A DNA stretch of 64,000 bases from a virus: IMG/VR virus record IMGVR_UViG_3300030202_002822; one strand, written 5' to 3'. The position numbers and the translations under genes were made by a program. The number at the start of each line of letters is the position of its first letter. The first letter of the stretch is position 1. The notes beneath the pieces were generated by a model, which saw nothing but the letters and a program-made list of their open reading frames with translations, made no database searches and was not told the DNA's origin. Positions 1-64,000 of this stretch are shown one piece after another.

Positions 1-1
1 A

Positions 2-190
2 ACCTTTGATAACATTATATTTAATAATGCTACAGTTCAGATTGATATGACCGACGAATCAGGTAGGGGCACAACGTTCTTAGAAAGTAATGCAGTAAAG
101 GCTATTAATGACCAAAACAGAGTAAACGAAGCTCTTGAAAGTCTAAATAGACTACCAGGCGTTAATGGAAACGCTAATCAAAATAATTAA
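2..190 (+). CDS. C-terminal end of upstream gene, probably DnaB-like replicative helicase (partial)
   Basis: Open frame from the window edge (TFDNIIFNNATVQIDM...) to TAA at 188-190. It resembles the C-terminal strand of phage DnaB-like helicases and lies next to the nrd genes. Confidence 0.45.
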   Translation, partial: TFDNIIFNNATVQIDMTDESGRGTTFLESNAVKAINDQNRVNEALESLNRLPGVNGNANQNN

Positions 191-207
191 ATTAAATTAA
201 ATTAAAT

Positions 208-1221
208 ATGTATAAACTATTTGAAGATAGGGTTGAATACAAACCTTTTGAATTCCCAGAATACCACAAAGCTGGGTGGTTAACACAACAACAAGCGCAT
301 TGGTTACACACTGAATTGCCAATGCAGGGTGATATAAAAGACTGGAATGAAAAATTAAAACCACATGAAAAAAACTTAGTAGGTAACATACTATTAGGTT
401 TTGCTCAAACTGAATGTGCGGTACAAGACTATTGGTCAACATTTGTTACTAGATGGTTTCCTAAGCATGAAATAAAAGCAATGGCGATAGCTTTTGCTAG
501 TTTTGAAACAATCCATGCTGAAGCTTATTCGTACCTTAACGAGTCACTAGGTCTTGATAATTTTAAAGCATTTTTACACGAACCATCAATAGCTAATAAG
601 TTTGAATTCCTTATGGAAACCAAAAACGACTACACCTACAAAGATTTAGCTGAATCAAAAGAAGCTAGAACTGATGTAGCTAAAAGTCTTGCTATATTTT
701 CAGCATTTGCTGAAGGCGTTTCACTATACAGTTCATTTGCTGTTCTATATTCTTTCCAATTAAGAAATTTACTTAAGGGTGTAGGTCAACAAATGAAGTG
801 GTCAGTAAGAGATGAATCATTACATTCTAAAATGGGTTGTAAATTATTTACCCATATGTGTGAAGAATACCCAGAATTATCAGAAGAAGTAAGTAAAGAT
901 GTTTTTGAAGCAGCTAGACTTATAGTTGAAATGGAAGAGAAATTTATTGATAAGATGTTTGAAATGGGTGACTTAGAAAACCTTAAGGCTTCTGATTTAA
1001 AAAACTTTATTAGACAAAGAGCTAATGAAAAACTAGGTGAATTAGGGTATAATGCAACACCAGGTGGTGACTATTATTTTGAGTATGATGAAGAGTCTGC
1101 TGAAAATCTAGAATGGTTCTATCATTTAACTGGTGGTGTTACTCACACTGATTTTTTTGCTATTAGACCAACAGATTATTCCAAGGCTGGTGAAGACGAT
1201 AATTGGGACGACCTATTTTAA
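208..1221 (+). CDS. nrdB: Ribonucleotide reductase class I beta subunit
   Basis: Ferritin-like ligand set: E69, ETIH with Y107, FAEG, RDESLH; C-terminal THTDFF...DY.K tail. Confidence 0.97.
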   Translation: MYKLFEDRVEYKPFEFPEYHKAGWLTQQQAHWLHTELPMQGDIKDWNEKLKPHEKNLVGNILLGFAQTECAVQDYWSTFVTRWFPKHEIKAMAIAFASFETIHAEAYSYLNESLGLDNFKAFLHEPSIANKFEFLMETKNDYTYKDLAESKEARTDVAKSLAIFSAFAEGVSLYSSFAVLYSFQLRNLLKGVGQQMKWSVRDESLHSKMGCKLFTHMCEEYPELSEEVSKDVFEAARLIVEMEEKFIDKMFEMGDLENLKASDLKNFIRQRANEKLGELGYNATPGGDYYFEYDEESAENLEWFYHLTGGVTHTDFFAIRPTDYSKAGEDDNWDDLF

Positions 1222-1259
1222 TAAAATTAAATAAATTAACAAAATAATAATAATAAATT

Positions 1260-3128
1260 ATGGATAAACGTAATTTGGATAAAACAGAATCTGAAGTAAT
1301 ATCAGAACAAATTAAAGAAGGACAATTCAAAGAATCATCAAGTAGAGATGTTAAATCTTTATTAGAAAACTTAGGATGGGAAAAAGGTGTAGATGTTCCA
1401 GAATGGGGATGCACTGAAGTATATATAAAAACAATAAGTAAGGGTTACTTATTAGAAGGTGAAACACCAAAAGACGCATATTGGAGAGTTGCCACAACCG
1501 TAGCAAGAAGACTTGCAAAACCAGAATTAGCATCAAAATTCTTTGATTATATATGGAGGGGTTGGTTATGTTTAGCAACGCCTGTACTATCTAACACAGG
1601 AACAGAAAGAGGATTACCTATTTCATGTTTTGGTGTTGATGTAGCTGATTCTATATTAGATATAGGTCAGAAAAACTTAGAAATGATGCTTTTAGCTAAG
1701 CATGGTGGTGGAGTAGGTATCGGTATTAACCAAATAAGACCAGCTGGGGCTAACATAACTGGAAACGGAACATCTGATGGTGTTGTACCATTTATAAAGA
1801 TGTATGACTCTACAATACTAGCGACTAATCAAGGAGCTGTAAGAAGAGGTGCTGCTTCAGTAAACATGAACATAGAGCATGATGACTTTTGGGACTGGTT
1901 AGAAATAAGAGAACCAAAAGGTGATGTAAATAGACAATGTTTGAACATGCATCAATGTGCGGTTGTATCTAACAAATTCATGAGAAAAATTGAAAAAGGT
2001 GATGTTGAATCCAGAAAAAGATGGAGTGCTTTAATTAGAAAAAGAAGACAAACTGGTGAACCATATATTATGTTTAAGGGTAATGTAAATAATCAAAACC
2101 CAGAAGCATATAAAAAGAATAACTTAAAAGTATTCATGACTAATATATGTTCTGAAATTACTTTAGCTACTGATGAATCACATTCATTTGTTTGTTGTTT
2201 ATCTTCACTTAACTTAGCTAAATTTGACGAATGGAGAGATACTGATTTAATATACACAGCAACGTGGTTTTTAGACGGTGTAATGGAAGAATTTTTACAG
2301 AAAGCTAAGAACATGAGAGGTTTTGAAAATGCCGTTAGAAGCGCTGAAAAGGGCAGAGCGCTAGGGTTAGGTGTATTAGGTTGGCATAGTTACTTACAGA
2401 ACAGAGGACTACCTTTCGAAGGGTTATTAGCTCAATATGAAACTAGAAAGATATTTTCACAAATGAAATTAGAATCAGAAAGAGCTTCAAGAGCGCTAGC
2501 TGATGAGTATGGTGAACCGCTTTGGTGTACTGGTACAGGAATGAGAAACACTCACTTAAGAGCAATCGCTCCAACAGTGTCTAATTCAAAAAATGCTGGA
2601 AACTTATCTGCAGGTATTGAACCTTGGCCAGCTAACGTTTGGACCGAGCAGTCAGCTAAGGGTACATTCATTAGAAAGAATCCTTCATTAGAAAGGTATC
2701 TTAAAAAAATGAAACAAAATAATAAAGAAGTTTGGAATAAAATTCTTACTGATATGGGTTCAGTTCAAGATATTGATTTTCTTGATGAATGGGGATTTGT
2801 TGATGGTAAATTAAAGTTTATTCCAGAGTTACCTGAAGATTTTGACCTTAATGAAGTTATTAATTTTAAAGATGTGTTTAAAACATTCAAAGAGATAAAT
2901 CAATTAGATTTAATTAAACAAGCTGGGTTAAGACAACAATATATTGACCAGTCGGTTTCTTTAAATGTTGCATTTCCAACTCAAGCAACTCCAAAATGGA
3001 TTAATCAAGTCCATATGGAAGCATGGAAGTTAGGTATTAAAACTCTTTACTATATGAGAACAGAAAGTGTATTAAGGGGTGACATAGCTCAAGCAGCAAT
3101 GGTTGACTGTGAAGCTTGTGATGGGTAG
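1260..3128 (+). CDS. nrdA: Ribonucleotide reductase class I alpha subunit (no ATP cone)
   Basis: LATPVLSN, PISCF, TNICSEI, VCCLSSLNL, AIAPTVSNS, KTLYY and C-terminal CEAC motifs. Confidence 0.97.
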   Translation: MDKRNLDKTESEVISEQIKEGQFKESSSRDVKSLLENLGWEKGVDVPEWGCTEVYIKTISKGYLLEGETPKDAYWRVATTVARRLAKPELASKFFDYIWRGWLCLATPVLSNTGTERGLPISCFGVDVADSILDIGQKNLEMMLLAKHGGGVGIGINQIRPAGANITGNGTSDGVVPFIKMYDSTILATNQGAVRRGAASVNMNIEHDDFWDWLEIREPKGDVNRQCLNMHQCAVVSNKFMRKIEKGDVESRKRWSALIRKRRQTGEPYIMFKGNVNNQNPEAYKKNNLKVFMTNICSEITLATDESHSFVCCLSSLNLAKFDEWRDTDLIYTATWFLDGVMEEFLQKAKNMRGFENAVRSAEKGRALGLGVLGWHSYLQNRGLPFEGLLAQYETRKIFSQMKLESERASRALADEYGEPLWCTGTGMRNTHLRAIAPTVSNSKNAGNLSAGIEPWPANVWTEQSAKGTFIRKNPSLERYLKKMKQNNKEVWNKILTDMGSVQDIDFLDEWGFVDGKLKFIPELPEDFDLNEVINFKDVFKTFKEINQLDLIKQAGLRQQYIDQSVSLNVAFPTQATPKWINQVHMEAWKLGIKTLYYMRTESVLRGDIAQAAMVDCEACDG

Positions 3129-3147
3129 AAGCTCAAAATGTAATAAT

Positions 3148-3181
3148 AAAAGGTCTGATATAACATCAGACCTTTTTTTTT
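3148..3181 (+). terminator. Intrinsic terminator after nrdA
   Basis: AAGGTCTGAT/ATCAGACCTT hairpin followed by a T-run. Confidence 0.85.
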
Positions 3182-3212
3182 GTATTTACATTTCAAAAAC
3201 ATACCCTATATA

Positions 3213-3220
3213 TATTTATA
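3213..3220 (+). promoter_or_regulatory. Putative late-promoter motif TATTTATA at the head of the structural operon
   Basis: The same octamer recurs shortly upstream of many structural/late genes (see findings). Confidence 0.6.
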
Positions 3221-3236
3221 ATAAAGAAAATGCGTC

Positions 3237-3626
3237 ATGGCTGGTAATGGTAAGTTTATAAATATACAGTTTCCGTTTAAAGATAGTAACCTAGGTCACT
3301 ATTTAAAATTAAACAACGAAGACTCTTCTGCTATTAAATCAGATTTAATGCATTTGATATTAACAAAAAAAGGTGAAAGACTTTACATGCCAGATTTTGG
3401 TACAGACCTTCTTAAGTATATATTTGATTTAAATGATGAAGTAACCAAATCAAATATAAAAAACGAAATTAACGAAACAGTTAAAAAATACTTACCAAAC
3501 CTTGTAATAAATGATATTTCAGTTACAACTAGTGAGCGAAATGAGCATGTATCAATATTAAGGATAGATTACACAGTTACGGAGGATACATTTGCTGAAA
3601 CAGATTTTATATTACTCCAGATTTAA
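3237..3626 (+). CDS. Baseplate wedge protein, gp25/GPW family
   Basis: LILTKKGERLYMPDFGTDL motif, 129 aa, directly upstream of a gp6-like gene. Confidence 0.9.
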   Translation: MAGNGKFINIQFPFKDSNLGHYLKLNNEDSSAIKSDLMHLILTKKGERLYMPDFGTDLLKYIFDLNDEVTKSNIKNEINETVKKYLPNLVINDISVTTSERNEHVSILRIDYTVTEDTFAETDFILLQI

Positions 3627-3637
3627 AAATAAAAAAT

Positions 3638-5455
3638 ATGGCAAAAAAAATAAATTACTATACTAGAAACTTTGCTGATGTCAGACAAGAATTGATATCA
3701 TATGTAAAACAATATTATCCAGACACATTTAATGATTTTAACGACGCATCTGTAGGTATGATGCTTTTAGAATTAAATGCTGCCGTAGGGGATATGTTAT
3801 CGTTTCACACAGATAGGATGTTCCAAGAAACACAAATTGACTTTGCAAAAGAAAGAAGCTCAATATTGTCAATGGCAAGAACTTTTGGATTGAAGGTTCC
3901 AGGTAAAAGACCTTCAGTCACTATTGCTGATTTTTCGGTAAACGTACCAGTATTAGGTGATACTTTTGATATATCATACACACCAATAATTAAAAGAGGT
4001 GCGCAAATTAGTGGCTCAGGAAAAGTATTTGAAGCACTAGATGAAATTGATTTTTCATCACCGTTTACCACTGGTGGAATACCGAACAGGCTTGTAATAC
4101 CAAACCTAGATAGTAATGGTACAATTATAAACTATACTCTAACAAAAAGAGAGATGGTTGTAAATGGTACCACAAAAATATTTAAAAAAGTTATAACACC
4201 TTCAGATGTCAAACCATTCTTAGAAGTAATTCTACCAGATGATGATATATTATCAGTAAATTCTATAATAACTATAGAAGGTACAAATATAACAAAAACT
4301 CCAAGCACATCTCAATTCTACGATGAAGATATTAGATGGTACGAAGTAAGTGCATTAGCTGACGATATAGTATTTATACCAGACGACACGATAACTAGTG
4401 ACAACTCAACTGTTAAACCTGGTAAATTTAAAAGAGTCGACCAAAGATTTATAAAAGAATTTACAGATAACGGCTTCACTAAGATAATATTTGGGGGAGG
4501 TAGTCAAGATATAAGTGCTTTGTGTGAATTTGATGTAGATAAATCACTAGTTGGTAGAATTGGAGATTTCATAAATAACTTATCGTTAGGGTCAACCTTA
4601 ACAGCCAACAACACAATGTTTATATCATACAGAGTGGGTGGAGGTTCAAGTACCAATATTGGACCTAATGTAATAACTAATGTTAATAGTGCCGAGCTAT
4701 CAATTAATGGTGCAAATAGTACAATTAATCAAAACGTTCGTAATTCACTAAAGGTAAACAACCCACTACCAGCTCTTGGGGGTAAAGACGAGCCTTCAAT
4801 TGAGGAATTAAGAAACCTAGTTAGATATAACTTTGCATCACAAGAAAGATGTGTAACTATTGAGGATTATAAAGTAAGAATCGGGCTTATTCCAGGTGAA
4901 TTTGGTGTACCATTTAGAAACAATGTAATTGAAGTACAAAATAAGATAAGAATATACACTTTAACTCTTGATGAAAATAGTAAGTTGAGTACAAACTTAA
5001 CATCTACACTTAGAGAAAACATTGGAACATATTTATCAAACTATAGAATGCTTAACGATTATGTTGAAGTTTCAAATGGTAAGGTATTTAATTTAGGTTT
5101 TGAAGTAGACTTATTTGTAGATAAACAATTTTCACAATCTGAAATAATAACTCAAGCTATTAATACCATTACAGATTATTTTGACATTAACAAATGGGGA
5201 ATGGGTGACAACATATACTTAGCTCAACTTATAGAACAAATAAACAATGTCTCAGGGGTATTAAATGTTGTAGATTTAAGAATATACAATAAAGTAGGTG
5301 GTGGTAAATACTCATCAAACGAAGTATCTCAACCATATATTAGTGACCAAACTAGACAAATTGATTTACTTGGTGAATACACTCTTTTTGGTGACCCTAC
5401 TGGTATGTTTGAAATTAAATTTCCTAATAGTGATATAAAGGTAAGGGTTAAATAA
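3638..5455 (+). CDS. Baseplate wedge subunit, T4 gp6/baseplate J-like
   Basis: N-terminal RNFADVRQEL...FNDASVG...LSFHTDR; GGKDEPSIEELR...ASQERCVTIEDY motif. Confidence 0.88.
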   Translation: MAKKINYYTRNFADVRQELISYVKQYYPDTFNDFNDASVGMMLLELNAAVGDMLSFHTDRMFQETQIDFAKERSSILSMARTFGLKVPGKRPSVTIADFSVNVPVLGDTFDISYTPIIKRGAQISGSGKVFEALDEIDFSSPFTTGGIPNRLVIPNLDSNGTIINYTLTKREMVVNGTTKIFKKVITPSDVKPFLEVILPDDDILSVNSIITIEGTNITKTPSTSQFYDEDIRWYEVSALADDIVFIPDDTITSDNSTVKPGKFKRVDQRFIKEFTDNGFTKIIFGGGSQDISALCEFDVDKSLVGRIGDFINNLSLGSTLTANNTMFISYRVGGGSSTNIGPNVITNVNSAELSINGANSTINQNVRNSLKVNNPLPALGGKDEPSIEELRNLVRYNFASQERCVTIEDYKVRIGLIPGEFGVPFRNNVIEVQNKIRIYTLTLDENSKLSTNLTSTLRENIGTYLSNYRMLNDYVEVSNGKVFNLGFEVDLFVDKQFSQSEIITQAINTITDYFDINKWGMGDNIYLAQLIEQINNVSGVLNVVDLRIYNKVGGGKYSSNEVSQPYISDQTRQIDLLGEYTLFGDPTGMFEIKFPNSDIKVRVK

Positions 5456-5515
5456 GTGTTCACTTTTTACATAAAAACACTATTTTTATGTTATAAAATT
5501 TTAAATTAGAAAAAC

Positions 5516-5845
5516 ATGGGTTGTAATTGTAAAAAAGATAGTAATGGTGTTAAAGTTGAAAAATCACCAAATAAAAAAAAGGAACCAATAGTTATTAAAT
5601 CTATAATCCTAGTAACTAAGACTATTTTATTCTTAATAGGTTCATTAATAACCTCATTAATCATTGTTCCTTTTTCAATTTACTTACTTTTCAAAATAAT
5701 TTTCCTAGATGAAGGTGTTGATGTAACTGATAGTTTAAAATCTATTGGTAAAATTCTTAAGAAAAAAGACAAAGATGAAGAAGATGATGAAGAAGAATAT
5801 AGTTTTGATGACGAAGACGAATTAGTACTATTAGATTCAGAATAA
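5516..5845 (+). CDS. Small membrane protein with MGCNCKK N-terminus and acidic tail
   Basis: Long hydrophobic segment, D/E-rich C-terminus, located in the structural operon. Confidence 0.7.
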   Translation: MGCNCKKDSNGVKVEKSPNKKKEPIVIKSIILVTKTILFLIGSLITSLIIVPFSIYLLFKIIFLDEGVDVTDSLKSIGKILKKKDKDEEDDEEEYSFDDEDELVLLDSE

Positions 5846-5855
5846 ATCCATATCA

Positions 5856-8800
5856 ATGTCAGACAATATTAGAATAAAAACAACAACAGGTAGGGGAAGT
5901 AAGAATATAAACCTAGAAATAAATCAAAAATTTGATTTTATAGAAATTCTTTCACTTAAAATTTCACAAGCTGAAGCGTATAGACGTTTTTGTTCTGATT
6001 ACGGTGTGGTAGTCGGTAGAGTTATAGTTAATAATGGAGTCGGTGTACCAAATGCTAAAGTATCAATATTTATACCAATAGATGAGATAGATTCAGAAAA
6101 TTCAGAAATTTTCGGATTATACCCATACGAAACAATAACAGACACAGACGATAAAGGAATACCATATAATCTTTTACCTAGAAATAATAGAGGAAAAGAT
6201 GAATGTTTTACACCAGTAGGTACTTTCCCAAGTAAGAGAGAAATACAAGACAACCCAGAATTAGATAGTGTATATTGTGATTATTATAAATTTACGACAA
6301 CAACAAATAATTCAGGTGATTTTATGATTTTTGGAGTTCCAGTAGGTACTCATTTTATACATGTTAATGCTGATATATCAGACATAGGAGCTCTTTCTCA
6401 GAGACCTTACGATTTAATACGAAACGGAGAAGATAGAGGTAAGTTTAATTCACCAACAAAGTTTAAGGGTAGGAGTGAAAACCCAATACCACCTCAATTA
6501 AAAACTGTATCCCCAACAAGTGTTACCGTTCCACCATTCTGGGGAGACACAGAAGAGTGTAGAATTGGTATAGCTAGGGCTGATATTGACTTAGCCACAA
6601 ATATAACACCTCAAGCCATATTCATGGGTTCAATCATAAGTGATAATGATAAACACGCATTAAATAAAAGATGTAGACCTAGAAAGAAATTAGGTAAAAT
6701 GGATGAAATTGTCACGGGTGATGGTAGAATAGAAATGATAAGGAAAACTAACACCGACAGAACTGAAAGATTTGATGTTGAAGGTGGTGAAGTAATTGAT
6801 GGTGACGGAACATGGGCATATCAAATACCAATGAATAGGGACTACATGATTACCGCTGAAGATGGAACTTTTATTCCATCAGAAGACCCTTCAAAAGGTA
6901 TTCCAACAAAAGCTAAGGTTAGGTTTAGAATCGGAATGAATACCCAAGGTGATGAAGGTAGGTTTAGAACGAGAGCAAAATTTTTAGTACCACACAATCC
7001 AGACACATGGGTTGACACACCTTCAAAGAAGGGTGTTGACTTTAGTTTTGATAGCACCACACATGATGACTACTTTACAGAATTATCTTGGAATAAAATA
7101 TATACTGTCAAGAATCACATAACTAGAACACAACCAAATGGTAATGCTGAAAATAGAAATTTTATAGGTCTTAAAAATGTTGATGACGCTAAGAATAGAA
7201 ACCCATTTCCATTTAACAGAATGGATAATGATGTAAACCCACTTTTTACTATACTTTGTGTAATAATTAAGATTATAGCAAGAATAGTTGGTATAATTAA
7301 TAGCATTATTATACCCCTAATCAATATATTAATTAGGGTTTTAAACGGTATAATGAAACGAGTTTGTCAAGTTATAGATAAGATAGGATACGCTTTATGT
7401 TACTTAAGCTTAACTCAAAAATGGGACAGCCCTTCTTGTAGAAATAAATATTGTATAGGTACTCCCGATGGGTATAAATGTGATTGTGAAGAAATTTTTA
7501 AATACATACCATATATAACGTTAACATGTAAAGCTGATGATTCAGGAAAGGAATACGCCCCAGGTGGTAAGTATGGCAAGAAAGCTAGAAGTGGTAAAAG
7601 GCTAGCATGGTTGGCAACTTATAAACGAAGAGACCCAGAAAACGAAGATGGACCAACAGTGGATACCCCTTTTCATTATCCTGACGACGGAGCTAAATCT
7701 CATGAATGTAACCCTGTTCAAAAAGCTACAATAGAAGGGTGTGATGCTGGTTGGTCTCATTGCCAAGCTCTTGCTCTAGCGGATGCTTTAGATGTATTTA
7801 AATTTGACTTCTATAACGATTGGATTAACGGCTCATTATATAGTTTTTTATTAAAATATAAAATCAAAAAACGTGGACGTGGTAAAGAAAAATTTTGTGA
7901 AGTAGACTGTGATAGCCCATCAACAGGGGTAGATAATAATAATGATGGAAACCCTGATAACAAATGTAAAAGAAATTATGTGGTTGATACATGTACTAAC
8001 GCAGAGCCACAGTCGGGTGGAGGGACATTTTGGTCTTCTTCATCCACAGGTGTTGGTAGTAAAGAAACAATATTAATAAGAAGTGGATATATTAAGAAAT
8101 ATGAAAATGAACTATATTACTCACCAATATCAAAAGATGGTGCTAAAAAACTATACGCTACAGATATTATTAATTTAGGTTCGGTATTTGAATGTGATTG
8201 GGAAGGCAAGCCAACCCTATATAAATACTTAACAGATACAACATTCAAAATCCCACCACTTGTTGCTGAGTACGAAACTAACCTAGATGGGTCAAATGGT
8301 GAAATAATAACAACAGGATTTGACACAGAGCTAGACGCAAGCTATACTCTTGGTCCTATATCCTTACCTGGTGGTAGCTCCGTATCATTACCAGTATCAT
8401 TACCTGGAATTGTTAGTTACGGTTTGATTGGTAATATAACATGTATTGGATTTCTTACTAATAGTAATAACTGTAACAATATAAGAAGATTATGTGAGCT
8501 AGGTGTAGGTCTAGACGAACTAAGAGAAACTAGTAAACCTAATAATTTAATTGGTAATGAAGATATTGAACAAGATTATGTACGAGGAATATTCACTCAT
8601 TTAAATACTCCGACATCAACAAATATACCTTCAATTAGAATCGATAAAACTAAATATCCAGACTATAAAGACACAGGTTATTATGATTTTAGAGACAGAG
8701 ACTCATCAGATGTAATATGGGGTTATGATAATTCATATTATTTTTACTTTGGACTTAATAAGGGCAAAACAGCACTAAGTAAAATGATGGGTAAATTCTT

Positions 8801-10220
8801 CACGCAATGCGTACCAGAACCAGATATAGACTTTTTTGTGTTTGCAACTGATATAACAAGCGACTTACTAAGTAACGGTTCGGGTGGTATAACAGTAGAA
8901 GCGTCTGGGGGTGTTGGACCGTATACATTTTTTTGGAACGGACCAACTATAGGTGGAATATCTTACCCGTTAACTAATAATACAAACGTAATAAGTGGTA
9001 CATATTCTGGCACCTATACAGTAACAGTAACTGATTCAGTTGGTAATGTTGCTGATGGTACGTTTGTAATTCCAGGGCCACCATCAACACAATGTGATGT
9101 ACAACACACTAATGTTACTAGTAGTGGTGGTAATGACGGTGAAATAACTGTAAATATAAGCAATGGTACAGCACCATATACCATGACGGTTTACAATTAC
9201 GACCCATCTGGTTCAGGAACAACACTATCACCTGTAGAACCAGCAACTAGCAACTCTAGTACTAGTAGGGTTGTTGATAACTTAATTAAGGGTTACTACA
9301 AAGTAGAGGTAACTGATTCTAGCACAATACAAACTAGTTGTGAAACGGTAGTTAATATTACCGAACCTCAATCTTTAAATATAGTATTAACACCATCTAA
9401 TGTAAGTTGTTTCGGTGAAAAAGATGGAAGTATTAGTTCATACATCAGTGGAGGTATTGGTCCATACAAACTACTATGGAATAACGGAAGCGCCTCAGGT
9501 TTTATAGATGGTCTAGATAAGGGTACATATACGCTCACAGTAACCGATAACGATGGAGCTGGGGTTCCAACATCAGTTTCTGAAACCATTACCGAACCAA
9601 CCGAAATAACTTTTGACACTCCAATCGTAACTAACGGTAATTGTAGTGGCTCAATAGGTAGTATAACAATAAATAATATTAACGGTGGAGCAGGGGCACC
9701 ATATACTTTAAAAATAGCTGACTCATCATACACCAAAACTGGAACCGCCTCTATTACACTAGATAATGACGGAGATGGATTACCAGAATCAATTGGTGGA
9801 CCAGCAGGTAAAAAGGGTTATGAACTTATAATTACAGATGTAAGTGGATGTACTAATACTGTATACTCAGAAGTATTTAATCCACTTACAGCTCTTTCAG
9901 CAACATTAACAAAGGACTCTACTTCAAGTCAACTTACAGTTACCATTAGTGGTGGTATACATAATACAGCTTCAGGTGATATATACAAATATACAACAGA
10001 ATGGTATAAAAATGGTTCTATTGCAGCATCAACCAAAACACTTTCTGGTTCAAATGATGTGTTTAACCTTCCACCTTCTTTACCACCTATAACCTCATCT
10101 GACGGTACAACCGTAAACCAACCAGATATAATTTACAAGGTTAAAGTTAGGGATAAAAACGGAGATTCGGGTGCTTGTGAAATTATTGAAACAATTTCAG
10201 TAGCTCAAAATTACTATTAA
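5856..10220 (+). CDS. Large virion structural (baseplate/tail) protein with C-terminal SprB-like repeats
   Basis: 1454 aa; N-terminal prealbumin-like motif (VVGRVIVNNGVGVPNAKVSIF); Cys-rich middle; repeats of G.I.V...GG..PY...W....YT.TVTD type. Confidence 0.75.
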   Translation: MSDNIRIKTTTGRGSKNINLEINQKFDFIEILSLKISQAEAYRRFCSDYGVVVGRVIVNNGVGVPNAKVSIFIPIDEIDSENSEIFGLYPYETITDTDDKGIPYNLLPRNNRGKDECFTPVGTFPSKREIQDNPELDSVYCDYYKFTTTTNNSGDFMIFGVPVGTHFIHVNADISDIGALSQRPYDLIRNGEDRGKFNSPTKFKGRSENPIPPQLKTVSPTSVTVPPFWGDTEECRIGIARADIDLATNITPQAIFMGSIISDNDKHALNKRCRPRKKLGKMDEIVTGDGRIEMIRKTNTDRTERFDVEGGEVIDGDGTWAYQIPMNRDYMITAEDGTFIPSEDPSKGIPTKAKVRFRIGMNTQGDEGRFRTRAKFLVPHNPDTWVDTPSKKGVDFSFDSTTHDDYFTELSWNKIYTVKNHITRTQPNGNAENRNFIGLKNVDDAKNRNPFPFNRMDNDVNPLFTILCVIIKIIARIVGIINSIIIPLINILIRVLNGIMKRVCQVIDKIGYALCYLSLTQKWDSPSCRNKYCIGTPDGYKCDCEEIFKYIPYITLTCKADDSGKEYAPGGKYGKKARSGKRLAWLATYKRRDPENEDGPTVDTPFHYPDDGAKSHECNPVQKATIEGCDAGWSHCQALALADALDVFKFDFYNDWINGSLYSFLLKYKIKKRGRGKEKFCEVDCDSPSTGVDNNNDGNPDNKCKRNYVVDTCTNAEPQSGGGTFWSSSSTGVGSKETILIRSGYIKKYENELYYSPISKDGAKKLYATDIINLGSVFECDWEGKPTLYKYLTDTTFKIPPLVAEYETNLDGSNGEIITTGFDTELDASYTLGPISLPGGSSVSLPVSLPGIVSYGLIGNITCIGFLTNSNNCNNIRRLCELGVGLDELRETSKPNNLIGNEDIEQDYVRGIFTHLNTPTSTNIPSIRIDKTKYPDYKDTGYYDFRDRDSSDVIWGYDNSYYFYFGLNKGKTALSKMMGKFFTQCVPEPDIDFFVFATDITSDLLSNGSGGITVEASGGVGPYTFFWNGPTIGGISYPLTNNTNVISGTYSGTYTVTVTDSVGNVADGTFVIPGPPSTQCDVQHTNVTSSGGNDGEITVNISNGTAPYTMTVYNYDPSGSGTTLSPVEPATSNSSTSRVVDNLIKGYYKVEVTDSSTIQTSCETVVNITEPQSLNIVLTPSNVSCFGEKDGSISSYISGGIGPYKLLWNNGSASGFIDGLDKGTYTLTVTDNDGAGVPTSVSETITEPTEITFDTPIVTNGNCSGSIGSITINNINGGAGAPYTLKIADSSYTKTGTASITLDNDGDGLPESIGGPAGKKGYELIITDVSGCTNTVYSEVFNPLTALSATLTKDSTSSQLTVTISGGIHNTASGDIYKYTTEWYKNGSIAASTKTLSGSNDVFNLPPSLPPITSSDGTTVNQPDIIYKVKVRDKNGDSGACEIIETISVAQNYY

Positions 10221-10240
10221 TTAATCAGTTACTTTAAGAT

Positions 10241-12034
10241 ATGAAAAATAGATTAAAATATAAATTAAGAGAAAGTAGTTCTAAGGACGATATAAATCAA
10301 GACACTTTTTTACAAGTTGGGTTTGATGGTGAAAGAAAATTGATACCTGTTGGTGAAATGAATCACGTAGTTGATGTTGGTGCTGAGTTTGACAAAGAGC
10401 GAAACAAATCAAAACTATATAGACTACAAGGTACGGTTTGTCCATTATTTAGTAACCCATTAATGAACGTAACTACAAACCCCATTATTGATTTTACTGT
10501 AACAAATAATACAATAAATAAAGTAGGTAATGGACTAGATGTATTTAATATAGACTATTTTCTAAAAGACCAAACAAGTTCTGACGTATCATCAGCCACA
10601 TTTATTAACGATATAGGTCAAGAAGATTTAACATATAAAGAATCGTTAAACTCATACTTAGAAGAAAAAGATGGGTGGTTTGGTTTTACCGACCCAGACA
10701 TAACTAAATCTGGATTTTGTGAATTTATAGACATGGAACCAACTAGGTCTAGGTTTGACCTAAACTCAAGTATTAACAAAAACTGGGAACTTACAGTAAC
10801 ATACCCATACGATAGTGATGACACTCACTACGTTGTTAATGGTGGTTTACTAATAGTTTCAGCGGCAGAAGTAGAGGTTGGTGGCATAACAATGTTAGCC
10901 TTAGGTACTAGCACACAGCACGGACTTGAAAACGGGGATAGAGTTAGATTGACTGGTATGACCGCAAGTTATAATGGCGACCATACAGTAAAAAGACTTG
11001 GTCTTAATAATGGGGATTATTTAGCTAATTATTTTGTCATAGATGTAAAGCCAACCACACTAGGTATTATAAGTGGTGGTGCTAGAATGAAAAAATTGGT
11101 AAGTGGAGAACCATCAACATATTATTTAAGAAAATTCAAGAAGATATTATTAAATAATGATTATGAAATGTATCCACTAGGATTTAGTAGAACAATATTC
11201 AACGATATGAACTATCAGTTTATTATTAATGAAGATATAAATGTAGGGTTTGATGACTCAGGTAACCCAATACGAGATAACTTAGGTAGACCACTTAGTG
11301 AATTATATGTCACATTTATAAAAACCGATAGTAATAATATGTTTGGTCCTTTAAAGTCAGGTTTAGACTTAGAATTTATAGAAGGAAATCTAAATGATGT
11401 TAACATAAGTAATGTAAGAAGAATTCATGATGGGTCACCATCTACATCTAGTTTTGATAGTCATAACACACTACCAGGTGAAAACGACTTGTATAACAAC
11501 TTCTCTAGTAAAGATTGGTTTTACGGTGACGTTGTTGAATACAATAGATTTACACTTAAAGAAACTAAATTAGCAAATGTACTTCATAGATTCAACACTG
11601 TTAACAGAGAAAACGCAAACTCAACAACACTAGCCAAGGGACCTAGAAGAGAAGGTTATTTATATAACCCTCATTATCTATTTAAAATTAGAGAATTTTC
11701 ACTATATATAGAGCAGGGTGATGAAAATACAGGTGGTATTCCAGACTATAGTGAATACTTAGGAGTTGATGACGGTAGATATCTATGGAGAGACTTATTA
11801 GATATTGGAATTTATGATGGTGAAGGAGAAGAACTAAACTATCCATTTACGAATGGGGCACACTACCTACATAAAAACATTTGCTTAGTTACCAAAAGGC
11901 AAGACCCGTTTGGTCAATACGATTTATATTATCAGGGTAACATTACTGGAAATGGACCATTTGACCCACCAGACCCAAGAGGTGACGCCCTTACTGATAA
12001 CTTTACAATAAAAAAAGGACAAGATGTTTGTTAA
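10241..12034 (+). CDS. Virion structural protein (baseplate/tail region)
   Basis: 597 aa ORF within the structural operon; contains an HGL..GDRV.LTG beta-domain. Confidence 0.65.
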   Translation: MKNRLKYKLRESSSKDDINQDTFLQVGFDGERKLIPVGEMNHVVDVGAEFDKERNKSKLYRLQGTVCPLFSNPLMNVTTNPIIDFTVTNNTINKVGNGLDVFNIDYFLKDQTSSDVSSATFINDIGQEDLTYKESLNSYLEEKDGWFGFTDPDITKSGFCEFIDMEPTRSRFDLNSSINKNWELTVTYPYDSDDTHYVVNGGLLIVSAAEVEVGGITMLALGTSTQHGLENGDRVRLTGMTASYNGDHTVKRLGLNNGDYLANYFVIDVKPTTLGIISGGARMKKLVSGEPSTYYLRKFKKILLNNDYEMYPLGFSRTIFNDMNYQFIINEDINVGFDDSGNPIRDNLGRPLSELYVTFIKTDSNNMFGPLKSGLDLEFIEGNLNDVNISNVRRIHDGSPSTSSFDSHNTLPGENDLYNNFSSKDWFYGDVVEYNRFTLKETKLANVLHRFNTVNRENANSTTLAKGPRREGYLYNPHYLFKIREFSLYIEQGDENTGGIPDYSEYLGVDDGRYLWRDLLDIGIYDGEGEELNYPFTNGAHYLHKNICLVTKRQDPFGQYDLYYQGNITGNGPFDPPDPRGDALTDNFTIKKGQDVC

Positions 12035-13175
12035 TAAATATACAATACTTAATTCAGAACTTAGTGCAACTACAGGCTACGACATTAACGTTCCAGTTAG
12101 TCAAAACGGAGGACTTGTAGGACAGCAAGAGGTAATTGAAAGTAAGTTTATAGAAAACGAGGTAGATAAAGCTGTAAATATTATATATGACTACGAAAAA
12201 ATAAAGGTATTACCAAGACACGATGACGGGACAACAATTAAAATGGTAACCGACATAGTTTATAAAGCCAACTTACTAGAAGACAAGGGTAATGACTTAG
12301 TATCAGTATCCGCAGCAACTGTGTCGTCAATTAATATGTTAGCTATTGAAACATCATTAGCTCATAACTTAAAAGTAAATGAAAAAATTGTAGTATTAAG
12401 TCCATTAAACAACATCTTTAATAAAGACTTTACTGTAAAAAGACTTGGCTTGGATGATGGTAGTAAAACAGATACTGTATTTGTAATTGAAGTAGCAACC
12501 CCTACAGCATCAAATATAACCTTAATTAATGCTACCATTTCTAAATCTTCAGTTAAAAAAAAATTAAACTATTGGTCCGACATAGGGTTTGACTATAATG
12601 ACTTCTATTTCAAAAAAAAATCATTTACAAAAAGTTTTTTAAGGCTTGATTTTTACGACAGTGATATAGCTACATATCAAAATCTTATATCGTTTATTAC
12701 ACTATATCCTAAATTTAGTAACACTGATATTTCAGCTGCAGGGCAAGGAAATGTGCCAGACCCTACAACATACCAAGTAGATTTTGAATTAGGTAATACC
12801 ATTATAAATAGAGATAAAAATGGAGAAGGTTTTGCATTATACCATTTCAAAGATGAAATACCACCTAAAATACTTAACGCACCTAAGTATTTATACATGA
12901 AAGCCACGTTTAACAACGCTAAGAGTGGTATATCTAAAGGTCTTATGTCTACTAGTAGCCCTAACTTACCAATAGATGAACTTATGTTAACCACTAAAGA
13001 TATAACAACAGCACCAATACCAAAAAATAACCTATATACTAGATATATATTAACAAGAGATGTTGATGGTTATTTCTATGAAATAGATACAAATTATTCA
13101 TCTAATGTAAGTGCTTCTAGTTCAAGTACTTCAGTTGTTTATAACGTAGAGTTATACGAAATAAGTACAAGTTAA
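12024..13175 (+). CDS. Virion structural protein (baseplate/tail region)
   Basis: 383 aa, overlaps the previous gene, shares a ~50 aa domain with it. Confidence 0.65.
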   Translation: MFVNKYTILNSELSATTGYDINVPVSQNGGLVGQQEVIESKFIENEVDKAVNIIYDYEKIKVLPRHDDGTTIKMVTDIVYKANLLEDKGNDLVSVSAATVSSINMLAIETSLAHNLKVNEKIVVLSPLNNIFNKDFTVKRLGLDDGSKTDTVFVIEVATPTASNITLINATISKSSVKKKLNYWSDIGFDYNDFYFKKKSFTKSFLRLDFYDSDIATYQNLISFITLYPKFSNTDISAAGQGNVPDPTTYQVDFELGNTIINRDKNGEGFALYHFKDEIPPKILNAPKYLYMKATFNNAKSGISKGLMSTSSPNLPIDELMLTTKDITTAPIPKNNLYTRYILTRDVDGYFYEIDTNYSSNVSASSSSTSVVYNVELYEISTS

Positions 13176-14086
13176 TGAAGATTATAAAGAGAAAAATAGC
13201 GCTAGACGATTACACTAGTAGAGGTCAATCTAACTGGGGTCAAATGACCGCAAGTACATTCAATATAAATGTATTTTTCACACAGGATATTGACGACATG
13301 GGTGTTTCTACTGAACTACCGTTTATATCGAAATGGTACAACACTACAGCACCAAACAACACAAGTAAATTAGTTGATTATACTATGCTAATAAAATCTG
13401 GTAGTACTATTAGTTTAAACGGCTACAAGTTTGAATTTATGAGTAATCTTACTATGACAACAAGTTTTCCAGAAACAGGAGCTTACCCTAGCACAAGATA
13501 TCCAGGTAAGCTTATTAATCAGTATTTTACACTACCCACACAAGTTACTGGATTGACAGAAAATAGACTTGATTCGGTGGTTTCATACGATGCAAATTTA
13601 AGATTTAAACCAAATTTTGATATAAATAGAAATATTAACGCTATTGATTATCAAAACACACCATTTATTTCTGGTACAAGAGTTATAACAAACAACAATT
13701 TAAATCCAATAAAGTATTTAATTGAAGGTGATACAGACCCAGCTGAACTTGCCTCATTACCAGTTACAAAAAGAGGTGTATATTACATAACTAAAACTGG
13801 GGAAACTAGAACAATAACTAATAGTATATTTGGTAGTTACGAAATACCACTTACTGAAATTTACTACAATTCTGAAGGGTTTAACGAAACTAACGTTCAC
13901 TTATCCGCAGAAACTAGAGAAGAGTATTTATTTGGTATAACATCTACCCCTACAGTATTTAATGATTTATTTATTGATAGGGGTAGGTCTACGGTTATTC
14001 AGAGTCATATGCAACTTAGTGAGATAACCAATATGAGAGAATTAATAAATTATGGAAATGGTTTTTATAATTTACGAAGATTTTGA
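13175..14086 (+). CDS. Virion structural protein
   Basis: 303 aa, coupled TAATG start, structural operon context. Confidence 0.6.
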   Translation: MKIIKRKIALDDYTSRGQSNWGQMTASTFNINVFFTQDIDDMGVSTELPFISKWYNTTAPNNTSKLVDYTMLIKSGSTISLNGYKFEFMSNLTMTTSFPETGAYPSTRYPGKLINQYFTLPTQVTGLTENRLDSVVSYDANLRFKPNFDINRNINAIDYQNTPFISGTRVITNNNLNPIKYLIEGDTDPAELASLPVTKRGVYYITKTGETRTITNSIFGSYEIPLTEIYYNSEGFNETNVHLSAETREEYLFGITSTPTVFNDLFIDRGRSTVIQSHMQLSEITNMRELINYGNGFYNLRRF

Positions 14087-14117
14087 TATTTATAATAAAG
14101 AAATAAAATAATTTAAA

Positions 14118-15029
14118 ATGGCAAGTGGAGTTTACGGTACAATAAGACCTGCAGATATGTTACCAAGTGACGTAGAAATGACAGTTTTTTATTCGGCAAA
14201 TAGAGAATCATCTAATACAAAGGTATTTAGTTTAGATTCATCCAATTTGGTACAAATAAATAACCCAAATAGTACATCAGGGTTTGAAATTTTTAGTGGG
14301 TTATACACACTTAAATTACCAATTAGTGAATTTGGGACTAAGGGCATATACACTATAGCCTTTAAACCAAGAGAGATAAGAACTAAGATTGTGGATTGTG
14401 GTGTTTTATCCGCTTTTCCAGATGTAAAGGGTATTGTATTAGACACTTCAGACCCTAATATAACGCAGAATATTGGTGCATTTGAAAATAATAACCTAGT
14501 TGGATATAGAGTTGAATACATCAACACAGACACAACAGCTTCTGATAGAAAGATAAAAAACTTTTTTAGGATAGTTACATCTAACAATAGAACAGAACCT
14601 ATTAATCAAAACTTAACAAATGTTAATCAGAAGGCTATTAGATATAGATTTAATGACAACTCTTCACTTACGTTTTGTACGCTATCACCATCATCACCAA
14701 CAAACGCTAACCCGAATGTGCTTCCGTTTATTGGCTCTCCAAATCAAGAAATAATAATCACAAACACATTTTTTTCACCATTTATTATGGAAGTTGAAAT
14801 TGTTGATTACGATATAGAAAGTCTTGCTATTGGTATGTTTGGTAATCAAAGTAAAGGTCTTGAAGATGGTATTTACACATTATATAACTTTACAAACGAA
14901 ATATATAAACAATATAATTTATACGAGATTAAAGATAGATTTACTGGCAAGCCATTATTTGAAATAAAAGAAGATAGACTTAATAACATTGATTTTACAA
15001 AGGGATTCAATGACGTATCAAACATATAA
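14118..15029 (+). CDS. Conserved virion structural protein
   Basis: 303 aa, preceded by TATTTATA at 14087-14094. Confidence 0.6.
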   Translation: MASGVYGTIRPADMLPSDVEMTVFYSANRESSNTKVFSLDSSNLVQINNPNSTSGFEIFSGLYTLKLPISEFGTKGIYTIAFKPREIRTKIVDCGVLSAFPDVKGIVLDTSDPNITQNIGAFENNNLVGYRVEYINTDTTASDRKIKNFFRIVTSNNRTEPINQNLTNVNQKAIRYRFNDNSSLTFCTLSPSSPTNANPNVLPFIGSPNQEIIITNTFFSPFIMEVEIVDYDIESLAIGMFGNQSKGLEDGIYTLYNFTNEIYKQYNLYEIKDRFTGKPLFEIKEDRLNNIDFTKGFNDVSNI

Positions 15030-15033
15030 TTAA

Positions 15034-17829
15034 ATGAGTGAAAATAACAGAGTAATAGTAGCAGGTTACGCACAAAGAGTTTTTTATAATGACGGCATTG
15101 AATATAGAAACTTTAGTGATGAACTAGTAGGTAATCAGCAAACTGAAAATGCTGACGGAGAAACCTCTGTATTCACTTTCGGTAATTTTGTTACTACAAC
15201 AAATTACGAGGGTAGACTCTCAAGAATATTTAGTGTTAATAAGTTTAGTAATTTTTACTCATTAGACAGTTACAATCTAACAAATGATAGTAGTAATTTA
15301 TTATTAAATAATAATATCAAAACAACACTAAACCTTGACAACACTAACCTGTGTGATTTAGTTTATTTTGGGTCAGCTACAGAGTTTATTAGAGTTAGTC
15401 TTGAAAACATAATTACAAATTGGCCAGCATCACTTTACGTCACTCCATTAAGAAGTGATGGGATAAATACGATTGTGGGTGATACAATATCAAATTATAA
15501 TTACAACCCAATTTTAAATAAAGCGACATTTGATGTCGATGTTAACTTTATTGATAATAAATTTAGTATCAATTATTTAAATAACGGAACAACCATAAAC
15601 ACATTTAATGATGAAAACAAACTTAGAAATTTAGAAGTTAGTTACGCTGATTATGTTATACTAATTAACGAAAAAGAGTATAAGTTGTTAAATTTTGAAG
15701 GTGCTTCAAGTATTGTTAACGATACAATAGGGTTAGAAGTAGAGGGTGACCCATTTGGATTTAACGGTTCAGCGGACAGCACCCCAACGTACCATATAAA
15801 GCCAAATAAGACTGTTGAGGAATCTTTTTTTAATTCTATAAGTAAGTATGAAGATAATTTATTAAACAGGCTTACAACCCCTAAATATACCTCTACATAT
15901 TCATTTAAAAAAGAAGAAGAAGATGGTACTATTACGAATTCAGAAAAAATATTAACATGGCCGACAACTGACGGTTATAATATAGATTATAATACTGCTG
16001 AATATGTTAGATTCGTAAGTGATTTAATAGAAATCGCCAATAGTAAGGATGGTATTGAAACTAACCTTATAGCTAGATTTTTAACAGCCGAATCAATATC
16101 AGACTTTGACACACTACCTAATTGTGAGGGGAGTGAGGAAGAAACTGCTGGTCAAAAAATGAATAAAACCCTAAAAATTTACGGTAGGGAATTTGATGAA
16201 ATAAAAAAATATATTGACGGGATATCATTCGCTAATGTTGTAACATATGATAAGAAAAAAAATACACCTGACCAGCTAGTTAAATACTTAGCTAGGGTAT
16301 TAGGTTGGGAACTAACAAGTTCTATAGTAGAAAACGATTTAATTAACACATACTTAAATGTAGGTGCTAGAACTTACGATGGACAAAGTAGAGGACTAAC
16401 ACCAGCTGAAGCTGAAGTTGAACTATGGAGAAGGCTTATACTTAATTCATCCTGGATTTGGAAATCTAAAGGTACTAGAAAAACAATTGAATTTTTCTTT
16501 AAATTAATAGGTGCGCCAGATGGTCTTATTGAGTTTGACGAGCATGTATATGTAGCTAAAGAACCAATAGACATGGACTTATTTTACGCTACACTTGAAG
16601 CTAATGATTTAGATGATGATATAAGCTTATATAATGTAGATTTTGACGGATACCCTAAATTCTTTAGAGACACATCAAGTATGTATTTTCAAAAGGGTGG
16701 ACAATGGTATAGAGAGACTGGTGGTGAAACAGCAACACAATACGTACTTGTTGGTAATAATCCTCACGTAGGACCTTACGATGGGGGTAAAGAATATATT
16801 AATCAATTAGAGAATATAATACCAGATTTTACACCCTTTACACTTACATCAACAACTATAACAACAACTGAAACAAAATTATTCACAAATTACAACTCTG
16901 GTTTATTTAATCAATACACTGGTGAGACATATATCACACTTCAAAACGATGACGGAATAACACTAGATAATATAGTCAGTGGTTCAACAACTATAATTAA
17001 AGACCCTTGTCCTCAAATAGAACAAACAGATTGTGGATGTGACGTACCTGAGGATGATGAATCACTAAAGATTGACATATCTAACGCTACTCGACAAAGA
17101 GGTATATTAAATGAACTAGAAAAAGAAGAAAATTGTACAAAGGGTATGATAGGTCAATATTTAGTAGACCCTTCAGGTACTACCTATGGTGGTAATTATT
17201 ATGAAGTAGAATATGAATTATACGACCCATACGGAACACCATCAACCACACATACTAACACAACAAAATGGATAGACTCAAATTGTTGTAATTTAATATT
17301 TTCAAACGCTAAGTCATTTTATCATGAAGAATATGTAGATGTAAGTAGTGGAGGAACTAACACACCTTTTGAATGGGAATTAGTTAATTGCGGATACCTT
17401 TGTGTTCCCCATTTTAGTTCATATTTTTCAGGCGTCACCACTTCACTTAGTAATGTCTACACACAAATACCTTGGCATGACTCAGGCAAAAGAGGTGTAG
17501 GTTCTACATTATCTTGTCAGTGGGTATTAGCAGGTCCAACAATAGGTGATATGGAATTAATTGGTTCTAATTACTATTTAAAATTTATAGACCCTAAAGG
17601 TGACTTGAGAGTGGTTAATACTGACACAGGGTTTTGCCCAGTAGGTCTTTACACCGCTGATTACAATTTAATTACAGACCCATACACAGGAGAAAAGGGA
17701 TACGGCTGTATACTTAACTCTGACGGACTACAAGTACTTAGCGATAACCCAACTAAAACAAACGAAATATATCAATTATATGAACAAAGAGCTAGAAAAA
17801 TAATTGGATGCTATAGTGATAGTAATTGA
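15034..17829 (+). CDS. Baseplate wedge-like protein (gp7/P2 gpI-type segment) with Cys-rich C-terminus
   Basis: LARVLGW...KSKGTRKTIEFFFKLIG motif typical of baseplate gp7/gpI-like domains. Confidence 0.6.
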   Translation: MSENNRVIVAGYAQRVFYNDGIEYRNFSDELVGNQQTENADGETSVFTFGNFVTTTNYEGRLSRIFSVNKFSNFYSLDSYNLTNDSSNLLLNNNIKTTLNLDNTNLCDLVYFGSATEFIRVSLENIITNWPASLYVTPLRSDGINTIVGDTISNYNYNPILNKATFDVDVNFIDNKFSINYLNNGTTINTFNDENKLRNLEVSYADYVILINEKEYKLLNFEGASSIVNDTIGLEVEGDPFGFNGSADSTPTYHIKPNKTVEESFFNSISKYEDNLLNRLTTPKYTSTYSFKKEEEDGTITNSEKILTWPTTDGYNIDYNTAEYVRFVSDLIEIANSKDGIETNLIARFLTAESISDFDTLPNCEGSEEETAGQKMNKTLKIYGREFDEIKKYIDGISFANVVTYDKKKNTPDQLVKYLARVLGWELTSSIVENDLINTYLNVGARTYDGQSRGLTPAEAEVELWRRLILNSSWIWKSKGTRKTIEFFFKLIGAPDGLIEFDEHVYVAKEPIDMDLFYATLEANDLDDDISLYNVDFDGYPKFFRDTSSMYFQKGGQWYRETGGETATQYVLVGNNPHVGPYDGGKEYINQLENIIPDFTPFTLTSTTITTTETKLFTNYNSGLFNQYTGETYITLQNDDGITLDNIVSGSTTIIKDPCPQIEQTDCGCDVPEDDESLKIDISNATRQRGILNELEKEENCTKGMIGQYLVDPSGTTYGGNYYEVEYELYDPYGTPSTTHTNTTKWIDSNCCNLIFSNAKSFYHEEYVDVSSGGTNTPFEWELVNCGYLCVPHFSSYFSGVTTSLSNVYTQIPWHDSGKRGVGSTLSCQWVLAGPTIGDMELIGSNYYLKFIDPKGDLRVVNTDTGFCPVGLYTADYNLITDPYTGEKGYGCILNSDGLQVLSDNPTKTNEIYQLYEQRARKIIGCYSDSN

Positions 17830-17908
17830 TAACTAATAATATAACAAATATAATTTACTATTTTTTAAAATAAATTATATTAACTAATAATTATAATAAA
17901 CTTACTTA

Positions 17909-20900
17909 ATGCCAGCGATAACCTCATATAATACTAGCTGTAGAACTAGAGATTCTTACGAATCAGACGGATACACAATAATTGAATTGTCTGGCGGTAC
18001 AGTTGGATTATACGAACCACCAACACTATCAGGAGGTACCTTAATTCAAAACCCTTCTATTAGTCACAGAACTAAACCATGTTGTGAGTTACTAGGGTAT
18101 ACATTTGACGTTATATCACAAGAATGTAGATGGGCGTTAGACGAATCAGAACTATTCAAGGTAATATTAAATCCAGAAGGAAACTCAAGCGTTTTATTCA
18201 ATGTTGATGATAACGAAAAATGCGAATTAGAGGTTTCTTTCGATTATTTATTCGTGTTTGAGTGTGAAAAGTTACGACTAGCCAAATCCACAGCTATTGG
18301 TAGTTACGCATTTACTGGTTCAACTACCTTTGATGAATTACAATCATCCGCAAACACATTGAGTGTGGAATGTGATTTCTATCAAAACATAATAGATGAA
18401 GCAAATTTAGTACCATACGTAATTCAATACTTAGGTCCTGGTGCAACAGGGGCAGACGGAACAACCATTCCAAGTGACCCATCATTATATTATGGTGGCA
18501 ACCTACCACCATTTTCTTACGGTGTTTTTGACCCTAACGTACTAAGCTATTGTTTAACCGACTTAGGTAAGCAAGTATGGGAAAGCACGGTAGTAACTGG
18601 TGGAACATGGTTAGCTAGTTATGGTACAGACACAACAACGTACACTAACGAACAAGTTAAGACATTCATTGAAAGTGAGCCAAATCCAGGTGACTATCAT
18701 ACAGCCACATGTAATTATTCTATATATGATAGAGAAAGAGCTGAAGATACAATATCTACATACACACCATTACTAAATAATTGTAAAAATGAATTACAAA
18801 TTATATCTGGTATGACAGCTTCTATTGTATCTGGTATACAACCTGAACCATATCTACCAATAGGTGTATGTAACTCGTATATTGACATGATTGAGCAATT
18901 TGAGGTAGCATTTACTGTTGAGTTAGAAAGTACTGGAACAACAAAAGTATTTACAAGTGTTTATGAAGAAACGATAATGAATATTGGTTCTGACAACCTA
19001 TATAATTATATAAATTCTACATCTGGTAAAACAGGTATATTAATTAGTGGTGATACAGGGCTTGTGCCAACACTTGCAGAAAGTGAATTATTAAGTAGTA
19101 ATCCCGACTTATGCACACAAATTAGGGACAACTTAGTTACGGATTTATTTAATCAATACTTAGAAACAAATGAATTACCATCTACTCAAGAAGAGCAGGT
19201 TAAAATATTTACTGAATTAACTGGGTGGTACCAATCATGCTGGCTTAACTATAAAACTACTATTACCGATAAACTAGTTTTAGACGCAATAGAAAATAAG
19301 AACATAAATATTTCAATATCAATAAAAAATAGTTGTACAGATTTCACAATCCTATTAGATAGGATTAAGATGAATAAAGTATGTACTAAGGTTGATAATG
19401 TAAAAAAATTCATATCAGAACCACCAAAGTTTGAATTGACTAAGGTTGTTGATAATAAAAAAACATGGCTTTCCAACAAAACAAGAGATGAAAGATTCTT
19501 TGATTTAAAATATAGAGGTACTGAATACAATACCAACCACCATAGGCTAGTAATCAACACTAAAGAAGTAGACTTAAACTTAAGCCCCTCTAGGGCAGTT
19601 GAGCAAGATGTTTGGTGTTATGTTTCAGACAATAACTGTATTCTTGAAGGATGTATTTCTAGTGGGGAAACATACAACTCGTTTAGTTGTCCTTCTGGAT
19701 ACACACTAGACGTTGATGGAGATAGCTGCACAGAACTAATAACAACAGCAACCACAAGTGGGTCTACAACATACACAGTAGGTCCTGGTATAGGTTTAAC
19801 TAGTTCAATACACTACTTGTCTAGAGGTACTATATTCGTTGAAGATGTAACAGACAAACAATGGCCAATATACTGGACTGGAACAACTAAAGACAATTGG
19901 GTCGGACCGTATTACAATACGGATTATTTAACAGATTCTAACGGAAACTACTTAAAACACAGTGGTTTTGGTATTAATAAATTTTCGGATGGGACACTAC
20001 AATACTCATCACCAAATGCGTTTAGTGGTATTAAGAGTAGATTTGGTAAAAATAATGGAGACATACTTTACGGGGTATTTAACCCCAACATACTTTGGGG
20101 TGGTACAAATGGCTCAGTATCAGCTTCAACATTTAATGACTTAACAAGTACAAATAAAGCTGGTAGGTTATTAAACGCTTCAGTTTGGTCTAATCCAGGA
20201 ACACTACCAATTCAAGAATGGATTGGTTTATCATATTGTCTTGAATTAACCGAGACAAAAACATATAGGTTAGGTTTTGCCGCTGATGATGAGACAAGAA
20301 TAAAAATTAACGGTGAGTATTTAATAAACCCAACTACAGCACCAGTACATGACGCTGGAATACATAACAACTTCAGTATTTCTTATTCAAGAAGTATTCA
20401 AAGTTATGTAGTTATGGGTGTTAGACTGTCTGCTGGTAAAAATATAATAGAGATAGAAGGATATAATAATGTTAGTGGTATATCTGGATTTGTTTGCGAA
20501 ATATATGACGCTAGCGAAGCACAACTTAAAAATATTAGATTTGAAAGTGAGTTAAATTCTGTTAGGGTGTTTAGTACAATAGATAGGGTAGGAAGCACTT
20601 TTGACTTAGGTGAAAATAGCGCTTATTCATGTCCAGCAGGTTATTCGTTAGACACATGCGCATCAGGCTCTACAGTATGTACTAAAATTAATAGAATCAC
20701 AAGAGAAGATGAGCAATTAGATGAATATTGTCCTTGTGACGGATTCCCTTTGATTGTTAAGGATTACGAAAACGCCACACTTGAGTTACCTCTTTCAGGT
20801 TCAATAGTGACTGTAACTTATGATTCCGAATGCGATGACACTCCAACAGTTACAACAACAACTTCAGATTTCGAATGTGATGACATTAGTTCACTTGTAA

Positions 20901-21898
20901 GTAATTATGGAACTACTACTACATTAAAACCTATTAATGTGATAAAGGGTGGTACAGCCTATGCCATAGGTACAGGTACCACTACATCATTTGACGGTTT
21001 CTGGATTACAGAAGAAAATGACGGAACCATTGGTGTTTATATATCAAAATGGGTTAGCGGTACAACAAATACACAAGAAAACGTATCTAGTCAAGTAACT
21101 GAAGAATGTTGTAAGGTAATTGATGATGCGTTTGATATATATGCTGACATGTTTAATCAAGGTATTAATACATATCCAAACGCAACTTGGGATAAAAACA
21201 CTAATAAGTGTGTTTACGGTAAGTGTGGTGATAATGGATGTATTGATTTAGATGACGTTTTAACAACAGAGCTTAATCAAATAGATACGGTAAATGAATT
21301 TGCTAGTGTATTAGGTAGTGAATTAATTGATGTTAAAAATAGACAAACAATAAATAGTTACCCAACACTAAAAATGCTTTACGATAGATACAATAGTCGT
21401 TCATTAGAATTTTGTGGAATTGACAGTTCTAGGTATGATTATTCTGACATGGATTCATTTGGTAAAACTGTAGGTGATTATTGGATTGACTTAATAGAGC
21501 AAGTTGTCCCAGCAACGACTATATGGGGTTCAACATATGCTTATAAGAACACTGTATTTGACCAACAGAAGTTTAATTACAAGCGAAGTAATTTATACTT
21601 GTGTAATATACCAACTAGTGGGACAACATCATCACCAACAACAATATCGTCATCACCAACAACAACTGGTAACACAATACCTACAACTACACCCCTAGCA
21701 AGTGATTCTACGGTTAGTGTAATAAGTCAAGTGCTACCTAGCCCTATTCCTACAACTGGAACAACATCTCAGTTGGTTACAATACAACCATCAATAACTA
21801 GATGTGATGGGGTTTGGATAAAAAATACTGGATGCGAAAGTAACTTCATAGGAGAAGTTACAACAATTGATAATAACGGTACAATAATACCAAGTTAA
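17909..21898 (+). CDS. Large tail/fibre-associated protein with a PA14-like domain
   Basis: 1329 aa; YRLGFAADDETRIKINGE...LSAGKNIIEIE segment flanked by CPxGY motifs; S/T/P-rich C-terminal linker. Confidence 0.65.
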   Translation: MPAITSYNTSCRTRDSYESDGYTIIELSGGTVGLYEPPTLSGGTLIQNPSISHRTKPCCELLGYTFDVISQECRWALDESELFKVILNPEGNSSVLFNVDDNEKCELEVSFDYLFVFECEKLRLAKSTAIGSYAFTGSTTFDELQSSANTLSVECDFYQNIIDEANLVPYVIQYLGPGATGADGTTIPSDPSLYYGGNLPPFSYGVFDPNVLSYCLTDLGKQVWESTVVTGGTWLASYGTDTTTYTNEQVKTFIESEPNPGDYHTATCNYSIYDRERAEDTISTYTPLLNNCKNELQIISGMTASIVSGIQPEPYLPIGVCNSYIDMIEQFEVAFTVELESTGTTKVFTSVYEETIMNIGSDNLYNYINSTSGKTGILISGDTGLVPTLAESELLSSNPDLCTQIRDNLVTDLFNQYLETNELPSTQEEQVKIFTELTGWYQSCWLNYKTTITDKLVLDAIENKNINISISIKNSCTDFTILLDRIKMNKVCTKVDNVKKFISEPPKFELTKVVDNKKTWLSNKTRDERFFDLKYRGTEYNTNHHRLVINTKEVDLNLSPSRAVEQDVWCYVSDNNCILEGCISSGETYNSFSCPSGYTLDVDGDSCTELITTATTSGSTTYTVGPGIGLTSSIHYLSRGTIFVEDVTDKQWPIYWTGTTKDNWVGPYYNTDYLTDSNGNYLKHSGFGINKFSDGTLQYSSPNAFSGIKSRFGKNNGDILYGVFNPNILWGGTNGSVSASTFNDLTSTNKAGRLLNASVWSNPGTLPIQEWIGLSYCLELTETKTYRLGFAADDETRIKINGEYLINPTTAPVHDAGIHNNFSISYSRSIQSYVVMGVRLSAGKNIIEIEGYNNVSGISGFVCEIYDASEAQLKNIRFESELNSVRVFSTIDRVGSTFDLGENSAYSCPAGYSLDTCASGSTVCTKINRITREDEQLDEYCPCDGFPLIVKDYENATLELPLSGSIVTVTYDSECDDTPTVTTTTSDFECDDISSLVSNYGTTTTLKPINVIKGGTAYAIGTGTTTSFDGFWITEENDGTIGVYISKWVSGTTNTQENVSSQVTEECCKVIDDAFDIYADMFNQGINTYPNATWDKNTNKCVYGKCGDNGCIDLDDVLTTELNQIDTVNEFASVLGSELIDVKNRQTINSYPTLKMLYDRYNSRSLEFCGIDSSRYDYSDMDSFGKTVGDYWIDLIEQVVPATTIWGSTYAYKNTVFDQQKFNYKRSNLYLCNIPTSGTTSSPTTISSSPTTTGNTIPTTTPLASDSTVSVISQVLPSPIPTTGTTSQLVTIQPSITRCDGVWIKNTGCESNFIGEVTTIDNNGTIIPS

Positions 21899-21912
21899 CA
21901 CTATTTATAGAT

Positions 21913-22155
21913 ATGCCATCATTAATAAAAAATATAGTAGGAAAAGTATCAGACAACATAAACAGTGGTGTTGAAACTATAAAATCTGTTGAGACTTCGT
22001 TTGGTCACGAAGAGTGGTTCAAAGTTGGACATCTAGAGGTCTTTATACAAAATTATAAAAAGGTAACCGAAGCAACTAATTTAAATAAGAATAGGGATAT
22101 AGGTTTAAGTGTAAATAATAATAGAGAATTTATTGAATTACAAATTTCGTATTAA
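21913..22155 (+). CDS. Small structural-operon protein
   Basis: 80 aa, preceded by TATTTATA at 21902-21909, coupled to the next gene. Confidence 0.6.
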   Translation: MPSLIKNIVGKVSDNINSGVETIKSVETSFGHEEWFKVGHLEVFIQNYKKVTEATNLNKNRDIGLSVNNNREFIELQISY

Positions 22156-24845
22156 TGAGCTACCAAGAAAAAATATATAGTCAAAATGGTAAATGTGATA
22201 GAAACTTTACAGGTCCAGTAGTAAACACAAGTTCAGACATATGTGTATTTAACAGACCATCATTTACAATGAGTGGTGCAAGTAGTATTGATTGTCCTGA
22301 AATAACTTGTAGTATTAGTGGAGTACCATATAATGACTTATTTACAGGGACTACCGAATGTTTTGAAACAAGCGCACTATCAGGTTCATGTTTCAATAGT
22401 ATTGATTGGGTAACCAACGTGTACGAGGATGACGTTTTAAAGTACTCTAACGAGATACATAGCTCAACTAGTCTTACTGGGTCAGTTATTGACATAACCA
22501 CCTTTAGTGGTTCCGTAGTAACCGCATTCAATACACTTAATTACGACTATTCGTTTAGTGGTACAGAATTTACAATAGATAAAGAAGTTAGGTTTGAAAA
22601 TATAAAACTAGAATTAACTACTAAGTTAGATTATGACGCAAACTGTCCTGTAACTGGCAACACCACTGGGTTTACATCATGTAGTTGTCCAGCTGGATAC
22701 ACAGCAACTACAGCATTAGATGACTGTCAAAAATTCACAATAACAGCCTCAACTTTTAACGGTCTTGGTCCAACAATAGGGCTACTACCCAACAACAAAA
22801 AGCTGTCAGATTATGCAAGATTTGGGGCTAGATTCTACGAAGACGCAACAACAAGACCAAAACCCTTAGTCAAGGTTAATAGTAGTAACGCATTAGAAGA
22901 CAACTCTAATAGTGTACTTACATATGAAAGCGTAATTAGTAATTTATGGGGTGATGATGACGCAAACAAGGGTAGATTAAACAACGCAGGTTTAAATATG
23001 CCACAAACAGGTTCAACCTGGTATGGATTTAGTAAGTGTGTAGATATACCTTCATCTGGTGTATACAACATAGGTATAGCTGCGGACAATCAATGCCGAC
23101 TCAGAATAGACGGTGAATTGTTACTTAACTTAAACGCTAGTAACACATTTTCATTTAATTACTGGCATGTGATACCAATAACATTAACCTCTGGTAAACA
23201 TATAGTTGAAATGGAAGCCATGAATGACGCTGGTACAGACGGAGCATTTGGGGCTGAGATTTACAATGCAACATCAGAGGTTTTATCTGGATACACTACA
23301 GAAGCTCAATTATCAGCTGTTACAATATTTACAACAACTGACTTTGCAGGTGGTTATTGGAATTTAGGTGAAAGTGGGTCTAGTGCTGGATATTACTGCC
23401 CTACTGGATATTCTTTAAATACATGTGGGGGTGGTCTAACAGAATGTATTAAGATTGAAAACGCAGATATAACGTGTGTATTTACTGGAGCTTGCGAAAC
23501 AAAAGAAACAGTATGTGATTTAGACTTCAGCGGTATAACACTTAATGATAGCAATGTATACGTGTTAACGGGTGAAACTGAAGCATTTGATTTGACATTT
23601 GACTTTACAGCAAATACGGAATCATTTGAAACGGCAAATGCTTTATTTAAATATGATATTTATAAATTTATACCAGAATTAGGTTATTTCAACAACACAC
23701 CTGTATTCACTTCAGACTATTACGAATGGTCTAGTATTAGTGGAACAAGTGCATTTACAACTTCAGTAACAGCAAATACTATAAATCCAGACGGTGAATA
23801 TTTAGTTAAAGGTCATTACATACATGATATTTGTACTGAATTTGCTAGCAAACTGAACTACAAGTATTCAACAATATTAGATACTAGTGGAGATTCGTTT
23901 GGCTTATACAAACCAACTAGGGACTTTTATTTTATAGCCTTTAGTGATGCCGACGTTCCTCAACTAACACCAGTTGACACTGGTACAAACCCAATAGGTG
24001 CGTTAACAGTTAGCAGCCTAATGTTGGATGGTTCTACATCAGAATTTTTATTACCATTTAGTCCAGGGGATTATATAATATCATTAAACGGTATTACATT
24101 ATCACCAGAGTTAGATTACTCTATAAATGTTGTTGATAACGGTACTTTTGTAACTAACACTGTATTACTATCTGGTGCAACTGTTAGTGGTGATGTATTA
24201 ACGTATGCATACACTAACAGTGAATTAAGCAACAATATCAAGTCCGATACATTTGATATTGATAGCCCAATAATTAGTGGCGCTACTAATGCTCAAGGTG
24301 AAAATAAAGTTTATTTTAATACCGACACCAATAAGTATGAGATATATCTAAGCATGACACCTATAACCAATAACGATATAGCGATAACCTTAAACGGTGT
24401 GTCATTAGCTATAAATATAGACTACTATCAGTCAATAACTAACCCTAATAGAATAATATTTGAGGGATATTTAGCACCTAACGACATATTAAACGCTTAT
24501 TATAATACAAATACAAACGCACAAGGTAATCAATTTGGGACATCAATAAATGTTGGATGGACAATAGAAAACCCACCTAGTCAAGTTAACGGTATTTTCA
24601 CTCTTGAAATTTCAACTAATAAAAACTTTACAAATATAATATCTTCAGCCACCACACTATACAGTATAGGCGTAACTAGTTATTCCGCTACTGCTAATTT
24701 ATTAGGTAATGTTGGTGATAAACAATATTATAGGATTAAAAATGATAAGGATTTCACAACACTATGTAATGAGAAGATTAAAACATCAGCATTTAGTGAA
24801 ATTTCAAATATAACAATACAAACAAATGTAAATAATGCCTACTAA
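22155..24845 (+). CDS. Tail/fibre-associated protein with a PA14-like domain
   Basis: 896 aa; second copy of the AAD(D/N)..R..I.GE domain flanked by CPxGY motifs. Confidence 0.65.
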   Translation: MSYQEKIYSQNGKCDRNFTGPVVNTSSDICVFNRPSFTMSGASSIDCPEITCSISGVPYNDLFTGTTECFETSALSGSCFNSIDWVTNVYEDDVLKYSNEIHSSTSLTGSVIDITTFSGSVVTAFNTLNYDYSFSGTEFTIDKEVRFENIKLELTTKLDYDANCPVTGNTTGFTSCSCPAGYTATTALDDCQKFTITASTFNGLGPTIGLLPNNKKLSDYARFGARFYEDATTRPKPLVKVNSSNALEDNSNSVLTYESVISNLWGDDDANKGRLNNAGLNMPQTGSTWYGFSKCVDIPSSGVYNIGIAADNQCRLRIDGELLLNLNASNTFSFNYWHVIPITLTSGKHIVEMEAMNDAGTDGAFGAEIYNATSEVLSGYTTEAQLSAVTIFTTTDFAGGYWNLGESGSSAGYYCPTGYSLNTCGGGLTECIKIENADITCVFTGACETKETVCDLDFSGITLNDSNVYVLTGETEAFDLTFDFTANTESFETANALFKYDIYKFIPELGYFNNTPVFTSDYYEWSSISGTSAFTTSVTANTINPDGEYLVKGHYIHDICTEFASKLNYKYSTILDTSGDSFGLYKPTRDFYFIAFSDADVPQLTPVDTGTNPIGALTVSSLMLDGSTSEFLLPFSPGDYIISLNGITLSPELDYSINVVDNGTFVTNTVLLSGATVSGDVLTYAYTNSELSNNIKSDTFDIDSPIISGATNAQGENKVYFNTDTNKYEIYLSMTPITNNDIAITLNGVSLAINIDYYQSITNPNRIIFEGYLAPNDILNAYYNTNTNAQGNQFGTSINVGWTIENPPSQVNGIFTLEISTNKNFTNIISSATTLYSIGVTSYSATANLLGNVGDKQYYRIKNDKDFTTLCNEKIKTSAFSEISNITIQTNVNNAY

Positions 24846-24900
24846 ACATTTATTTTTTAGTATTTATTATTAAAATAAGAATAAACTATATTTATAAGAT

Positions 24901-27057
24901 ATGAGCTACATAATTAACAACACAAGCGCCTTCGTTAATATAAAGTTAACTGAAACTGGTAGACAAAAGCTAGCACAAGGACGACTAAACTTCACGTCAT
25001 GGGGTATAGGTGATTCAGAAATTAACTATGATAGAGAAGCTATACATGATTTAACTACTTCTGCTACGGATGTTTCACTTTCTGGTAGTAGTAGAATTTT
25101 AAGACCTGTTGATAGACAGCCAGATATTAAGTCGTACATTACAGCAAATAGTAACAATAATAATAACTTGAATACATTAAATTCAGGTCAAATTAGCACT
25201 ATTAAAGCGATTGTTAATAATAAAGCAATAGATAGAGGATTTTTTAGTGGTGACGGTACAACTCACATTACTTACACTTCAAGCACTTACAGTCAAGGGA
25301 CTAGTACTGTTGTATCACTAGCTGGTGGTAAAACACTTGTAATTGGTACTGGAGCTACATTTAATGTTGGTGATTACGTACTACTTAAAGTAGGTAATGA
25401 CACAGTAGGTACTCTTACACCAAATCAAAACACAACACCAGTACCAAACTTATGGTATAAGATAGAACAGATTACAGGTGTAGGACCATCTAAGTCTGCT
25501 ATTCTTGATAGAGAACTACCTACCAATGGTGCTTCATCAGCTGAATCTCAAATACTTATCTACCCAGGTGGTGAAGTATATGGTGCGTATGGATTTGAAA
25601 CAACAACACCGTACTGGAACAGTAATACATTAGACTTTGCTGGATGTTGTGATGTATCATGTGGTGATGTACCTGTTTGGAATCAAAACTCTGTTTGGTG
25701 TGAAAACCTTGCAGGTATGACTGGTACAGGTATTACAAATATAACAGCAACACCTAATGAAAGTTTTGAGAAATTTGGGTCTAATGGATTTTTAGGTCAA
25801 AAATTCCCATTCTTTGAAGTTGATTGTGTTGGTGATAAAATAGGAAATGATATTTGTGCTAATCCAGGTGAATCTGTGATAGACGATGCTAAGAAATCAA
25901 TATCAATACTACACTACACAAATAACACAATATCTAACTATTACGGTGAGTTCTTCTTTATTGATGGAGCTAACAACAAGACACTTTCATTACAATTACC
26001 AGACTTAATGTATCATAGAAGAAATTACGGTACAGAAAGCGGAACCACTATGGGTATGAAGTTCATAGCCACAGGTGCCACAAAATTTGTAGGTTCTTCT
26101 GACTTGGAATATGTAGACTTAATTGAAGACCCTTCATTAGTTAGTGGTGGTGAAAAAGTTGTAGGTAGGGTATTTCCACAATTAAAAACGGTAATATTTG
26201 AAGATGATGAAATTATAGCTGCAACATCCTACAAGTCTAATAGAAACTGGACACTACCAGCTCTTAAAGCTAAGCTTGTAGCACCAGCTACTGGAGCAGC
26301 AAATGGTGTTTTACCTACGAAAAAAACAATGTATATTACATATAGTTTTGAAAACACTACTGGTTCTGGACTTACTACAACCCTACCAGCTCAGTATTAC
26401 ACAAAAATAGAAAATAATACATCAACAGCTAAGGATGTCGAATTCAATATTGAAAGTATTGATTTACTACCGTATATGAGAAAAGAAGAAAAAGCTGGTT
26501 ATGATGGAATGGGGTTCTCAGCTAAGGAGTTTAAGGTATTATATCAAATAGTAGAAGATTCAGATGATAGACCGTTATCAAACGCTTGGAAAGTTCATGA
26601 CTTTACTAGTACTGCGATAACAACAGTAGCTAATGAAACAATAGACCCAAAGTTGTTAGAAATTCAAAATCCAACAACAAATGGTTTCTTAATAGATTCA
26701 ACAGTATCTGGAAGTACAAACACTTTTAGTATCATAGATTCATTAGATATGGCAACAAACTCTTCACCTGAAAAACTTCAGTTTGGGGATGAGAGATTCT
26801 TTTATGGTAACTTAGAAACTTATATTGGTGCCACAATATTTAAAACGGTTTTTAATATTAACTTATCAGCGGACGACTTTCAAACTACAGCCAACCCAAC
26901 CAGGCCTAATAGCCTTGTAAATCCTCCAGACATTAGAGTGACTGAGGTTGGTATTTATGATGACGACAATTCATTGGTAATGATTGGTAAATTAAGTAAG
27001 CCAGTTAAATTAAGCTCAGGTAACACTGTAATGCTTGAATTAGCAATTGACTTTTAA
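24901..27057 (+). CDS. Tail/baseplate protein with C-terminal collar-fibre-like domain
   Basis: N-terminal KLTETGRQKLA; C-terminal IRVTEVGIYDDDNSLVMIGKLSKP. Confidence 0.65.
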   Translation: MSYIINNTSAFVNIKLTETGRQKLAQGRLNFTSWGIGDSEINYDREAIHDLTTSATDVSLSGSSRILRPVDRQPDIKSYITANSNNNNNLNTLNSGQISTIKAIVNNKAIDRGFFSGDGTTHITYTSSTYSQGTSTVVSLAGGKTLVIGTGATFNVGDYVLLKVGNDTVGTLTPNQNTTPVPNLWYKIEQITGVGPSKSAILDRELPTNGASSAESQILIYPGGEVYGAYGFETTTPYWNSNTLDFAGCCDVSCGDVPVWNQNSVWCENLAGMTGTGITNITATPNESFEKFGSNGFLGQKFPFFEVDCVGDKIGNDICANPGESVIDDAKKSISILHYTNNTISNYYGEFFFIDGANNKTLSLQLPDLMYHRRNYGTESGTTMGMKFIATGATKFVGSSDLEYVDLIEDPSLVSGGEKVVGRVFPQLKTVIFEDDEIIAATSYKSNRNWTLPALKAKLVAPATGAANGVLPTKKTMYITYSFENTTGSGLTTTLPAQYYTKIENNTSTAKDVEFNIESIDLLPYMRKEEKAGYDGMGFSAKEFKVLYQIVEDSDDRPLSNAWKVHDFTSTAITTVANETIDPKLLEIQNPTTNGFLIDSTVSGSTNTFSIIDSLDMATNSSPEKLQFGDERFFYGNLETYIGATIFKTVFNINLSADDFQTTANPTRPNSLVNPPDIRVTEVGIYDDDNSLVMIGKLSKPVKLSSGNTVMLELAIDF

Positions 27058-27071
27058 AAAAAAATATATAG

Positions 27072-28274
27072 ATGGGATTTTTAGATAACACAACAAACTA
27101 CGAACTAATTGCGAAATTAACGCCGCAAGGAAGAACAAGATTAATTACTAGTACAAATAGTTTAATTAAGACATTTAGCCTTGGTGACTCAGATGCATAT
27201 TACGCTACATTATCAGGGCTTACTGGCGGTGAAGTTCCAGCTGTGTCTGGTAATTATAACGGTAAAGATGTTAGTAATGGTGGGAGTAATTACATGCTTA
27301 GAAGCACTCTTAGTTACAACGCTAACACTGACAAGAAACCAGTTGATATCGCATCTATGTCAGTTAGTACTTCACATGAACATCTTGGATATAATATGTT
27401 ACACTTTAGTGGTAATGTCATCACACAAAACTTAGTTTCTCTTTATGATACACAAACTGACAGACTTACAAATTTATACTATTCATTCGGACTACCAATA
27501 ACTCCACAAGAATTAAATACTTATACTGGACTTACAATCAATCAAGGTGGTTTAAAGAACACAGCACTTAGTAATCTTGCTCAAACAAAAATACTTGTAG
27601 TAGGGGTTGATATTAAAGAATATTCTGAATTAATAGATGGTAAAAGTATTAAGTTAAATATAGAAACAAGTGCTTCAACATACACTATATATGGTTCTTA
27701 TGAAAATACAAGTACAATATTAACTAATCAAGACGCTTCAGTGGTTGACAAATCTTTAAACATAACTAGATTTGGACCTAACAGAGCCCTACTTTTTTCA
27801 GATTCTATTCAAAAACCAAATAATGACTCAAGCAAGAGTTGGGCAACTGGTTACGGGCAGAGCAAACCATTCAGTGTAAATGGTAAGGAATTATATAATG
27901 TTACAACAAATGCAAACGTATCTAAGGTTGCTGACAAACCAATAGGTATTGCTTATTTAGACAAGGGGTTTATGGTGATAACAGAACCAACAATAGTTAA
28001 TTCATTTAACTCTAGTTACTCTGGAGCCACTGGAACGACAATTAATTTTGACACGGTTAGAAACAAGGTGTCTCAATCAATTACATGTATTGCAAATAGA
28101 GGGGAGTTTGGAGTATCTAATAATCCAACGTGGAGTCCTGGGGATACACCTAGAATTACTGAGGTAGGGCTTTTCGATTCCAGCAACACACTTATTGCAA
28201 TTGGTAAGCTAAATAAGACATATGAAAAATCAGCTAATGATTTTGTAGCCTTTAATATAACAATAGACTATTAA
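27072..28274 (+). CDS. Tail/baseplate protein, paralogous to the upstream gene
   Basis: N-terminal AKLTPQGRTRL and TFSLGDSD; C-terminal PRITEVGLFDSSNTLIAIGKLNK. Confidence 0.65.
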   Translation: MGFLDNTTNYELIAKLTPQGRTRLITSTNSLIKTFSLGDSDAYYATLSGLTGGEVPAVSGNYNGKDVSNGGSNYMLRSTLSYNANTDKKPVDIASMSVSTSHEHLGYNMLHFSGNVITQNLVSLYDTQTDRLTNLYYSFGLPITPQELNTYTGLTINQGGLKNTALSNLAQTKILVVGVDIKEYSELIDGKSIKLNIETSASTYTIYGSYENTSTILTNQDASVVDKSLNITRFGPNRALLFSDSIQKPNNDSSKSWATGYGQSKPFSVNGKELYNVTTNANVSKVADKPIGIAYLDKGFMVITEPTIVNSFNSSYSGATGTTINFDTVRNKVSQSITCIANRGEFGVSNNPTWSPGDTPRITEVGLFDSSNTLIAIGKLNKTYEKSANDFVAFNITIDY

Positions 28275-28323
28275 TACTTTACATTCCTAAATTATTTATT
28301 ATACTTAATTAAAATAGTATATA

Positions 28324-28977
28324 ATGGAATTAGAAAACAATAAAAATAGTTTTGTATTAGGGCTTGACGTATCAACCAAGACAATAGGTATTGCCTTATT
28401 TGAAAACACTGGTAAATCAGGTAAATTAAAATTACTACACCATGTAACACCTCAGGTAAAGCCAAAACCAAAAAGTGATATGCAAACGCTTTTTGAAAAA
28501 GCTAGAATTTTTGAAGAAGAGTTCTTAATTAAATACTTAGACCTAGGTATTGACAAGGTAATAATAGAAGAACCTTTAGTACGTTCAAATAACGTAAACA
28601 CAGTTGCAACTCTATTAAGATTCAACGGTATGATTTCTAGGTCAGTGTATGAGATTCTAGGTATAGTTCCAGACTTTATATCCTCTTATGATGCTAGGAA
28701 ATACGCATTTCCAGAATTAATGGGTAAAAGAACAAAAACTAAAGCTGGTAAACCATTTACCGAGGCTCAAATTAAAAAGAAAGACCCCGTACTTTTTGGC
28801 TCACTACCTTACGATATTGATAAGAAGCAAGTTATATTCGATAAAGTATCTGATTTGGAACCTCAAGTAACTTGGCTTTACAAGAAAAATAGAACACTTA
28901 AAAATGAAAATTTTGACATGAGTGATGCATACACTTGTTGTTTAGGGTATATGCAAAAAGAAGGTTTTTGGTCTTAA
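28324..28977 (+). CDS. ruvC: RuvC-like Holliday junction resolvase
   Basis: LGLDVST, VIIEE and FDMSDA acidic catalytic set of the RNase H fold. Confidence 0.8.
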   Translation: MELENNKNSFVLGLDVSTKTIGIALFENTGKSGKLKLLHHVTPQVKPKPKSDMQTLFEKARIFEEEFLIKYLDLGIDKVIIEEPLVRSNNVNTVATLLRFNGMISRSVYEILGIVPDFISSYDARKYAFPELMGKRTKTKAGKPFTEAQIKKKDPVLFGSLPYDIDKKQVIFDKVSDLEPQVTWLYKKNRTLKNENFDMSDAYTCCLGYMQKEGFWS

Positions 28978-28980
28978 AAT

Positions 28981-29011
28981 TTGCAATTTAAATAAAATTT
29001 TAATATATTTG
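28981..29011 (+). promoter_or_regulatory. Early/host-sigma-type promoter
   Basis: TTGCAA-N17-TATATTTG upstream of primase; contains the Bacteroidota -7 TAnnTTTG element. Confidence 0.7.
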
Positions 29012-29016
29012 ATTTT

Positions 29017-29979
29017 ATGTCTCAAATAATATCAGATATTTTAAAACAATTTCTAGGTGAACCAGCTGAGCATAACGAGAGTAGTGGACAAATGTCGTTT
29101 GATTGTCCAGCCTGTGCTGAAGATAAAGGGCTACCTAATGGTTGTGGTGATGGTAAACATAAACTAGCATTAAATTATAAAAAAAATATATACCAGTGTT
29201 GGGTATGTAAATTTGAAAACAACATGCATGGTACAGTACCAAACCTTATAAAAAGGTATGGGAATAATAAAATTCTAAAAGAGTATCAAATAGTAAGACC
29301 TAATAACTTTGATACCAACCATCAAACTATAGAAATTAAACCAGACTTAAAGTTACCAGTAGACTACAAAAAAATATCAGAATCAAACTACAACGACCTT
29401 AACTACGGCAAGGCTTACAGATACTTAAGAGAACGTGGTATAACAGATACCATTATTAAAGACTATAACATTGGATTCACTGTAACTGGTAAATATCACA
29501 ATAGAATTATTATACCATCTTATGATGAATCAGGTGATTTAAATTACTTCATATCAAGAGCTTGGGATAAATGGAAAAAACCAAAATATTTTAACCCAGA
29601 TATACCAAAACAAGAATTTATATTTAACGAACACACTATTAATTGGGATGGTACGATATATTTAGTCGAAGGAGTGTTTGACCATATAGTGGTTCCTAAC
29701 TCAATCCCATTGTTGGGTAAAACCATGTACCCTAAATTAAAAACAATGTTATTTAATAATGCTAAATCAGATATTGTAATACTCTTAGATGATGATGCTA
29801 ATGATAACGCTATTGAAATTTATAAAGACTTAAATACTGGTACACTATATAACAGAATAAAGAAGTGTACACCACCAACAGACACTGACCCATCGTTAAT
29901 ATTTGAAAGAGAAGGTAATCGTGGTATTATTAAATTACTTAGAAGTTCAGAAAAGATACTAGAAAGTAATCTTTATTAA
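29017..29979 (+). CDS. dnaG: DNA primase (DnaG-like, Zn finger + TOPRIM)
   Basis: CPAC...CWVC Zn ribbon; RIIIPSYD; YLVEG...LLDDD TOPRIM motifs. Confidence 0.9.
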   Translation: MSQIISDILKQFLGEPAEHNESSGQMSFDCPACAEDKGLPNGCGDGKHKLALNYKKNIYQCWVCKFENNMHGTVPNLIKRYGNNKILKEYQIVRPNNFDTNHQTIEIKPDLKLPVDYKKISESNYNDLNYGKAYRYLRERGITDTIIKDYNIGFTVTGKYHNRIIIPSYDESGDLNYFISRAWDKWKKPKYFNPDIPKQEFIFNEHTINWDGTIYLVEGVFDHIVVPNSIPLLGKTMYPKLKTMLFNNAKSDIVILLDDDANDNAIEIYKDLNTGTLYNRIKKCTPPTDTDPSLIFEREGNRGIIKLLRSSEKILESNLY

Positions 29980-30611
29980 TTATAAGATGCTTGCCATAAA
30001 TCATCACCAATCTTAGACGCCAATTCATAAGTATCTTCATCGTATTGTTGTGCGGTACCTAACAAAGCCTCATAGTCTTTATTTGGTTCCATAGTATAAC
30101 CTGAGTTAAATATGATTAGAGCCTCTTTTTCGTTATCTGTTAATTCATCAAAAGCCTCTTGTCTTTCATCATCTTCAACTTCGCTAGTTGGAAATAAAAT
30201 ATCATAGTTAAAGTTTTTATCAGTCGGTTGTAATGTTTTTTTAATAACATCTTCTCTATTATACATTTTCTCCCAAACTTTAAAAGCTTCACTTCTAATA
30301 TCACCACCTCTAGTTGGTGTTATTAGGTTATTATGTTTATCATTAACATACATCATAGCTAACTCATACATTAAAGGACCGACACCCTTTTTAGCCGCTA
30401 CTGATATAACATATTGAAAGTCAGATATGTTTTTATTGTAAACGAAATTAATGATTCCATAAGCTTCTTTTGACTCTGGATTAAACAAAACCAACTCATT
30501 ACTATTTAATTCTTTTACAAATAAACCAGTACCAGCAGGTAATTGCCCAGCACTAACCATAACTTCACTCAATAAAGACTCTCTAAGTAATTTTTTTATT
30601 AAATTTTTCAT
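29976..30611 (-). CDS. Putative GNAT-fold protein with MKNLIKKLLRE leader (start revised to 30611)
   Basis: TATTTATA lies 8 nt upstream of the ATG at 30611; KKGVGPLMYELAM resembles GNAT motif A. Confidence 0.55.
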   Translation of the reverse strand: MKNLIKKLLRESLLSEVMVSAGQLPAGTGLFVKELNSNELVLFNPESKEAYGIINFVYNKNISDFQYVISVAAKKGVGPLMYELAMMYVNDKHNNLITPTRGGDIRSEAFKVWEKMYNREDVIKKTLQPTDKNFNYDILFPTSEVEDDERQEAFDELTDNEKEALIIFNSGYTMEPNKDYEALLGTAQQYDEDTYELASKIGDDLWQASYN

Positions 30612-30628
30612 ATCTTTACTATAAATAG

Positions 30629-30659
30629 TTGAAATATACATAAAAAATAGATATATTCG
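30629..30659 (+). promoter_or_regulatory. Early-type promoter
   Basis: TTGAAA-N17-TATATTCG upstream of the nuclease/SbcCD block. Confidence 0.55.
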
Positions 30660-30675
30660 CAACTAAATAACATTT

Positions 30676-31626
30676 GTGAATAAAAAAGAAACAAAAAAGG
30701 AACTATTAAGAATCGGTCAGGAAATTAGGGACTTAATAGATAATAAACAAAAGGAGCTTGAACTTTCATTCGTTGAAGATGACCACATTTACTACATTAA
30801 AGATAAAAACGGAAAAATCCGTACTGACTTCCCTAGTGTATCTACAGTAATCAAGCAATTCTATAATGACTTTCCAGCACTTGACAAATCATTAGAGATG
30901 TCCAATGGTGATATTATAAAACAAGATGAACTACTTAGAGAATGGGCAGGCACGGCAGATTACGCAAATAATAAGGGGTCTAGAGTTCATTATCTACTTG
31001 AAATGGATTTACTTAGTGAATACGGGTCATATAAAGAAGTTAGGAAACCACACTTTGAGTGTGACGAACAACAAATTATTGACGGCAATCGTATGATTGA
31101 TGCTGGGCATAACTTTATAAGGAAAATGCATAGAAGAGGTGCAGTATTATTAGACACAGAAATGGTATTAGGTAGTTCTGACTTAGAATACACAGGGCAA
31201 CCTGACAAGATGTGGATTATGTTCGATAAAGAAGGTAATTTAGGTGTGGTCATTAGCGATTGGAAAACCAATAAACCAAAGAACTTTCAAGTACACGCAT
31301 ACACCGAACCAATGCTCCCACCATTTGAGGACCACATGGACACTGCGTTAGCTCACTACATGATTCAGTTACCACTTTACATAAGATTGTTTTTAGATAT
31401 GCTTAAGGGTACTAAGTATGAAAATATAAAAGTTTTGGGTGGGATTATCGTTCATTTAACAGCTGAAGGTATTTTCACAGAATACAGAATACCAAAGTCA
31501 TTTAGTGACACTGTATTAACCATGCCACCACTACCAAGAATAAAAGAAGTAATGGCTAAGAAATACAGCGATATTGAGAGAGAGAAAAAAAGAATAGAAG
31601 AGTTAGATAAGTTATTAAAGGGTTAA
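30676..31626 (+). CDS. PD-(D/E)xK exonuclease (Cas4/RecB-like superfamily)
   Basis: PSVSTVI, GSRVH, E...GQPD...ISDWKT, YMIQL..Y motifs; GTG start. Confidence 0.85.
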   Translation: MNKKETKKELLRIGQEIRDLIDNKQKELELSFVEDDHIYYIKDKNGKIRTDFPSVSTVIKQFYNDFPALDKSLEMSNGDIIKQDELLREWAGTADYANNKGSRVHYLLEMDLLSEYGSYKEVRKPHFECDEQQIIDGNRMIDAGHNFIRKMHRRGAVLLDTEMVLGSSDLEYTGQPDKMWIMFDKEGNLGVVISDWKTNKPKNFQVHAYTEPMLPPFEDHMDTALAHYMIQLPLYIRLFLDMLKGTKYENIKVLGGIIVHLTAEGIFTEYRIPKSFSDTVLTMPPLPRIKEVMAKKYSDIEREKKRIEELDKLLKG

Positions 31627-31629
31627 AAT

Positions 31630-32445
31630 ATGGAAATAAAGAAGATAATACATATAGCTGACATTCACATAAGAACATTCAGGATGCACGAGGAGTATGG
31701 AGCCGCTTTTAAGACGTTCTTAAAGAAGATTAGAGAATTAGTTAAACCATATAAGCGAGAAGAGATTAGAATCGTTATAGCGGGAGATTATGTACATCAA
31801 AAAATAACTATTTCTAATGAGTTACTCATACTTGGTACTTGGTTTCTTAGAAAACTAGACAAGGTTGCACCAGTTGTAATTATTCCAGGTAATCATGACC
31901 TTCTTGAAAACAACAAAGATAGAGTTGATAGTATCACACCTATGGTTAAATTACTACCAGATTTAAATATACAATACTATACTGAAACTGGTTGCTATCT
32001 TGATAATAATGTGGTATGGGATGTGTACTCTATCGTAACAGGTAGTGATAGACCAAGTATTGAAGACGCTAGGATTGACTATGGAAATGACAAGACGTAT
32101 ATTGGTTTATTTCATGGACCACTAATTGGCTCAACAACCGATATAGGGTATGAAATTGAACACGGACACAGTCTTGAGATATTTGAAGGTAATGATATTG
32201 TTATGTGTGGTGATATCCACAAGCGTCAAGAATTAAGATTTAAGAATATACCAATAGTAATGCCATCATCACTTATACAACAGAATTTTGGTGAAAAAAT
32301 AAATAAGCATGGTTTTTTATGGTGGGATGTTCAAAGTAAGACTTATGAAGAATATGATATTGAAACTGATTATGGGTTCTATCAATTTAAAATAGACTCA
32401 ATAAATGATATTGATAATGGTTCTGAAATACTAACAAATATATAA
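31630..32445 (+). CDS. sbcD: SbcD/Mre11/gp47-like nuclease subunit
   Basis: IADIH, AGD, PGNHD, FH, GDIH metallophosphoesterase motifs. Confidence 0.92.
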   Translation: MEIKKIIHIADIHIRTFRMHEEYGAAFKTFLKKIRELVKPYKREEIRIVIAGDYVHQKITISNELLILGTWFLRKLDKVAPVVIIPGNHDLLENNKDRVDSITPMVKLLPDLNIQYYTETGCYLDNNVVWDVYSIVTGSDRPSIEDARIDYGNDKTYIGLFHGPLIGSTTDIGYEIEHGHSLEIFEGNDIVMCGDIHKRQELRFKNIPIVMPSSLIQQNFGEKINKHGFLWWDVQSKTYEEYDIETDYGFYQFKIDSINDIDNGSEILTNI

Positions 32446-32446
32446 G

Positions 32447-33016
32447 ATGGAATTACCAAAAGAAATAAAAGATGAGATATGGGAATACTGTAGGGTTAAT
32501 GAGATTACAAATATTAATGAATTTACCTTAAAAATGGTTAAGAATGGGTTTACATCTGAAAAGTTTGGCTCAACACCATGGGATAAACCAGCCGAAATTA
32601 AAGAGGTTGAGAAGATTGTAGAAGTAGAGAAGGAGGTCATTAAAGAAGTTCCTATTGAAGTTATTAAAGAGATTGAAAAGATTATTGAGAAAGAAGTATT
32701 CGTAACCGATGATGAGGCTAATAAAGAATTACAGAAGGAATTAGCTGAAGTTAGAGAAACACTTAAATTAAATATATCTAGTTTCGATGAAGACCGCAAG
32801 TCTTTCGGACTTATTGACAAGGAAAGAGTTGAAGAAATCTCTAAATTAGAAAAAGAGTTAAAAGAAAAGGATAAAACTATAGAAAATTTATCTAAAGAAT
32901 TGGAAATAGAAAAAAATAAACCTAAGGTAGAAAATGAAGACGATATATACGGAGGTAAAAGGGGGTATTTAGGTTCAAACACAAGTGATTTATGGAACAA
33001 CAAGAAACAGGATTAG
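32447..33016 (+). CDS. Coiled-coil protein with VEKEVIKEVPIEVIKE repeats
   Basis: E/K/V/I-rich repeats followed by a coiled coil; sits between sbcD and sbcC. Confidence 0.7.
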   Translation: MELPKEIKDEIWEYCRVNEITNINEFTLKMVKNGFTSEKFGSTPWDKPAEIKEVEKIVEVEKEVIKEVPIEVIKEIEKIIEKEVFVTDDEANKELQKELAEVRETLKLNISSFDEDRKSFGLIDKERVEEISKLEKELKEKDKTIENLSKELEIEKNKPKVENEDDIYGGKRGYLGSNTSDLWNNKKQD

Positions 33017-35370
33017 AAAAAATACAAGTACCAAGATACGCAAAAATAAAAGTGTATTGGTCAGATTATCCAGAAAACTATTCTAGAGAATCTAGAACAA
33101 GGGTAAAAAAATATTTCGCAAATAAGTATGGTATTGATAGCCAATCTATCAATGTAGTATATAAACCAATTAAACGAAATACCTCTGGGGATATCGTTGA
33201 GATTGACGGCGCTAACATAGAGAACATAATGAGCACCCATTACCAAAGAGAGTTATTCAAAGAATGGCTCACTAGAGAAGGTAAGGAAGATGTTGACTTC
33301 AACAGAATACTATTATTAGATGATAAAGTTAACAGCGAATTAGATGTTAATACAGACCAAGAAATACATAAAAAATATAAAATTAAATGGATAACGGTAA
33401 ACAATTTTCTTTCTTACGGAGAAAACAATTATTTCCCAGTAGATAGATTTAAAGGCTTTACTGTTGTTAATTCTAACCCATCTAACCAAGGTGGTAAAAC
33501 ATCAATAACTATAGACGCCATAAAGTTTTTATTTTTCGGTAAAACAACTAAGACTGACACCAATGCTGAAGTTTTTAATCAATTTAGTAAAGGCAATGAA
33601 TTAATCGTTAGAGGCCTAATAGAAATAGAAGATAGTGAAGAAATAATTATTGAAAGGAAACTAGATAGAAAACCTAAACGAAAGGGAGGTTGGAATATTT
33701 CAAATAAAATAAAATACTATAAAATATTACCTGATGGTGATGAAGAGGAATTAAACGATGAAGATGTAATAAAAACTACTAAACTAATTAAAGATACCGT
33801 TGGTAGCGAATCTGATTTTGATTTGGTAGTATTAGCAACATCTCGAAATTTAGATAACTTAGTAGACTCAACCGCAGGCGAAAGTGGAAGGTTATTAACT
33901 AGGTTTATTGGGCTTGAACCTATAGCACTAAAAGAAAAAGCATCTAGAGAGATGTACAACACATTTAGTAAATCAATGAAGGGCAACATATATGATACTG
34001 AAACACTTAAGGAAGAAATAACAAAACACAATGAGGAATTAGTATCATTAAACAAATTAAAAGAAGTTACTGAGTCGTCTTTAGTTATTGAAGTTGAAAC
34101 ATATAAAAAATTATCACAAAATAAATTAGATAAAGTTATATCTAAGGATAAAATTGATGATAAAATACTAAGTATGAACCCATCTAAACTAAACGATGAA
34201 ATAAAAACAATAACTGAAAAAGGTATAAAACATAAAAACGATATAGATAAAATAAAAATAGAATTAAAAAAAATAGGTGAAATTGACTTTGATGAAGATA
34301 AAGACTTTAATTTAACAAAAGATAAAGAAAAATTAACTAAAGTTATTAATTTAGGTGAAGCTGAAGTTATCAGACTAAAATCAATTATTAAAAATTTAAT
34401 TAGTAGTGGTATTTGTCAGGCGTGTAATAGAAAATTAGATGATGTTGATAATACAGAACATATCAAACAACATAATATTGAAATTGACGAACAGAATAAA
34501 ATTATAGAATCAAGTAAGGTAAAACTTGAAACTGTTAATAGTGAATTACTAAAATTGAGTAACACTAAGAAACTTATTGAAACTAAAAACAGCTTAGAAC
34601 TAAAAAGAGATAGGTTAAGTGTTGATATTGATTCATTAAGAAATGAGATAAAAGATAAAAAATTAGACTTAAAGAAATACAAGGATAACTTAGAATCTAT
34701 AGAAAAGAATAAGAATATAGATATAGATATTAGCCTTATAAACACTAAGATAAATGTTAGTGAAACAGCTAAGAATAATCTAAACGCTGAATTACAAACT
34801 ATATCTATTAATATAGGTGCAAACACTAATGAAGTACTTAAGAAAGAGAATTTAATTAAAGTTTTAAAACAAGAAAAAGATATTGAGAGGATATACAAAC
34901 TATACATTGATATGGTAGGTAAAAAGGGTATCAGTAAGTTGGTCCTTAGGTCAGTACTTCCAATCATAAACGGAGAACTACAGAGACTACTAGAAGATAT
35001 AACAGATTTTGACGTTGAAGTTTTTATTGATGATAAAAATGAAGTTAGATATTTATTAGTAAAGGATGGTGTTGAAAAAGCGCTTAAATCTGGTAGTGGT
35101 TTTGAGTTAACTACGGCAAGTATAGCGTTAAGATGTGTATTAGGAAAGATGTCTTCATTACCAACACCAAACTTTATAACTTTTGATGAAGTAATGGGTA
35201 GAGTAGCACCAGTAAACATACCAAACATGAAGCCTTTATTTGAAAGAATATCCGACATGTTTGATATAGTATTTTTTATCACACAGAACGAAATAGTTAA
35301 AGACTGGGCTGATAATATTATTAGTATTGAAAAGGTTAATAATATTTCAAAGTTGAGTATTAAAGAATAG
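32992..35370 (+). CDS. sbcC: SbcC/Rad50/gp46-like ATPase
   Basis: NFLSY, QGGKT Walker A, long coiled coil with CQAC hook, KSGSGFE signature, ITFDE Walker B. Confidence 0.92.
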   Translation: MEQQETGLEKIQVPRYAKIKVYWSDYPENYSRESRTRVKKYFANKYGIDSQSINVVYKPIKRNTSGDIVEIDGANIENIMSTHYQRELFKEWLTREGKEDVDFNRILLLDDKVNSELDVNTDQEIHKKYKIKWITVNNFLSYGENNYFPVDRFKGFTVVNSNPSNQGGKTSITIDAIKFLFFGKTTKTDTNAEVFNQFSKGNELIVRGLIEIEDSEEIIIERKLDRKPKRKGGWNISNKIKYYKILPDGDEEELNDEDVIKTTKLIKDTVGSESDFDLVVLATSRNLDNLVDSTAGESGRLLTRFIGLEPIALKEKASREMYNTFSKSMKGNIYDTETLKEEITKHNEELVSLNKLKEVTESSLVIEVETYKKLSQNKLDKVISKDKIDDKILSMNPSKLNDEIKTITEKGIKHKNDIDKIKIELKKIGEIDFDEDKDFNLTKDKEKLTKVINLGEAEVIRLKSIIKNLISSGICQACNRKLDDVDNTEHIKQHNIEIDEQNKIIESSKVKLETVNSELLKLSNTKKLIETKNSLELKRDRLSVDIDSLRNEIKDKKLDLKKYKDNLESIEKNKNIDIDISLINTKINVSETAKNNLNAELQTISINIGANTNEVLKKENLIKVLKQEKDIERIYKLYIDMVGKKGISKLVLRSVLPIINGELQRLLEDITDFDVEVFIDDKNEVRYLLVKDGVEKALKSGSGFELTTASIALRCVLGKMSSLPTPNFITFDEVMGRVAPVNIPNMKPLFERISDMFDIVFFITQNEIVKDWADNIISIEKVNNISKLSIKE

Positions 35371-35439
35371 TAACAGATATAGTGGTTTTATTAACAAAAA
35401 AATTGTATATTTGTATAATAATAATAATATTAATTAATT

Positions 35440-35997
35440 ATGATTTTTATGAATCTTAAAAATTATTGTATAGTAGTAATCGGGGATACTGAAGGTATCT
35501 TACCAGAAATATTAAAAATTTCAGACAGTAAACCAAAAAAAATAAACTCTGTAGGTATTTTTATATGTACATTTATTAGTGTTGCTGACGCTAAAGAACT
35601 AGAGGATTATTTCAAATCTTTAGGTAGAAACTTTTTCTTATTTGAAGTAGGTGCTAATAACTCAGGTTATAGTATAAACAATAAGGACAAACATGATGGG
35701 TTGTTTAAAGATATGGAAAAAAACTTTAACGACCTAAAAAGTAAATCTGACAGAATAATGGACGAAATTGCTGAATCCTTACAAAATAGTGGAAGTACTG
35801 AAGAAGATACACCAGTTATAAACTTTAAAATGGAAACTAAAACCGTTAAAAGTGATACAAGACCAAACAAAAGTTATTATAACAATCTAAGTATTAGCGA
35901 AAAGGAAACTATGATTAATGAAATACTAGACAAGGGTATTGATAACATTAGTGACTTCGATAAAAAAGTTTTGGATATAATAAGTGAAAAGAAATAA
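35440..35997 (+). CDS. Hypothetical protein
   Basis: 185 aa ORF after TATATTTG at 35406-35413. Confidence 0.7.
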   Translation: MIFMNLKNYCIVVIGDTEGILPEILKISDSKPKKINSVGIFICTFISVADAKELEDYFKSLGRNFFLFEVGANNSGYSINNKDKHDGLFKDMEKNFNDLKSKSDRIMDEIAESLQNSGSTEEDTPVINFKMETKTVKSDTRPNKSYYNNLSISEKETMINEILDKGIDNISDFDKKVLDIISEKK

Positions 35998-36059
35998 TTT
36001 TTTTTTACTACCCACATACCTATCAGGTATAATAACAAGTTATAGTATGGAAAAAAAGT

Positions 36060-36899
36060 ATGAACAATAAAAAATTCGCAAACACCTCAGATGATACGAC
36101 AATATCTAATTATTTTAAAGACGTAAGAAAGAGTGAATTAATAACACCTGAAGATGAAGTTGATTTATCGATAAAAATTCAAAACGGTGATGATTCAGCA
36201 ATAAGTAAGCTAGTAGGTGCGAACTTAAAGTTCGTAATATCAATAGCTAAAGAATACCAAGGTCAAGGTCTTTCATTAAGTGACCTTATAAGTGAAGGAA
36301 ATTTAGGGCTAGTTAAAGCCGCGACTCGTTTTGACCATACTAGAGGTTTTAGATTTATATCATACGCTGTCTGGTGGATTAAGGAATCTATAATCAAAAG
36401 CCTTAATGACAACGCTAGAACAATCAGACTACCCACTAACGTAATTAAAAAAGTTTCAGACTTAAAAAAAGAAATTGAAAAATTTGAATTGGACAATGAA
36501 AGACTTCCAGTATATGGAGACTTATTAGACGACAACGGTGAACTTGTTGAAGAATTTACAACACCTCAATGCACATCTTTAAATGATATAATAAATGAAG
36601 ATGGCGACGAACTATATTGCATAATAGCTGACGTAAATTCAAATATAGAAGAAGAGATATTTTCAACCGATGATAGAATAAAAAAAGAAATCAATAATAT
36701 ACTTTCAAAGTTAGACGAAAGAGAAAGAGAAATACTTGAATGTTATTTTGGTATTAATAAAGAATATAACGGTATGACGCTTGAAGCTATTGGTGATAAA
36801 TACGGTTTAACTAAAGAAAGAATTAGACAAATAAAAGAAAAAGCCATTAGAAGAATTAGATTTAATGCTAGTGACTTATTTGACATCATTAACGAATAA
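36060..36899 (+). CDS. Sigma70-family factor (RpoD/SigA-like, lacking region 1.1)
   Basis: Regions 1.2, 2 (ANLKFVISIAK...DLISEGNLGL...FISYAVWWI), 3 and 4 (TLEAIG...TKERIRQI). Confidence 0.93.
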   Translation: MNNKKFANTSDDTTISNYFKDVRKSELITPEDEVDLSIKIQNGDDSAISKLVGANLKFVISIAKEYQGQGLSLSDLISEGNLGLVKAATRFDHTRGFRFISYAVWWIKESIIKSLNDNARTIRLPTNVIKKVSDLKKEIEKFELDNERLPVYGDLLDDNGELVEEFTTPQCTSLNDIINEDGDELYCIIADVNSNIEEEIFSTDDRIKKEINNILSKLDEREREILECYFGINKEYNGMTLEAIGDKYGLTKERIRQIKEKAIRRIRFNASDLFDIINE

Positions 36900-36920
36900 C
36901 TATATATTTATATAATACAT

Positions 36921-38069
36921 ATGAAAAAAATATTATTATATTTGATATTAGTTATGGCTATTTTAATGGCAGGTATCGTAGCTTACGTATCAGTAGGTGG
37001 ATTATTAAAGGTTTTTAGTGGCGCTGGTACACTTGGGTTATTGTTCTTCTCAGCTATTGAAATAGCTAAGATAGTTGCAACATCAGCAATACACACTTAC
37101 GGTAAAAAAATAGGACTTATATATAAATTACTATTATCTATAGGTATAACAATAACTATGATTATAACGTCCGTAGGTATTTACGGATTCTTATCCTCAA
37201 CATACAAAGAAACTTTTATAAAGTTAGAAGGTATTGAAGGTCGTGTCACACTTTTAGAAAAAAAACGTGACGGAATACAATCACAACTAGATGTGGTTGA
37301 TAAAGAAAAAAACTCAATAAATACAAGGATTTCAGAACTAAGTAGTGGGTTATCTAATAACGTTATACAATATAAAGACAGAGAAACAGGTCAAATTATA
37401 ACTACAACTTCATCATCAACTAGAAGAGTACTAGAAAGGCAGCTAAATAAAGCCATAGAACGCCAAGATGAATTAAATATAAAATCAGACGACTTAAATA
37501 CCAATATTTTTGATTTAGATAATGAGATACTTGAAGTTAAAGTTGGTAATGATACAGCTGCCGAGCTTGGACCCTTAAAGTATCTATCCGAAGTTACTGG
37601 TAAATCTATGGATGAGGTTATGAAATACTTTATATTTCTATTAATCTTAATAGGTGACCCTATGGCCGTATTAATGGTAATTGTATTTAATAAGGTGGTT
37701 AAAAAACCATCCGAATATAAAAAACCTATCAGCAAACCTGAACCTAAAGGTAATATATATGATACTGACGGAACTATTACTACAGAACGAATAGTTACAC
37801 AACCAAAGGTAGAAATTACTGAAGAAGTTATACCAGTTACACCAACAGAACCACCTAATAGTGAAGGGTTAAAATCTTATATGGATATAATTGAGGAACC
37901 CAAAGAAGAAATCAAGGTTGAAGAACCACCAAAACAAAATAAAGGTAACAGAGGGTTTTCAGTTTCAGTTCCAGACAGAAAAGTAACCAACACTGTAAAC
38001 AGAATAGGTAGTAATAAAGAAGTTAGAGATGGTAATAACAATACTATTTACTTTAAAAAAAGAAGTTAA
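36921..38069 (+). CDS. Multi-pass membrane coiled-coil protein
   Basis: Three N-terminal TMs, long coiled coil, a further TM, P/E/K-rich tail; TATTTATA at 36905. Confidence 0.75.
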   Translation: MKKILLYLILVMAILMAGIVAYVSVGGLLKVFSGAGTLGLLFFSAIEIAKIVATSAIHTYGKKIGLIYKLLLSIGITITMIITSVGIYGFLSSTYKETFIKLEGIEGRVTLLEKKRDGIQSQLDVVDKEKNSINTRISELSSGLSNNVIQYKDRETGQIITTTSSSTRRVLERQLNKAIERQDELNIKSDDLNTNIFDLDNEILEVKVGNDTAAELGPLKYLSEVTGKSMDEVMKYFIFLLILIGDPMAVLMVIVFNKVVKKPSEYKKPISKPEPKGNIYDTDGTITTERIVTQPKVEITEEVIPVTPTEPPNSEGLKSYMDIIEEPKEEIKVEEPPKQNKGNRGFSVSVPDRKVTNTVNRIGSNKEVRDGNNNTIYFKKRS

Positions 38070-38695
38070 TGATTATAAACACTAAGAGATATAAACTAAC
38101 TAAAAAAAACTATATACCTCAAGGTACTAAAAAAAACAAAATAGTTATAGGTGTGACATATTCAAATAATATGTCACATTACACTGGGTGGTCAAACAGG
38201 AATAACGGTGCGTATACCAGGACAGCTATGTTTACAGTATCAATGGACGGTAAGGTGTATGAACATTTTTCTCCTAATTATTTTTCAGATTTTATGTTAA
38301 AACCAGACCTTAACGAAAGTAGTATAACTATACTGTTAGAAAATGAGGGTTGGCTTATTAAAGATTTAACTAATGAAAATAAGTACATTAACTATGTTGG
38401 ACATATTTATAATAGAAAGGATTCTGTTATAAATAAAAGATGGAGAAACCAAACATATTGGGCACCGTTCACAGATAAGCAAGTAGATTCAACAATTAAA
38501 TTAGTTGCTGAATTATGTAAAAACTTTAACATTCCTATGAATGTAGTTTCACACAATACCAACTTAGATGATGCTCAAAACTTTAATGGTGTATTATACA
38601 GGAGTAACTTTGAAAAATACTATACTGACATTACCCCAGCATGGGATTTTAAGTATTTTAAAAATAAATTAGAAAAAAATAAACAACATGGATAA
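38069..38695 (+). CDS. Amidase_2-fold protein, probably degenerate
   Basis: FTVSMDGKVYE, SITILLENEG, PFTDKQV, VVSH motifs, but the first Zn-binding His is missing. Confidence 0.65.
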   Translation: MIINTKRYKLTKKNYIPQGTKKNKIVIGVTYSNNMSHYTGWSNRNNGAYTRTAMFTVSMDGKVYEHFSPNYFSDFMLKPDLNESSITILLENEGWLIKDLTNENKYINYVGHIYNRKDSVINKRWRNQTYWAPFTDKQVDSTIKLVAELCKNFNIPMNVVSHNTNLDDAQNFNGVLYRSNFEKYYTDITPAWDFKYFKNKLEKNKQHG

Positions 38696-39230
38696 CGAAA
38701 AAGAACACGACTTTACTAAATTAATGTTAGAAGCAATTAGAGCCAAGTCATCTAATCACATAAGGGGTATTAATGAAAACGAATCTGGAGACATGGGAGC
38801 TGGATTTGAAAGCCCTACATCACAAACACCTATAAGTGGTGACCAAGCAAAACCAAACATTGATGTTGAAGAAATAGAGGTTGATTCTGATGTTGAAAAA
38901 CAAAAAGAAGACCAAGAAATTGAAGACAATGGGTTAAACACACCAGAAGCAAAAGAAGAAATAGATAACATGGGTAAACAAGTTAGCCAACTAGTAACTA
39001 TAACAACATTTAGAATCCATGAAGATAACGGAAATGTTATTATGAGTGGGAACTTCCAAAATACAGACCTAGAATGGTCGTTTTCTAAAAACGATGGATT
39101 ATTTATTGATGCATCAAACGTAAACTTAACGGAAGAGCTTAAATCTATCCTGGATAAGTTAAGTAATTACTACATCAACTGGAGAGACGGTTGGGCTAGT
39201 AAGATTGGTGAATACACAAAAAATGATTAA
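38688..39230 (+). CDS. Acidic hypothetical protein
   Basis: 180 aa ORF overlapping both neighbours. Confidence 0.7.
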   Translation: MDNEKEHDFTKLMLEAIRAKSSNHIRGINENESGDMGAGFESPTSQTPISGDQAKPNIDVEEIEVDSDVEKQKEDQEIEDNGLNTPEAKEEIDNMGKQVSQLVTITTFRIHEDNGNVIMSGNFQNTDLEWSFSKNDGLFIDASNVNLTEELKSILDKLSNYYINWRDGWASKIGEYTKND

Positions 39231-39582
39231 TATGGATATTAAGAGTATTTTTATATTAGTTTTAGGCACAGCCTTAGTAATTAGCTTTATTTTTAGACCA
39301 TCAAAAGATATTAGTACATATGAAGATGAGATAAATAAACTTAAAGATATTAACAAGGGGTTGACGTTAAATAATGATAGTTTATTAAATAATAACGGAT
39401 TACTTAATATTGAAATAAACAAATTAATTAATAATTTTGATAGTACTCAGGTAGCATTAGCCAATACTGAGGAAAAATTAAAAGATTTAGAAAATGATAA
39501 AGGTAAAGTTTCTGGTTACGTTAACACTCTTAATGCTGATGGCGTTGCCAATGAACTCGCAAACTATCTCAATAGGAGATAA
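39205..39582 (+). CDS. Membrane-anchored coiled-coil protein (i-spanin-like)
   Basis: N-terminal TM followed by a heptad coiled coil. Confidence 0.5.
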   Translation: MVNTQKMINMDIKSIFILVLGTALVISFIFRPSKDISTYEDEINKLKDINKGLTLNNDSLLNNNGLLNIEINKLINNFDSTQVALANTEEKLKDLENDKGKVSGYVNTLNADGVANELANYLNRR

Positions 39583-39967
39583 GAGGGTTAAGACATTTAT
39601 TACACAAAAGGGCGACACACTAGTTATAATGAGTCACCACGACGCTAGAGTACTTTTAGAAGATGTATTACACTACGAGTACTCAGACAGCTTATTAGAG
39701 GTATACAAGGGTCGGGACAGCTTAAATTTAAACGCAATAATAATGCAAAAAGAAGTGATAATGAAACTTTCTACTAGCAATGACAATTTTAACTTAATTA
39801 TTAAAAATTTAAATAAAATAATTGCTAACAAGGATGATGAAATTGTATTAAAGGATGAAACCATATTAATCCAAAAAAAAGAAATTAGAAAGCAAAAATT
39901 TTACAAGTCGGTTGCTGTTGTAGGTGCAATTGTATTACCAATACTACTATTATTTTTAACTAATTAA
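39494..39967 (+). CDS. Secreted/membrane coiled-coil protein overlapping the i-spanin-like gene
   Basis: Signal-like N-terminus, coiled coil and C-terminal TM; starts inside the upstream gene. Confidence 0.5.
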   Translation: MIKVKFLVTLTLLMLMALPMNSQTISIGDKRVKTFITQKGDTLVIMSHHDARVLLEDVLHYEYSDSLLEVYKGRDSLNLNAIIMQKEVIMKLSTSNDNFNLIIKNLNKIIANKDDEIVLKDETILIQKKEIRKQKFYKSVAVVGAIVLPILLLFLTN

Positions 39968-39968
39968 A

Positions 39969-40247
39969 ATGGGTAGTAATCATATGCACAACTTTCTTAG
40001 AAAATCAAAAGAAAATAAATCAATACCAACACACGACCCCTATACTGGAGAGCTAAATCCATTATATGAAGAGTTAACAGGTAATAAAAACCCATTATCA
40101 CCAGACACTAAAGATAATACTATTAACTATGACACAATACCCATTGATGAATTAGTTAAGTCACTGGAAGGTAAGGACACATTTAATTCTACTAGTGATG
40201 TCTACATAATCAAGAAACTAATCACATTCTATAAAGAAAATAAATAA
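39969..40247 (+). CDS. Hypothetical protein
   Basis: 92 aa ORF. Confidence 0.65.
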   Translation: MGSNHMHNFLRKSKENKSIPTHDPYTGELNPLYEELTGNKNPLSPDTKDNTINYDTIPIDELVKSLEGKDTFNSTSDVYIIKKLITFYKENK

Positions 40248-40269
40248 ACCTCAGTAATGGGGTTTTTTT
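40246..40269 (+). terminator. Intrinsic terminator
   Basis: AAACCTC/GGGGTTT hairpin plus T-run. Confidence 0.7.
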
Positions 40270-40304
40270 GGTATTCTTTTATATTTATAATAAAGACTAT
40301 TTTT

Positions 40305-40559
40305 ATGAAAGAGATAATTAAAAAAAGACTTAACGAAGAATTCACTAAGAGCGACGCTAAAAGTGAAATTAGTAAATATATGAACTCTAGCGAGTTTAAG
40401 TCTAAGGTTGAAAAAATCATTAAAGATAGAATAAAAAATGAAAAAGCATTAGAAGACAAGGTTGTTGACATAACCAAGAACGTTTTAACACAATTATATA
40501 AGGCTCTTTGGGTAAAGAGGTCAGTATGGAAAACCATGCTATCAAATAAGGGTAACTAA
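40305..40559 (+). CDS. Small protein with MKEIIKKRLNEE leader (start revised to 40305)
   Basis: TATTTATA at 40282-40289; the longer ORF start lies inside the terminator. Confidence 0.7.
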   Translation: MKEIIKKRLNEEFTKSDAKSEISKYMNSSEFKSKVEKIIKDRIKNEKALEDKVVDITKNVLTQLYKALWVKRSVWKTMLSNKGN

Positions 40560-40560
40560 T

Positions 40561-42249
40561 ATGAAAAGAATAAAGATAAGCGAACAACAAGCCAATATGT
40601 TACAAGAATTAGGTAAAACTAAGATTCTTAAGGTAACTAAAGAACAATATAATAAAATTATAGAATCAGAAAGACTTGTTGAAGGTGTTGGACCATCAGA
40701 TGTAGACCTTTCATTTTATAAATCATTTAACGGCGCAGCTAAAAATGAATTTAATAACACAAAGATAAAACTAGAGGAGCTATACGAAAAATTCATTAAT
40801 GAATTATATGGTGTTAATGAAAGTTCTGAACTTGTATATGAAAAACTACATAAATTAATGGAAGTCGCTGGTTTAATTAACAACGGAAGGCTAGTTAAAG
40901 AAAAATTTAAAGGTGATAAAAACATAGTAAAAGAAATCATATCTATGGGTCTTCATGAAATGTATGAAGGTGGTAACGAATATTCCGCTATGAGCACCAT
41001 GGAGGAAGCTCTTGATGCTGGCCTATCAAATAGTCATGAAAACAGAGAAGATACATTCAAAATTATTTTTGATAAAAATGTCGATATCAACAAAGTAACA
41101 AACAATACAATTAAATTAAGATACAAACAAGGTAAATACAAAGAAGCTTGGAGACACTACAAAACCCTAGGGCAAGAAGCTCTTAGAGAAGAAGAAGTAG
41201 AAAATCCAAAAGGTATTGTAGGGCTTGACATACTTAAATACCCACCAGTATCTCAATTAAGAAAAAAAGCACTAGACGAACCAACAAGTGTTAAGAAAGT
41301 TAGATTCCCTGGTCTTGGTAGATTGGATGCGACTAGAGATATTATAAGTCATGAGAATATAGAAGACACTTGGCACGAATATTTAAGAGTTGACAATAAA
41401 TGGGTTCCTGGATATGTGACCGTATTTAAAAACATGTATGGAGAACTACCAATATTTAAAATAACACCTGAAAATAAATTTTTAGATGTAGATATATTAA
41501 ACCCAAAGTATGTTAAAGCCAGAGATGAATTCATACAAGGAATGGCTAACGCAGCAAAGGAAGACCCAGACATGTTTAAACACGAACAAGATGTTGATGA
41601 AACTGACTCTGACTCTTCAGGTCAATATGGTGGTACCAATTTCCTAGAACCTATGAATCAGGAAGGGTCAAATGTTGTGGATGAATTAATCAGTGACGAT
41701 GTTGAAATAGAGACACTTACCTCATTTAGAGAATCGGTTGCTGGTATATTAGAAATTATAAATAGTGCTTCAGTAGACCCAAACACAATAGTTAAAAATA
41801 AAGAAGAATTAAGAAAATTAGCAGCCTCTGTAGTTAATCACGACAATAAGGAAGATAATGTAATTAATAAAACTTTACCATCACTTAAACGCAAGTTTCC
41901 AAAGATGATTGATACTCTAATTCAATACGCTGATAACGCACATGATGTTGAAGTATTTAAAAAATACCCTGAATTCATTAAGGGTGTTTATAACATATTA
42001 GTATATATTAATAAGCATTTGAAACATAATAAATCTATTGAAATTAATGAAGAAGGGGTTCAAAATTCTGGGCAATATGATACACCAGGTTTTTCTAATC
42101 CAGACATGACTGGCGACACACCAAAAGGTACAGGCCCAACATGGAAAAAACCTACAATAGCTGGAGGTAAAGAAGTTAAAGTAAAAGAAAAGTGTTCAAA
42201 GTCCCCGTATTGTAATCAAGGACCTGACGCAATTGAAATAAGTAAATAA
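40561..42249 (+). CDS. Acidic putative head/internal protein
   Basis: 562 aa; MKRIKISEQQ leader; multiple (L/I/V)xE motifs. Confidence 0.55.
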   Translation: MKRIKISEQQANMLQELGKTKILKVTKEQYNKIIESERLVEGVGPSDVDLSFYKSFNGAAKNEFNNTKIKLEELYEKFINELYGVNESSELVYEKLHKLMEVAGLINNGRLVKEKFKGDKNIVKEIISMGLHEMYEGGNEYSAMSTMEEALDAGLSNSHENREDTFKIIFDKNVDINKVTNNTIKLRYKQGKYKEAWRHYKTLGQEALREEEVENPKGIVGLDILKYPPVSQLRKKALDEPTSVKKVRFPGLGRLDATRDIISHENIEDTWHEYLRVDNKWVPGYVTVFKNMYGELPIFKITPENKFLDVDILNPKYVKARDEFIQGMANAAKEDPDMFKHEQDVDETDSDSSGQYGGTNFLEPMNQEGSNVVDELISDDVEIETLTSFRESVAGILEIINSASVDPNTIVKNKEELRKLAASVVNHDNKEDNVINKTLPSLKRKFPKMIDTLIQYADNAHDVEVFKKYPEFIKGVYNILVYINKHLKHNKSIEINEEGVQNSGQYDTPGFSNPDMTGDTPKGTGPTWKKPTIAGGKEVKVKEKCSKSPYCNQGPDAIEISK

Positions 42250-42269
42250 CAATAATTAAATTAAACATT

Positions 42270-42620
42270 TTGAGTAAAACAGTTAAATCAATAAGTAAAT
42301 TAGTTGCAGCTATGGGTGTAGTTGTGATAGGAGCATTTTTAATTTTAAACAATTATAATAATAGTAAAGTAGATTCACTAGACGAATCAATAACTAAACC
42401 AGATACGACATTAATTGACAGTCTTATTATTTGTGATACCATACCGTTAATACAAGAAGATACTATAAAACCTAAAGCTACTATAGTTAAAGAAATACCA
42501 GTAAAAGATACCACAATAATTAAATCAGTTAAAAACAAAACATTTAAGATAATATTATCAGTAAAGGATACTGTACTTTCAGATACATCATCCCTTATGA
42601 AGTCTTTTTATGAGAGATAA
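42270..42620 (+). CDS. Membrane-anchored protein rich in D-(S/T)-hydrophobic sequons
   Basis: TTG start, N-terminal TM, 7 canonical DS/T-L/T/I/V triplets. Confidence 0.6.
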   Translation: MSKTVKSISKLVAAMGVVVIGAFLILNNYNNSKVDSLDESITKPDTTLIDSLIICDTIPLIQEDTIKPKATIVKEIPVKDTTIIKSVKNKTFKIILSVKDTVLSDTSSLMKSFYER

Positions 42621-42667
42621 TATAACTTTAAATAAAAATAAGATATTTATATATAAATAAGAATATT

Positions 42668-44623
42668 ATGGACAAAGATATAATCAAGAAGCACTTAACA
42701 GTACTAAAAGAGGAGAGTGAACCAACTGGGTTAACTAAGACCAAACGGATACAAGATGAGTCTGAAAAAACAAATAAGGCTGCAAATAAAGAAGTTGCCA
42801 AAAACATGGAAGAACTAGTTAAACCTTTGGATTCTAAAAATGTTTCAGAGCCTGTTAAAAACGAATTAACTAGCGAAGAGGAAGATTACCATAATGAAAT
42901 GGAAATCAGGAACGGAAATGAAATGATTGAGTATGGAAACGAACCTAGTGAAATATTCAAAGAAAGAGCTGAGGAAGCTATAGCTGGTTCAAAAAGAATG
43001 GGTAACGCAAATGTTGATGACAACGGAACACCACTTGGTAACGTTGTTACAGCAGACCAATCTGGATTCACTGGACCAAAGTTCGGTGAGAATCTTGTAA
43101 AGACTATTAAAGCCTCTAAGAAAAAGAGAGATGACGCTGAAACTGTAAGAGGTCCAAAAACTACAGTTAGCGGTGCTGATATTAAGGATAGCTCAATGAG
43201 TAATAAAGGTTCTAAATCAATAGCACTATCAGAAAATAAAGAAAGTTCAAAGTTTAGTGATAAAATTAATTCTTCTGGTAAAGAATTAACCTTAGACACC
43301 ATCTACAATGAAGATAAACAAAAATCATGGGATGATGACGCTCAAGCTATGATTGACTATTACAAAAAAAATGGTAAAACAGCAACAGTAATACATAAGG
43401 GTAATGAACATGCTTTATATGTTGAAAAAGCAATTAAAGAAAATAAAATTAACAAAAAAAATAAAATGAAACGACTTGTATTCAAAAAAGAATTTAAGGG
43501 TATAGAAAACGCACTTAATGTTATTCCAGAATCTTATAAGGTTGATGGAAAAGAATTTCACATGACTGACGGTAATGAGAAATATGAAATTAAATGGGAA
43601 GGAAGTTTAACAGAAGGTAGAGCGGTTGTCCTTAAGGCTTCAGATAAGAACCTTATGACTGAAGATATTGCAAAGATGAAACACCTAATGGGTTATTCAT
43701 CTAAAGAAACTCTTGGCACTGTTAAAGGTTCTGCAAGACTTGATGAAAATGCAAGATTTAATGATATCTGGGGAAAGACAAAAAACCTTATGACTGAAAT
43801 GACTGGTGGTTATGGATTTAGTGGTGAAGGAAACCTTGAAGGTAATTATCAATTAACTGACGCTAAGGATGAACCTATCAATATTGGTGATATAGTTTGG
43901 AGATTTAGATTAGGTAGCGAACCTGATGATTTTGCTTATTATAAAGGAGACACTAAAGAAGAAGCTATTTCCAAAATCCCAACCTCAGTGAAAAATGACC
44001 CTTATGTTAGAAGAAAAATGCAAGGAGGTTTTGGTAAATCTTTTGAGATTAAGTCTGAGCGTGATTTAGAAGATTTAAAATACGACATGGAAAGAGGGTT
44101 CCTTGATGATGTTTATGATAGTGTTTATGAAGAAAATAAAGAAGGTGTTGACCTTGGATGTACAGATGAATCAATAGTATATAGTACTGGTGATAAAAAG
44201 GGTAGTGAAGAAGCTATGAGCAGAAGAGCAGTTAAACCTAAATATCATGGAATCGTAATAAATGACCAAGGTGAACCAGGTGGTCACGTTGAAGTAATGT
44301 ATGCACCATATACTCATAATGATGTAAAGTATATTGATTACGATGAATTTATAGAAAAATATCCTGGAGCACTTGAGTACTACCAAGCTAATGGAAATAA
44401 AACACCTGACGGTAGAGACATAATGGACGCTTTTGATAAGGACTCTCTTGGGTTGTCAGGGGTTCATGACATGAGTGAAGAAAAATTAAATGAGTATGGC
44501 GACAATGCATTTGTAGGATATAGATATATAGAAGGTGAGAGAAGAAAGGTATATAAAGATGACGAAGGTTATGAATTCTACTATGATGATTATGGGCGTC
44601 CAGTTACAATTTCTGGTTATTAA
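42668..44623 (+). CDS. Acidic putative head/internal protein
   Basis: 651 aa; TATTTATA at 42644; contains a ~110 aa domain duplicated in the next gene. Confidence 0.6.
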   Translation: MDKDIIKKHLTVLKEESEPTGLTKTKRIQDESEKTNKAANKEVAKNMEELVKPLDSKNVSEPVKNELTSEEEDYHNEMEIRNGNEMIEYGNEPSEIFKERAEEAIAGSKRMGNANVDDNGTPLGNVVTADQSGFTGPKFGENLVKTIKASKKKRDDAETVRGPKTTVSGADIKDSSMSNKGSKSIALSENKESSKFSDKINSSGKELTLDTIYNEDKQKSWDDDAQAMIDYYKKNGKTATVIHKGNEHALYVEKAIKENKINKKNKMKRLVFKKEFKGIENALNVIPESYKVDGKEFHMTDGNEKYEIKWEGSLTEGRAVVLKASDKNLMTEDIAKMKHLMGYSSKETLGTVKGSARLDENARFNDIWGKTKNLMTEMTGGYGFSGEGNLEGNYQLTDAKDEPINIGDIVWRFRLGSEPDDFAYYKGDTKEEAISKIPTSVKNDPYVRRKMQGGFGKSFEIKSERDLEDLKYDMERGFLDDVYDSVYEENKEGVDLGCTDESIVYSTGDKKGSEEAMSRRAVKPKYHGIVINDQGEPGGHVEVMYAPYTHNDVKYIDYDEFIEKYPGALEYYQANGNKTPDGRDIMDAFDKDSLGLSGVHDMSEEKLNEYGDNAFVGYRYIEGERRKVYKDDEGYEFYYDDYGRPVTISGY

Positions 44624-44643
44624 TAAAAAACAAATAAAAGAAA

Positions 44644-46635
44644 ATGAAAAGACTTAAATTCAAAAAACCATTCAATGGAATGGATAACGCAAAGAAACTT
44701 ATTCCAGAATCTTATAAGGTTGATGGTAATGAGTTTGAAATTACTGATGGTAACGAAACTTACAGAGTTAAGTGGTCGTCATTAATTAACGAAGGTATTG
44801 TATTAACATCTTCTAATAAATCTAAAATCAACGAGGACATGCAGAAGATGAAACACCTTATGGGGTTTAAGTCTCAAGACACTCTTGGTACTGTTAAGGG
44901 AGCCGCAAGACTTGATGAAAATAAGAAGTTTGGTGACATCTTAGGTAAGACAAAGAATTTACTAAATGAATCTGAAGAAACCATGGGTGGTCCAATACCA
45001 TCTGACCCATACCAAGCTGATAAAAATCACAACGACAAATTAATAAGTCAAGTAAAAAGCAAGTTCGGATTAGACGATTTAATTTTTACAATTACCGTAG
45101 ACAAACCTGAGCAAGAATATAGGGGTGGAAACGGTACCCTGTATGTTTACGCTGAAAAAGGTGGGGATTCGATTGAATTTCAATTCGACGTAGAAGCCGA
45201 TTTAGATTACGAAGGAGAACCACAAGATTTATATATAGAAAAAGAAAAAAGTAAGTATCCCAACGACTATCCAGAATATGTTAAGTTTATAACACAATTT
45301 ATCACTCCAGAAGCATATAAAGAGTTAGAGGAAAATATTGACATTGAATTTGATGGGCTCAATGAAGGTGAAAAGAAGTTAACACCTGCCCAAAAAAAAC
45401 ACATTGATTTAAACAATGATGGTGATATAGATAAAAAAGACTTTGAAATCATGCACCAACTTAACGATTTGGATAAGGAAGCAGAAAAAAAAAAGGAAAA
45501 TAACGAAACTCACATAAAAGAAGAAGAAGAAGAATCAGGGGCTCTGTCACAATCTGCTATTGGTAAAGAGTTAAAGAATATGGGTTCCACAATATCACAA
45601 GCTGATTTTGAGAATGCAAAAGAAAGGGGTGTCGTTACTAGACTTTTAGATATAGTAAAAAAACTAGCTAAAGAATCAAACGGATACTCACCAGGTGTTA
45701 AAATGAAACTAGATTATTTAGAAAAAGAAATTAATGATGCTATTGCATCTGGTGGTGCAGCTGAAGGAGATGAATCTTCTGAAGAACGGCGGGGTTTTAA
45801 TAATGAAGAAGCTACATTCACACCTAAGTATGATAAACATCCTAAATTAAAAGGTAAACAACATACACTACCTGACGAAATACAAGCTGACATAGTAGGT
45901 GTTGATGAAGCTAATAAAATCAGCCCCAAAAATATTCGAAGTGGTGGAATGGGTGGTAATTTAGAAAGCAACCCCTATAATAATAAAGAGGTTAAAGGTA
46001 GGGCACAGGGTAAAGCCTTAAGGCAAGCAGATAAAGAAGAAATAGAAAAACAACTAGCTGACATGGAACCAAAGGATAGATTTGAAGAAGTGTTCGAAGG
46101 TATATATGAAAACGTGAGTGAAGATGTGGTCGAAAAGTTCTTAAAAGATTTTTCTAATCCTGAAACAGTAAAACAAGTGGAAGAGATAACTAAAGGTTAC
46201 CTTATACCTTACCTAGAAGACGCCGCAGAAGCCCACGAATATTCTGACGGACCAGGTGAAGGTGGTGGTATTGATTGGAAGTTGTCATACGAACTAGATA
46301 TGGATGAGTTTGATGTTGAAATTAATAATAGTTCTTATTCATTCTTACCAGAACTAAAACATGGTAAATCGAGCTACGGTATTAATTACTGGGTTGATAG
46401 TGTAACAGTAAATGAAATATATTTATATGATGGTGATAGTGAAATAGAATTAAACGCATCAGTTGATGCTAGGGTATCTAAAGTATTAGATAACATAGCT
46501 TTAATAATCAAAAAAGTGTACGAACATTATACTCAAGATGATGTTTTAAGTAAAATTTATTCTGACCAAGGTGGTTTTGATAATTATAGAGACGATTATG
46601 AACGCTATGGTGTATCTAGGTCTGATTTCACATAA
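44644..46635 (+). CDS. Acidic putative head/internal protein, paralog of the upstream gene
   Basis: N-terminal ~110 aa is highly similar to residues 267-377 of the upstream protein; EF-hand-like DLNNDGDIDKKDFE. Confidence 0.6.
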   Translation: MKRLKFKKPFNGMDNAKKLIPESYKVDGNEFEITDGNETYRVKWSSLINEGIVLTSSNKSKINEDMQKMKHLMGFKSQDTLGTVKGAARLDENKKFGDILGKTKNLLNESEETMGGPIPSDPYQADKNHNDKLISQVKSKFGLDDLIFTITVDKPEQEYRGGNGTLYVYAEKGGDSIEFQFDVEADLDYEGEPQDLYIEKEKSKYPNDYPEYVKFITQFITPEAYKELEENIDIEFDGLNEGEKKLTPAQKKHIDLNNDGDIDKKDFEIMHQLNDLDKEAEKKKENNETHIKEEEEESGALSQSAIGKELKNMGSTISQADFENAKERGVVTRLLDIVKKLAKESNGYSPGVKMKLDYLEKEINDAIASGGAAEGDESSEERRGFNNEEATFTPKYDKHPKLKGKQHTLPDEIQADIVGVDEANKISPKNIRSGGMGGNLESNPYNNKEVKGRAQGKALRQADKEEIEKQLADMEPKDRFEEVFEGIYENVSEDVVEKFLKDFSNPETVKQVEEITKGYLIPYLEDAAEAHEYSDGPGEGGGIDWKLSYELDMDEFDVEINNSSYSFLPELKHGKSSYGINYWVDSVTVNEIYLYDGDSEIELNASVDARVSKVLDNIALIIKKVYEHYTQDDVLSKIYSDQGGFDNYRDDYERYGVSRSDFT

Positions 46636-46662
46636 AATTAGGATATTTTAATATTAAAAAAT

Positions 46663-46689
46663 CCCCTCCCCTAATAAGGAGGGTTTTTT
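46663..46689 (+). terminator. Intrinsic terminator
   Basis: CCCTCC/GGAGGG hairpin plus T-run. Confidence 0.75.
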
Positions 46690-46715
46690 ATTTTTTACAG
46701 ATATTTATTAATAAG

Positions 46716-47390
46716 ATGTTTTATAAAATAATACAATTATTAATTAATCTTTTCACACCAAAAAAAACTGAAACGGTTAATAATGACTTAGAACCACAAA
46801 TTGTGGCACCTAAAGAAGAAGAAGTAATAATAGATAATAAAAAAGATAAAGACATGGAAAAAGTTTCAAAGTACGTTTCATTAGCAGAAGTAACTCACAG
46901 TAATACCGCAATAAGTAAAGGATTAGATAATACACCAACATTAAATCAGTTAATGCTTATACAATCACTGTGTATTAATGTTTTTGACAAATTAAGAGAA
47001 CACACAGGTAAACCAATAAAGATAAACTCGGTATTTAGGGGACCAGAATTAAACGAAGCTATTGGTGGGTCAAAAAATTCACAACATTGTGTAGGGTTAG
47101 ACCCTAGTAAACGTAATTATGGCGCAGCAATAGATATTGATGATTATTATTGGAGAAAGGGTATTAATAAGTTTAATAACACAGAGATGGGTGATTGGAT
47201 TAGAGAGAATTTAGACTATGACCAATTAATATACGAAAGACCTGTAAATGGTTATTCAGGATGGATTCACGTTTCTTATAGACCAGATGGTAAAAATAGA
47301 AAACAAAACTTAATATATCTAGGTGGTGGTAAGTATATACCATATGAAGGTAATGAAAGTATAATAAAAAATCCAGATTTAGACAAGTAA
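46716..47390 (+). CDS. Peptidase M15A-family endolysin (Zn D-Ala-D-Ala carboxypeptidase fold)
   Basis: INSVFRGPELNEAIGGSKNSQH...AAIDID...WIHVSY motifs. Confidence 0.88.
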   Translation: MFYKIIQLLINLFTPKKTETVNNDLEPQIVAPKEEEVIIDNKKDKDMEKVSKYVSLAEVTHSNTAISKGLDNTPTLNQLMLIQSLCINVFDKLREHTGKPIKINSVFRGPELNEAIGGSKNSQHCVGLDPSKRNYGAAIDIDDYYWRKGINKFNNTEMGDWIRENLDYDQLIYERPVNGYSGWIHVSYRPDGKNRKQNLIYLGGGKYIPYEGNESIIKNPDLDK

Positions 47391-47426
47391 TATTTATTAT
47401 TATATAATATCTATTATATTAGCAAT

Positions 47427-47921
47427 ATGATGGAAGATACCAATAAAAAGATAAGATTTTTGAATTATATTAGAACACCATTAAGTGAAAACAGCATAGT
47501 TGTATTATTAAGTGCTAACAGTATAAAATATGAGCGCTCACAATTATACGGTGATTTCATACAATCATTACTCGCTATTATATTTGACACATATATGGGT
47601 GATGAAATAACAAATGATATTGATAAAATAAATCACTTTAAATGGTGTTGGGATAAAAATTTAAGTAATTTTAAAGATGAGGGTATAAACTTTAGTGACA
47701 CTAAAGAATCTTATGAATACTTTTTAGAATTTATGTATGAAGTATATTATTCTATACCCAACAAAGAAACTAAACCACACATACCATCAACAATAAGTAT
47801 ATTATGGTTTAAATTATTTTCTTACGATACAATTAAGACTCGTTCTGATATTGATAATTTTATAGAAGTTTATAAAATTTTAGATAAATCTTTAAAAAAA
47901 GGGCAGAAAAACATCATTTAG
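47427..47921 (+). CDS. Conserved hypothetical protein
   Basis: 164 aa ORF. Confidence 0.7.
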   Translation: MMEDTNKKIRFLNYIRTPLSENSIVVLLSANSIKYERSQLYGDFIQSLLAIIFDTYMGDEITNDIDKINHFKWCWDKNLSNFKDEGINFSDTKESYEYFLEFMYEVYYSIPNKETKPHIPSTISILWFKLFSYDTIKTRSDIDNFIEVYKILDKSLKKGQKNII

Positions 47922-47959
47922 ACTTTATTTTATAATAATATACCCTTATACTTATATCT

Positions 47960-48190
47960 ATGAGAATAATGGAGATAATAACTACTGAATTAGCGTTAGA
48001 TAAATTAAAATCTGAAGAAAACTTACAGAACATTATTAATAGTAACGAATACACATCTGAAATTAAAGTTACTAAGATAAAAGATGAGTTAGAAAAAATT
48101 GTAGTAGCAAACAATATGATTGATACGTGGATTAAATATATTGGCACGGATAAATCAAATAATAATAATAATAATAATAACGAACAATAA
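47960..48190 (+). CDS. Small coiled-coil hypothetical protein
   Basis: 76 aa with a poly-Asn tail. Confidence 0.65.
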   Translation: MRIMEIITTELALDKLKSEENLQNIINSNEYTSEIKVTKIKDELEKIVVANNMIDTWIKYIGTDKSNNNNNNNNEQ

Positions 48191-48201
48191 AAAAAGTAAA
48201 A

Positions 48202-48375
48202 ATGGAAAAATTTGAAAACATGAAAGCTATCTTAGAAGGTCTTACTGAAGACGTTTATAAGTTCGATGAAAAAGGTAATAAGGCTGCAGGTACTAGAGTT
48301 AGACAAGGACTACAAGAAATAAAAAATGTAGCGCAAGAACTAAGGAAAGAAATTTCTGCAAAGAAAAACGCCTAA
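48202..48375 (+). CDS. Histone H1-like protein, Hc1 family (57 aa, absent from the ORF track)
   Basis: My translation MEKFENMKAILEGLTEDVYKFDEKGNKAAGTRVRQGLQEIKNVAQELRKEISAKKNA carries the KGNKAAGTRVR core of Hc1. Confidence 0.85.
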   Translation: MEKFENMKAILEGLTEDVYKFDEKGNKAAGTRVRQGLQEIKNVAQELRKEISAKKNA

Positions 48376-48382
48376 TAAGATT

Positions 48383-48595
48383 ATGTGGATGGATATACTC
48401 AACAAACTAATGTTAATAGTTTTAATCATGTCTTCATTGAACGTGACTAGACACTTGTATTATTTTGGGCAAGCATGGGTTAAGTCAGATTCTGACAACC
48501 CTCAAAAGTACAAAATAGATAATAGTTCATTATGGGTATTGAGTATGTCCATTTCATATATACTAACATCAATAATTAGTGGTGTTTATATGTAA
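48383..48595 (+). CDS. Small two-TM membrane protein
   Basis: Two hydrophobic segments. Confidence 0.65.
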   Translation: MWMDILNKLMLIVLIMSSLNVTRHLYYFGQAWVKSDSDNPQKYKIDNSSLWVLSMSISYILTSIISGVYM

Positions 48596-48607
48596 TAATA
48601 AAGCTTT

Positions 48608-49234
48608 ATGAGTGAAATACAAAATAAATTAGACTCACTACAACCCTACATTGTGGGTATTAGATATATTCAAGGGTTACAAGTTGTTGATGCTGTTTTT
48701 AAAGACGGATGGACAGTTCCAGAGTCTGATATAATCAGAAAGGAATTAGTTGAAGAAGGTAAGAACTATTATATGTTTTATACTGAAAAAGAAAAAGTAA
48801 CTTTCGATGACCTTTTAGAGTACGTTGAAGGTATAATTACTATTAATATAGAAAAAGAAAATAAAGAAGAATTATTTAAAATTAAAGTAAAAGAGTTACA
48901 GGAGGTCTTTAAGAAAAGTTCATTAAAAAAGTTAAGTACACTTAAGTTTAACTTTAGTGAAGTAGAGAAATTACCAACACTAGATGAAAATATAGAAATA
49001 AAACTAAATGAGGACGCAAAAGATTCAGACTCAGAATCAATAGAAGAAACTACATCACACACTACAGTATCCGTTAATAACGAAGATACTAATACAACAA
49101 AGATTAAAGGTCAAAATATAGAATTACCACCAAAGATTGAAAAAATTGAACTAGAAGAATATTCAAGTAATGTAGTTTGTAAGTGTGATGATGATGAGGT
49201 ATGCCCTATATGCGAAGAAGCTAAATTTGGGTAA
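48608..49234 (+). CDS. Hypothetical protein with C-terminal CxC...CxxC
   Basis: 208 aa ending CKCDDDEVCPICEEAKFG. Confidence 0.7.
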   Translation: MSEIQNKLDSLQPYIVGIRYIQGLQVVDAVFKDGWTVPESDIIRKELVEEGKNYYMFYTEKEKVTFDDLLEYVEGIITINIEKENKEELFKIKVKELQEVFKKSSLKKLSTLKFNFSEVEKLPTLDENIEIKLNEDAKDSDSESIEETTSHTTVSVNNEDTNTTKIKGQNIELPPKIEKIELEEYSSNVVCKCDDDEVCPICEEAKFG

Positions 49235-49271
49235 TATTAATTTAATCAAAAAATTTAATAATAATAAAAAT

Positions 49272-49297
49272 AAAACCTCTTAATTGAGGTTTTATTT
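49272..49297. terminator. Bidirectional terminator between convergent genes
   Basis: AAAACCTC/GAGGTTTT hairpin flanked by A- and T-runs. Confidence 0.75.
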
Positions 49298-49334
49298 TAT
49301 AATCAATAATTGTGGTTAGAAAAAATTAAAAGAC

Positions 49335-49676
49335 TTAATTATTAGTCTTACTTTCAAAGTATTCTTGAATGGTATTAATACACCAAACAATACCTGAAGC
49401 AAAAACACCATCTAATAAAAGAATAATACCTATATTATCAAAACCTAGATTGTTTGTAATCGCTAAAGACCCATCACCAACGTAAATCGATAATGCACTA
49501 AGTCCAGCACCGACCCAGGTAGGTAGACACATAAAACATGTAAATAATTTATGTAGGCTATAGTCACCTTCACCAAAGTTAGATAAAAAGGTTCTCCACC
49601 ATTTAAAATTGCTACCCCAAATAAATATATTGCATATACCATATACAATAAATGAATAAATAAAAATGTTCATCAT
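49335..49676 (-). CDS. Membrane protein, DUF1360-like
   Basis: Hydrophobic segments with an LFTCFMCLPTWVG motif. Confidence 0.65.
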   Translation of the reverse strand: MMNIFIYSFIVYGICNIFIWGSNFKWWRTFLSNFGEGDYSLHKLFTCFMCLPTWVGAGLSALSIYVGDGSLAITNNLGFDNIGIILLLDGVFASGIVWCINTIQEYFESKTNN

Positions 49677-49794
49677 AATAAATATATTTTACTCAAATAT
49701 AATAAAAATATACTAATATGTAAATATTTATTAAAGGAATAGTGTTTACAAATCACTATATTTTACTTAAATTAGTGATATAAGTTTTAAAGTA

Positions 49795-50091
49795 ATGAAT
49801 GATTTAACAATACAAGACATACTAGATAAAGCCAATAAACAAACTAAAAAATTCATAAAAGAATTAGATGGTGAGGAAAATATAGAAAGGGTTGAAACTA
49901 TTGATACGATTCAAAATGACATAAAGGGGTTAAGGCAGAATGTAGAACTTAAAAAAAAATTATACATAACCGAATTAAAGTCTGGGTTAGGTGAAATAGT
50001 TAAAAAAAATCCAAACAAGGTTACAGTAATAAAAAAAACATTTGGTCAAAAAGTTAAATTATTCTTACACAAAATATTTACAAAATTTTAA
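49795..50091 (+). CDS. Coiled-coil hypothetical protein
   Basis: 98 aa ORF. Confidence 0.7.
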   Translation: MNDLTIQDILDKANKQTKKFIKELDGEENIERVETIDTIQNDIKGLRQNVELKKKLYITELKSGLGEIVKKNPNKVTVIKKTFGQKVKLFLHKIFTKF

Positions 50092-50092
50092 T

Positions 50093-50326
50093 ATGAGGTA
50101 CGAAGAATTAATAGATACAGTTTCAGAGATAATTAATAATGATAAAATTAACACTAATGGGTTAACTCTAGTGTATGAACTGGAAGAAAAAAGACATAAA
50201 GATATGGACGAGCATTTATTTTACAAATCCAACCCAGAAGGTACTGGATTTGAACACAGAGACCTTATTGAAGTTGAAATTGGTGGTGTTATTGTAAGAT
50301 TTATTAAAAAAAATTTGGAAAAGTAA
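50093..50326 (+). CDS. Hypothetical protein (start revised to MRYEE at 50093)
   Basis: ATG 1 nt after the previous stop. Confidence 0.65.
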   Translation: MRYEELIDTVSEIINNDKINTNGLTLVYELEEKRHKDMDEHLFYKSNPEGTGFEHRDLIEVEIGGVIVRFIKKNLEK

Positions 50327-50349
50327 TTAATTATATATATATTTACAAT

Positions 50350-50844
50350 ATGAAAAAAATAATATACATACTAGCACCTATTTTAACTGTACTATTTTTA
50401 TCCACATCTTGTGAAAAAGATGAATATGAACCATGGGTAAATGTTCCAGAACCACAAGACACCACAAAATGGCAAGACGACTATACTGATGGTGGCACCT
50501 TAGTAAACGGTACTGGTAGTGACAATGTAATCAAAGGGACTAAATGGGTTTTAACTAAGATGGTAACATCATTCGCTACTGAATACCCTAACGATACCCT
50601 TGAATTTATATCGAACACTCAATATAAAATTAACGGTACACTCATAAGAAATTATCAATTAAGTTCCATGGTTGGTTCAACAAATTACGATTTATCACTA
50701 TACTACATGACAACATTCGGTGGTAGTCATTATAGTGCAAACGTGGGTTTTTACTTTGTTGATGATGGGGTAATAGATAATGCAGAGTTTCATAATATTC
50801 AAAACACAACAAGTAAAATTAGGGCTTGGTTTAAAAAGATATAA
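50350..50844 (+). CDS. Lipoprotein, lipocalin-like
   Basis: Signal II MKKIIYILAPILTVLFLSTS-C followed by EKDE; GTKWVLTK strand. Confidence 0.75.
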   Translation: MKKIIYILAPILTVLFLSTSCEKDEYEPWVNVPEPQDTTKWQDDYTDGGTLVNGTGSDNVIKGTKWVLTKMVTSFATEYPNDTLEFISNTQYKINGTLIRNYQLSSMVGSTNYDLSLYYMTTFGGSHYSANVGFYFVDDGVIDNAEFHNIQNTTSKIRAWFKKI

Positions 50845-51016
50845 TAAATAGTAATAAAATATAAAATGAAAGGTACTATAAAAAAACAGACAAAAAAAAT
50901 TAGTGAAAAATTAGATAAAAATTATATAATTAAATTAATTGAAAATAGCAACTCACATAAAGACTTAGGTAAAAACATAGAGGACTATTATAATTACATT
51001 AAAGACAATTTATAGA

Positions 51017-51208
51017 ATGATAAATAAAGACAAAGGCGAATTATATGATAAATATATTGCAGAGGTAGATATAATACAGAGGCAAATATCAAAACTTAAG
51101 TCTGAATATGTTGTGAACATACCAGAAAATATCCAAAAAGACATTGAAAAAAAACAGTTAATGATTAATGAATATGAAAGATTATTAAAAAATCTTTTTA
51201 AATATTAA
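51017..51208 (+). CDS. Small coiled-coil hypothetical protein
   Basis: 63 aa ORF. Confidence 0.6.
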   Translation: MINKDKGELYDKYIAEVDIIQRQISKLKSEYVVNIPENIQKDIEKKQLMINEYERLLKNLFKY

Positions 51209-51216
51209 AAATCATA

Positions 51217-51247
51217 TTGACAATACTAAAAAAAAATTATATATTTG
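51217..51247 (+). promoter_or_regulatory. Early-type promoter
   Basis: TTGACA-N17-TATATTTG. Confidence 0.8.
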
Positions 51248-51276
51248 TATAACATTAATTATTAAAACTATAAATT

Positions 51277-52731
51277 ATGACTAAATTAGTAAACGCATTG
51301 AGAACTAACGATAAGTTAACTGAAAACGGAATGACAACAAACAGTTCTTCTTTGAATAGTTGTGTTGATTTATTTTTTAAAGTAGGCGCATTAAGAGGTC
51401 AAGATAAGTTGAAAAAAATTAATGTATTTAGTAGGGCATATGGTGAAAACCCACTTTTAGCTATGAAATTAATTTTCTGGGCTAGAGACGTTAGAGGTGG
51501 TGCTGGTGAAAGAGGTACATTTAGAGAGGTTATTACTTACATAGCTAATAACAGAACTGAGTCACTTAGAAAAAACTTACACCTTATACCAGAGTACGGC
51601 AGATGGGATGATATGTTAACTTTAGTCGGTACTAAATTAGAATCTGAAGCATTATCAGTAATCGCTACTGCCCTTAAAGAAGGTAACGGTTTAGCTGCTA
51701 AATGGATGCCTAGAGGTAACGGTAAAAATAGAGACAAGAAGAAACAAGCTTCTGCTCTTAGAAAATATTTAAAACTTACACCAAAGGCATATAGAAAAAT
51801 GTTGTCAGAGCTTTCTAACACTGTTGAACAATTGATGTGTGCTAAAGACTATGAAAACATAAACTATGGTCACGTACCATCTAAGGCTATGTCTGATTAT
51901 ATGAAAGCCTTTAGTAAAAATGACGGTATAAGATTTGGTGATTACTTAGATTCCTTGTCAAAAGGTGAAGCTAAGATAAACGCTGGCGCTATTTACCCTT
52001 ATGATGTAACAAAGAATCTTAATTACGGTTCTTCAGAAGGAGCTTCAGAACAATGGAAAGCGTTACCAAACTACATGGAAGGTAGTAACGAAAGAGTTTT
52101 ACCAGTTGTAGATACTTCAGGTTCTATGTGTACTTCTGCTGGAGGTAGCGCAAAGTTAACTTGTTTAGATGTAGCTTTATCGTTAGGTTTATACATTTCA
52201 GAAAGAAATGAGGGTGCATTTAAAGATGCGTTTATGACGTTTTCTAGTAGACCAACCCTACAGTATTTAAATGGTGACTTATCCGATAGATTCAACCAAC
52301 TTGCTCGCGCAGATTGGGGTATGAGTACCGATATAGAAGCTACATTTTTAGAAATTCTAAGTAAAGCTAAGGAAAATAATGTTCCTGAGTCTGAAATGCC
52401 AACTATGATTTTAATACTTTCAGACATGGAGTTCGATGAAGCTAGAGGTATCACTTGTTACAGTGATACAAGTACATGGAACCCAACAGCGCAAACCATG
52501 ATTGAGGAAAGTTATACTGAAGCTGGATATAAGGTTCCAAAGATTGTATATTGGAACATACAGTCTAGGAATGAAAATGTCCCAGTACAATTCGATAAGA
52601 ATGGTACGGCATTAGTTTCTGGGTTTAGCCCAGCATTATTAACTGGTTTATTGTCTGGTGAAGACATAACTCCAGAGTCAATGATGATGGAAATTATAGA
52701 TAGTGATAGATACGCACCAATTACGGTGTAA
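51277..52731 (+). CDS. DUF2828-family protein (TROVE/Ro60-like helical domain + vWA)
   Basis: FWARDVRGGAGER, IPEYGRWDD, AAKWMPR, VDTSGSM (MIDAS), ILSDMEFD, IVYWN, LVSGFSP motifs. Confidence 0.88.
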   Translation: MTKLVNALRTNDKLTENGMTTNSSSLNSCVDLFFKVGALRGQDKLKKINVFSRAYGENPLLAMKLIFWARDVRGGAGERGTFREVITYIANNRTESLRKNLHLIPEYGRWDDMLTLVGTKLESEALSVIATALKEGNGLAAKWMPRGNGKNRDKKKQASALRKYLKLTPKAYRKMLSELSNTVEQLMCAKDYENINYGHVPSKAMSDYMKAFSKNDGIRFGDYLDSLSKGEAKINAGAIYPYDVTKNLNYGSSEGASEQWKALPNYMEGSNERVLPVVDTSGSMCTSAGGSAKLTCLDVALSLGLYISERNEGAFKDAFMTFSSRPTLQYLNGDLSDRFNQLARADWGMSTDIEATFLEILSKAKENNVPESEMPTMILILSDMEFDEARGITCYSDTSTWNPTAQTMIEESYTEAGYKVPKIVYWNIQSRNENVPVQFDKNGTALVSGFSPALLTGLLSGEDITPESMMMEIIDSDRYAPITV

Positions 52732-52738
52732 AAACGTT

Positions 52739-52783
52739 AGGTACGTGGTGTATTAACACCCTTTATACACCACACCTTTTTTT
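52739..52783 (+). terminator. Hairpin/terminator after DUF2828
   Basis: GTGGTGTAT/ATACACCAC stem closed by AGGT/ACCT, followed by a T-run. Confidence 0.7.
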
Positions 52784-52789
52784 ATTTAA

Positions 52790-52939
52790 AGAATGCCTTC
52801 TGCAAACAATTTAAATCAAATCAGAAGAAGTTCATAAATTTAATTTGTGGACACAATAAGGTTTTAGTAATGTTTACCCTTAATTAATTAATAAACAACC
52901 TTCAAACTGAGTTTAAGAAGTAAAAGCTCCCGCATTCTG
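52790..52939 (+). ncRNA. Candidate structured ncRNA, long copy of the AGAA...TWCWGCAA...TTCTG motif
   Basis: AGAATGC (52790) pairs with GCATTCT (52932), followed by G; internal hairpins; bracketed by terminators. Confidence 0.55.
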
Positions 52940-52943
52940 AAAA

Positions 52944-52983
52944 AAAAGAGTTTATGTGATTTATTTTGCATAAACTCTTTTTT
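52944..52983 (+). terminator. Intrinsic terminator
   Basis: AAAAGAGTTTATG/CATAAACTCTTTT hairpin plus T-run. Confidence 0.8.
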
Positions 52984-53048
52984 ATTGTTTACACTTTGAA
53001 TTATAATGACTAAATTAGTATATAATAAGGAATATAAACAATAAAATA

Positions 53049-53282
53049 ATGATGAAGATTATATCAAAAGTTATTAAAGAAGATGGTTCACAATCAATAG
53101 TATATTTAGTTGATTCAAACGAAAAAGCACTTAAAGCCGAGATTGTTGATGCTGATAGGAAAAAAGTATTAATTAATGAATTATTGAGTGAATACTTCAC
53201 ACCAGAAGATTGGGTAAATAATAAAAAAGACCTATTAAATAATGTTGTCGAAATGACATACGAAGAATATAAAAATCAATAA
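53049..53282 (+). CDS. Hypothetical protein
   Basis: 77 aa ORF. Confidence 0.6.
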   Translation: MMKIISKVIKEDGSQSIVYLVDSNEKALKAEIVDADRKKVLINELLSEYFTPEDWVNNKKDLLNNVVEMTYEEYKNQ

Positions 53283-53283
53283 A

Positions 53284-53601
53284 ATGAAAAGTAACGGAAA
53301 CAATAGTCCACTATTTCTTGTCTTTTATTTAGATAGGGAAATGATGCAAAGCGAAATCATGCAAGGATTTGCAGACCAAGTAAACAACGCATTAGTTCAA
53401 AAGGATGCCAACGCAATGGCCTTTTTTATACCAACAGACGGAGAAGAACGAATTGAGTGTATTAACCCGATTCTAGTAGAAAAAACAGACATGGATAAAA
53501 TCAATAAAATAGTTGAAGATATTAAAAATAGCTTCGATATTGGCAAGGGAGCTGATGATGGTAAAGACAACCCAGACAATTTAATTGACATTAAAAAATA
53601 A
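53284..53601 (+). CDS. Conserved hypothetical protein whose 3' end is duplicated downstream
   Basis: 105 aa; ends GKDNPDNLIDIKK. Confidence 0.7.
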   Translation: MKSNGNNSPLFLVFYLDREMMQSEIMQGFADQVNNALVQKDANAMAFFIPTDGEERIECINPILVEKTDMDKINKIVEDIKNSFDIGKGADDGKDNPDNLIDIKK

Positions 53602-53714
53602 GTAAAAAAAAAATAACATATTATAGTATTTTTTTTAACCACAAGTTAAACTATTTAATAAAACTCAGATAATTATATATAGGTATAAATACATTTAGTC
53701 CTTAATATTGTAAA

Positions 53715-54056
53715 ATGATGGAAGAAGTCAAACAAGCAAAAAAAAATAGTTATGAGAACAATCTTACACCGCCAAGTAAGAATGATGAGTTATTTAGAAC
53801 ATGGGTTGAGTCAAAAAAAACACCCACACAGGAATTTATGAATAAAATAGTTGAATGGGCAAAAATTATTTTTAATAACCAATTTGGTAATAAAAAATAC
53901 GTTACAGATAGACAACTAGAGGGTTTATTAACTGATGTAACTTTAAAAGTTATTAAAGTTAGAAATAAATTTGATGAGAATAGTGGGGTTAAAATATACA
54001 GTTATTTTCACACCTTAATCATTAATACTATTATTAGTGAATTAACTAGTAAGTAA
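53715..54056 (+). CDS. Small protein resembling sigma-factor region 2
   Basis: VRNKFDENSGVKIYSYFHTLIINTI resembles the FD.....  FxxY region 2.3-2.4 motif. Confidence 0.45.
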   Translation: MMEEVKQAKKNSYENNLTPPSKNDELFRTWVESKKTPTQEFMNKIVEWAKIIFNNQFGNKKYVTDRQLEGLLTDVTLKVIKVRNKFDENSGVKIYSYFHTLIINTIISELTSK

Positions 54057-54076
54057 AACATTATAAAATTTTAATT

Positions 54077-54229
54077 ATGATTTTAAATATAATATATGCG
54101 ATATTAGCTTGTTTATGTTTTAAACTAAGTTATGTTAAAACCCAAAATGGGTATGAAGTAAAAATAGGTTTTGTTGTATCAACAATTCTTTGGATTATAT
54201 GTATTGGTTTACACTCATATAGTTTATAA
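54077..54229 (+). CDS. Small two-TM membrane protein (50 aa, absent from the ORF track)
   Basis: My translation: MILNIIYAILACLCFKLSYVKTQNGYEVKIGFVVSTILWIICIGLHSYSL. Confidence 0.55.
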   Translation: MILNIIYAILACLCFKLSYVKTQNGYEVKIGFVVSTILWIICIGLHSYSL

Positions 54230-54231
54230 AG

Positions 54232-54525
54232 ATGGGCTTACAAGAAAAAAACCTTAAATTATATAATGCATGGTTAGAATCAAAAGACTCACCAACTGAT
54301 GAGTTTATAAATGAAGCTTGGGACCTAGCTAATACTTGTAAATCTTTACATAATACTTACACTACATTTGGTTCAAATGATGAATATAAAATATTAAAAT
54401 ATGTTGTTGAAACTATTATAAAGTTAAGAAATGAGTATCCTGATAGAGATAAAAATGGTAATGCTATATGGGGGTATTTCTGTACAATAGCTCAATCAGC
54501 GTTTGCTAAAAAAATTAAAAAATGA
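54232..54525 (+). CDS. Paralog of 53715..54056 (sigma region 2-like)
   Basis: Shared WLESK.SPT.EF.N and (K/T)IIK.RN...  YF.T motifs. Confidence 0.5.
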   Translation: MGLQEKNLKLYNAWLESKDSPTDEFINEAWDLANTCKSLHNTYTTFGSNDEYKILKYVVETIIKLRNEYPDRDKNGNAIWGYFCTIAQSAFAKKIKK

Positions 54526-54893
54526 ACAGAACAACAAAAAGATGGCACTCTTTAGGTTTCCTTGAAGGAATGGAAAATAATGAAATGGAAGTTACAGCAA
54601 ACCTAATGGAAGAGGCCTCAAGTATACTAACTAGAAAAATAAAAGAAGAGGCAAATGGTGTCATTGGACTAAATTATCATGAAAATCTATGCACATGTAT
54701 TTTTCCATTTATATATCGTTTAGTTAAGAATAATCCAGCCTTATATTCTAAGACAGTAAAAATAAATATTGATGTTAATAAAATAATAGAATTTTTAGAT
54801 AAAAATTTAAAAAGTCATTACGATTTATTTAAACCAAAAGGTGATGATAAAGAAACTGAATTTTTAAATAACCTAATTAGTGGTTATATTTAA
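54522..54893 (+). CDS. Small protein resembling the N-terminus of a gp23-type major capsid protein
   Basis: KRWHSLGFLEG...ANLMEEASSIL...IFPFIYRLV. Confidence 0.45.
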   Translation: MNRTTKRWHSLGFLEGMENNEMEVTANLMEEASSILTRKIKEEANGVIGLNYHENLCTCIFPFIYRLVKNNPALYSKTVKINIDVNKIIEFLDKNLKSHYDLFKPKGDDKETEFLNNLISGYI

Positions 54894-54943
54894 CTAAGGT
54901 CTTGTTGAAGGTAAGGACAATCCAGACAACCTAATCGATATAC

Positions 54944-55393
54944 ATGATGAAACAGAAGGTCAGTAAAGAAGATAAGAAATATCCAAACTGGAATGGAATT
55001 TACGGATTCCTAGACGGTTTAACATACAAGGAACCAGAACTATTTAGTAACACACGTAGAGCAGTAAAGATGTTTGAGTCTTGGGCTAGTGTATTTATGA
55101 ATGATGTGGATAACCTAGGCAAGTGGTGTGTTTACATTGTAGTTTGTATGGACAATACACTCTATACAGGTATCAGTAATGATATAGTTAAGCGTATGGA
55201 AGCACATAACAAAGGTAAGGGGGCTAAATACACTCGTGGTAGATTACCAGTATACTTAGAAACATTTCACTTCGTAGAGAGCAAGTCTGAGGCTCTTAAG
55301 TTAGAGTATAAGATAAAGCAAATGAAAAGGCTTGATAAGATACCATACTTAAAATCACTTAGAGATGAATCTAAGAAATATGATAGTATATAA
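54944..55393 (+). CDS. GIY-YIG nuclease (UPF0213/SLX1-like) with N-terminal extension
   Basis: VYIV...LYTGISNDIVKRMEAHN.GKGAKYTRGR.P...ALKLEYKIK. Confidence 0.88.
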   Translation: MMKQKVSKEDKKYPNWNGIYGFLDGLTYKEPELFSNTRRAVKMFESWASVFMNDVDNLGKWCVYIVVCMDNTLYTGISNDIVKRMEAHNKGKGAKYTRGRLPVYLETFHFVESKSEALKLEYKIKQMKRLDKIPYLKSLRDESKKYDSI

Positions 55394-55544
55394 ACCCAGG
55401 TCAATCGGACCATCTACCATAATTAACAACCCAAAGTATATTGCTGGTATTGATAACGTCCTAGACGATAGTGAAATAATTATCTATAGGGTTCATGATG
55501 GAAAGATAATCAAAGTAATTAAGAAAGATGGAATTAGTATCTAA
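55380..55544 (+). CDS. Small hypothetical protein (54 aa, absent from the ORF track)
   Basis: My translation begins MIVYKPRSIGPST; overlaps the GIY-YIG stop. Confidence 0.4.
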   Translation: MIVYKPRSIGPSTIINNPKYIAGIDNVLDDSEIIIYRVHDGKIIKVIKKDGISI

Positions 55545-55614
55545 GGTCGTGTTGAAAGTCTATAGGTTAACGTGTCGAACATACTTAAAATACATCAGAC
55601 CAGTATTAACAACA

Positions 55615-56325
55615 CTATACCCTTAAATCTCTTTTTATGTTCCTATTAACGTGACTACACAATGGTTGTAGGTTGGTGTAATGATTTAACCTAATAACAT
55701 CTTCTTCAGTCTCAGCTTCTGATATAGGTATAATATGGTCAATATCCCAACCATAACATTCTTCACCGTTGTATAAACCTCTATTATCCCAATTCATCCA
55801 TTCTTCGAATTGGGATTCGATATATAATTTAAAAGTCTCAAAAGAACAACCAAGAAGTTTAATAGTTTTAGAGTTTTTCTTCACACCTCTATTTTTAAAA
55901 GATTCATTTATCAAATTCCTAGTACTAACAGTTAAAGCGTATAACGGGTCATTAACTCTCCTATCCCTTTCTCTCTTATTTCGTTTATCTTTATTTTTTT
56001 TGTTGTATACTTTTTGTTTAACTTGTAATTTGTCTTTATTCTGTTCATAATAATCTTTCATTTGAGCAGATTTATGTTCTTTATTTTTCTCGTAATATTC
56101 TTTTTGGTAAGTTTTAAACACTTCAGTTTGAGAATAACCCTTAACTTTGTCAGGGTTATTCTTACGCCAATTACGTTGAGTTTCCTTAAGTTTATTTTTA
56201 TTATCTAATCTATATTGTTTTTGACACAATTTACACCTAGTCTGCAATCCATCTTTACCATATTTATCTTTACTAAAGTTGTCCACATCCTTAGATTCAC
56301 CACACTTAGTACATACCTTAGTCAT
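55615..56325 (-). CDS. HNH homing endonuclease-like protein with N-terminal Zn finger
   Basis: CTKC...CKLC, K/E-rich helical repeats, WDIDHIIP...NHYTNLQPL...N. Confidence 0.85.
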   Translation of the reverse strand: MTKVCTKCGESKDVDNFSKDKYGKDGLQTRCKLCQKQYRLDNKNKLKETQRNWRKNNPDKVKGYSQTEVFKTYQKEYYEKNKEHKSAQMKDYYEQNKDKLQVKQKVYNKKNKDKRNKRERDRRVNDPLYALTVSTRNLINESFKNRGVKKNSKTIKLLGCSFETFKLYIESQFEEWMNWDNRGLYNGEECYGWDIDHIIPISEAETEEDVIRLNHYTNLQPLCSHVNRNIKRDLRV

Positions 56326-56485
56326 TATCCATAAGATTATATTGAGTCATGTATTCTCTAATTAGAGAGTCAATGAACTTTGATTTGTTATTAGTAACTT
56401 TTTCGATACTCTCAAGTAAGTCCTTAGATATAGTGATTCCTAACTTAACTTTCTTTTCTTCTTCATTTAATTTTGGTCGTGCCAT
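56318..56485 (-). CDS. Ribbon-helix-helix (CopG/Arc-like) DNA-binding protein (55 aa, absent from the ORF track)
   Basis: My translation MARPKLNEEEKKVKLGITISKDLLESIEKVTNNKSKFIDSLIREY...; its stop overlaps the HNH start. Confidence 0.75.
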   Translation of the reverse strand: MARPKLNEEEKKVKLGITISKDLLESIEKVTNNKSKFIDSLIREYMTQYNLMDND

Positions 56486-56524
56486 AATGTTCTTTATGTA
56501 TAAATATAGAGAATAATAGTAAAC

Positions 56525-56546
56525 ATCCGATTTTTATCCGATTTTT
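56525..56546. repeat. Tandem 11-bp direct repeat ATCCGATTTTT x2 (candidate operator)
   Basis: Seen directly in the sequence, upstream of the RHH gene promoter. Confidence 0.7.
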
Positions 56547-56547
56547 A

Positions 56548-57210
56548 TTATGGTCTAGTACTTGTGCGGCGGATTTTAGTCATGGGCCACCCAGTGTGGG
56601 TTTGAATAATTTCATACATATATGAGACCGTTGCTTCTGATGCTGTACCCATGAAGATAATACTTTTTATCTTATTTTTTTTACACGCATTATGTATCAT
56701 GTGGTGTAGTCTTTGAGCATCTTCTTTACATTTACAAATAACCATTTCAAACTGGTCCTCATTATATAATATCAGTTTATTATGTACGACTATTAATTGC
56801 TTGGTCATATTTTTCTTATACGCACCAACCATCATAACTTTAAGTATGTCATTTATTTTAACCCTATCTTTAACTGGGTCCTTCCCAAACATCCAAAAAG
56901 TTTCCTCAAACTCATAAGGGTGGTCATCAAGTATAGTCCAATTACCCAGTGGTTTTTCAGTATAAGTTCTACCCATCTTATCTCTAAGAACCCTAAATTC
57001 ATCACCTTCTTCAGTATCTTTAATTATTGCCACCTTATATGTTATTTTTTTTATACCCTTATAATTAACATACCTTCTTGGAAAGATAACACCTACATTA
57101 GCGTCTATAATTTTTCTATAATTGATAAACGAAGTCTCTCTTGTTTTACAACGATGCATAGTCATACTATACTTACCATTTTTTAATAGAATCACTCTGT
57201 ACATATCCAA
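56548..57210 (-). CDS. Conserved hypothetical protein
   Basis: 220 aa ORF, divergent from dnaJ. Confidence 0.75.
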   Translation of the reverse strand: MDMYRVILLKNGKYSMTMHRCKTRETSFINYRKIIDANVGVIFPRRYVNYKGIKKITYKVAIIKDTEEGDEFRVLRDKMGRTYTEKPLGNWTILDDHPYEFEETFWMFGKDPVKDRVKINDILKVMMVGAYKKNMTKQLIVVHNKLILYNEDQFEMVICKCKEDAQRLHHMIHNACKKNKIKSIIFMGTASEATVSYMYEIIQTHTGWPMTKIRRTSTRP

Positions 57211-57244
57211 TAAATATATGTATATTTAAATAAATGTAAATATT

Positions 57245-58285
57245 ATGGCAAGGGATTATTACGAAATACTTGGGTTATCAAGGGGTGCAACAGATAAAGA
57301 AATAAAGAAAGCTTATAGAAAATTAGCCATGGAGCATCACCCAGATAAGGGTGGTGATGAAAAATTATTTAAAGAGATATCAGAAGCTAATGATATATTA
57401 TCTGACAAGAATAAAAAAGATAATTATGATAGATACGGGCACACCAACCAAAGACAAAGGAATGGTGGTGTAAACATGGAAGATATAATGAACAACTTCA
57501 ACTTTGGTGGAATGGGTGGAAATCCATTTGGAGGTCGAAGAGAAAAACGTGGACAGGATATAGTAGTTAATATGAACATTACAATCGAAGAAGTGTTTAA
57601 TGGTGTATCAAAGAAGTTTAAATATAGAAGAAATTCTGCTTGTGTTTCTTGTAATGGAGCTGGTGGAACCGATAAACAAACATGTGGGACGTGTGACGGT
57701 AGAGGTTTCATTATAAGACAACAAATGACACCCATGGGTAGTTTCCAAACGCAACAAACTTGTTCAAACTGTCAAGGTGAGGGTTATGTTGTAAAAAATG
57801 TATGTAATAGCTGTGGCGGTGCGGGAGTTGGTAATAAGGAAGAGTTTATATCTGTAAACATACCCAAGGGTATTACCGAACAAGAAACTATCCAGTACTC
57901 TGGTATGGGTAACGCGATAAAAGACGGTATACCTGGTTCATTACTAATTAAAATTAATATTGTACCTCATAAAGATTTTACAATAAGTGGTAATGACTTA
58001 AAATATAAACTTAAGTTAAGTTATCCACAATTAGTTATAGGTGATAAAGTAGAGGTTCCAGTCATTGAGGGTGGTAAAATCAGAGTTAAAATACCAGAAT
58101 ATAGTAAAATCGGGGATAATTTAAGAATAATAAATAAGGGTTTGAATAATATTAAAAATAATTTTCGTGGTTCAATGATAATAATTTTAGATATAGAAAT
58201 GCCTACAAACATTAAGGGTGAAGAGTTGGAATTAATTAAAAAATTAAAAAAAATACATGATGGGGTTGAAACTAAGGTTGATTAA
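57245..58285 (+). CDS. dnaJ: Class A J-domain co-chaperone
   Basis: J domain with HPD, G/F region, four CxxCxGxG repeats, C-terminal domain. Confidence 0.96.
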
Positions 58286-58296
58286 TAGTATCTTTG
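58266..58296 (+). promoter_or_regulatory. Early-type promoter
   Basis: TTGAAA-N17-TATCTTTG. Confidence 0.6.
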
Positions 58297-58333
58297 TATC
58301 ATAAACAAATAAATAACAATTAAATTTAAAATT

Positions 58334-58765
58334 ATGGCAGAATTCTACGAACCACACAAAGACACATTGAGTATTTTTAATGGTGTTATCGCGAACAAAG
58401 AATTAGATAGAGTTGTCTCTATTGCGATTAGAGGTAACAACAAACAAAAAGAAATCTATTCAATCCAAAAAAGTGGTGAATTAATGAAGAGTGAAACTAA
58501 TAAAGAAGTCTTTATTATAGTAAACGAATTAATATTTGAACAACTAGAAGAGGTTCATCAAGTACTAGTTGCTGAGGAAGCTATTACCGCTATTGTGTTT
58601 GATGCAGAAAAAGACAAATTAAGCCTAAAAAAGGGTGATGTTGGTATAACTAACCGTGGCGCATTTTCAGGTATATTAAAAAAGTTTACACCAGAAATGT
58701 ATGAACTAGTTCAAGAGAGTATTAAAACACTATATAATGTAGAAAAAGAAGAGGCTGAGGTATGA
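58334..58765 (+). CDS. Hypothetical protein (possibly a degenerate phage metallopeptidase-like fold)
   Basis: 143 aa; no intact HExxH motif. Confidence 0.6.
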   Translation: MAEFYEPHKDTLSIFNGVIANKELDRVVSIAIRGNNKQKEIYSIQKSGELMKSETNKEVFIIVNELIFEQLEEVHQVLVAEEAITAIVFDAEKDKLSLKKGDVGITNRGAFSGILKKFTPEMYELVQESIKTLYNVEKEEAEV

Positions 58766-59019
58766 TGACACCAGAAGAAGTATCAGAATACAATGAAGAA
58801 GCTTTAATAGCTGATGGATTAGATGAAGCGATAATAGGGGTTGCCGAGAGAATAAACCTCGGTCCCGTTGCTGCATATAGTGTCGAAAAAATATATGAAA
58901 TACTAATGACTCGTGACGGTATGACATATGAAGAAGCTATTGAGTTTTTTGAATTTAACATAAAAGGGTCATGGATGGGAGAATACACACCTGTCTACAT
59001 TTACACAAACGAAGATTAA
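58762..59019 (+). CDS. Conserved phage hypothetical protein
   Basis: ADGLDEAIIG...MTYEEAIEFFEFNI.GSWMG..TP pattern. Confidence 0.7.
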   Translation: MMTPEEVSEYNEEALIADGLDEAIIGVAERINLGPVAAYSVEKIYEILMTRDGMTYEEAIEFFEFNIKGSWMGEYTPVYIYTNED

Positions 59020-59020
59020 A

Positions 59021-59245
59021 ATGCAAGAACAAATTTACAAATTACTAAAATCTAAGGCTTTATCTGAAAGAGAAGAAGCAATAACAACACTAAAACTTAT
59101 GGGTAATCATCCAGCTGGTATCGGAGACCATTCTACAGAGGATTTCTATAATAACGTCGAGGAATCTTTAAGTAAGTTAGTTGATGCTGATGATAAATTA
59201 AGTACTTTAGAAAAATATAAGTCTGAATTATTTTCAGCTAGATAA
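59021..59245 (+). CDS. Small conserved hypothetical protein
   Basis: 74 aa with a GIGDHS motif. Confidence 0.7.
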   Translation: MQEQIYKLLKSKALSEREEAITTLKLMGNHPAGIGDHSTEDFYNNVEESLSKLVDADDKLSTLEKYKSELFSAR

Positions 59246-59255
59246 AAAAATACAC

Positions 59256-59993
59256 ATGGAAAACTATATGAATACAAATATTGACTTTCATAGTGAGTTC
59301 AGAAATTATGCAATGAACCATATGGGGGTTAGCGGAATGGAGTTTTACAATTGGGAAAAATCACAAGCCTCAATCTATAACAACGTAAACGTATTGGCTG
59401 GAACACAACCTAGTGGTTCAATGACACCCTATATCCTTGAAGAAAGAGAATTAAGGGTAACTCAAATGGACATATTCTCAAGACAGATGATGGATAGGAT
59501 ACTTTGGGTAGTTGGACCAGTTAACGACCATATGTCAACGGTTGTATGCGCTCAGCTAATGTTCTTAGACAATTTAGAGGTGTCTGACATTAAGATGTAC
59601 GTAGATAGTCCAGGAGGTAGCGTTAAAAGTGGTCTTAGCATGGTAGATGTAATGAACTATGTTGAATCTGATATTGTAACAGTTAATACTGGTATGGCAG
59701 CGTCAATGGGTTCTATACTATTAGGTAATGGTACTAAGGGTAAAAGATTTGCGTTACCAAATTCAAGGGTTATGCTTCACCAAGTTAGTAGTGGTGCTAG
59801 AGGTCATGTTGAAGATATGAAGATTAGTATTGCTGAAGCTGAGAAGTATAATCAAAACTTATTTGCCATGCTTGCTGAATATACTGATAAGGATATCAAG
59901 ACAGTACTTAAGGATTGTAATAGAGATAACTGGCTTAATGCTAAAGAAGCTTTAGAATATGGTATCATAGATGATATTATAACTAAAAAATAA
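59256..59993 (+). CDS. clpP: ATP-dependent Clp protease proteolytic subunit (Bacteroidota-type N-terminus)
   Basis: DSPGG, MAASMGS (Ser), VMLHQ (His), RDNWL (Asp); TPYILEER...MDIFSR. Confidence 0.95.
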   Translation: MENYMNTNIDFHSEFRNYAMNHMGVSGMEFYNWEKSQASIYNNVNVLAGTQPSGSMTPYILEERELRVTQMDIFSRQMMDRILWVVGPVNDHMSTVVCAQLMFLDNLEVSDIKMYVDSPGGSVKSGLSMVDVMNYVESDIVTVNTGMAASMGSILLGNGTKGKRFALPNSRVMLHQVSSGARGHVEDMKISIAEAEKYNQNLFAMLAEYTDKDIKTVLKDCNRDNWLNAKEALEYGIIDDIITKK

Positions 59994-60459
59994 TAATTGG
60001 TTGCCCCATATAACAATTTAAATACATAAATAGATATGGAAACAATTATTTTAATTTCAGTTTTATCAACTCTAGGTGTAGTTGCATTAGTTACGGCTAT
60101 TGTGGTTATGTTTACGAAGTTGAACAAAAAGGTTGGGAACGAAATGTTTAACAACGAAATGACAGGTTTAATCAATTTAATTGATGAAAACCAAAGGTTA
60201 AATAACAAAAGGGATGAGGAAAATAATAATGAGTTATCCCGAAACATCGATGATATATATCGAGCAATAACTAAAGTTGAGTCTAATTTAGATTCAAGGA
60301 CTGATAAGCTTCACGACCTTATTAAGTTAACGGAAAAAGAACTTGTAAATCAGTTAGATTACAGGTTAAGTGAAATGGAGAGACTTATTTTCAAGGTCCA
60401 AGAAAAGGTTAATAAGGAATTATTGACTAATTAATAATAAACGGGGCAACTAATTATTA
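59991..60459. repeat. 17-bp inverted repeat pair (59991-60007 and 60443-60459) bracketing one gene
   Basis: TAATAATTGGTTGCCCC versus GGGGCAACTAATTATTA; the single mismatch is G-U compatible. Confidence 0.8.
60036..60434 (+). CDS. Membrane-anchored coiled-coil protein
   Basis: N-terminal TM followed by heptad repeats. Confidence 0.75.
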   Translation: METIILISVLSTLGVVALVTAIVVMFTKLNKKVGNEMFNNEMTGLINLIDENQRLNNKRDEENNNELSRNIDDIYRAITKVESNLDSRTDKLHDLIKLTEKELVNQLDYRLSEMERLIFKVQEKVNKELLTN

Positions 60460-60460
60460 A

Positions 60461-60487
60461 TGGGAACTTAACGGTTCCCATTTTTTT
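60461..60487 (+). terminator. Intrinsic terminator
   Basis: TGGGAAC/GTTCCCA hairpin plus T7. Confidence 0.85.
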
Positions 60488-60497
60488 ATCAAAAAAG

Positions 60498-60528
60498 TTG
60501 ACAAGTTATTAAATTTTTAGTATATTTG
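60498..60528 (+). promoter_or_regulatory. Promoter for tmRNA
   Basis: TTGACA-N17-TATATTTG. Confidence 0.8.
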
Positions 60529-60558
60529 TAGATATATATAAAGTAGTTCTTTTTTTAT

Positions 60559-60918
60559 GGGGTATATTGCTATTGATTACTTAAGTTGTGATTGGTAAGC
60601 ATGCAGTGTTAAATGGAAACACTTTAATAACCTATTGCAATTTTTTAAATGACAACGAGTTTGACATTGACAAAAACTTCCTAGAAACTTCTACAGTAGA
60701 AGAATTCTCAGGAGAGGTAGCATTCGCCTAATCGAAGACGCACGTCCTTCATGGACACCAGGTTTATCTGATTGTACTTAACAATCGGCTGAAGGTTGTA
60801 AGTTACCGCTCTGCTAATTTGGGAACTTAATATTTTTGTTCTTTTAGAAAAAACGAACTAAGCATGTAGAAAACTTATTATAGGTAAGTAAGACGTGAGT
60901 TCAATCTCACATACTCCA
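60559..60918 (+). ncRNA. ssrA: tmRNA
   Basis: Acceptor stem GGGGTAT/ATACTCC with G3-U and discriminator A; T-arm GTGAG/CTCAC; GCATGTAG near the 3' end; internal tag ORF 60651-60731. Confidence 0.92.
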
Positions 60919-60949
60919 CACTAAGACGTTTTTTGTCTTATATTTTTTT

Positions 60950-60981
60950 AAACCCTCTAATTAATTTTAGAGGGTTTTTTT
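60950..60981 (+). terminator. Intrinsic terminator after tmRNA
   Basis: AAACCCTCTAA/TTAGAGGGTTT hairpin plus T-run. Confidence 0.85.
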
Positions 60982-60992
60982 ATTATTAAAGG

Positions 60993-61023
60993 TTGACAAT
61001 ATCATTTATTCTATGTATATTTG
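60993..61023 (+). promoter_or_regulatory. Early-type promoter
   Basis: TTGACA-N17-TATATTTG. Confidence 0.8.
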
Positions 61024-61051
61024 CAGTATAACAAAAAAAATATTATTAATT

Positions 61052-61501
61052 ATGGCGATTATTAAAGAAAACAGTAAAGTAAAAGTGCATTATACAGGAA
61101 AATATTCTGACGGTAATGTTTTCGATTCATCGAAAGCAGTCGAAGGTCACGAACAATTCACGGACAGAGAACCATTAAATATCGAATTAGGAAAGGGTCA
61201 GTTAATTCCAGGTTTTGAAAAAGCCTTACAAGGTATGGCAGAAGGTGAAACTAAAACCGTTACTATAGAGTCCGCAGACGCTTACGGACCAATTAAAGAA
61301 GACCACTATCAAGAGGTTGACAAAAAATTTGTACCTGAAACAGTTAAAGAAGGGGATATGCTTCAAACTGAGAATGAGCAACAACAAGTTATGCAGGTGA
61401 CGGTAAAGGAAGTTAAAGAAAATACAGTTGTATTAGATGCAAATCATCCATTAGCTGGTAAGGATTTAACCTTCGAGTTAGAGGTTGTAGCTGTATCTTA
61501 A
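61052..61501 (+). CDS. slyD: FKBP-type peptidyl-prolyl isomerase, SlyD-like (start revised to 61052)
   Basis: KVHYTG...FDSS, LIPGFEKAL, DANHPLAGKDLTFELEV; no His-rich tail. Confidence 0.92.
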   Translation: MAIIKENSKVKVHYTGKYSDGNVFDSSKAVEGHEQFTDREPLNIELGKGQLIPGFEKALQGMAEGETKTVTIESADAYGPIKEDHYQEVDKKFVPETVKEGDMLQTENEQQQVMQVTVKEVKENTVVLDANHPLAGKDLTFELEVVAVS

Positions 61502-61538
61502 ATAGCAATTATTATTTATTAATTATTTGTTTTTTTAT

Positions 61539-61564
61539 AAAACCCTCCTAGTGAGGGTTTTTTT
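61539..61564 (+). terminator. Intrinsic terminator
   Basis: AAAACCCTC/GAGGGTTTT hairpin. Confidence 0.8.
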
Positions 61565-61600
61565 ATCTCTATATGTTATATTTATAATAAACAAATAATT

Positions 61601-61828
61601 ATGAAGGAATTTTTAAAGGATATCTTAATAGAAGATAAAAAGGACGGAAAAACATCATCAAAAAAGGTGATGGGTGTATTAGGTTCAGTACTAGCTTTTA
61701 GTGCTTTTGTAGTAGATGGGTTTAATTTCTATGAAATTGACTCAGGGATGTTTGACTCAATGTTGATATTTTCTGGTACAATGTTAGGTGCCTCAATCGT
61801 AAAAGGATTTGGCAGTGCATCAAAATAA
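61601..61828 (+). CDS. Holin-like two-TM protein
   Basis: 75 aa, two TMs after SSKK, TATTTATA at 61579-61586. Confidence 0.55.
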   Translation: MKEFLKDILIEDKKDGKTSSKKVMGVLGSVLAFSAFVVDGFNFYEIDSGMFDSMLIFSGTMLGASIVKGFGSASK

Positions 61829-61844
61829 CCTATACGGTAATTGT

Positions 61845-61875
61845 AAAAAGAGTCAGAGCAATCTGGCTCTTTTTT
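61845..61875. terminator. Bidirectional terminator
   Basis: AAAAAGAGTCAGA-gcaa-TCTGGCTCTTTTTT. Confidence 0.85.
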
Positions 61876-61972
61876 ACTTATTAGTTGTAGTGTTAATTGT
61901 TGTTACAGTAGTATTACTAGTGTTTGTGTTTACGGGTTTAGTATTCCCTTTCTTTTTACAATTGCAAGGCAT
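61874..61972 (-). CDS. 32-aa micro-protein MPCNCKKK... (absent from the ORF track)
   Basis: My translation MPCNCKKKGNTKPVNTNTSNTTVTTINTTTNK; late-type motif upstream and terminator immediately downstream. Confidence 0.6.
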   Translation of the reverse strand: MPCNCKKKGNTKPVNTNTSNTTVTTINTTTNK

Positions 61973-62105
61973 AGTTTTAAATTTTAAATCTTATATTATG
62001 TTGTATATAAATAAATATAGGGTAAAGGTAAAATAAACTATAATTATTTATCTTTTAAAAAAAATACATATATTTGTATTATAACTATACTAAATTATTA
62101 AAAAT

Positions 62106-62300
62106 ATGTTAAAAGTAAATGTTAAAGGTGGGAATATTGAGAAGGCTCTTAAAATCTTAAAAAGAAAAACAAAAAATGTAAAACAAATTGTTGAATTGAG
62201 AGACAATAAAGAATATACTAAACCTTCAGAAGCCAATAGAAATAAAAAAAAGAAAGCAATATATATTAACAAGAAAAAAAACGAAGAAGACAATGCTTAA
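62106..62300 (+). CDS. rpsU: Ribosomal protein bS21
   Basis: NIEKALKILKRK...ELRDNKEYTKPS pattern; 64 aa, basic; TATATTTG at 62069. Confidence 0.88.
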   Translation: MLKVNVKGGNIEKALKILKRKTKNVKQIVELRDNKEYTKPSEANRNKKKKAIYINKKKNEEDNA

Positions 62301-62526
62301 TATATTTAAACGAAAAAGAGTTACTTTTTTAAATAATAAGTGGGAATTATTAAAAAGTAATGTTAAGATATCAACAACACCAAAAGTACATGAATTAATA
62401 TATATTACGGAGGAAAACAAATACTATAGTGTTTGTAACGTAGTTTACAATATAAGTGGTCGTAAATGCAATGATATTTTCGTAATTATAGAAGAATATA
62501 TTGACGATGTTAATTTATTTGAATAA
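62293..62526 (+). CDS. Hypothetical protein
   Basis: 77 aa ORF overlapping the rpsU stop. Confidence 0.6.
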   Translation: MLNIFKRKRVTFLNNKWELLKSNVKISTTPKVHELIYITEENKYYSVCNVVYNISGRKCNDIFVIIEEYIDDVNLFE

Positions 62527-62530
62527 AAAG

Positions 62531-62561
62531 TTGACATGTATTAAAAATATGTGTATATTTG
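62531..62561 (+). promoter_or_regulatory. Promoter upstream of the ncRNA pair
   Basis: TTGACA-N17-TATATTTG with no ORF before the next terminator. Confidence 0.8.
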
Positions 62562-62575
62562 TTGTATAGTATTAA

Positions 62576-62626
62576 AGAAAGGATACAGCAGTTTAAAAAC
62601 TCAAATCGGAAAACAATTCCTTTCTG
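62576..62626 (+). ncRNA. Candidate small structured RNA, copy 1
   Basis: AGAAAGGA pairs with TCCTTTCT; followed by TACAGCAG; ends in CTG. Confidence 0.6.
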
Positions 62627-62639
62627 TTACTTTTTATAA

Positions 62640-62691
62640 AGAAAAGATACAGCAATTCACACACAAAGCAAAATGTAAAAATTCTTTTCTG
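62640..62691 (+). ncRNA. Candidate small structured RNA, copy 2
   Basis: AGAAAAGA pairs with TCTTTTCT (compensatory change versus copy 1); followed by TACAGCAA; ends in CTG. Confidence 0.6.
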
Positions 62692-62719
62692 AAACTAGTT
62701 TTTTTAATATAGTATAATT

Positions 62720-62747
62720 AATCCTCAGTGATAAGCTGGGGATTTTT
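62720..62747 (+). terminator. Intrinsic terminator
   Basis: AATCCTCAG/CTGGGGATT hairpin plus T-run. Confidence 0.75.
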
Positions 62748-62764
62748 ATTTAAAAATTTTAATT

Positions 62765-63286
62765 ATGGGTAAAGATAAAAATTTTCCATCACTGTTAATC
62801 ATAGGAAATAAAAGACATGGTAAGGATAGCTTAGCTGAAATACTAGGTGATAAGTTTGGACTTAAATTTAAATCGTCATCACAAGCTTGTGCAGATATTT
62901 TCATTTACGATGAATTAAAAACAAAGTATGGTTATAATACACCAGAAGAATGTTTTGAAGATAGGGTTAATCATAGAAGGGAGTGGTATGAAATGATTAG
63001 AGATTACAACAAAGACGATAGAAGTAAATTAGCTAAAGAAGTTTTAAAAACCACTGATTGTTATGTTGGGATGAGAGACAGGGAAGAAATAGAAGAATGT
63101 TTAAAAAATGAACTATTTGATTTAGTAATATGGGTTGATGCTTCAGACAGATTACCACTTGAGGATAAGGAATCATTTAATATAGATAAATCATGCGCTC
63201 ACATTATTTTAGATAATAATGGGACATATGATGAGTTTGTAAATAAGAGTGTACTATTAGGTAAATTACTAACTGGGACTATCTAA
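62765..63286 (+). CDS. Deoxynucleoside monophosphate kinase-like P-loop protein
   Basis: IIGNKRHGKDS P-loop; GMRD..E; IILDNNGT. Confidence 0.75.
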   Translation: MGKDKNFPSLLIIGNKRHGKDSLAEILGDKFGLKFKSSSQACADIFIYDELKTKYGYNTPEECFEDRVNHRREWYEMIRDYNKDDRSKLAKEVLKTTDCYVGMRDREEIEECLKNELFDLVIWVDASDRLPLEDKESFNIDKSCAHIILDNNGTYDEFVNKSVLLGKLLTGTI

Positions 63287-63316
63287 CATTAAATTAAATA
63301 TCGTAACAATTAAAAT

Positions 63317-63348
63317 AACCCTGTAATTGATTACGGGGTTTGTTTTTT
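63317..63348 (+). terminator. Intrinsic terminator
   Basis: AACCCTGTAAT/ATTACGGGGTT hairpin plus T-rich tail. Confidence 0.75.
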
Positions 63349-63388
63349 ATTTAAATTTCTTTATATTTATATACAAAGGTAATTCACT

Positions 63389-63847
63389 ATGAAAATGTTA
63401 GATACGATAAATAAAGAATTGGAAGGTAAAAAGCTACCCCCAAATGCAAATAAAATATTTGATATAATTAAAAAGTGTGATGAATTATCACTCAATGTTT
63501 CAAAATTATACACCAAGTTAAGTTTTGAAACGATAGGTGCTATTATATTAGGTGAGACTGATATATCTAAGTACGATTCAATGGTTGAAACTTTAGATGA
63601 TTACTCTAATCAGTATGATAGAGAGTTAAGCTCTGAAATGAAATTGGTTGAGGATAATTATGATACATATGAAGATTTTTTTCACGTTATAGATAATAAC
63701 ACAAGTGATATTATTTCTTGGAGAAAAATAAGTTCTTTATCTGATTTAACGAGAAAGTTAGTAGACCTAACATCAGAAGACCATGATAAATTCATGAGAC
63801 AAGCGAATAAAGATTCCGAAATAAATAATTTTAAAAGGTTTTCTTAA
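63389..63847 (+). CDS. Acidic hypothetical protein (late-motif promoter)
   Basis: 152 aa; TATTTATA at 63364-63371. Confidence 0.65.
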   Translation: MKMLDTINKELEGKKLPPNANKIFDIIKKCDELSLNVSKLYTKLSFETIGAIILGETDISKYDSMVETLDDYSNQYDRELSSEMKLVEDNYDTYEDFFHVIDNNTSDIISWRKISSLSDLTRKLVDLTSEDHDKFMRQANKDSEINNFKRFS

Positions 63848-63848
63848 A

Positions 63849-64000
63849 ATGAAAAAACTAATTAAAAAACTAATAAGGGAGGGACTTGAAGAGAATAACT
63901 TCAATAGGTTATTAGGTGAAGTTACTAGCACCCTAGATTTTTCCACTTTTAAGGTAAATGAGACACTTAATCCTGAAATATGGGAAAGTAACAACACAAT
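63849..64000 (+). CDS. 5'-partial gene with MKKLIKKLIRE leader, possibly a nucleotidyltransferase
   Basis: My translation MKKLIKKLIREGLEENNFNRLLGEVTSTLDFSTFKVNETLNPEIWESNNT; runs off the window. Confidence 0.5.
   Translation, partial: MKKLIKKLIREGLEENNFNRLLGEVTSTLDFSTFKVNETLNPEIWESNNT

What the first reader, a model, noticed from the sequence alone, without database searches (positions are those of the whole stretch)
62531..62747. Stand-alone transcription unit encoding two tandem small RNAs with covarying end-pairing stems
A perfect TTGACA-N17-TATATTTG promoter and an intrinsic terminator enclose ~150 nt with no ORF. The unit holds two ~51-nt copies of the form [8-nt stem]-TACAGCA(G/A)-variable A-rich loop-[complementary stem]-G. 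The stems are AGAAAGGA/TCCTTTCT and AGAAAAGA/TCTTTTCT, a compensatory G-C to A-U change, while the loops are unrelated. Conserved structure plus a conserved unpaired heptamer points to a protein-bound RNA family. A third, longer copy follows the Ro60-like DUF2828 gene. Inference: phage-encoded Y-RNA-like ligands, guides or decoys.
Basis: partly seen in the sequence, partly recalled or inferred. Interest (0 to 1): 0.88.

Follow-up and report, generated by a model that had tools for sequence, protein, structure and literature searches.

The report
Phage partner RNAs for Ro60-like protein
Two small RNA genes with their own promoter and terminator in a large phage belong to an apparently unpublished RNA family that travels with a Ro60-like ring protein gene in hundreds of phages, and whose design closely mirrors the unexplained 'Class I' RNAs of social amoebae.

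Summary
A TTGACA-N17-TATATTTG promoter (62531-62561) and an intrinsic terminator (62720-62744) enclose two ~52-nt units (62576-62627, 62640-62692). Each unit has an 8-bp end-joining stem, then UACAGCA(G/A), an A-rich loop, the complementary strand and a G.

The units are not a local oddity. In 80 viral contigs, RNAs of the same design lie just downstream of homologues of the window's DUF2828/DUF7788 gene (51277-52731). All 47 covariance-model hits fall on the gene's strand, downstream of it. A model built without the window copies still finds both (37.6 and 31.9 bits; next best 16).

The protein's predicted structure matches Ro60/TROVE over its full length (Foldseek E 3.6e-9).

Best reading: these are Y-RNA-like partners of the Ro60-like protein, co-expressed from the same promoter type. 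Binding is inferred, not shown.

No Rfam family reaches its threshold. The only recurring weak match is Dictyostelium Class I RNA (17-29 bits; cutoff 41.5), which has the same architecture.

Caveats: the stems are thermodynamically weak, one close relative carries a decayed single unit, and there are no expression data.

This scan has already found the same family on other DNA (at least 21 genomes). I found no paper that describes it.

The parts
62531..62561 (+). Promoter TTGACA-N17-TATATTTG of the small-RNA unit
   Evidence: One of 4 exact copies in the window (0.03 expected). Conserved in L010 and L092.
62576..62627 (+). Short-type RNA 1: 8-bp terminal stem, UACAGCAG box, 25-nt A-rich loop, 3' strand, GU
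   Evidence: Independent model R2 scores 31.9 bits, E 2.7e-5.
62628..62639 (+). A/U-rich linker between the two RNAs; presumed processing site
   Evidence: 92% identical in L091. Processing is inferred.
62640..62692 (+). Short-type RNA 2: 8-bp terminal stem, UACAGCAA box, loop with a second GCAA, 3' strand, GA
   Evidence: Independent model R2 scores 37.6 bits, E 1.1e-6. Weak RF01414 match at 17.3 bits.
62720..62750 (+). Intrinsic terminator (10-pair stem plus T run)
   Evidence: A U-G pair becomes C-G in L010 and L092.
51217..51247 (+). Same promoter type, 30 nt upstream of the Ro60-like gene
51277..52731 (+). DUF2828 + DUF7788 protein with a Ro60 (TROVE + vWA) fold; presumed RNA partner
   Evidence: Pfam hits at 7.7e-35 and 2e-47. 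PHROG 850 'RNA-binding protein' at 2e-152. AF2 pLDDT 80.5. Top 13 Foldseek PDB hits are Ro60/TROVE, E down to 3.6e-9.
52790..52940 (+).
   Evidence: In an alignment of 12 homologues, the terminal stem shows double changes at 4 of 7 pairs.
52941..52987 (+). Terminator hairpin after the long RNA

Best explanation
The unit encodes two short members of a widespread phage RNA family. Each RNA has a 7-8 bp helix joining its 5' and 3' ends and a single-stranded U-N-C-N-GCA-A box directly after the 5' strand. A variable A-rich loop follows, and a G follows the 3' strand.

Shown: the family is genomically coupled to a Ro60-fold protein (DUF2828/DUF7788), which this phage encodes 10 kb upstream together with a long member of the family.

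Inferred: helix plus box form the handle by which the protein holds the RNA, as Ro60 holds Y RNAs. The variable part would tune or tether the particle. The four exact copies of one promoter type in the window precede the protein gene, this RNA unit, the tmRNA and an FKBP gene. Protein and RNAs are therefore probably made together.

Inferred: the ~180-nt primary transcript must be cut in the leader, in the linker and before the terminator to release two ~52-nt RNAs.

Inferred from one preprint on a Felix O1-type protein described as Ro60-like: the particle probably serves RNA surveillance or counter-defence during infection.
For: Anatomy.

Family membership: model R2 was built from 23 RNAs next to DUF2828 genes of other contigs. 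It finds only these two sites in the window (37.6 and 31.9 bits; next best 16.2).

Coupling to the gene:
- All 47 R1 hits in 80 DUF2828 loci are on the gene's strand and downstream of it.
- Of 5 whole records, the 3 with the RNA are the 3 with PF11443.
- 59% of exact UACAGCAA sites downstream of the gene have an adjacent stem of at least 7 bp, against 15% at random positions.

Stem covariation: 7 of 8 pairs show double changes, and the covariation score is 0.776 against 0.199 for shuffles and at most 0.31 for slid partners.

Protein fold: Ro60/TROVE over the full length.

Shared promoter.

Synteny: RNA arrays lie just upstream of the same kinase-like gene, 7-9 kb from DUF2828, in G003 and G004.

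Cultured example: Listeria phage WIL-1 has three tandem units directly before its DUF2828 gene, and a gene annotated 'tRNA splicing ligase' (RtcB-type) 1.3 kb after it.

Protein function: Bas63 gp130, reported as structurally similar to Ro60, counters the Ppl defence (PMC11482910).
Against: - No binding or expression data exist.
- The stems are A/U-rich and no more stable than shuffles (z -1.5, -1.7). The centroid fold of the whole transcript omits them.
- Alignment A2 was assembled from units chosen for having a stem, so its pairing percentage is partly circular.
- The close relative L092 has one fused unit with a mutated box and no 3' strand, and the model does not detect it.
- The 91-98% identity to L091 continues into the next gene (92%), so it marks a mosaic block rather than selection on the RNA.
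- Bas63 gp130 restored T7 plaquing from a plasmid without phage RNAs, so the RNAs may be dispensable for that activity.
Confidence: 0.7

Rival explanations
1. The RNAs are trans-acting antisense regulators. The A-rich loops would pair with host or phage mRNAs, and the terminal stem and box would serve only for stability or for a host chaperone, independently of the DUF2828 protein.
For: The unit is stand-alone with a strong promoter and a terminator. The loops are unstructured and vary between family members. In L092 the surviving part is the loop of unit 2 followed by a new terminator-like hairpin, which looks like a classic sRNA.
Against: The longest antisense matches of either loop to the window are no better than for shuffled loops. 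The conserved parts are the stem and box, not the loops. The strict strand and position coupling to DUF2828 is unexplained by this reading. The host genome could not be searched.
Confidence: 0.12
2. The RNAs are decoys or substrates for a host RNA-targeting defence or a tRNA-processing enzyme. The 7-bp stem plus an unpaired 3' base would act as an acceptor-stem mimic, and the Ro60-like protein would only be a neighbour in the same functional module.
For: Family members sit inside tRNA clusters in relatives. The stem is 7-8 bp with a conserved unpaired G after it. RtcB lies nearby in Listeria phage WIL-1.
Against: ARAGORN finds no tRNA-like feature and no tRNA-clan Rfam match appears. This window has no tRNA cluster at all.
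Confidence: 0.1
3. The unit is a repeat-based element of a known kind: a type III antitoxin-like RNA array, a CRISPR-like mini-array, or DNA-level inverted repeats bound by a regulator.
For: Tandem 64-nt periodicity behind a promoter, followed by a terminator and then a 173-aa gene.
Against: The downstream gene is a weak P-loop dNMP-kinase-like protein with no ToxN or other PADLOC match. The repeats share only their flanks, not the whole unit. Pairing within a unit is perfect, whereas the alternative between-unit pairing has a mismatch. Family members elsewhere occur singly and next to DUF2828.
Confidence: 0.03

Closest known systems
Ro60 (Rsr) with Y RNAs, including bacterial and mycobacteriophage YrlA (Chen et al. 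2014, PMC4201824) and Thermus phage phiLo Ro60 (PMC12135203)
   Same: A ring-shaped TROVE + vWA-fold protein is encoded next to small non-coding RNAs whose 5' and 3' ends pair. There are often several RNAs per locus, sometimes among tRNA genes and near RtcB.
   Different: The protein matches Pfam DUF2828/DUF7788, and TROVE is not among its Pfam hits at E <= 0.001. A sequence search of the PDB finds no Ro60. The RNA handle is a plain 7-8 bp helix plus a single-stranded UACAGCAA box, not the bulged Ro-binding helix or the GNCGAA motif. The short RNAs have no tRNA-like domain. No Y-RNA-type Rfam family appears even at E <= 5-10.
Dictyostelium Class I RNAs (Rfam RF01414; Kjellin et al. 2021, PMC7919456)
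   Same: Both are 42-65 nt, with a short stem joining the ends and a conserved box next to the 5' strand (Rfam consensus CUUACAGCAA). The rest is variable and A/U-rich. A 5' G and a 3' CUG are conserved. RF01414 is the only family that recurs at the RNA positions: 17.3 and 18.4 bits in the window, and 26.1-28.8 bits in L168, L127 and L151.
   Different: All scores lie below the 41.5-bit cutoff. The host is bacterial rather than amoebal, and the promoter is bacterial rather than DUSE. The only direct Class I binder shown is an RRM protein (Rnp1A). Whether Dictyostelium has a DUF2828 protein was not testable here.
Bas63 gp130 (PhageMaP preprint, PMC11482910)
   Same: It is a Felix O1-type phage protein reported as structurally similar to Ro60, lying upstream of a tRNA array, and its authors guessed at Y-RNA partners. 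Felix O1-type phages carry homologues about 39% identical to the window's protein.
   Different: The preprint defines no RNA family. Homology of gp130 itself to the window's protein was not tested here. Its activity against Ppl worked from a plasmid without phage RNAs.

Membership tests
DUF2828-associated stem-UACAGCAA RNA family (no Rfam entry; defined) | A 7-8 bp helix joins the 5' and 3' ends | tested here: met
   Both units have perfect 8-bp stems. Family stems covary.
DUF2828-associated stem-UACAGCAA RNA family (no Rfam entry; defined) | U-N-C-N-GCA-A box directly after the 5' strand, and a G after the 3' strand | tested here: met
   The boxes are UACAGCAG and UACAGCAA, and the stem is followed by G in both units.
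DUF2828-associated stem-UACAGCAA RNA family (no Rfam entry; defined) | Significant score to a covariance model built without the candidate | tested here: met
   R2 gives 37.6 bits (E 1.1e-6) and 31.9 bits (E 2.7e-5). The next best site in the window scores 16.2 bits.
DUF2828-associated stem-UACAGCAA RNA family (no Rfam entry; defined) | A DUF2828/DUF7788 gene in the same genome | tested here: met
   The gene lies at 51277-52731. The same pairing is seen in G001, G003 and G004.
DUF2828-associated stem-UACAGCAA RNA family (no Rfam entry; defined) | Physical binding to the DUF2828 protein | not testable with these tools
   Needs RIP or EMSA.
Y RNA / YrlA | Match to an Rfam Y-RNA-type covariance model | tested here: not met
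   There is no such hit at gathering threshold or at E <= 5-10.
Y RNA / YrlA | Ro-binding module (bulged helix, or GNCGAA on the 5' strand; PMC4201824) | tested here: not met
   The stem is uninterrupted and the box sequence differs.
Y RNA / YrlA | tRNA-like domain in at least one RNA of the locus | tested here: not met
   ARAGORN finds nothing in the window. The short units are too small, and the long unit shows no tRNA-clan match.
Y RNA / YrlA | Encoded with a Ro60 orthologue | tested here: inconclusive
   The partner has the Ro60 fold, but its Pfam hits at E <= 0.001 are DUF2828 and DUF7788 only.
Dictyostelium Class I RNA (RF01414) | Score at or above the Rfam gathering cutoff (41.5 bits) | tested here: not met
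   Unit 2 scores 17.3 bits and unit 1 is not reported. Family members elsewhere reach 26-29 bits.
Dictyostelium Class I RNA (RF01414) | 42-65 nt, short end-joining stem, conserved box next to the 5' strand, variable remainder | tested here: met
Dictyostelium Class I RNA (RF01414) | DUSE promoter about 60 nt upstream; dictyostelid genome | tested here: not met
   The promoter is of bacterial type, and the genome is phage-like with a tmRNA and a baseplate gene.
Type III toxin-antitoxin RNA array | Near-identical tandem repeats followed by a ToxN/AbiQ-type endoribonuclease gene | tested here: not met
   The repeats share only their flanks. The downstream protein has no PADLOC or Pfam toxin match.

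The most novel reading that the evidence does not exclude
The phage stem-UACAGCAA RNAs and the Class I RNAs of dictyostelid amoebae are the same kind of RNA: ligands of a Ro60-fold DUF2828-type protein. Class I RNAs, reported as unique to Dictyostelia and of unknown mechanism, would then be the amoebal branch of a second, ancient Ro/Y-RNA-like system shared with phages. One of the uncharacterised Class I pull-down proteins (DDB_G0281243) or another amoebal DUF2828 protein would be their real partner.
Probability: 0.12. Interest if true: 0.9.

Novelty: new variant of a known kind. Interest (0 to 1): 0.78.

Why it matters
Ro60 and its Y RNAs are a classic but still poorly understood RNA-surveillance particle. 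Here a second, sequence-unrelated branch of that protein fold carries its own RNA family with a different handle. The protein has homologues in 711 deposited phage genomes, including those of Felix O1-type, Listeria, Staphylococcus and mycobacterial phages.

The family gives a defined RNA ligand to test for a protein that a preprint links to counter-defence. It also explains many 'intergenic' stretches and tiny mis-called ORFs in phage genomes.

This locus adds three points. The RNA genes can be detached from the protein gene. They can be driven by the same promoter type as the protein gene. They can be lost or fused in close relatives.

The architectural match to Class I RNAs offers a concrete, cheap test for a long-standing puzzle in Dictyostelium biology.

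Tried and rejected
- DNA search of deposited phages with the 500-nt region found no match.
- An exact 17-mer scan of IMG/VR gave 90 loci, of which only L010 was a true relative. The rest were coding coincidences.
- A generic search for AGAA-NNNN...NNNN-TTCT pairs in the window was not above chance: 8 found against 3.7 expected. The stem alone therefore proves nothing.
- Coding potential: the 53-aa GTG frame is rejected because of indels in L010.
- Type III antitoxin, CRISPR-like array and defence-gene readings are rejected.
- Antisense targets inside the window: none above chance.
- High identity to L091 as a sign of selection is rejected, because it is a mosaic block that includes the next gene.
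- Is DDB_G0281243, or any Dictyostelium protein, a DUF2828 protein? I found no paper with the answer. The 2011 paper is not held. The proteome files in the supplement are truncated and gave no hit. The ESM Atlas gave only viral clusters.
- A sequence search of the PDB with the protein found nothing; only the fold search did.

Full report
**What is there.**
The window is an AT-rich (about 31% GC) phage-like genome with nearly all large frames on the + strand. It encodes:
- ribonucleotide reductase and a baseplate wedge protein;
- a sigma-70 factor and a DUF2828/DUF7788 protein;
- DnaJ, ClpP, an FKBP isomerase and ribosomal protein bS21;
- a tmRNA.

At 62531-62561 lies TTGACA-N17-TATATTTG. This extended motif occurs four times in the window against 0.03 expected. 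The four copies stand before the DUF2828 gene, the tmRNA, the FKBP gene and the unit studied here. An intrinsic terminator closes the unit at 62720-62744.

Between promoter and terminator are two units with a 64-nt period, at 62576-62627 and 62640-62692. Each has a perfect 8-bp stem joining its ends, UACAGCA(G/A) directly after the 5' strand, a 25-26-nt A-rich loop, and a G after the 3' strand.

A 53-aa GTG frame crosses the unit. Indels of 4 and 2 nt in the nearest relative break it.

**Is it more than chance?**
By themselves the stems are weak evidence. Such short A/U-rich inverted repeats are common. Their folding energies are no better than shuffles. One compensatory change between two copies is only suggestive. 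The decisive evidence comes from other genomes.

**Relatives.**
IMG/VR holds two close relatives.
- L010/L091 has both units. Identity there is 91-98%, but the next gene is 92% identical while the two genes upstream are 63-69% identical. This is a mosaic block, not proof of selection.
- L092 has a 64-nt deletion that fuses the 5' half of unit 1 to the loop of unit 2. Its box is mutated and its 3' strand is replaced by a new hairpin. The family model does not detect it. The unit can therefore decay.

**The family.**
I fetched 80 contigs encoding homologues (51-94% identity) of the window's DUF2828 protein. Directly downstream of the gene, nearly all carry one or two RNAs of the same design. A short form is 52-65 nt and a long form is 130-300 nt.

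The stems differ in sequence from contig to contig but remain complementary, and the box is kept as U-N-C-N-GCA-A.

In an alignment of 27 short forms, seven of eight stem pairs show changes on both sides. The covariation score is 0.776, against 0.199 for shuffles and at most 0.31 for slid partners. That alignment was assembled from units picked for having a stem, so I added three tests that do not depend on the choice.
- Model R2, built from 23 gene-adjacent RNAs without the window and L010 copies, finds exactly the two window units. They score 37.6 and 31.9 bits; the next best site scores 16.2.
- All 47 hits of model R1 in the 80 loci (334 kb, both strands) lie on the gene's strand and downstream of it.
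- Among exact UACAGCAA sites downstream of the gene, 59% have an adjacent stem of at least 7 bp within 75 nt, against 15% at random positions.

Across 12 homologues, its terminal stem shows double changes at four of seven pairs, and a 3' hairpin is also conserved.

**The protein.**
An AlphaFold model made with 30 homologues has mean pLDDT 80.5. Its 13 best PDB matches are all Ro60/TROVE structures over the full length, with E down to 3.6e-9. They include Thermus phage phiLo Ro60, Deinococcus Rsr, the Ro autoantigen structures 1yvp, 1yvr and 2i91, and human Ro60.

Sequence methods do not see this relationship. PHROGs files the protein as 'RNA-binding protein'. Homologues occur in 711 deposited phage genomes.

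**Detached arrays.**
In this window the two short RNAs lie 10 kb from the protein gene. The same layout appears in more distant relatives. In G003 and G004 the RNA arrays lie 7-9 kb from DUF2828, just upstream of tRNA genes and of the same dNMP-kinase-like gene that follows the unit here. In G004 they have their own promoters of the same kind.

Among five whole records, the three with the RNA are the three with PF11443. A 93%-complete 330-kb record has neither.

In the closest relative, G001, the long RNA after the gene has collapsed to a bare hairpin. The model then finds only the detached pair in that record, which is about 29% complete.

In the cultured Listeria phage WIL-1, three tandem units sit directly before the gene and overlap tiny annotated ORFs. 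A gene annotated 'tRNA splicing ligase' (RtcB-type) follows 1.3 kb later.

**How it most likely works.**
- Shown: the anatomy, family membership, gene coupling, the Ro60 fold and the shared promoter type.
- Inferred: helix plus box are the handle bound by the ring protein, as Ro60 binds the terminal helix of Y RNAs.
- Inferred: the primary transcript is processed into two ~52-nt RNAs.
- Inferred: the particle acts in RNA surveillance or counter-defence.

The last point rests on a preprint in which the Ro60-like gp130 of the Felix O1-type phage Bas63 counters the Ppl defence (PMC11482910). In that work gp130 functioned from a plasmid without phage RNAs, so the RNAs may modulate the protein rather than enable it.

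The loops show no antisense target in the window above chance. A subset of loops, including unit 2, repeat GCAA at a spacing of about 12 nt: 12 of 27 against 3.0 expected.

**Comparison with known families.**
Across the whole window, the tmRNA is the only Rfam family that reaches its threshold. No Y-RNA-type family appears even at permissive thresholds. The handle differs from the Ro-binding module of Y and YrlA RNAs (PMC4201824).

The only family that recurs at the RNA positions is Dictyostelium Class I RNA (RF01414). It scores 17.3 and 18.4 bits in the window and 26.1-28.8 bits in three other loci, against a cutoff of 41.5.

Class I RNAs are defined by the same features: 42-65 nt, a short end-joining stem, a conserved box next to the 5' strand, a variable remainder and conserved termini. 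They were reported as unique to Dictyostelia (PMC7919456).

This is a resemblance, not membership. I could not determine whether Dictyostelium has a DUF2828 protein, or what the uncharacterised Class I pull-down protein DDB_G0281243 is.

**Novelty.**
My searches found no paper that links DUF2828 to an RNA. The preprint only guesses that some tRNA genes might be Y RNAs.

Earlier notes of this scan report the same protein-RNA pairing and the Class I resemblance on other DNA, in at least 21 genomes. Within the scan this is therefore a further instance. The new points here are the detached, separately promoted tandem unit, the shared promoter type, and the decay seen in close relatives.

Noticed in passing
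window 60559-60921 (+), promoter at 60498-60528: Phage-encoded tmRNA. Rfam gives 56.5 bits against a cutoff of 47, but ARAGORN did not report it. It is driven by the same TTGACA-N17-TATATTTG promoter type.
   Followed up: partly
window 57245-62300: A cluster of proteostasis and translation genes in a phage: DnaJ (57245-58285), ClpP (59256-59993), the tmRNA, an FKBP isomerase (61013-61501) and ribosomal protein bS21 (62106-62300).
   Followed up: partly
window 36060-36899 and 53715-54056: A full sigma-70 family factor (regions 1.2, 2 and 4), plus a second short frame with a weak region-2 match. The phage may supply its own sigma for the promoter type seen here.
   Followed up: no
window 5856-10220; promoters at 51217, 60498, 60993 and 62531: A 1454-aa protein with SprB repeats, and promoters ending in TAnnTTTG. 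Both hint at a Bacteroidota (Flavobacteriia-like) host. The host was not determined.
   Followed up: no
L107 about 2960-3010 (record G001): In the closest relative, the long RNA after the DUF2828 gene has collapsed to a 7-bp hairpin with a 5-nt loop and no box. The detached pair are then the only family members the model finds in that record, which is about 29% complete.
   Followed up: partly
window 52900-52938 and alignment A5 columns 177-200: The long-type RNAs share a conserved hairpin with compensatory changes just before the 3' strand. A flanking UUC...GAA complementarity might make a pseudoknot.
   Followed up: no
alignment A2 loops, including window 62656-62682: 12 of 27 short-RNA loops carry one or two further GCAA motifs at about 12-nt spacing (3.0 expected from shuffles). 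The loops are 52% A and 8% G.
   Followed up: partly
L202 2165-2428 (Listeria phage WIL-1, NC_025440): Three tandem family members lie under or next to four annotated 21-26-codon 'hypothetical protein' genes (gp031-gp034 region). These are probably mis-called ORFs.
   Followed up: partly
G003:C1:10245-11904: The DUF2828 match in this record is split between two open frames (366 and 194 aa). This could be an interruption, a frameshift or an inserted element.
   Followed up: no
window 54944-55393: A GIY-YIG endonuclease gene, possibly a homing endonuclease.
   Followed up: no
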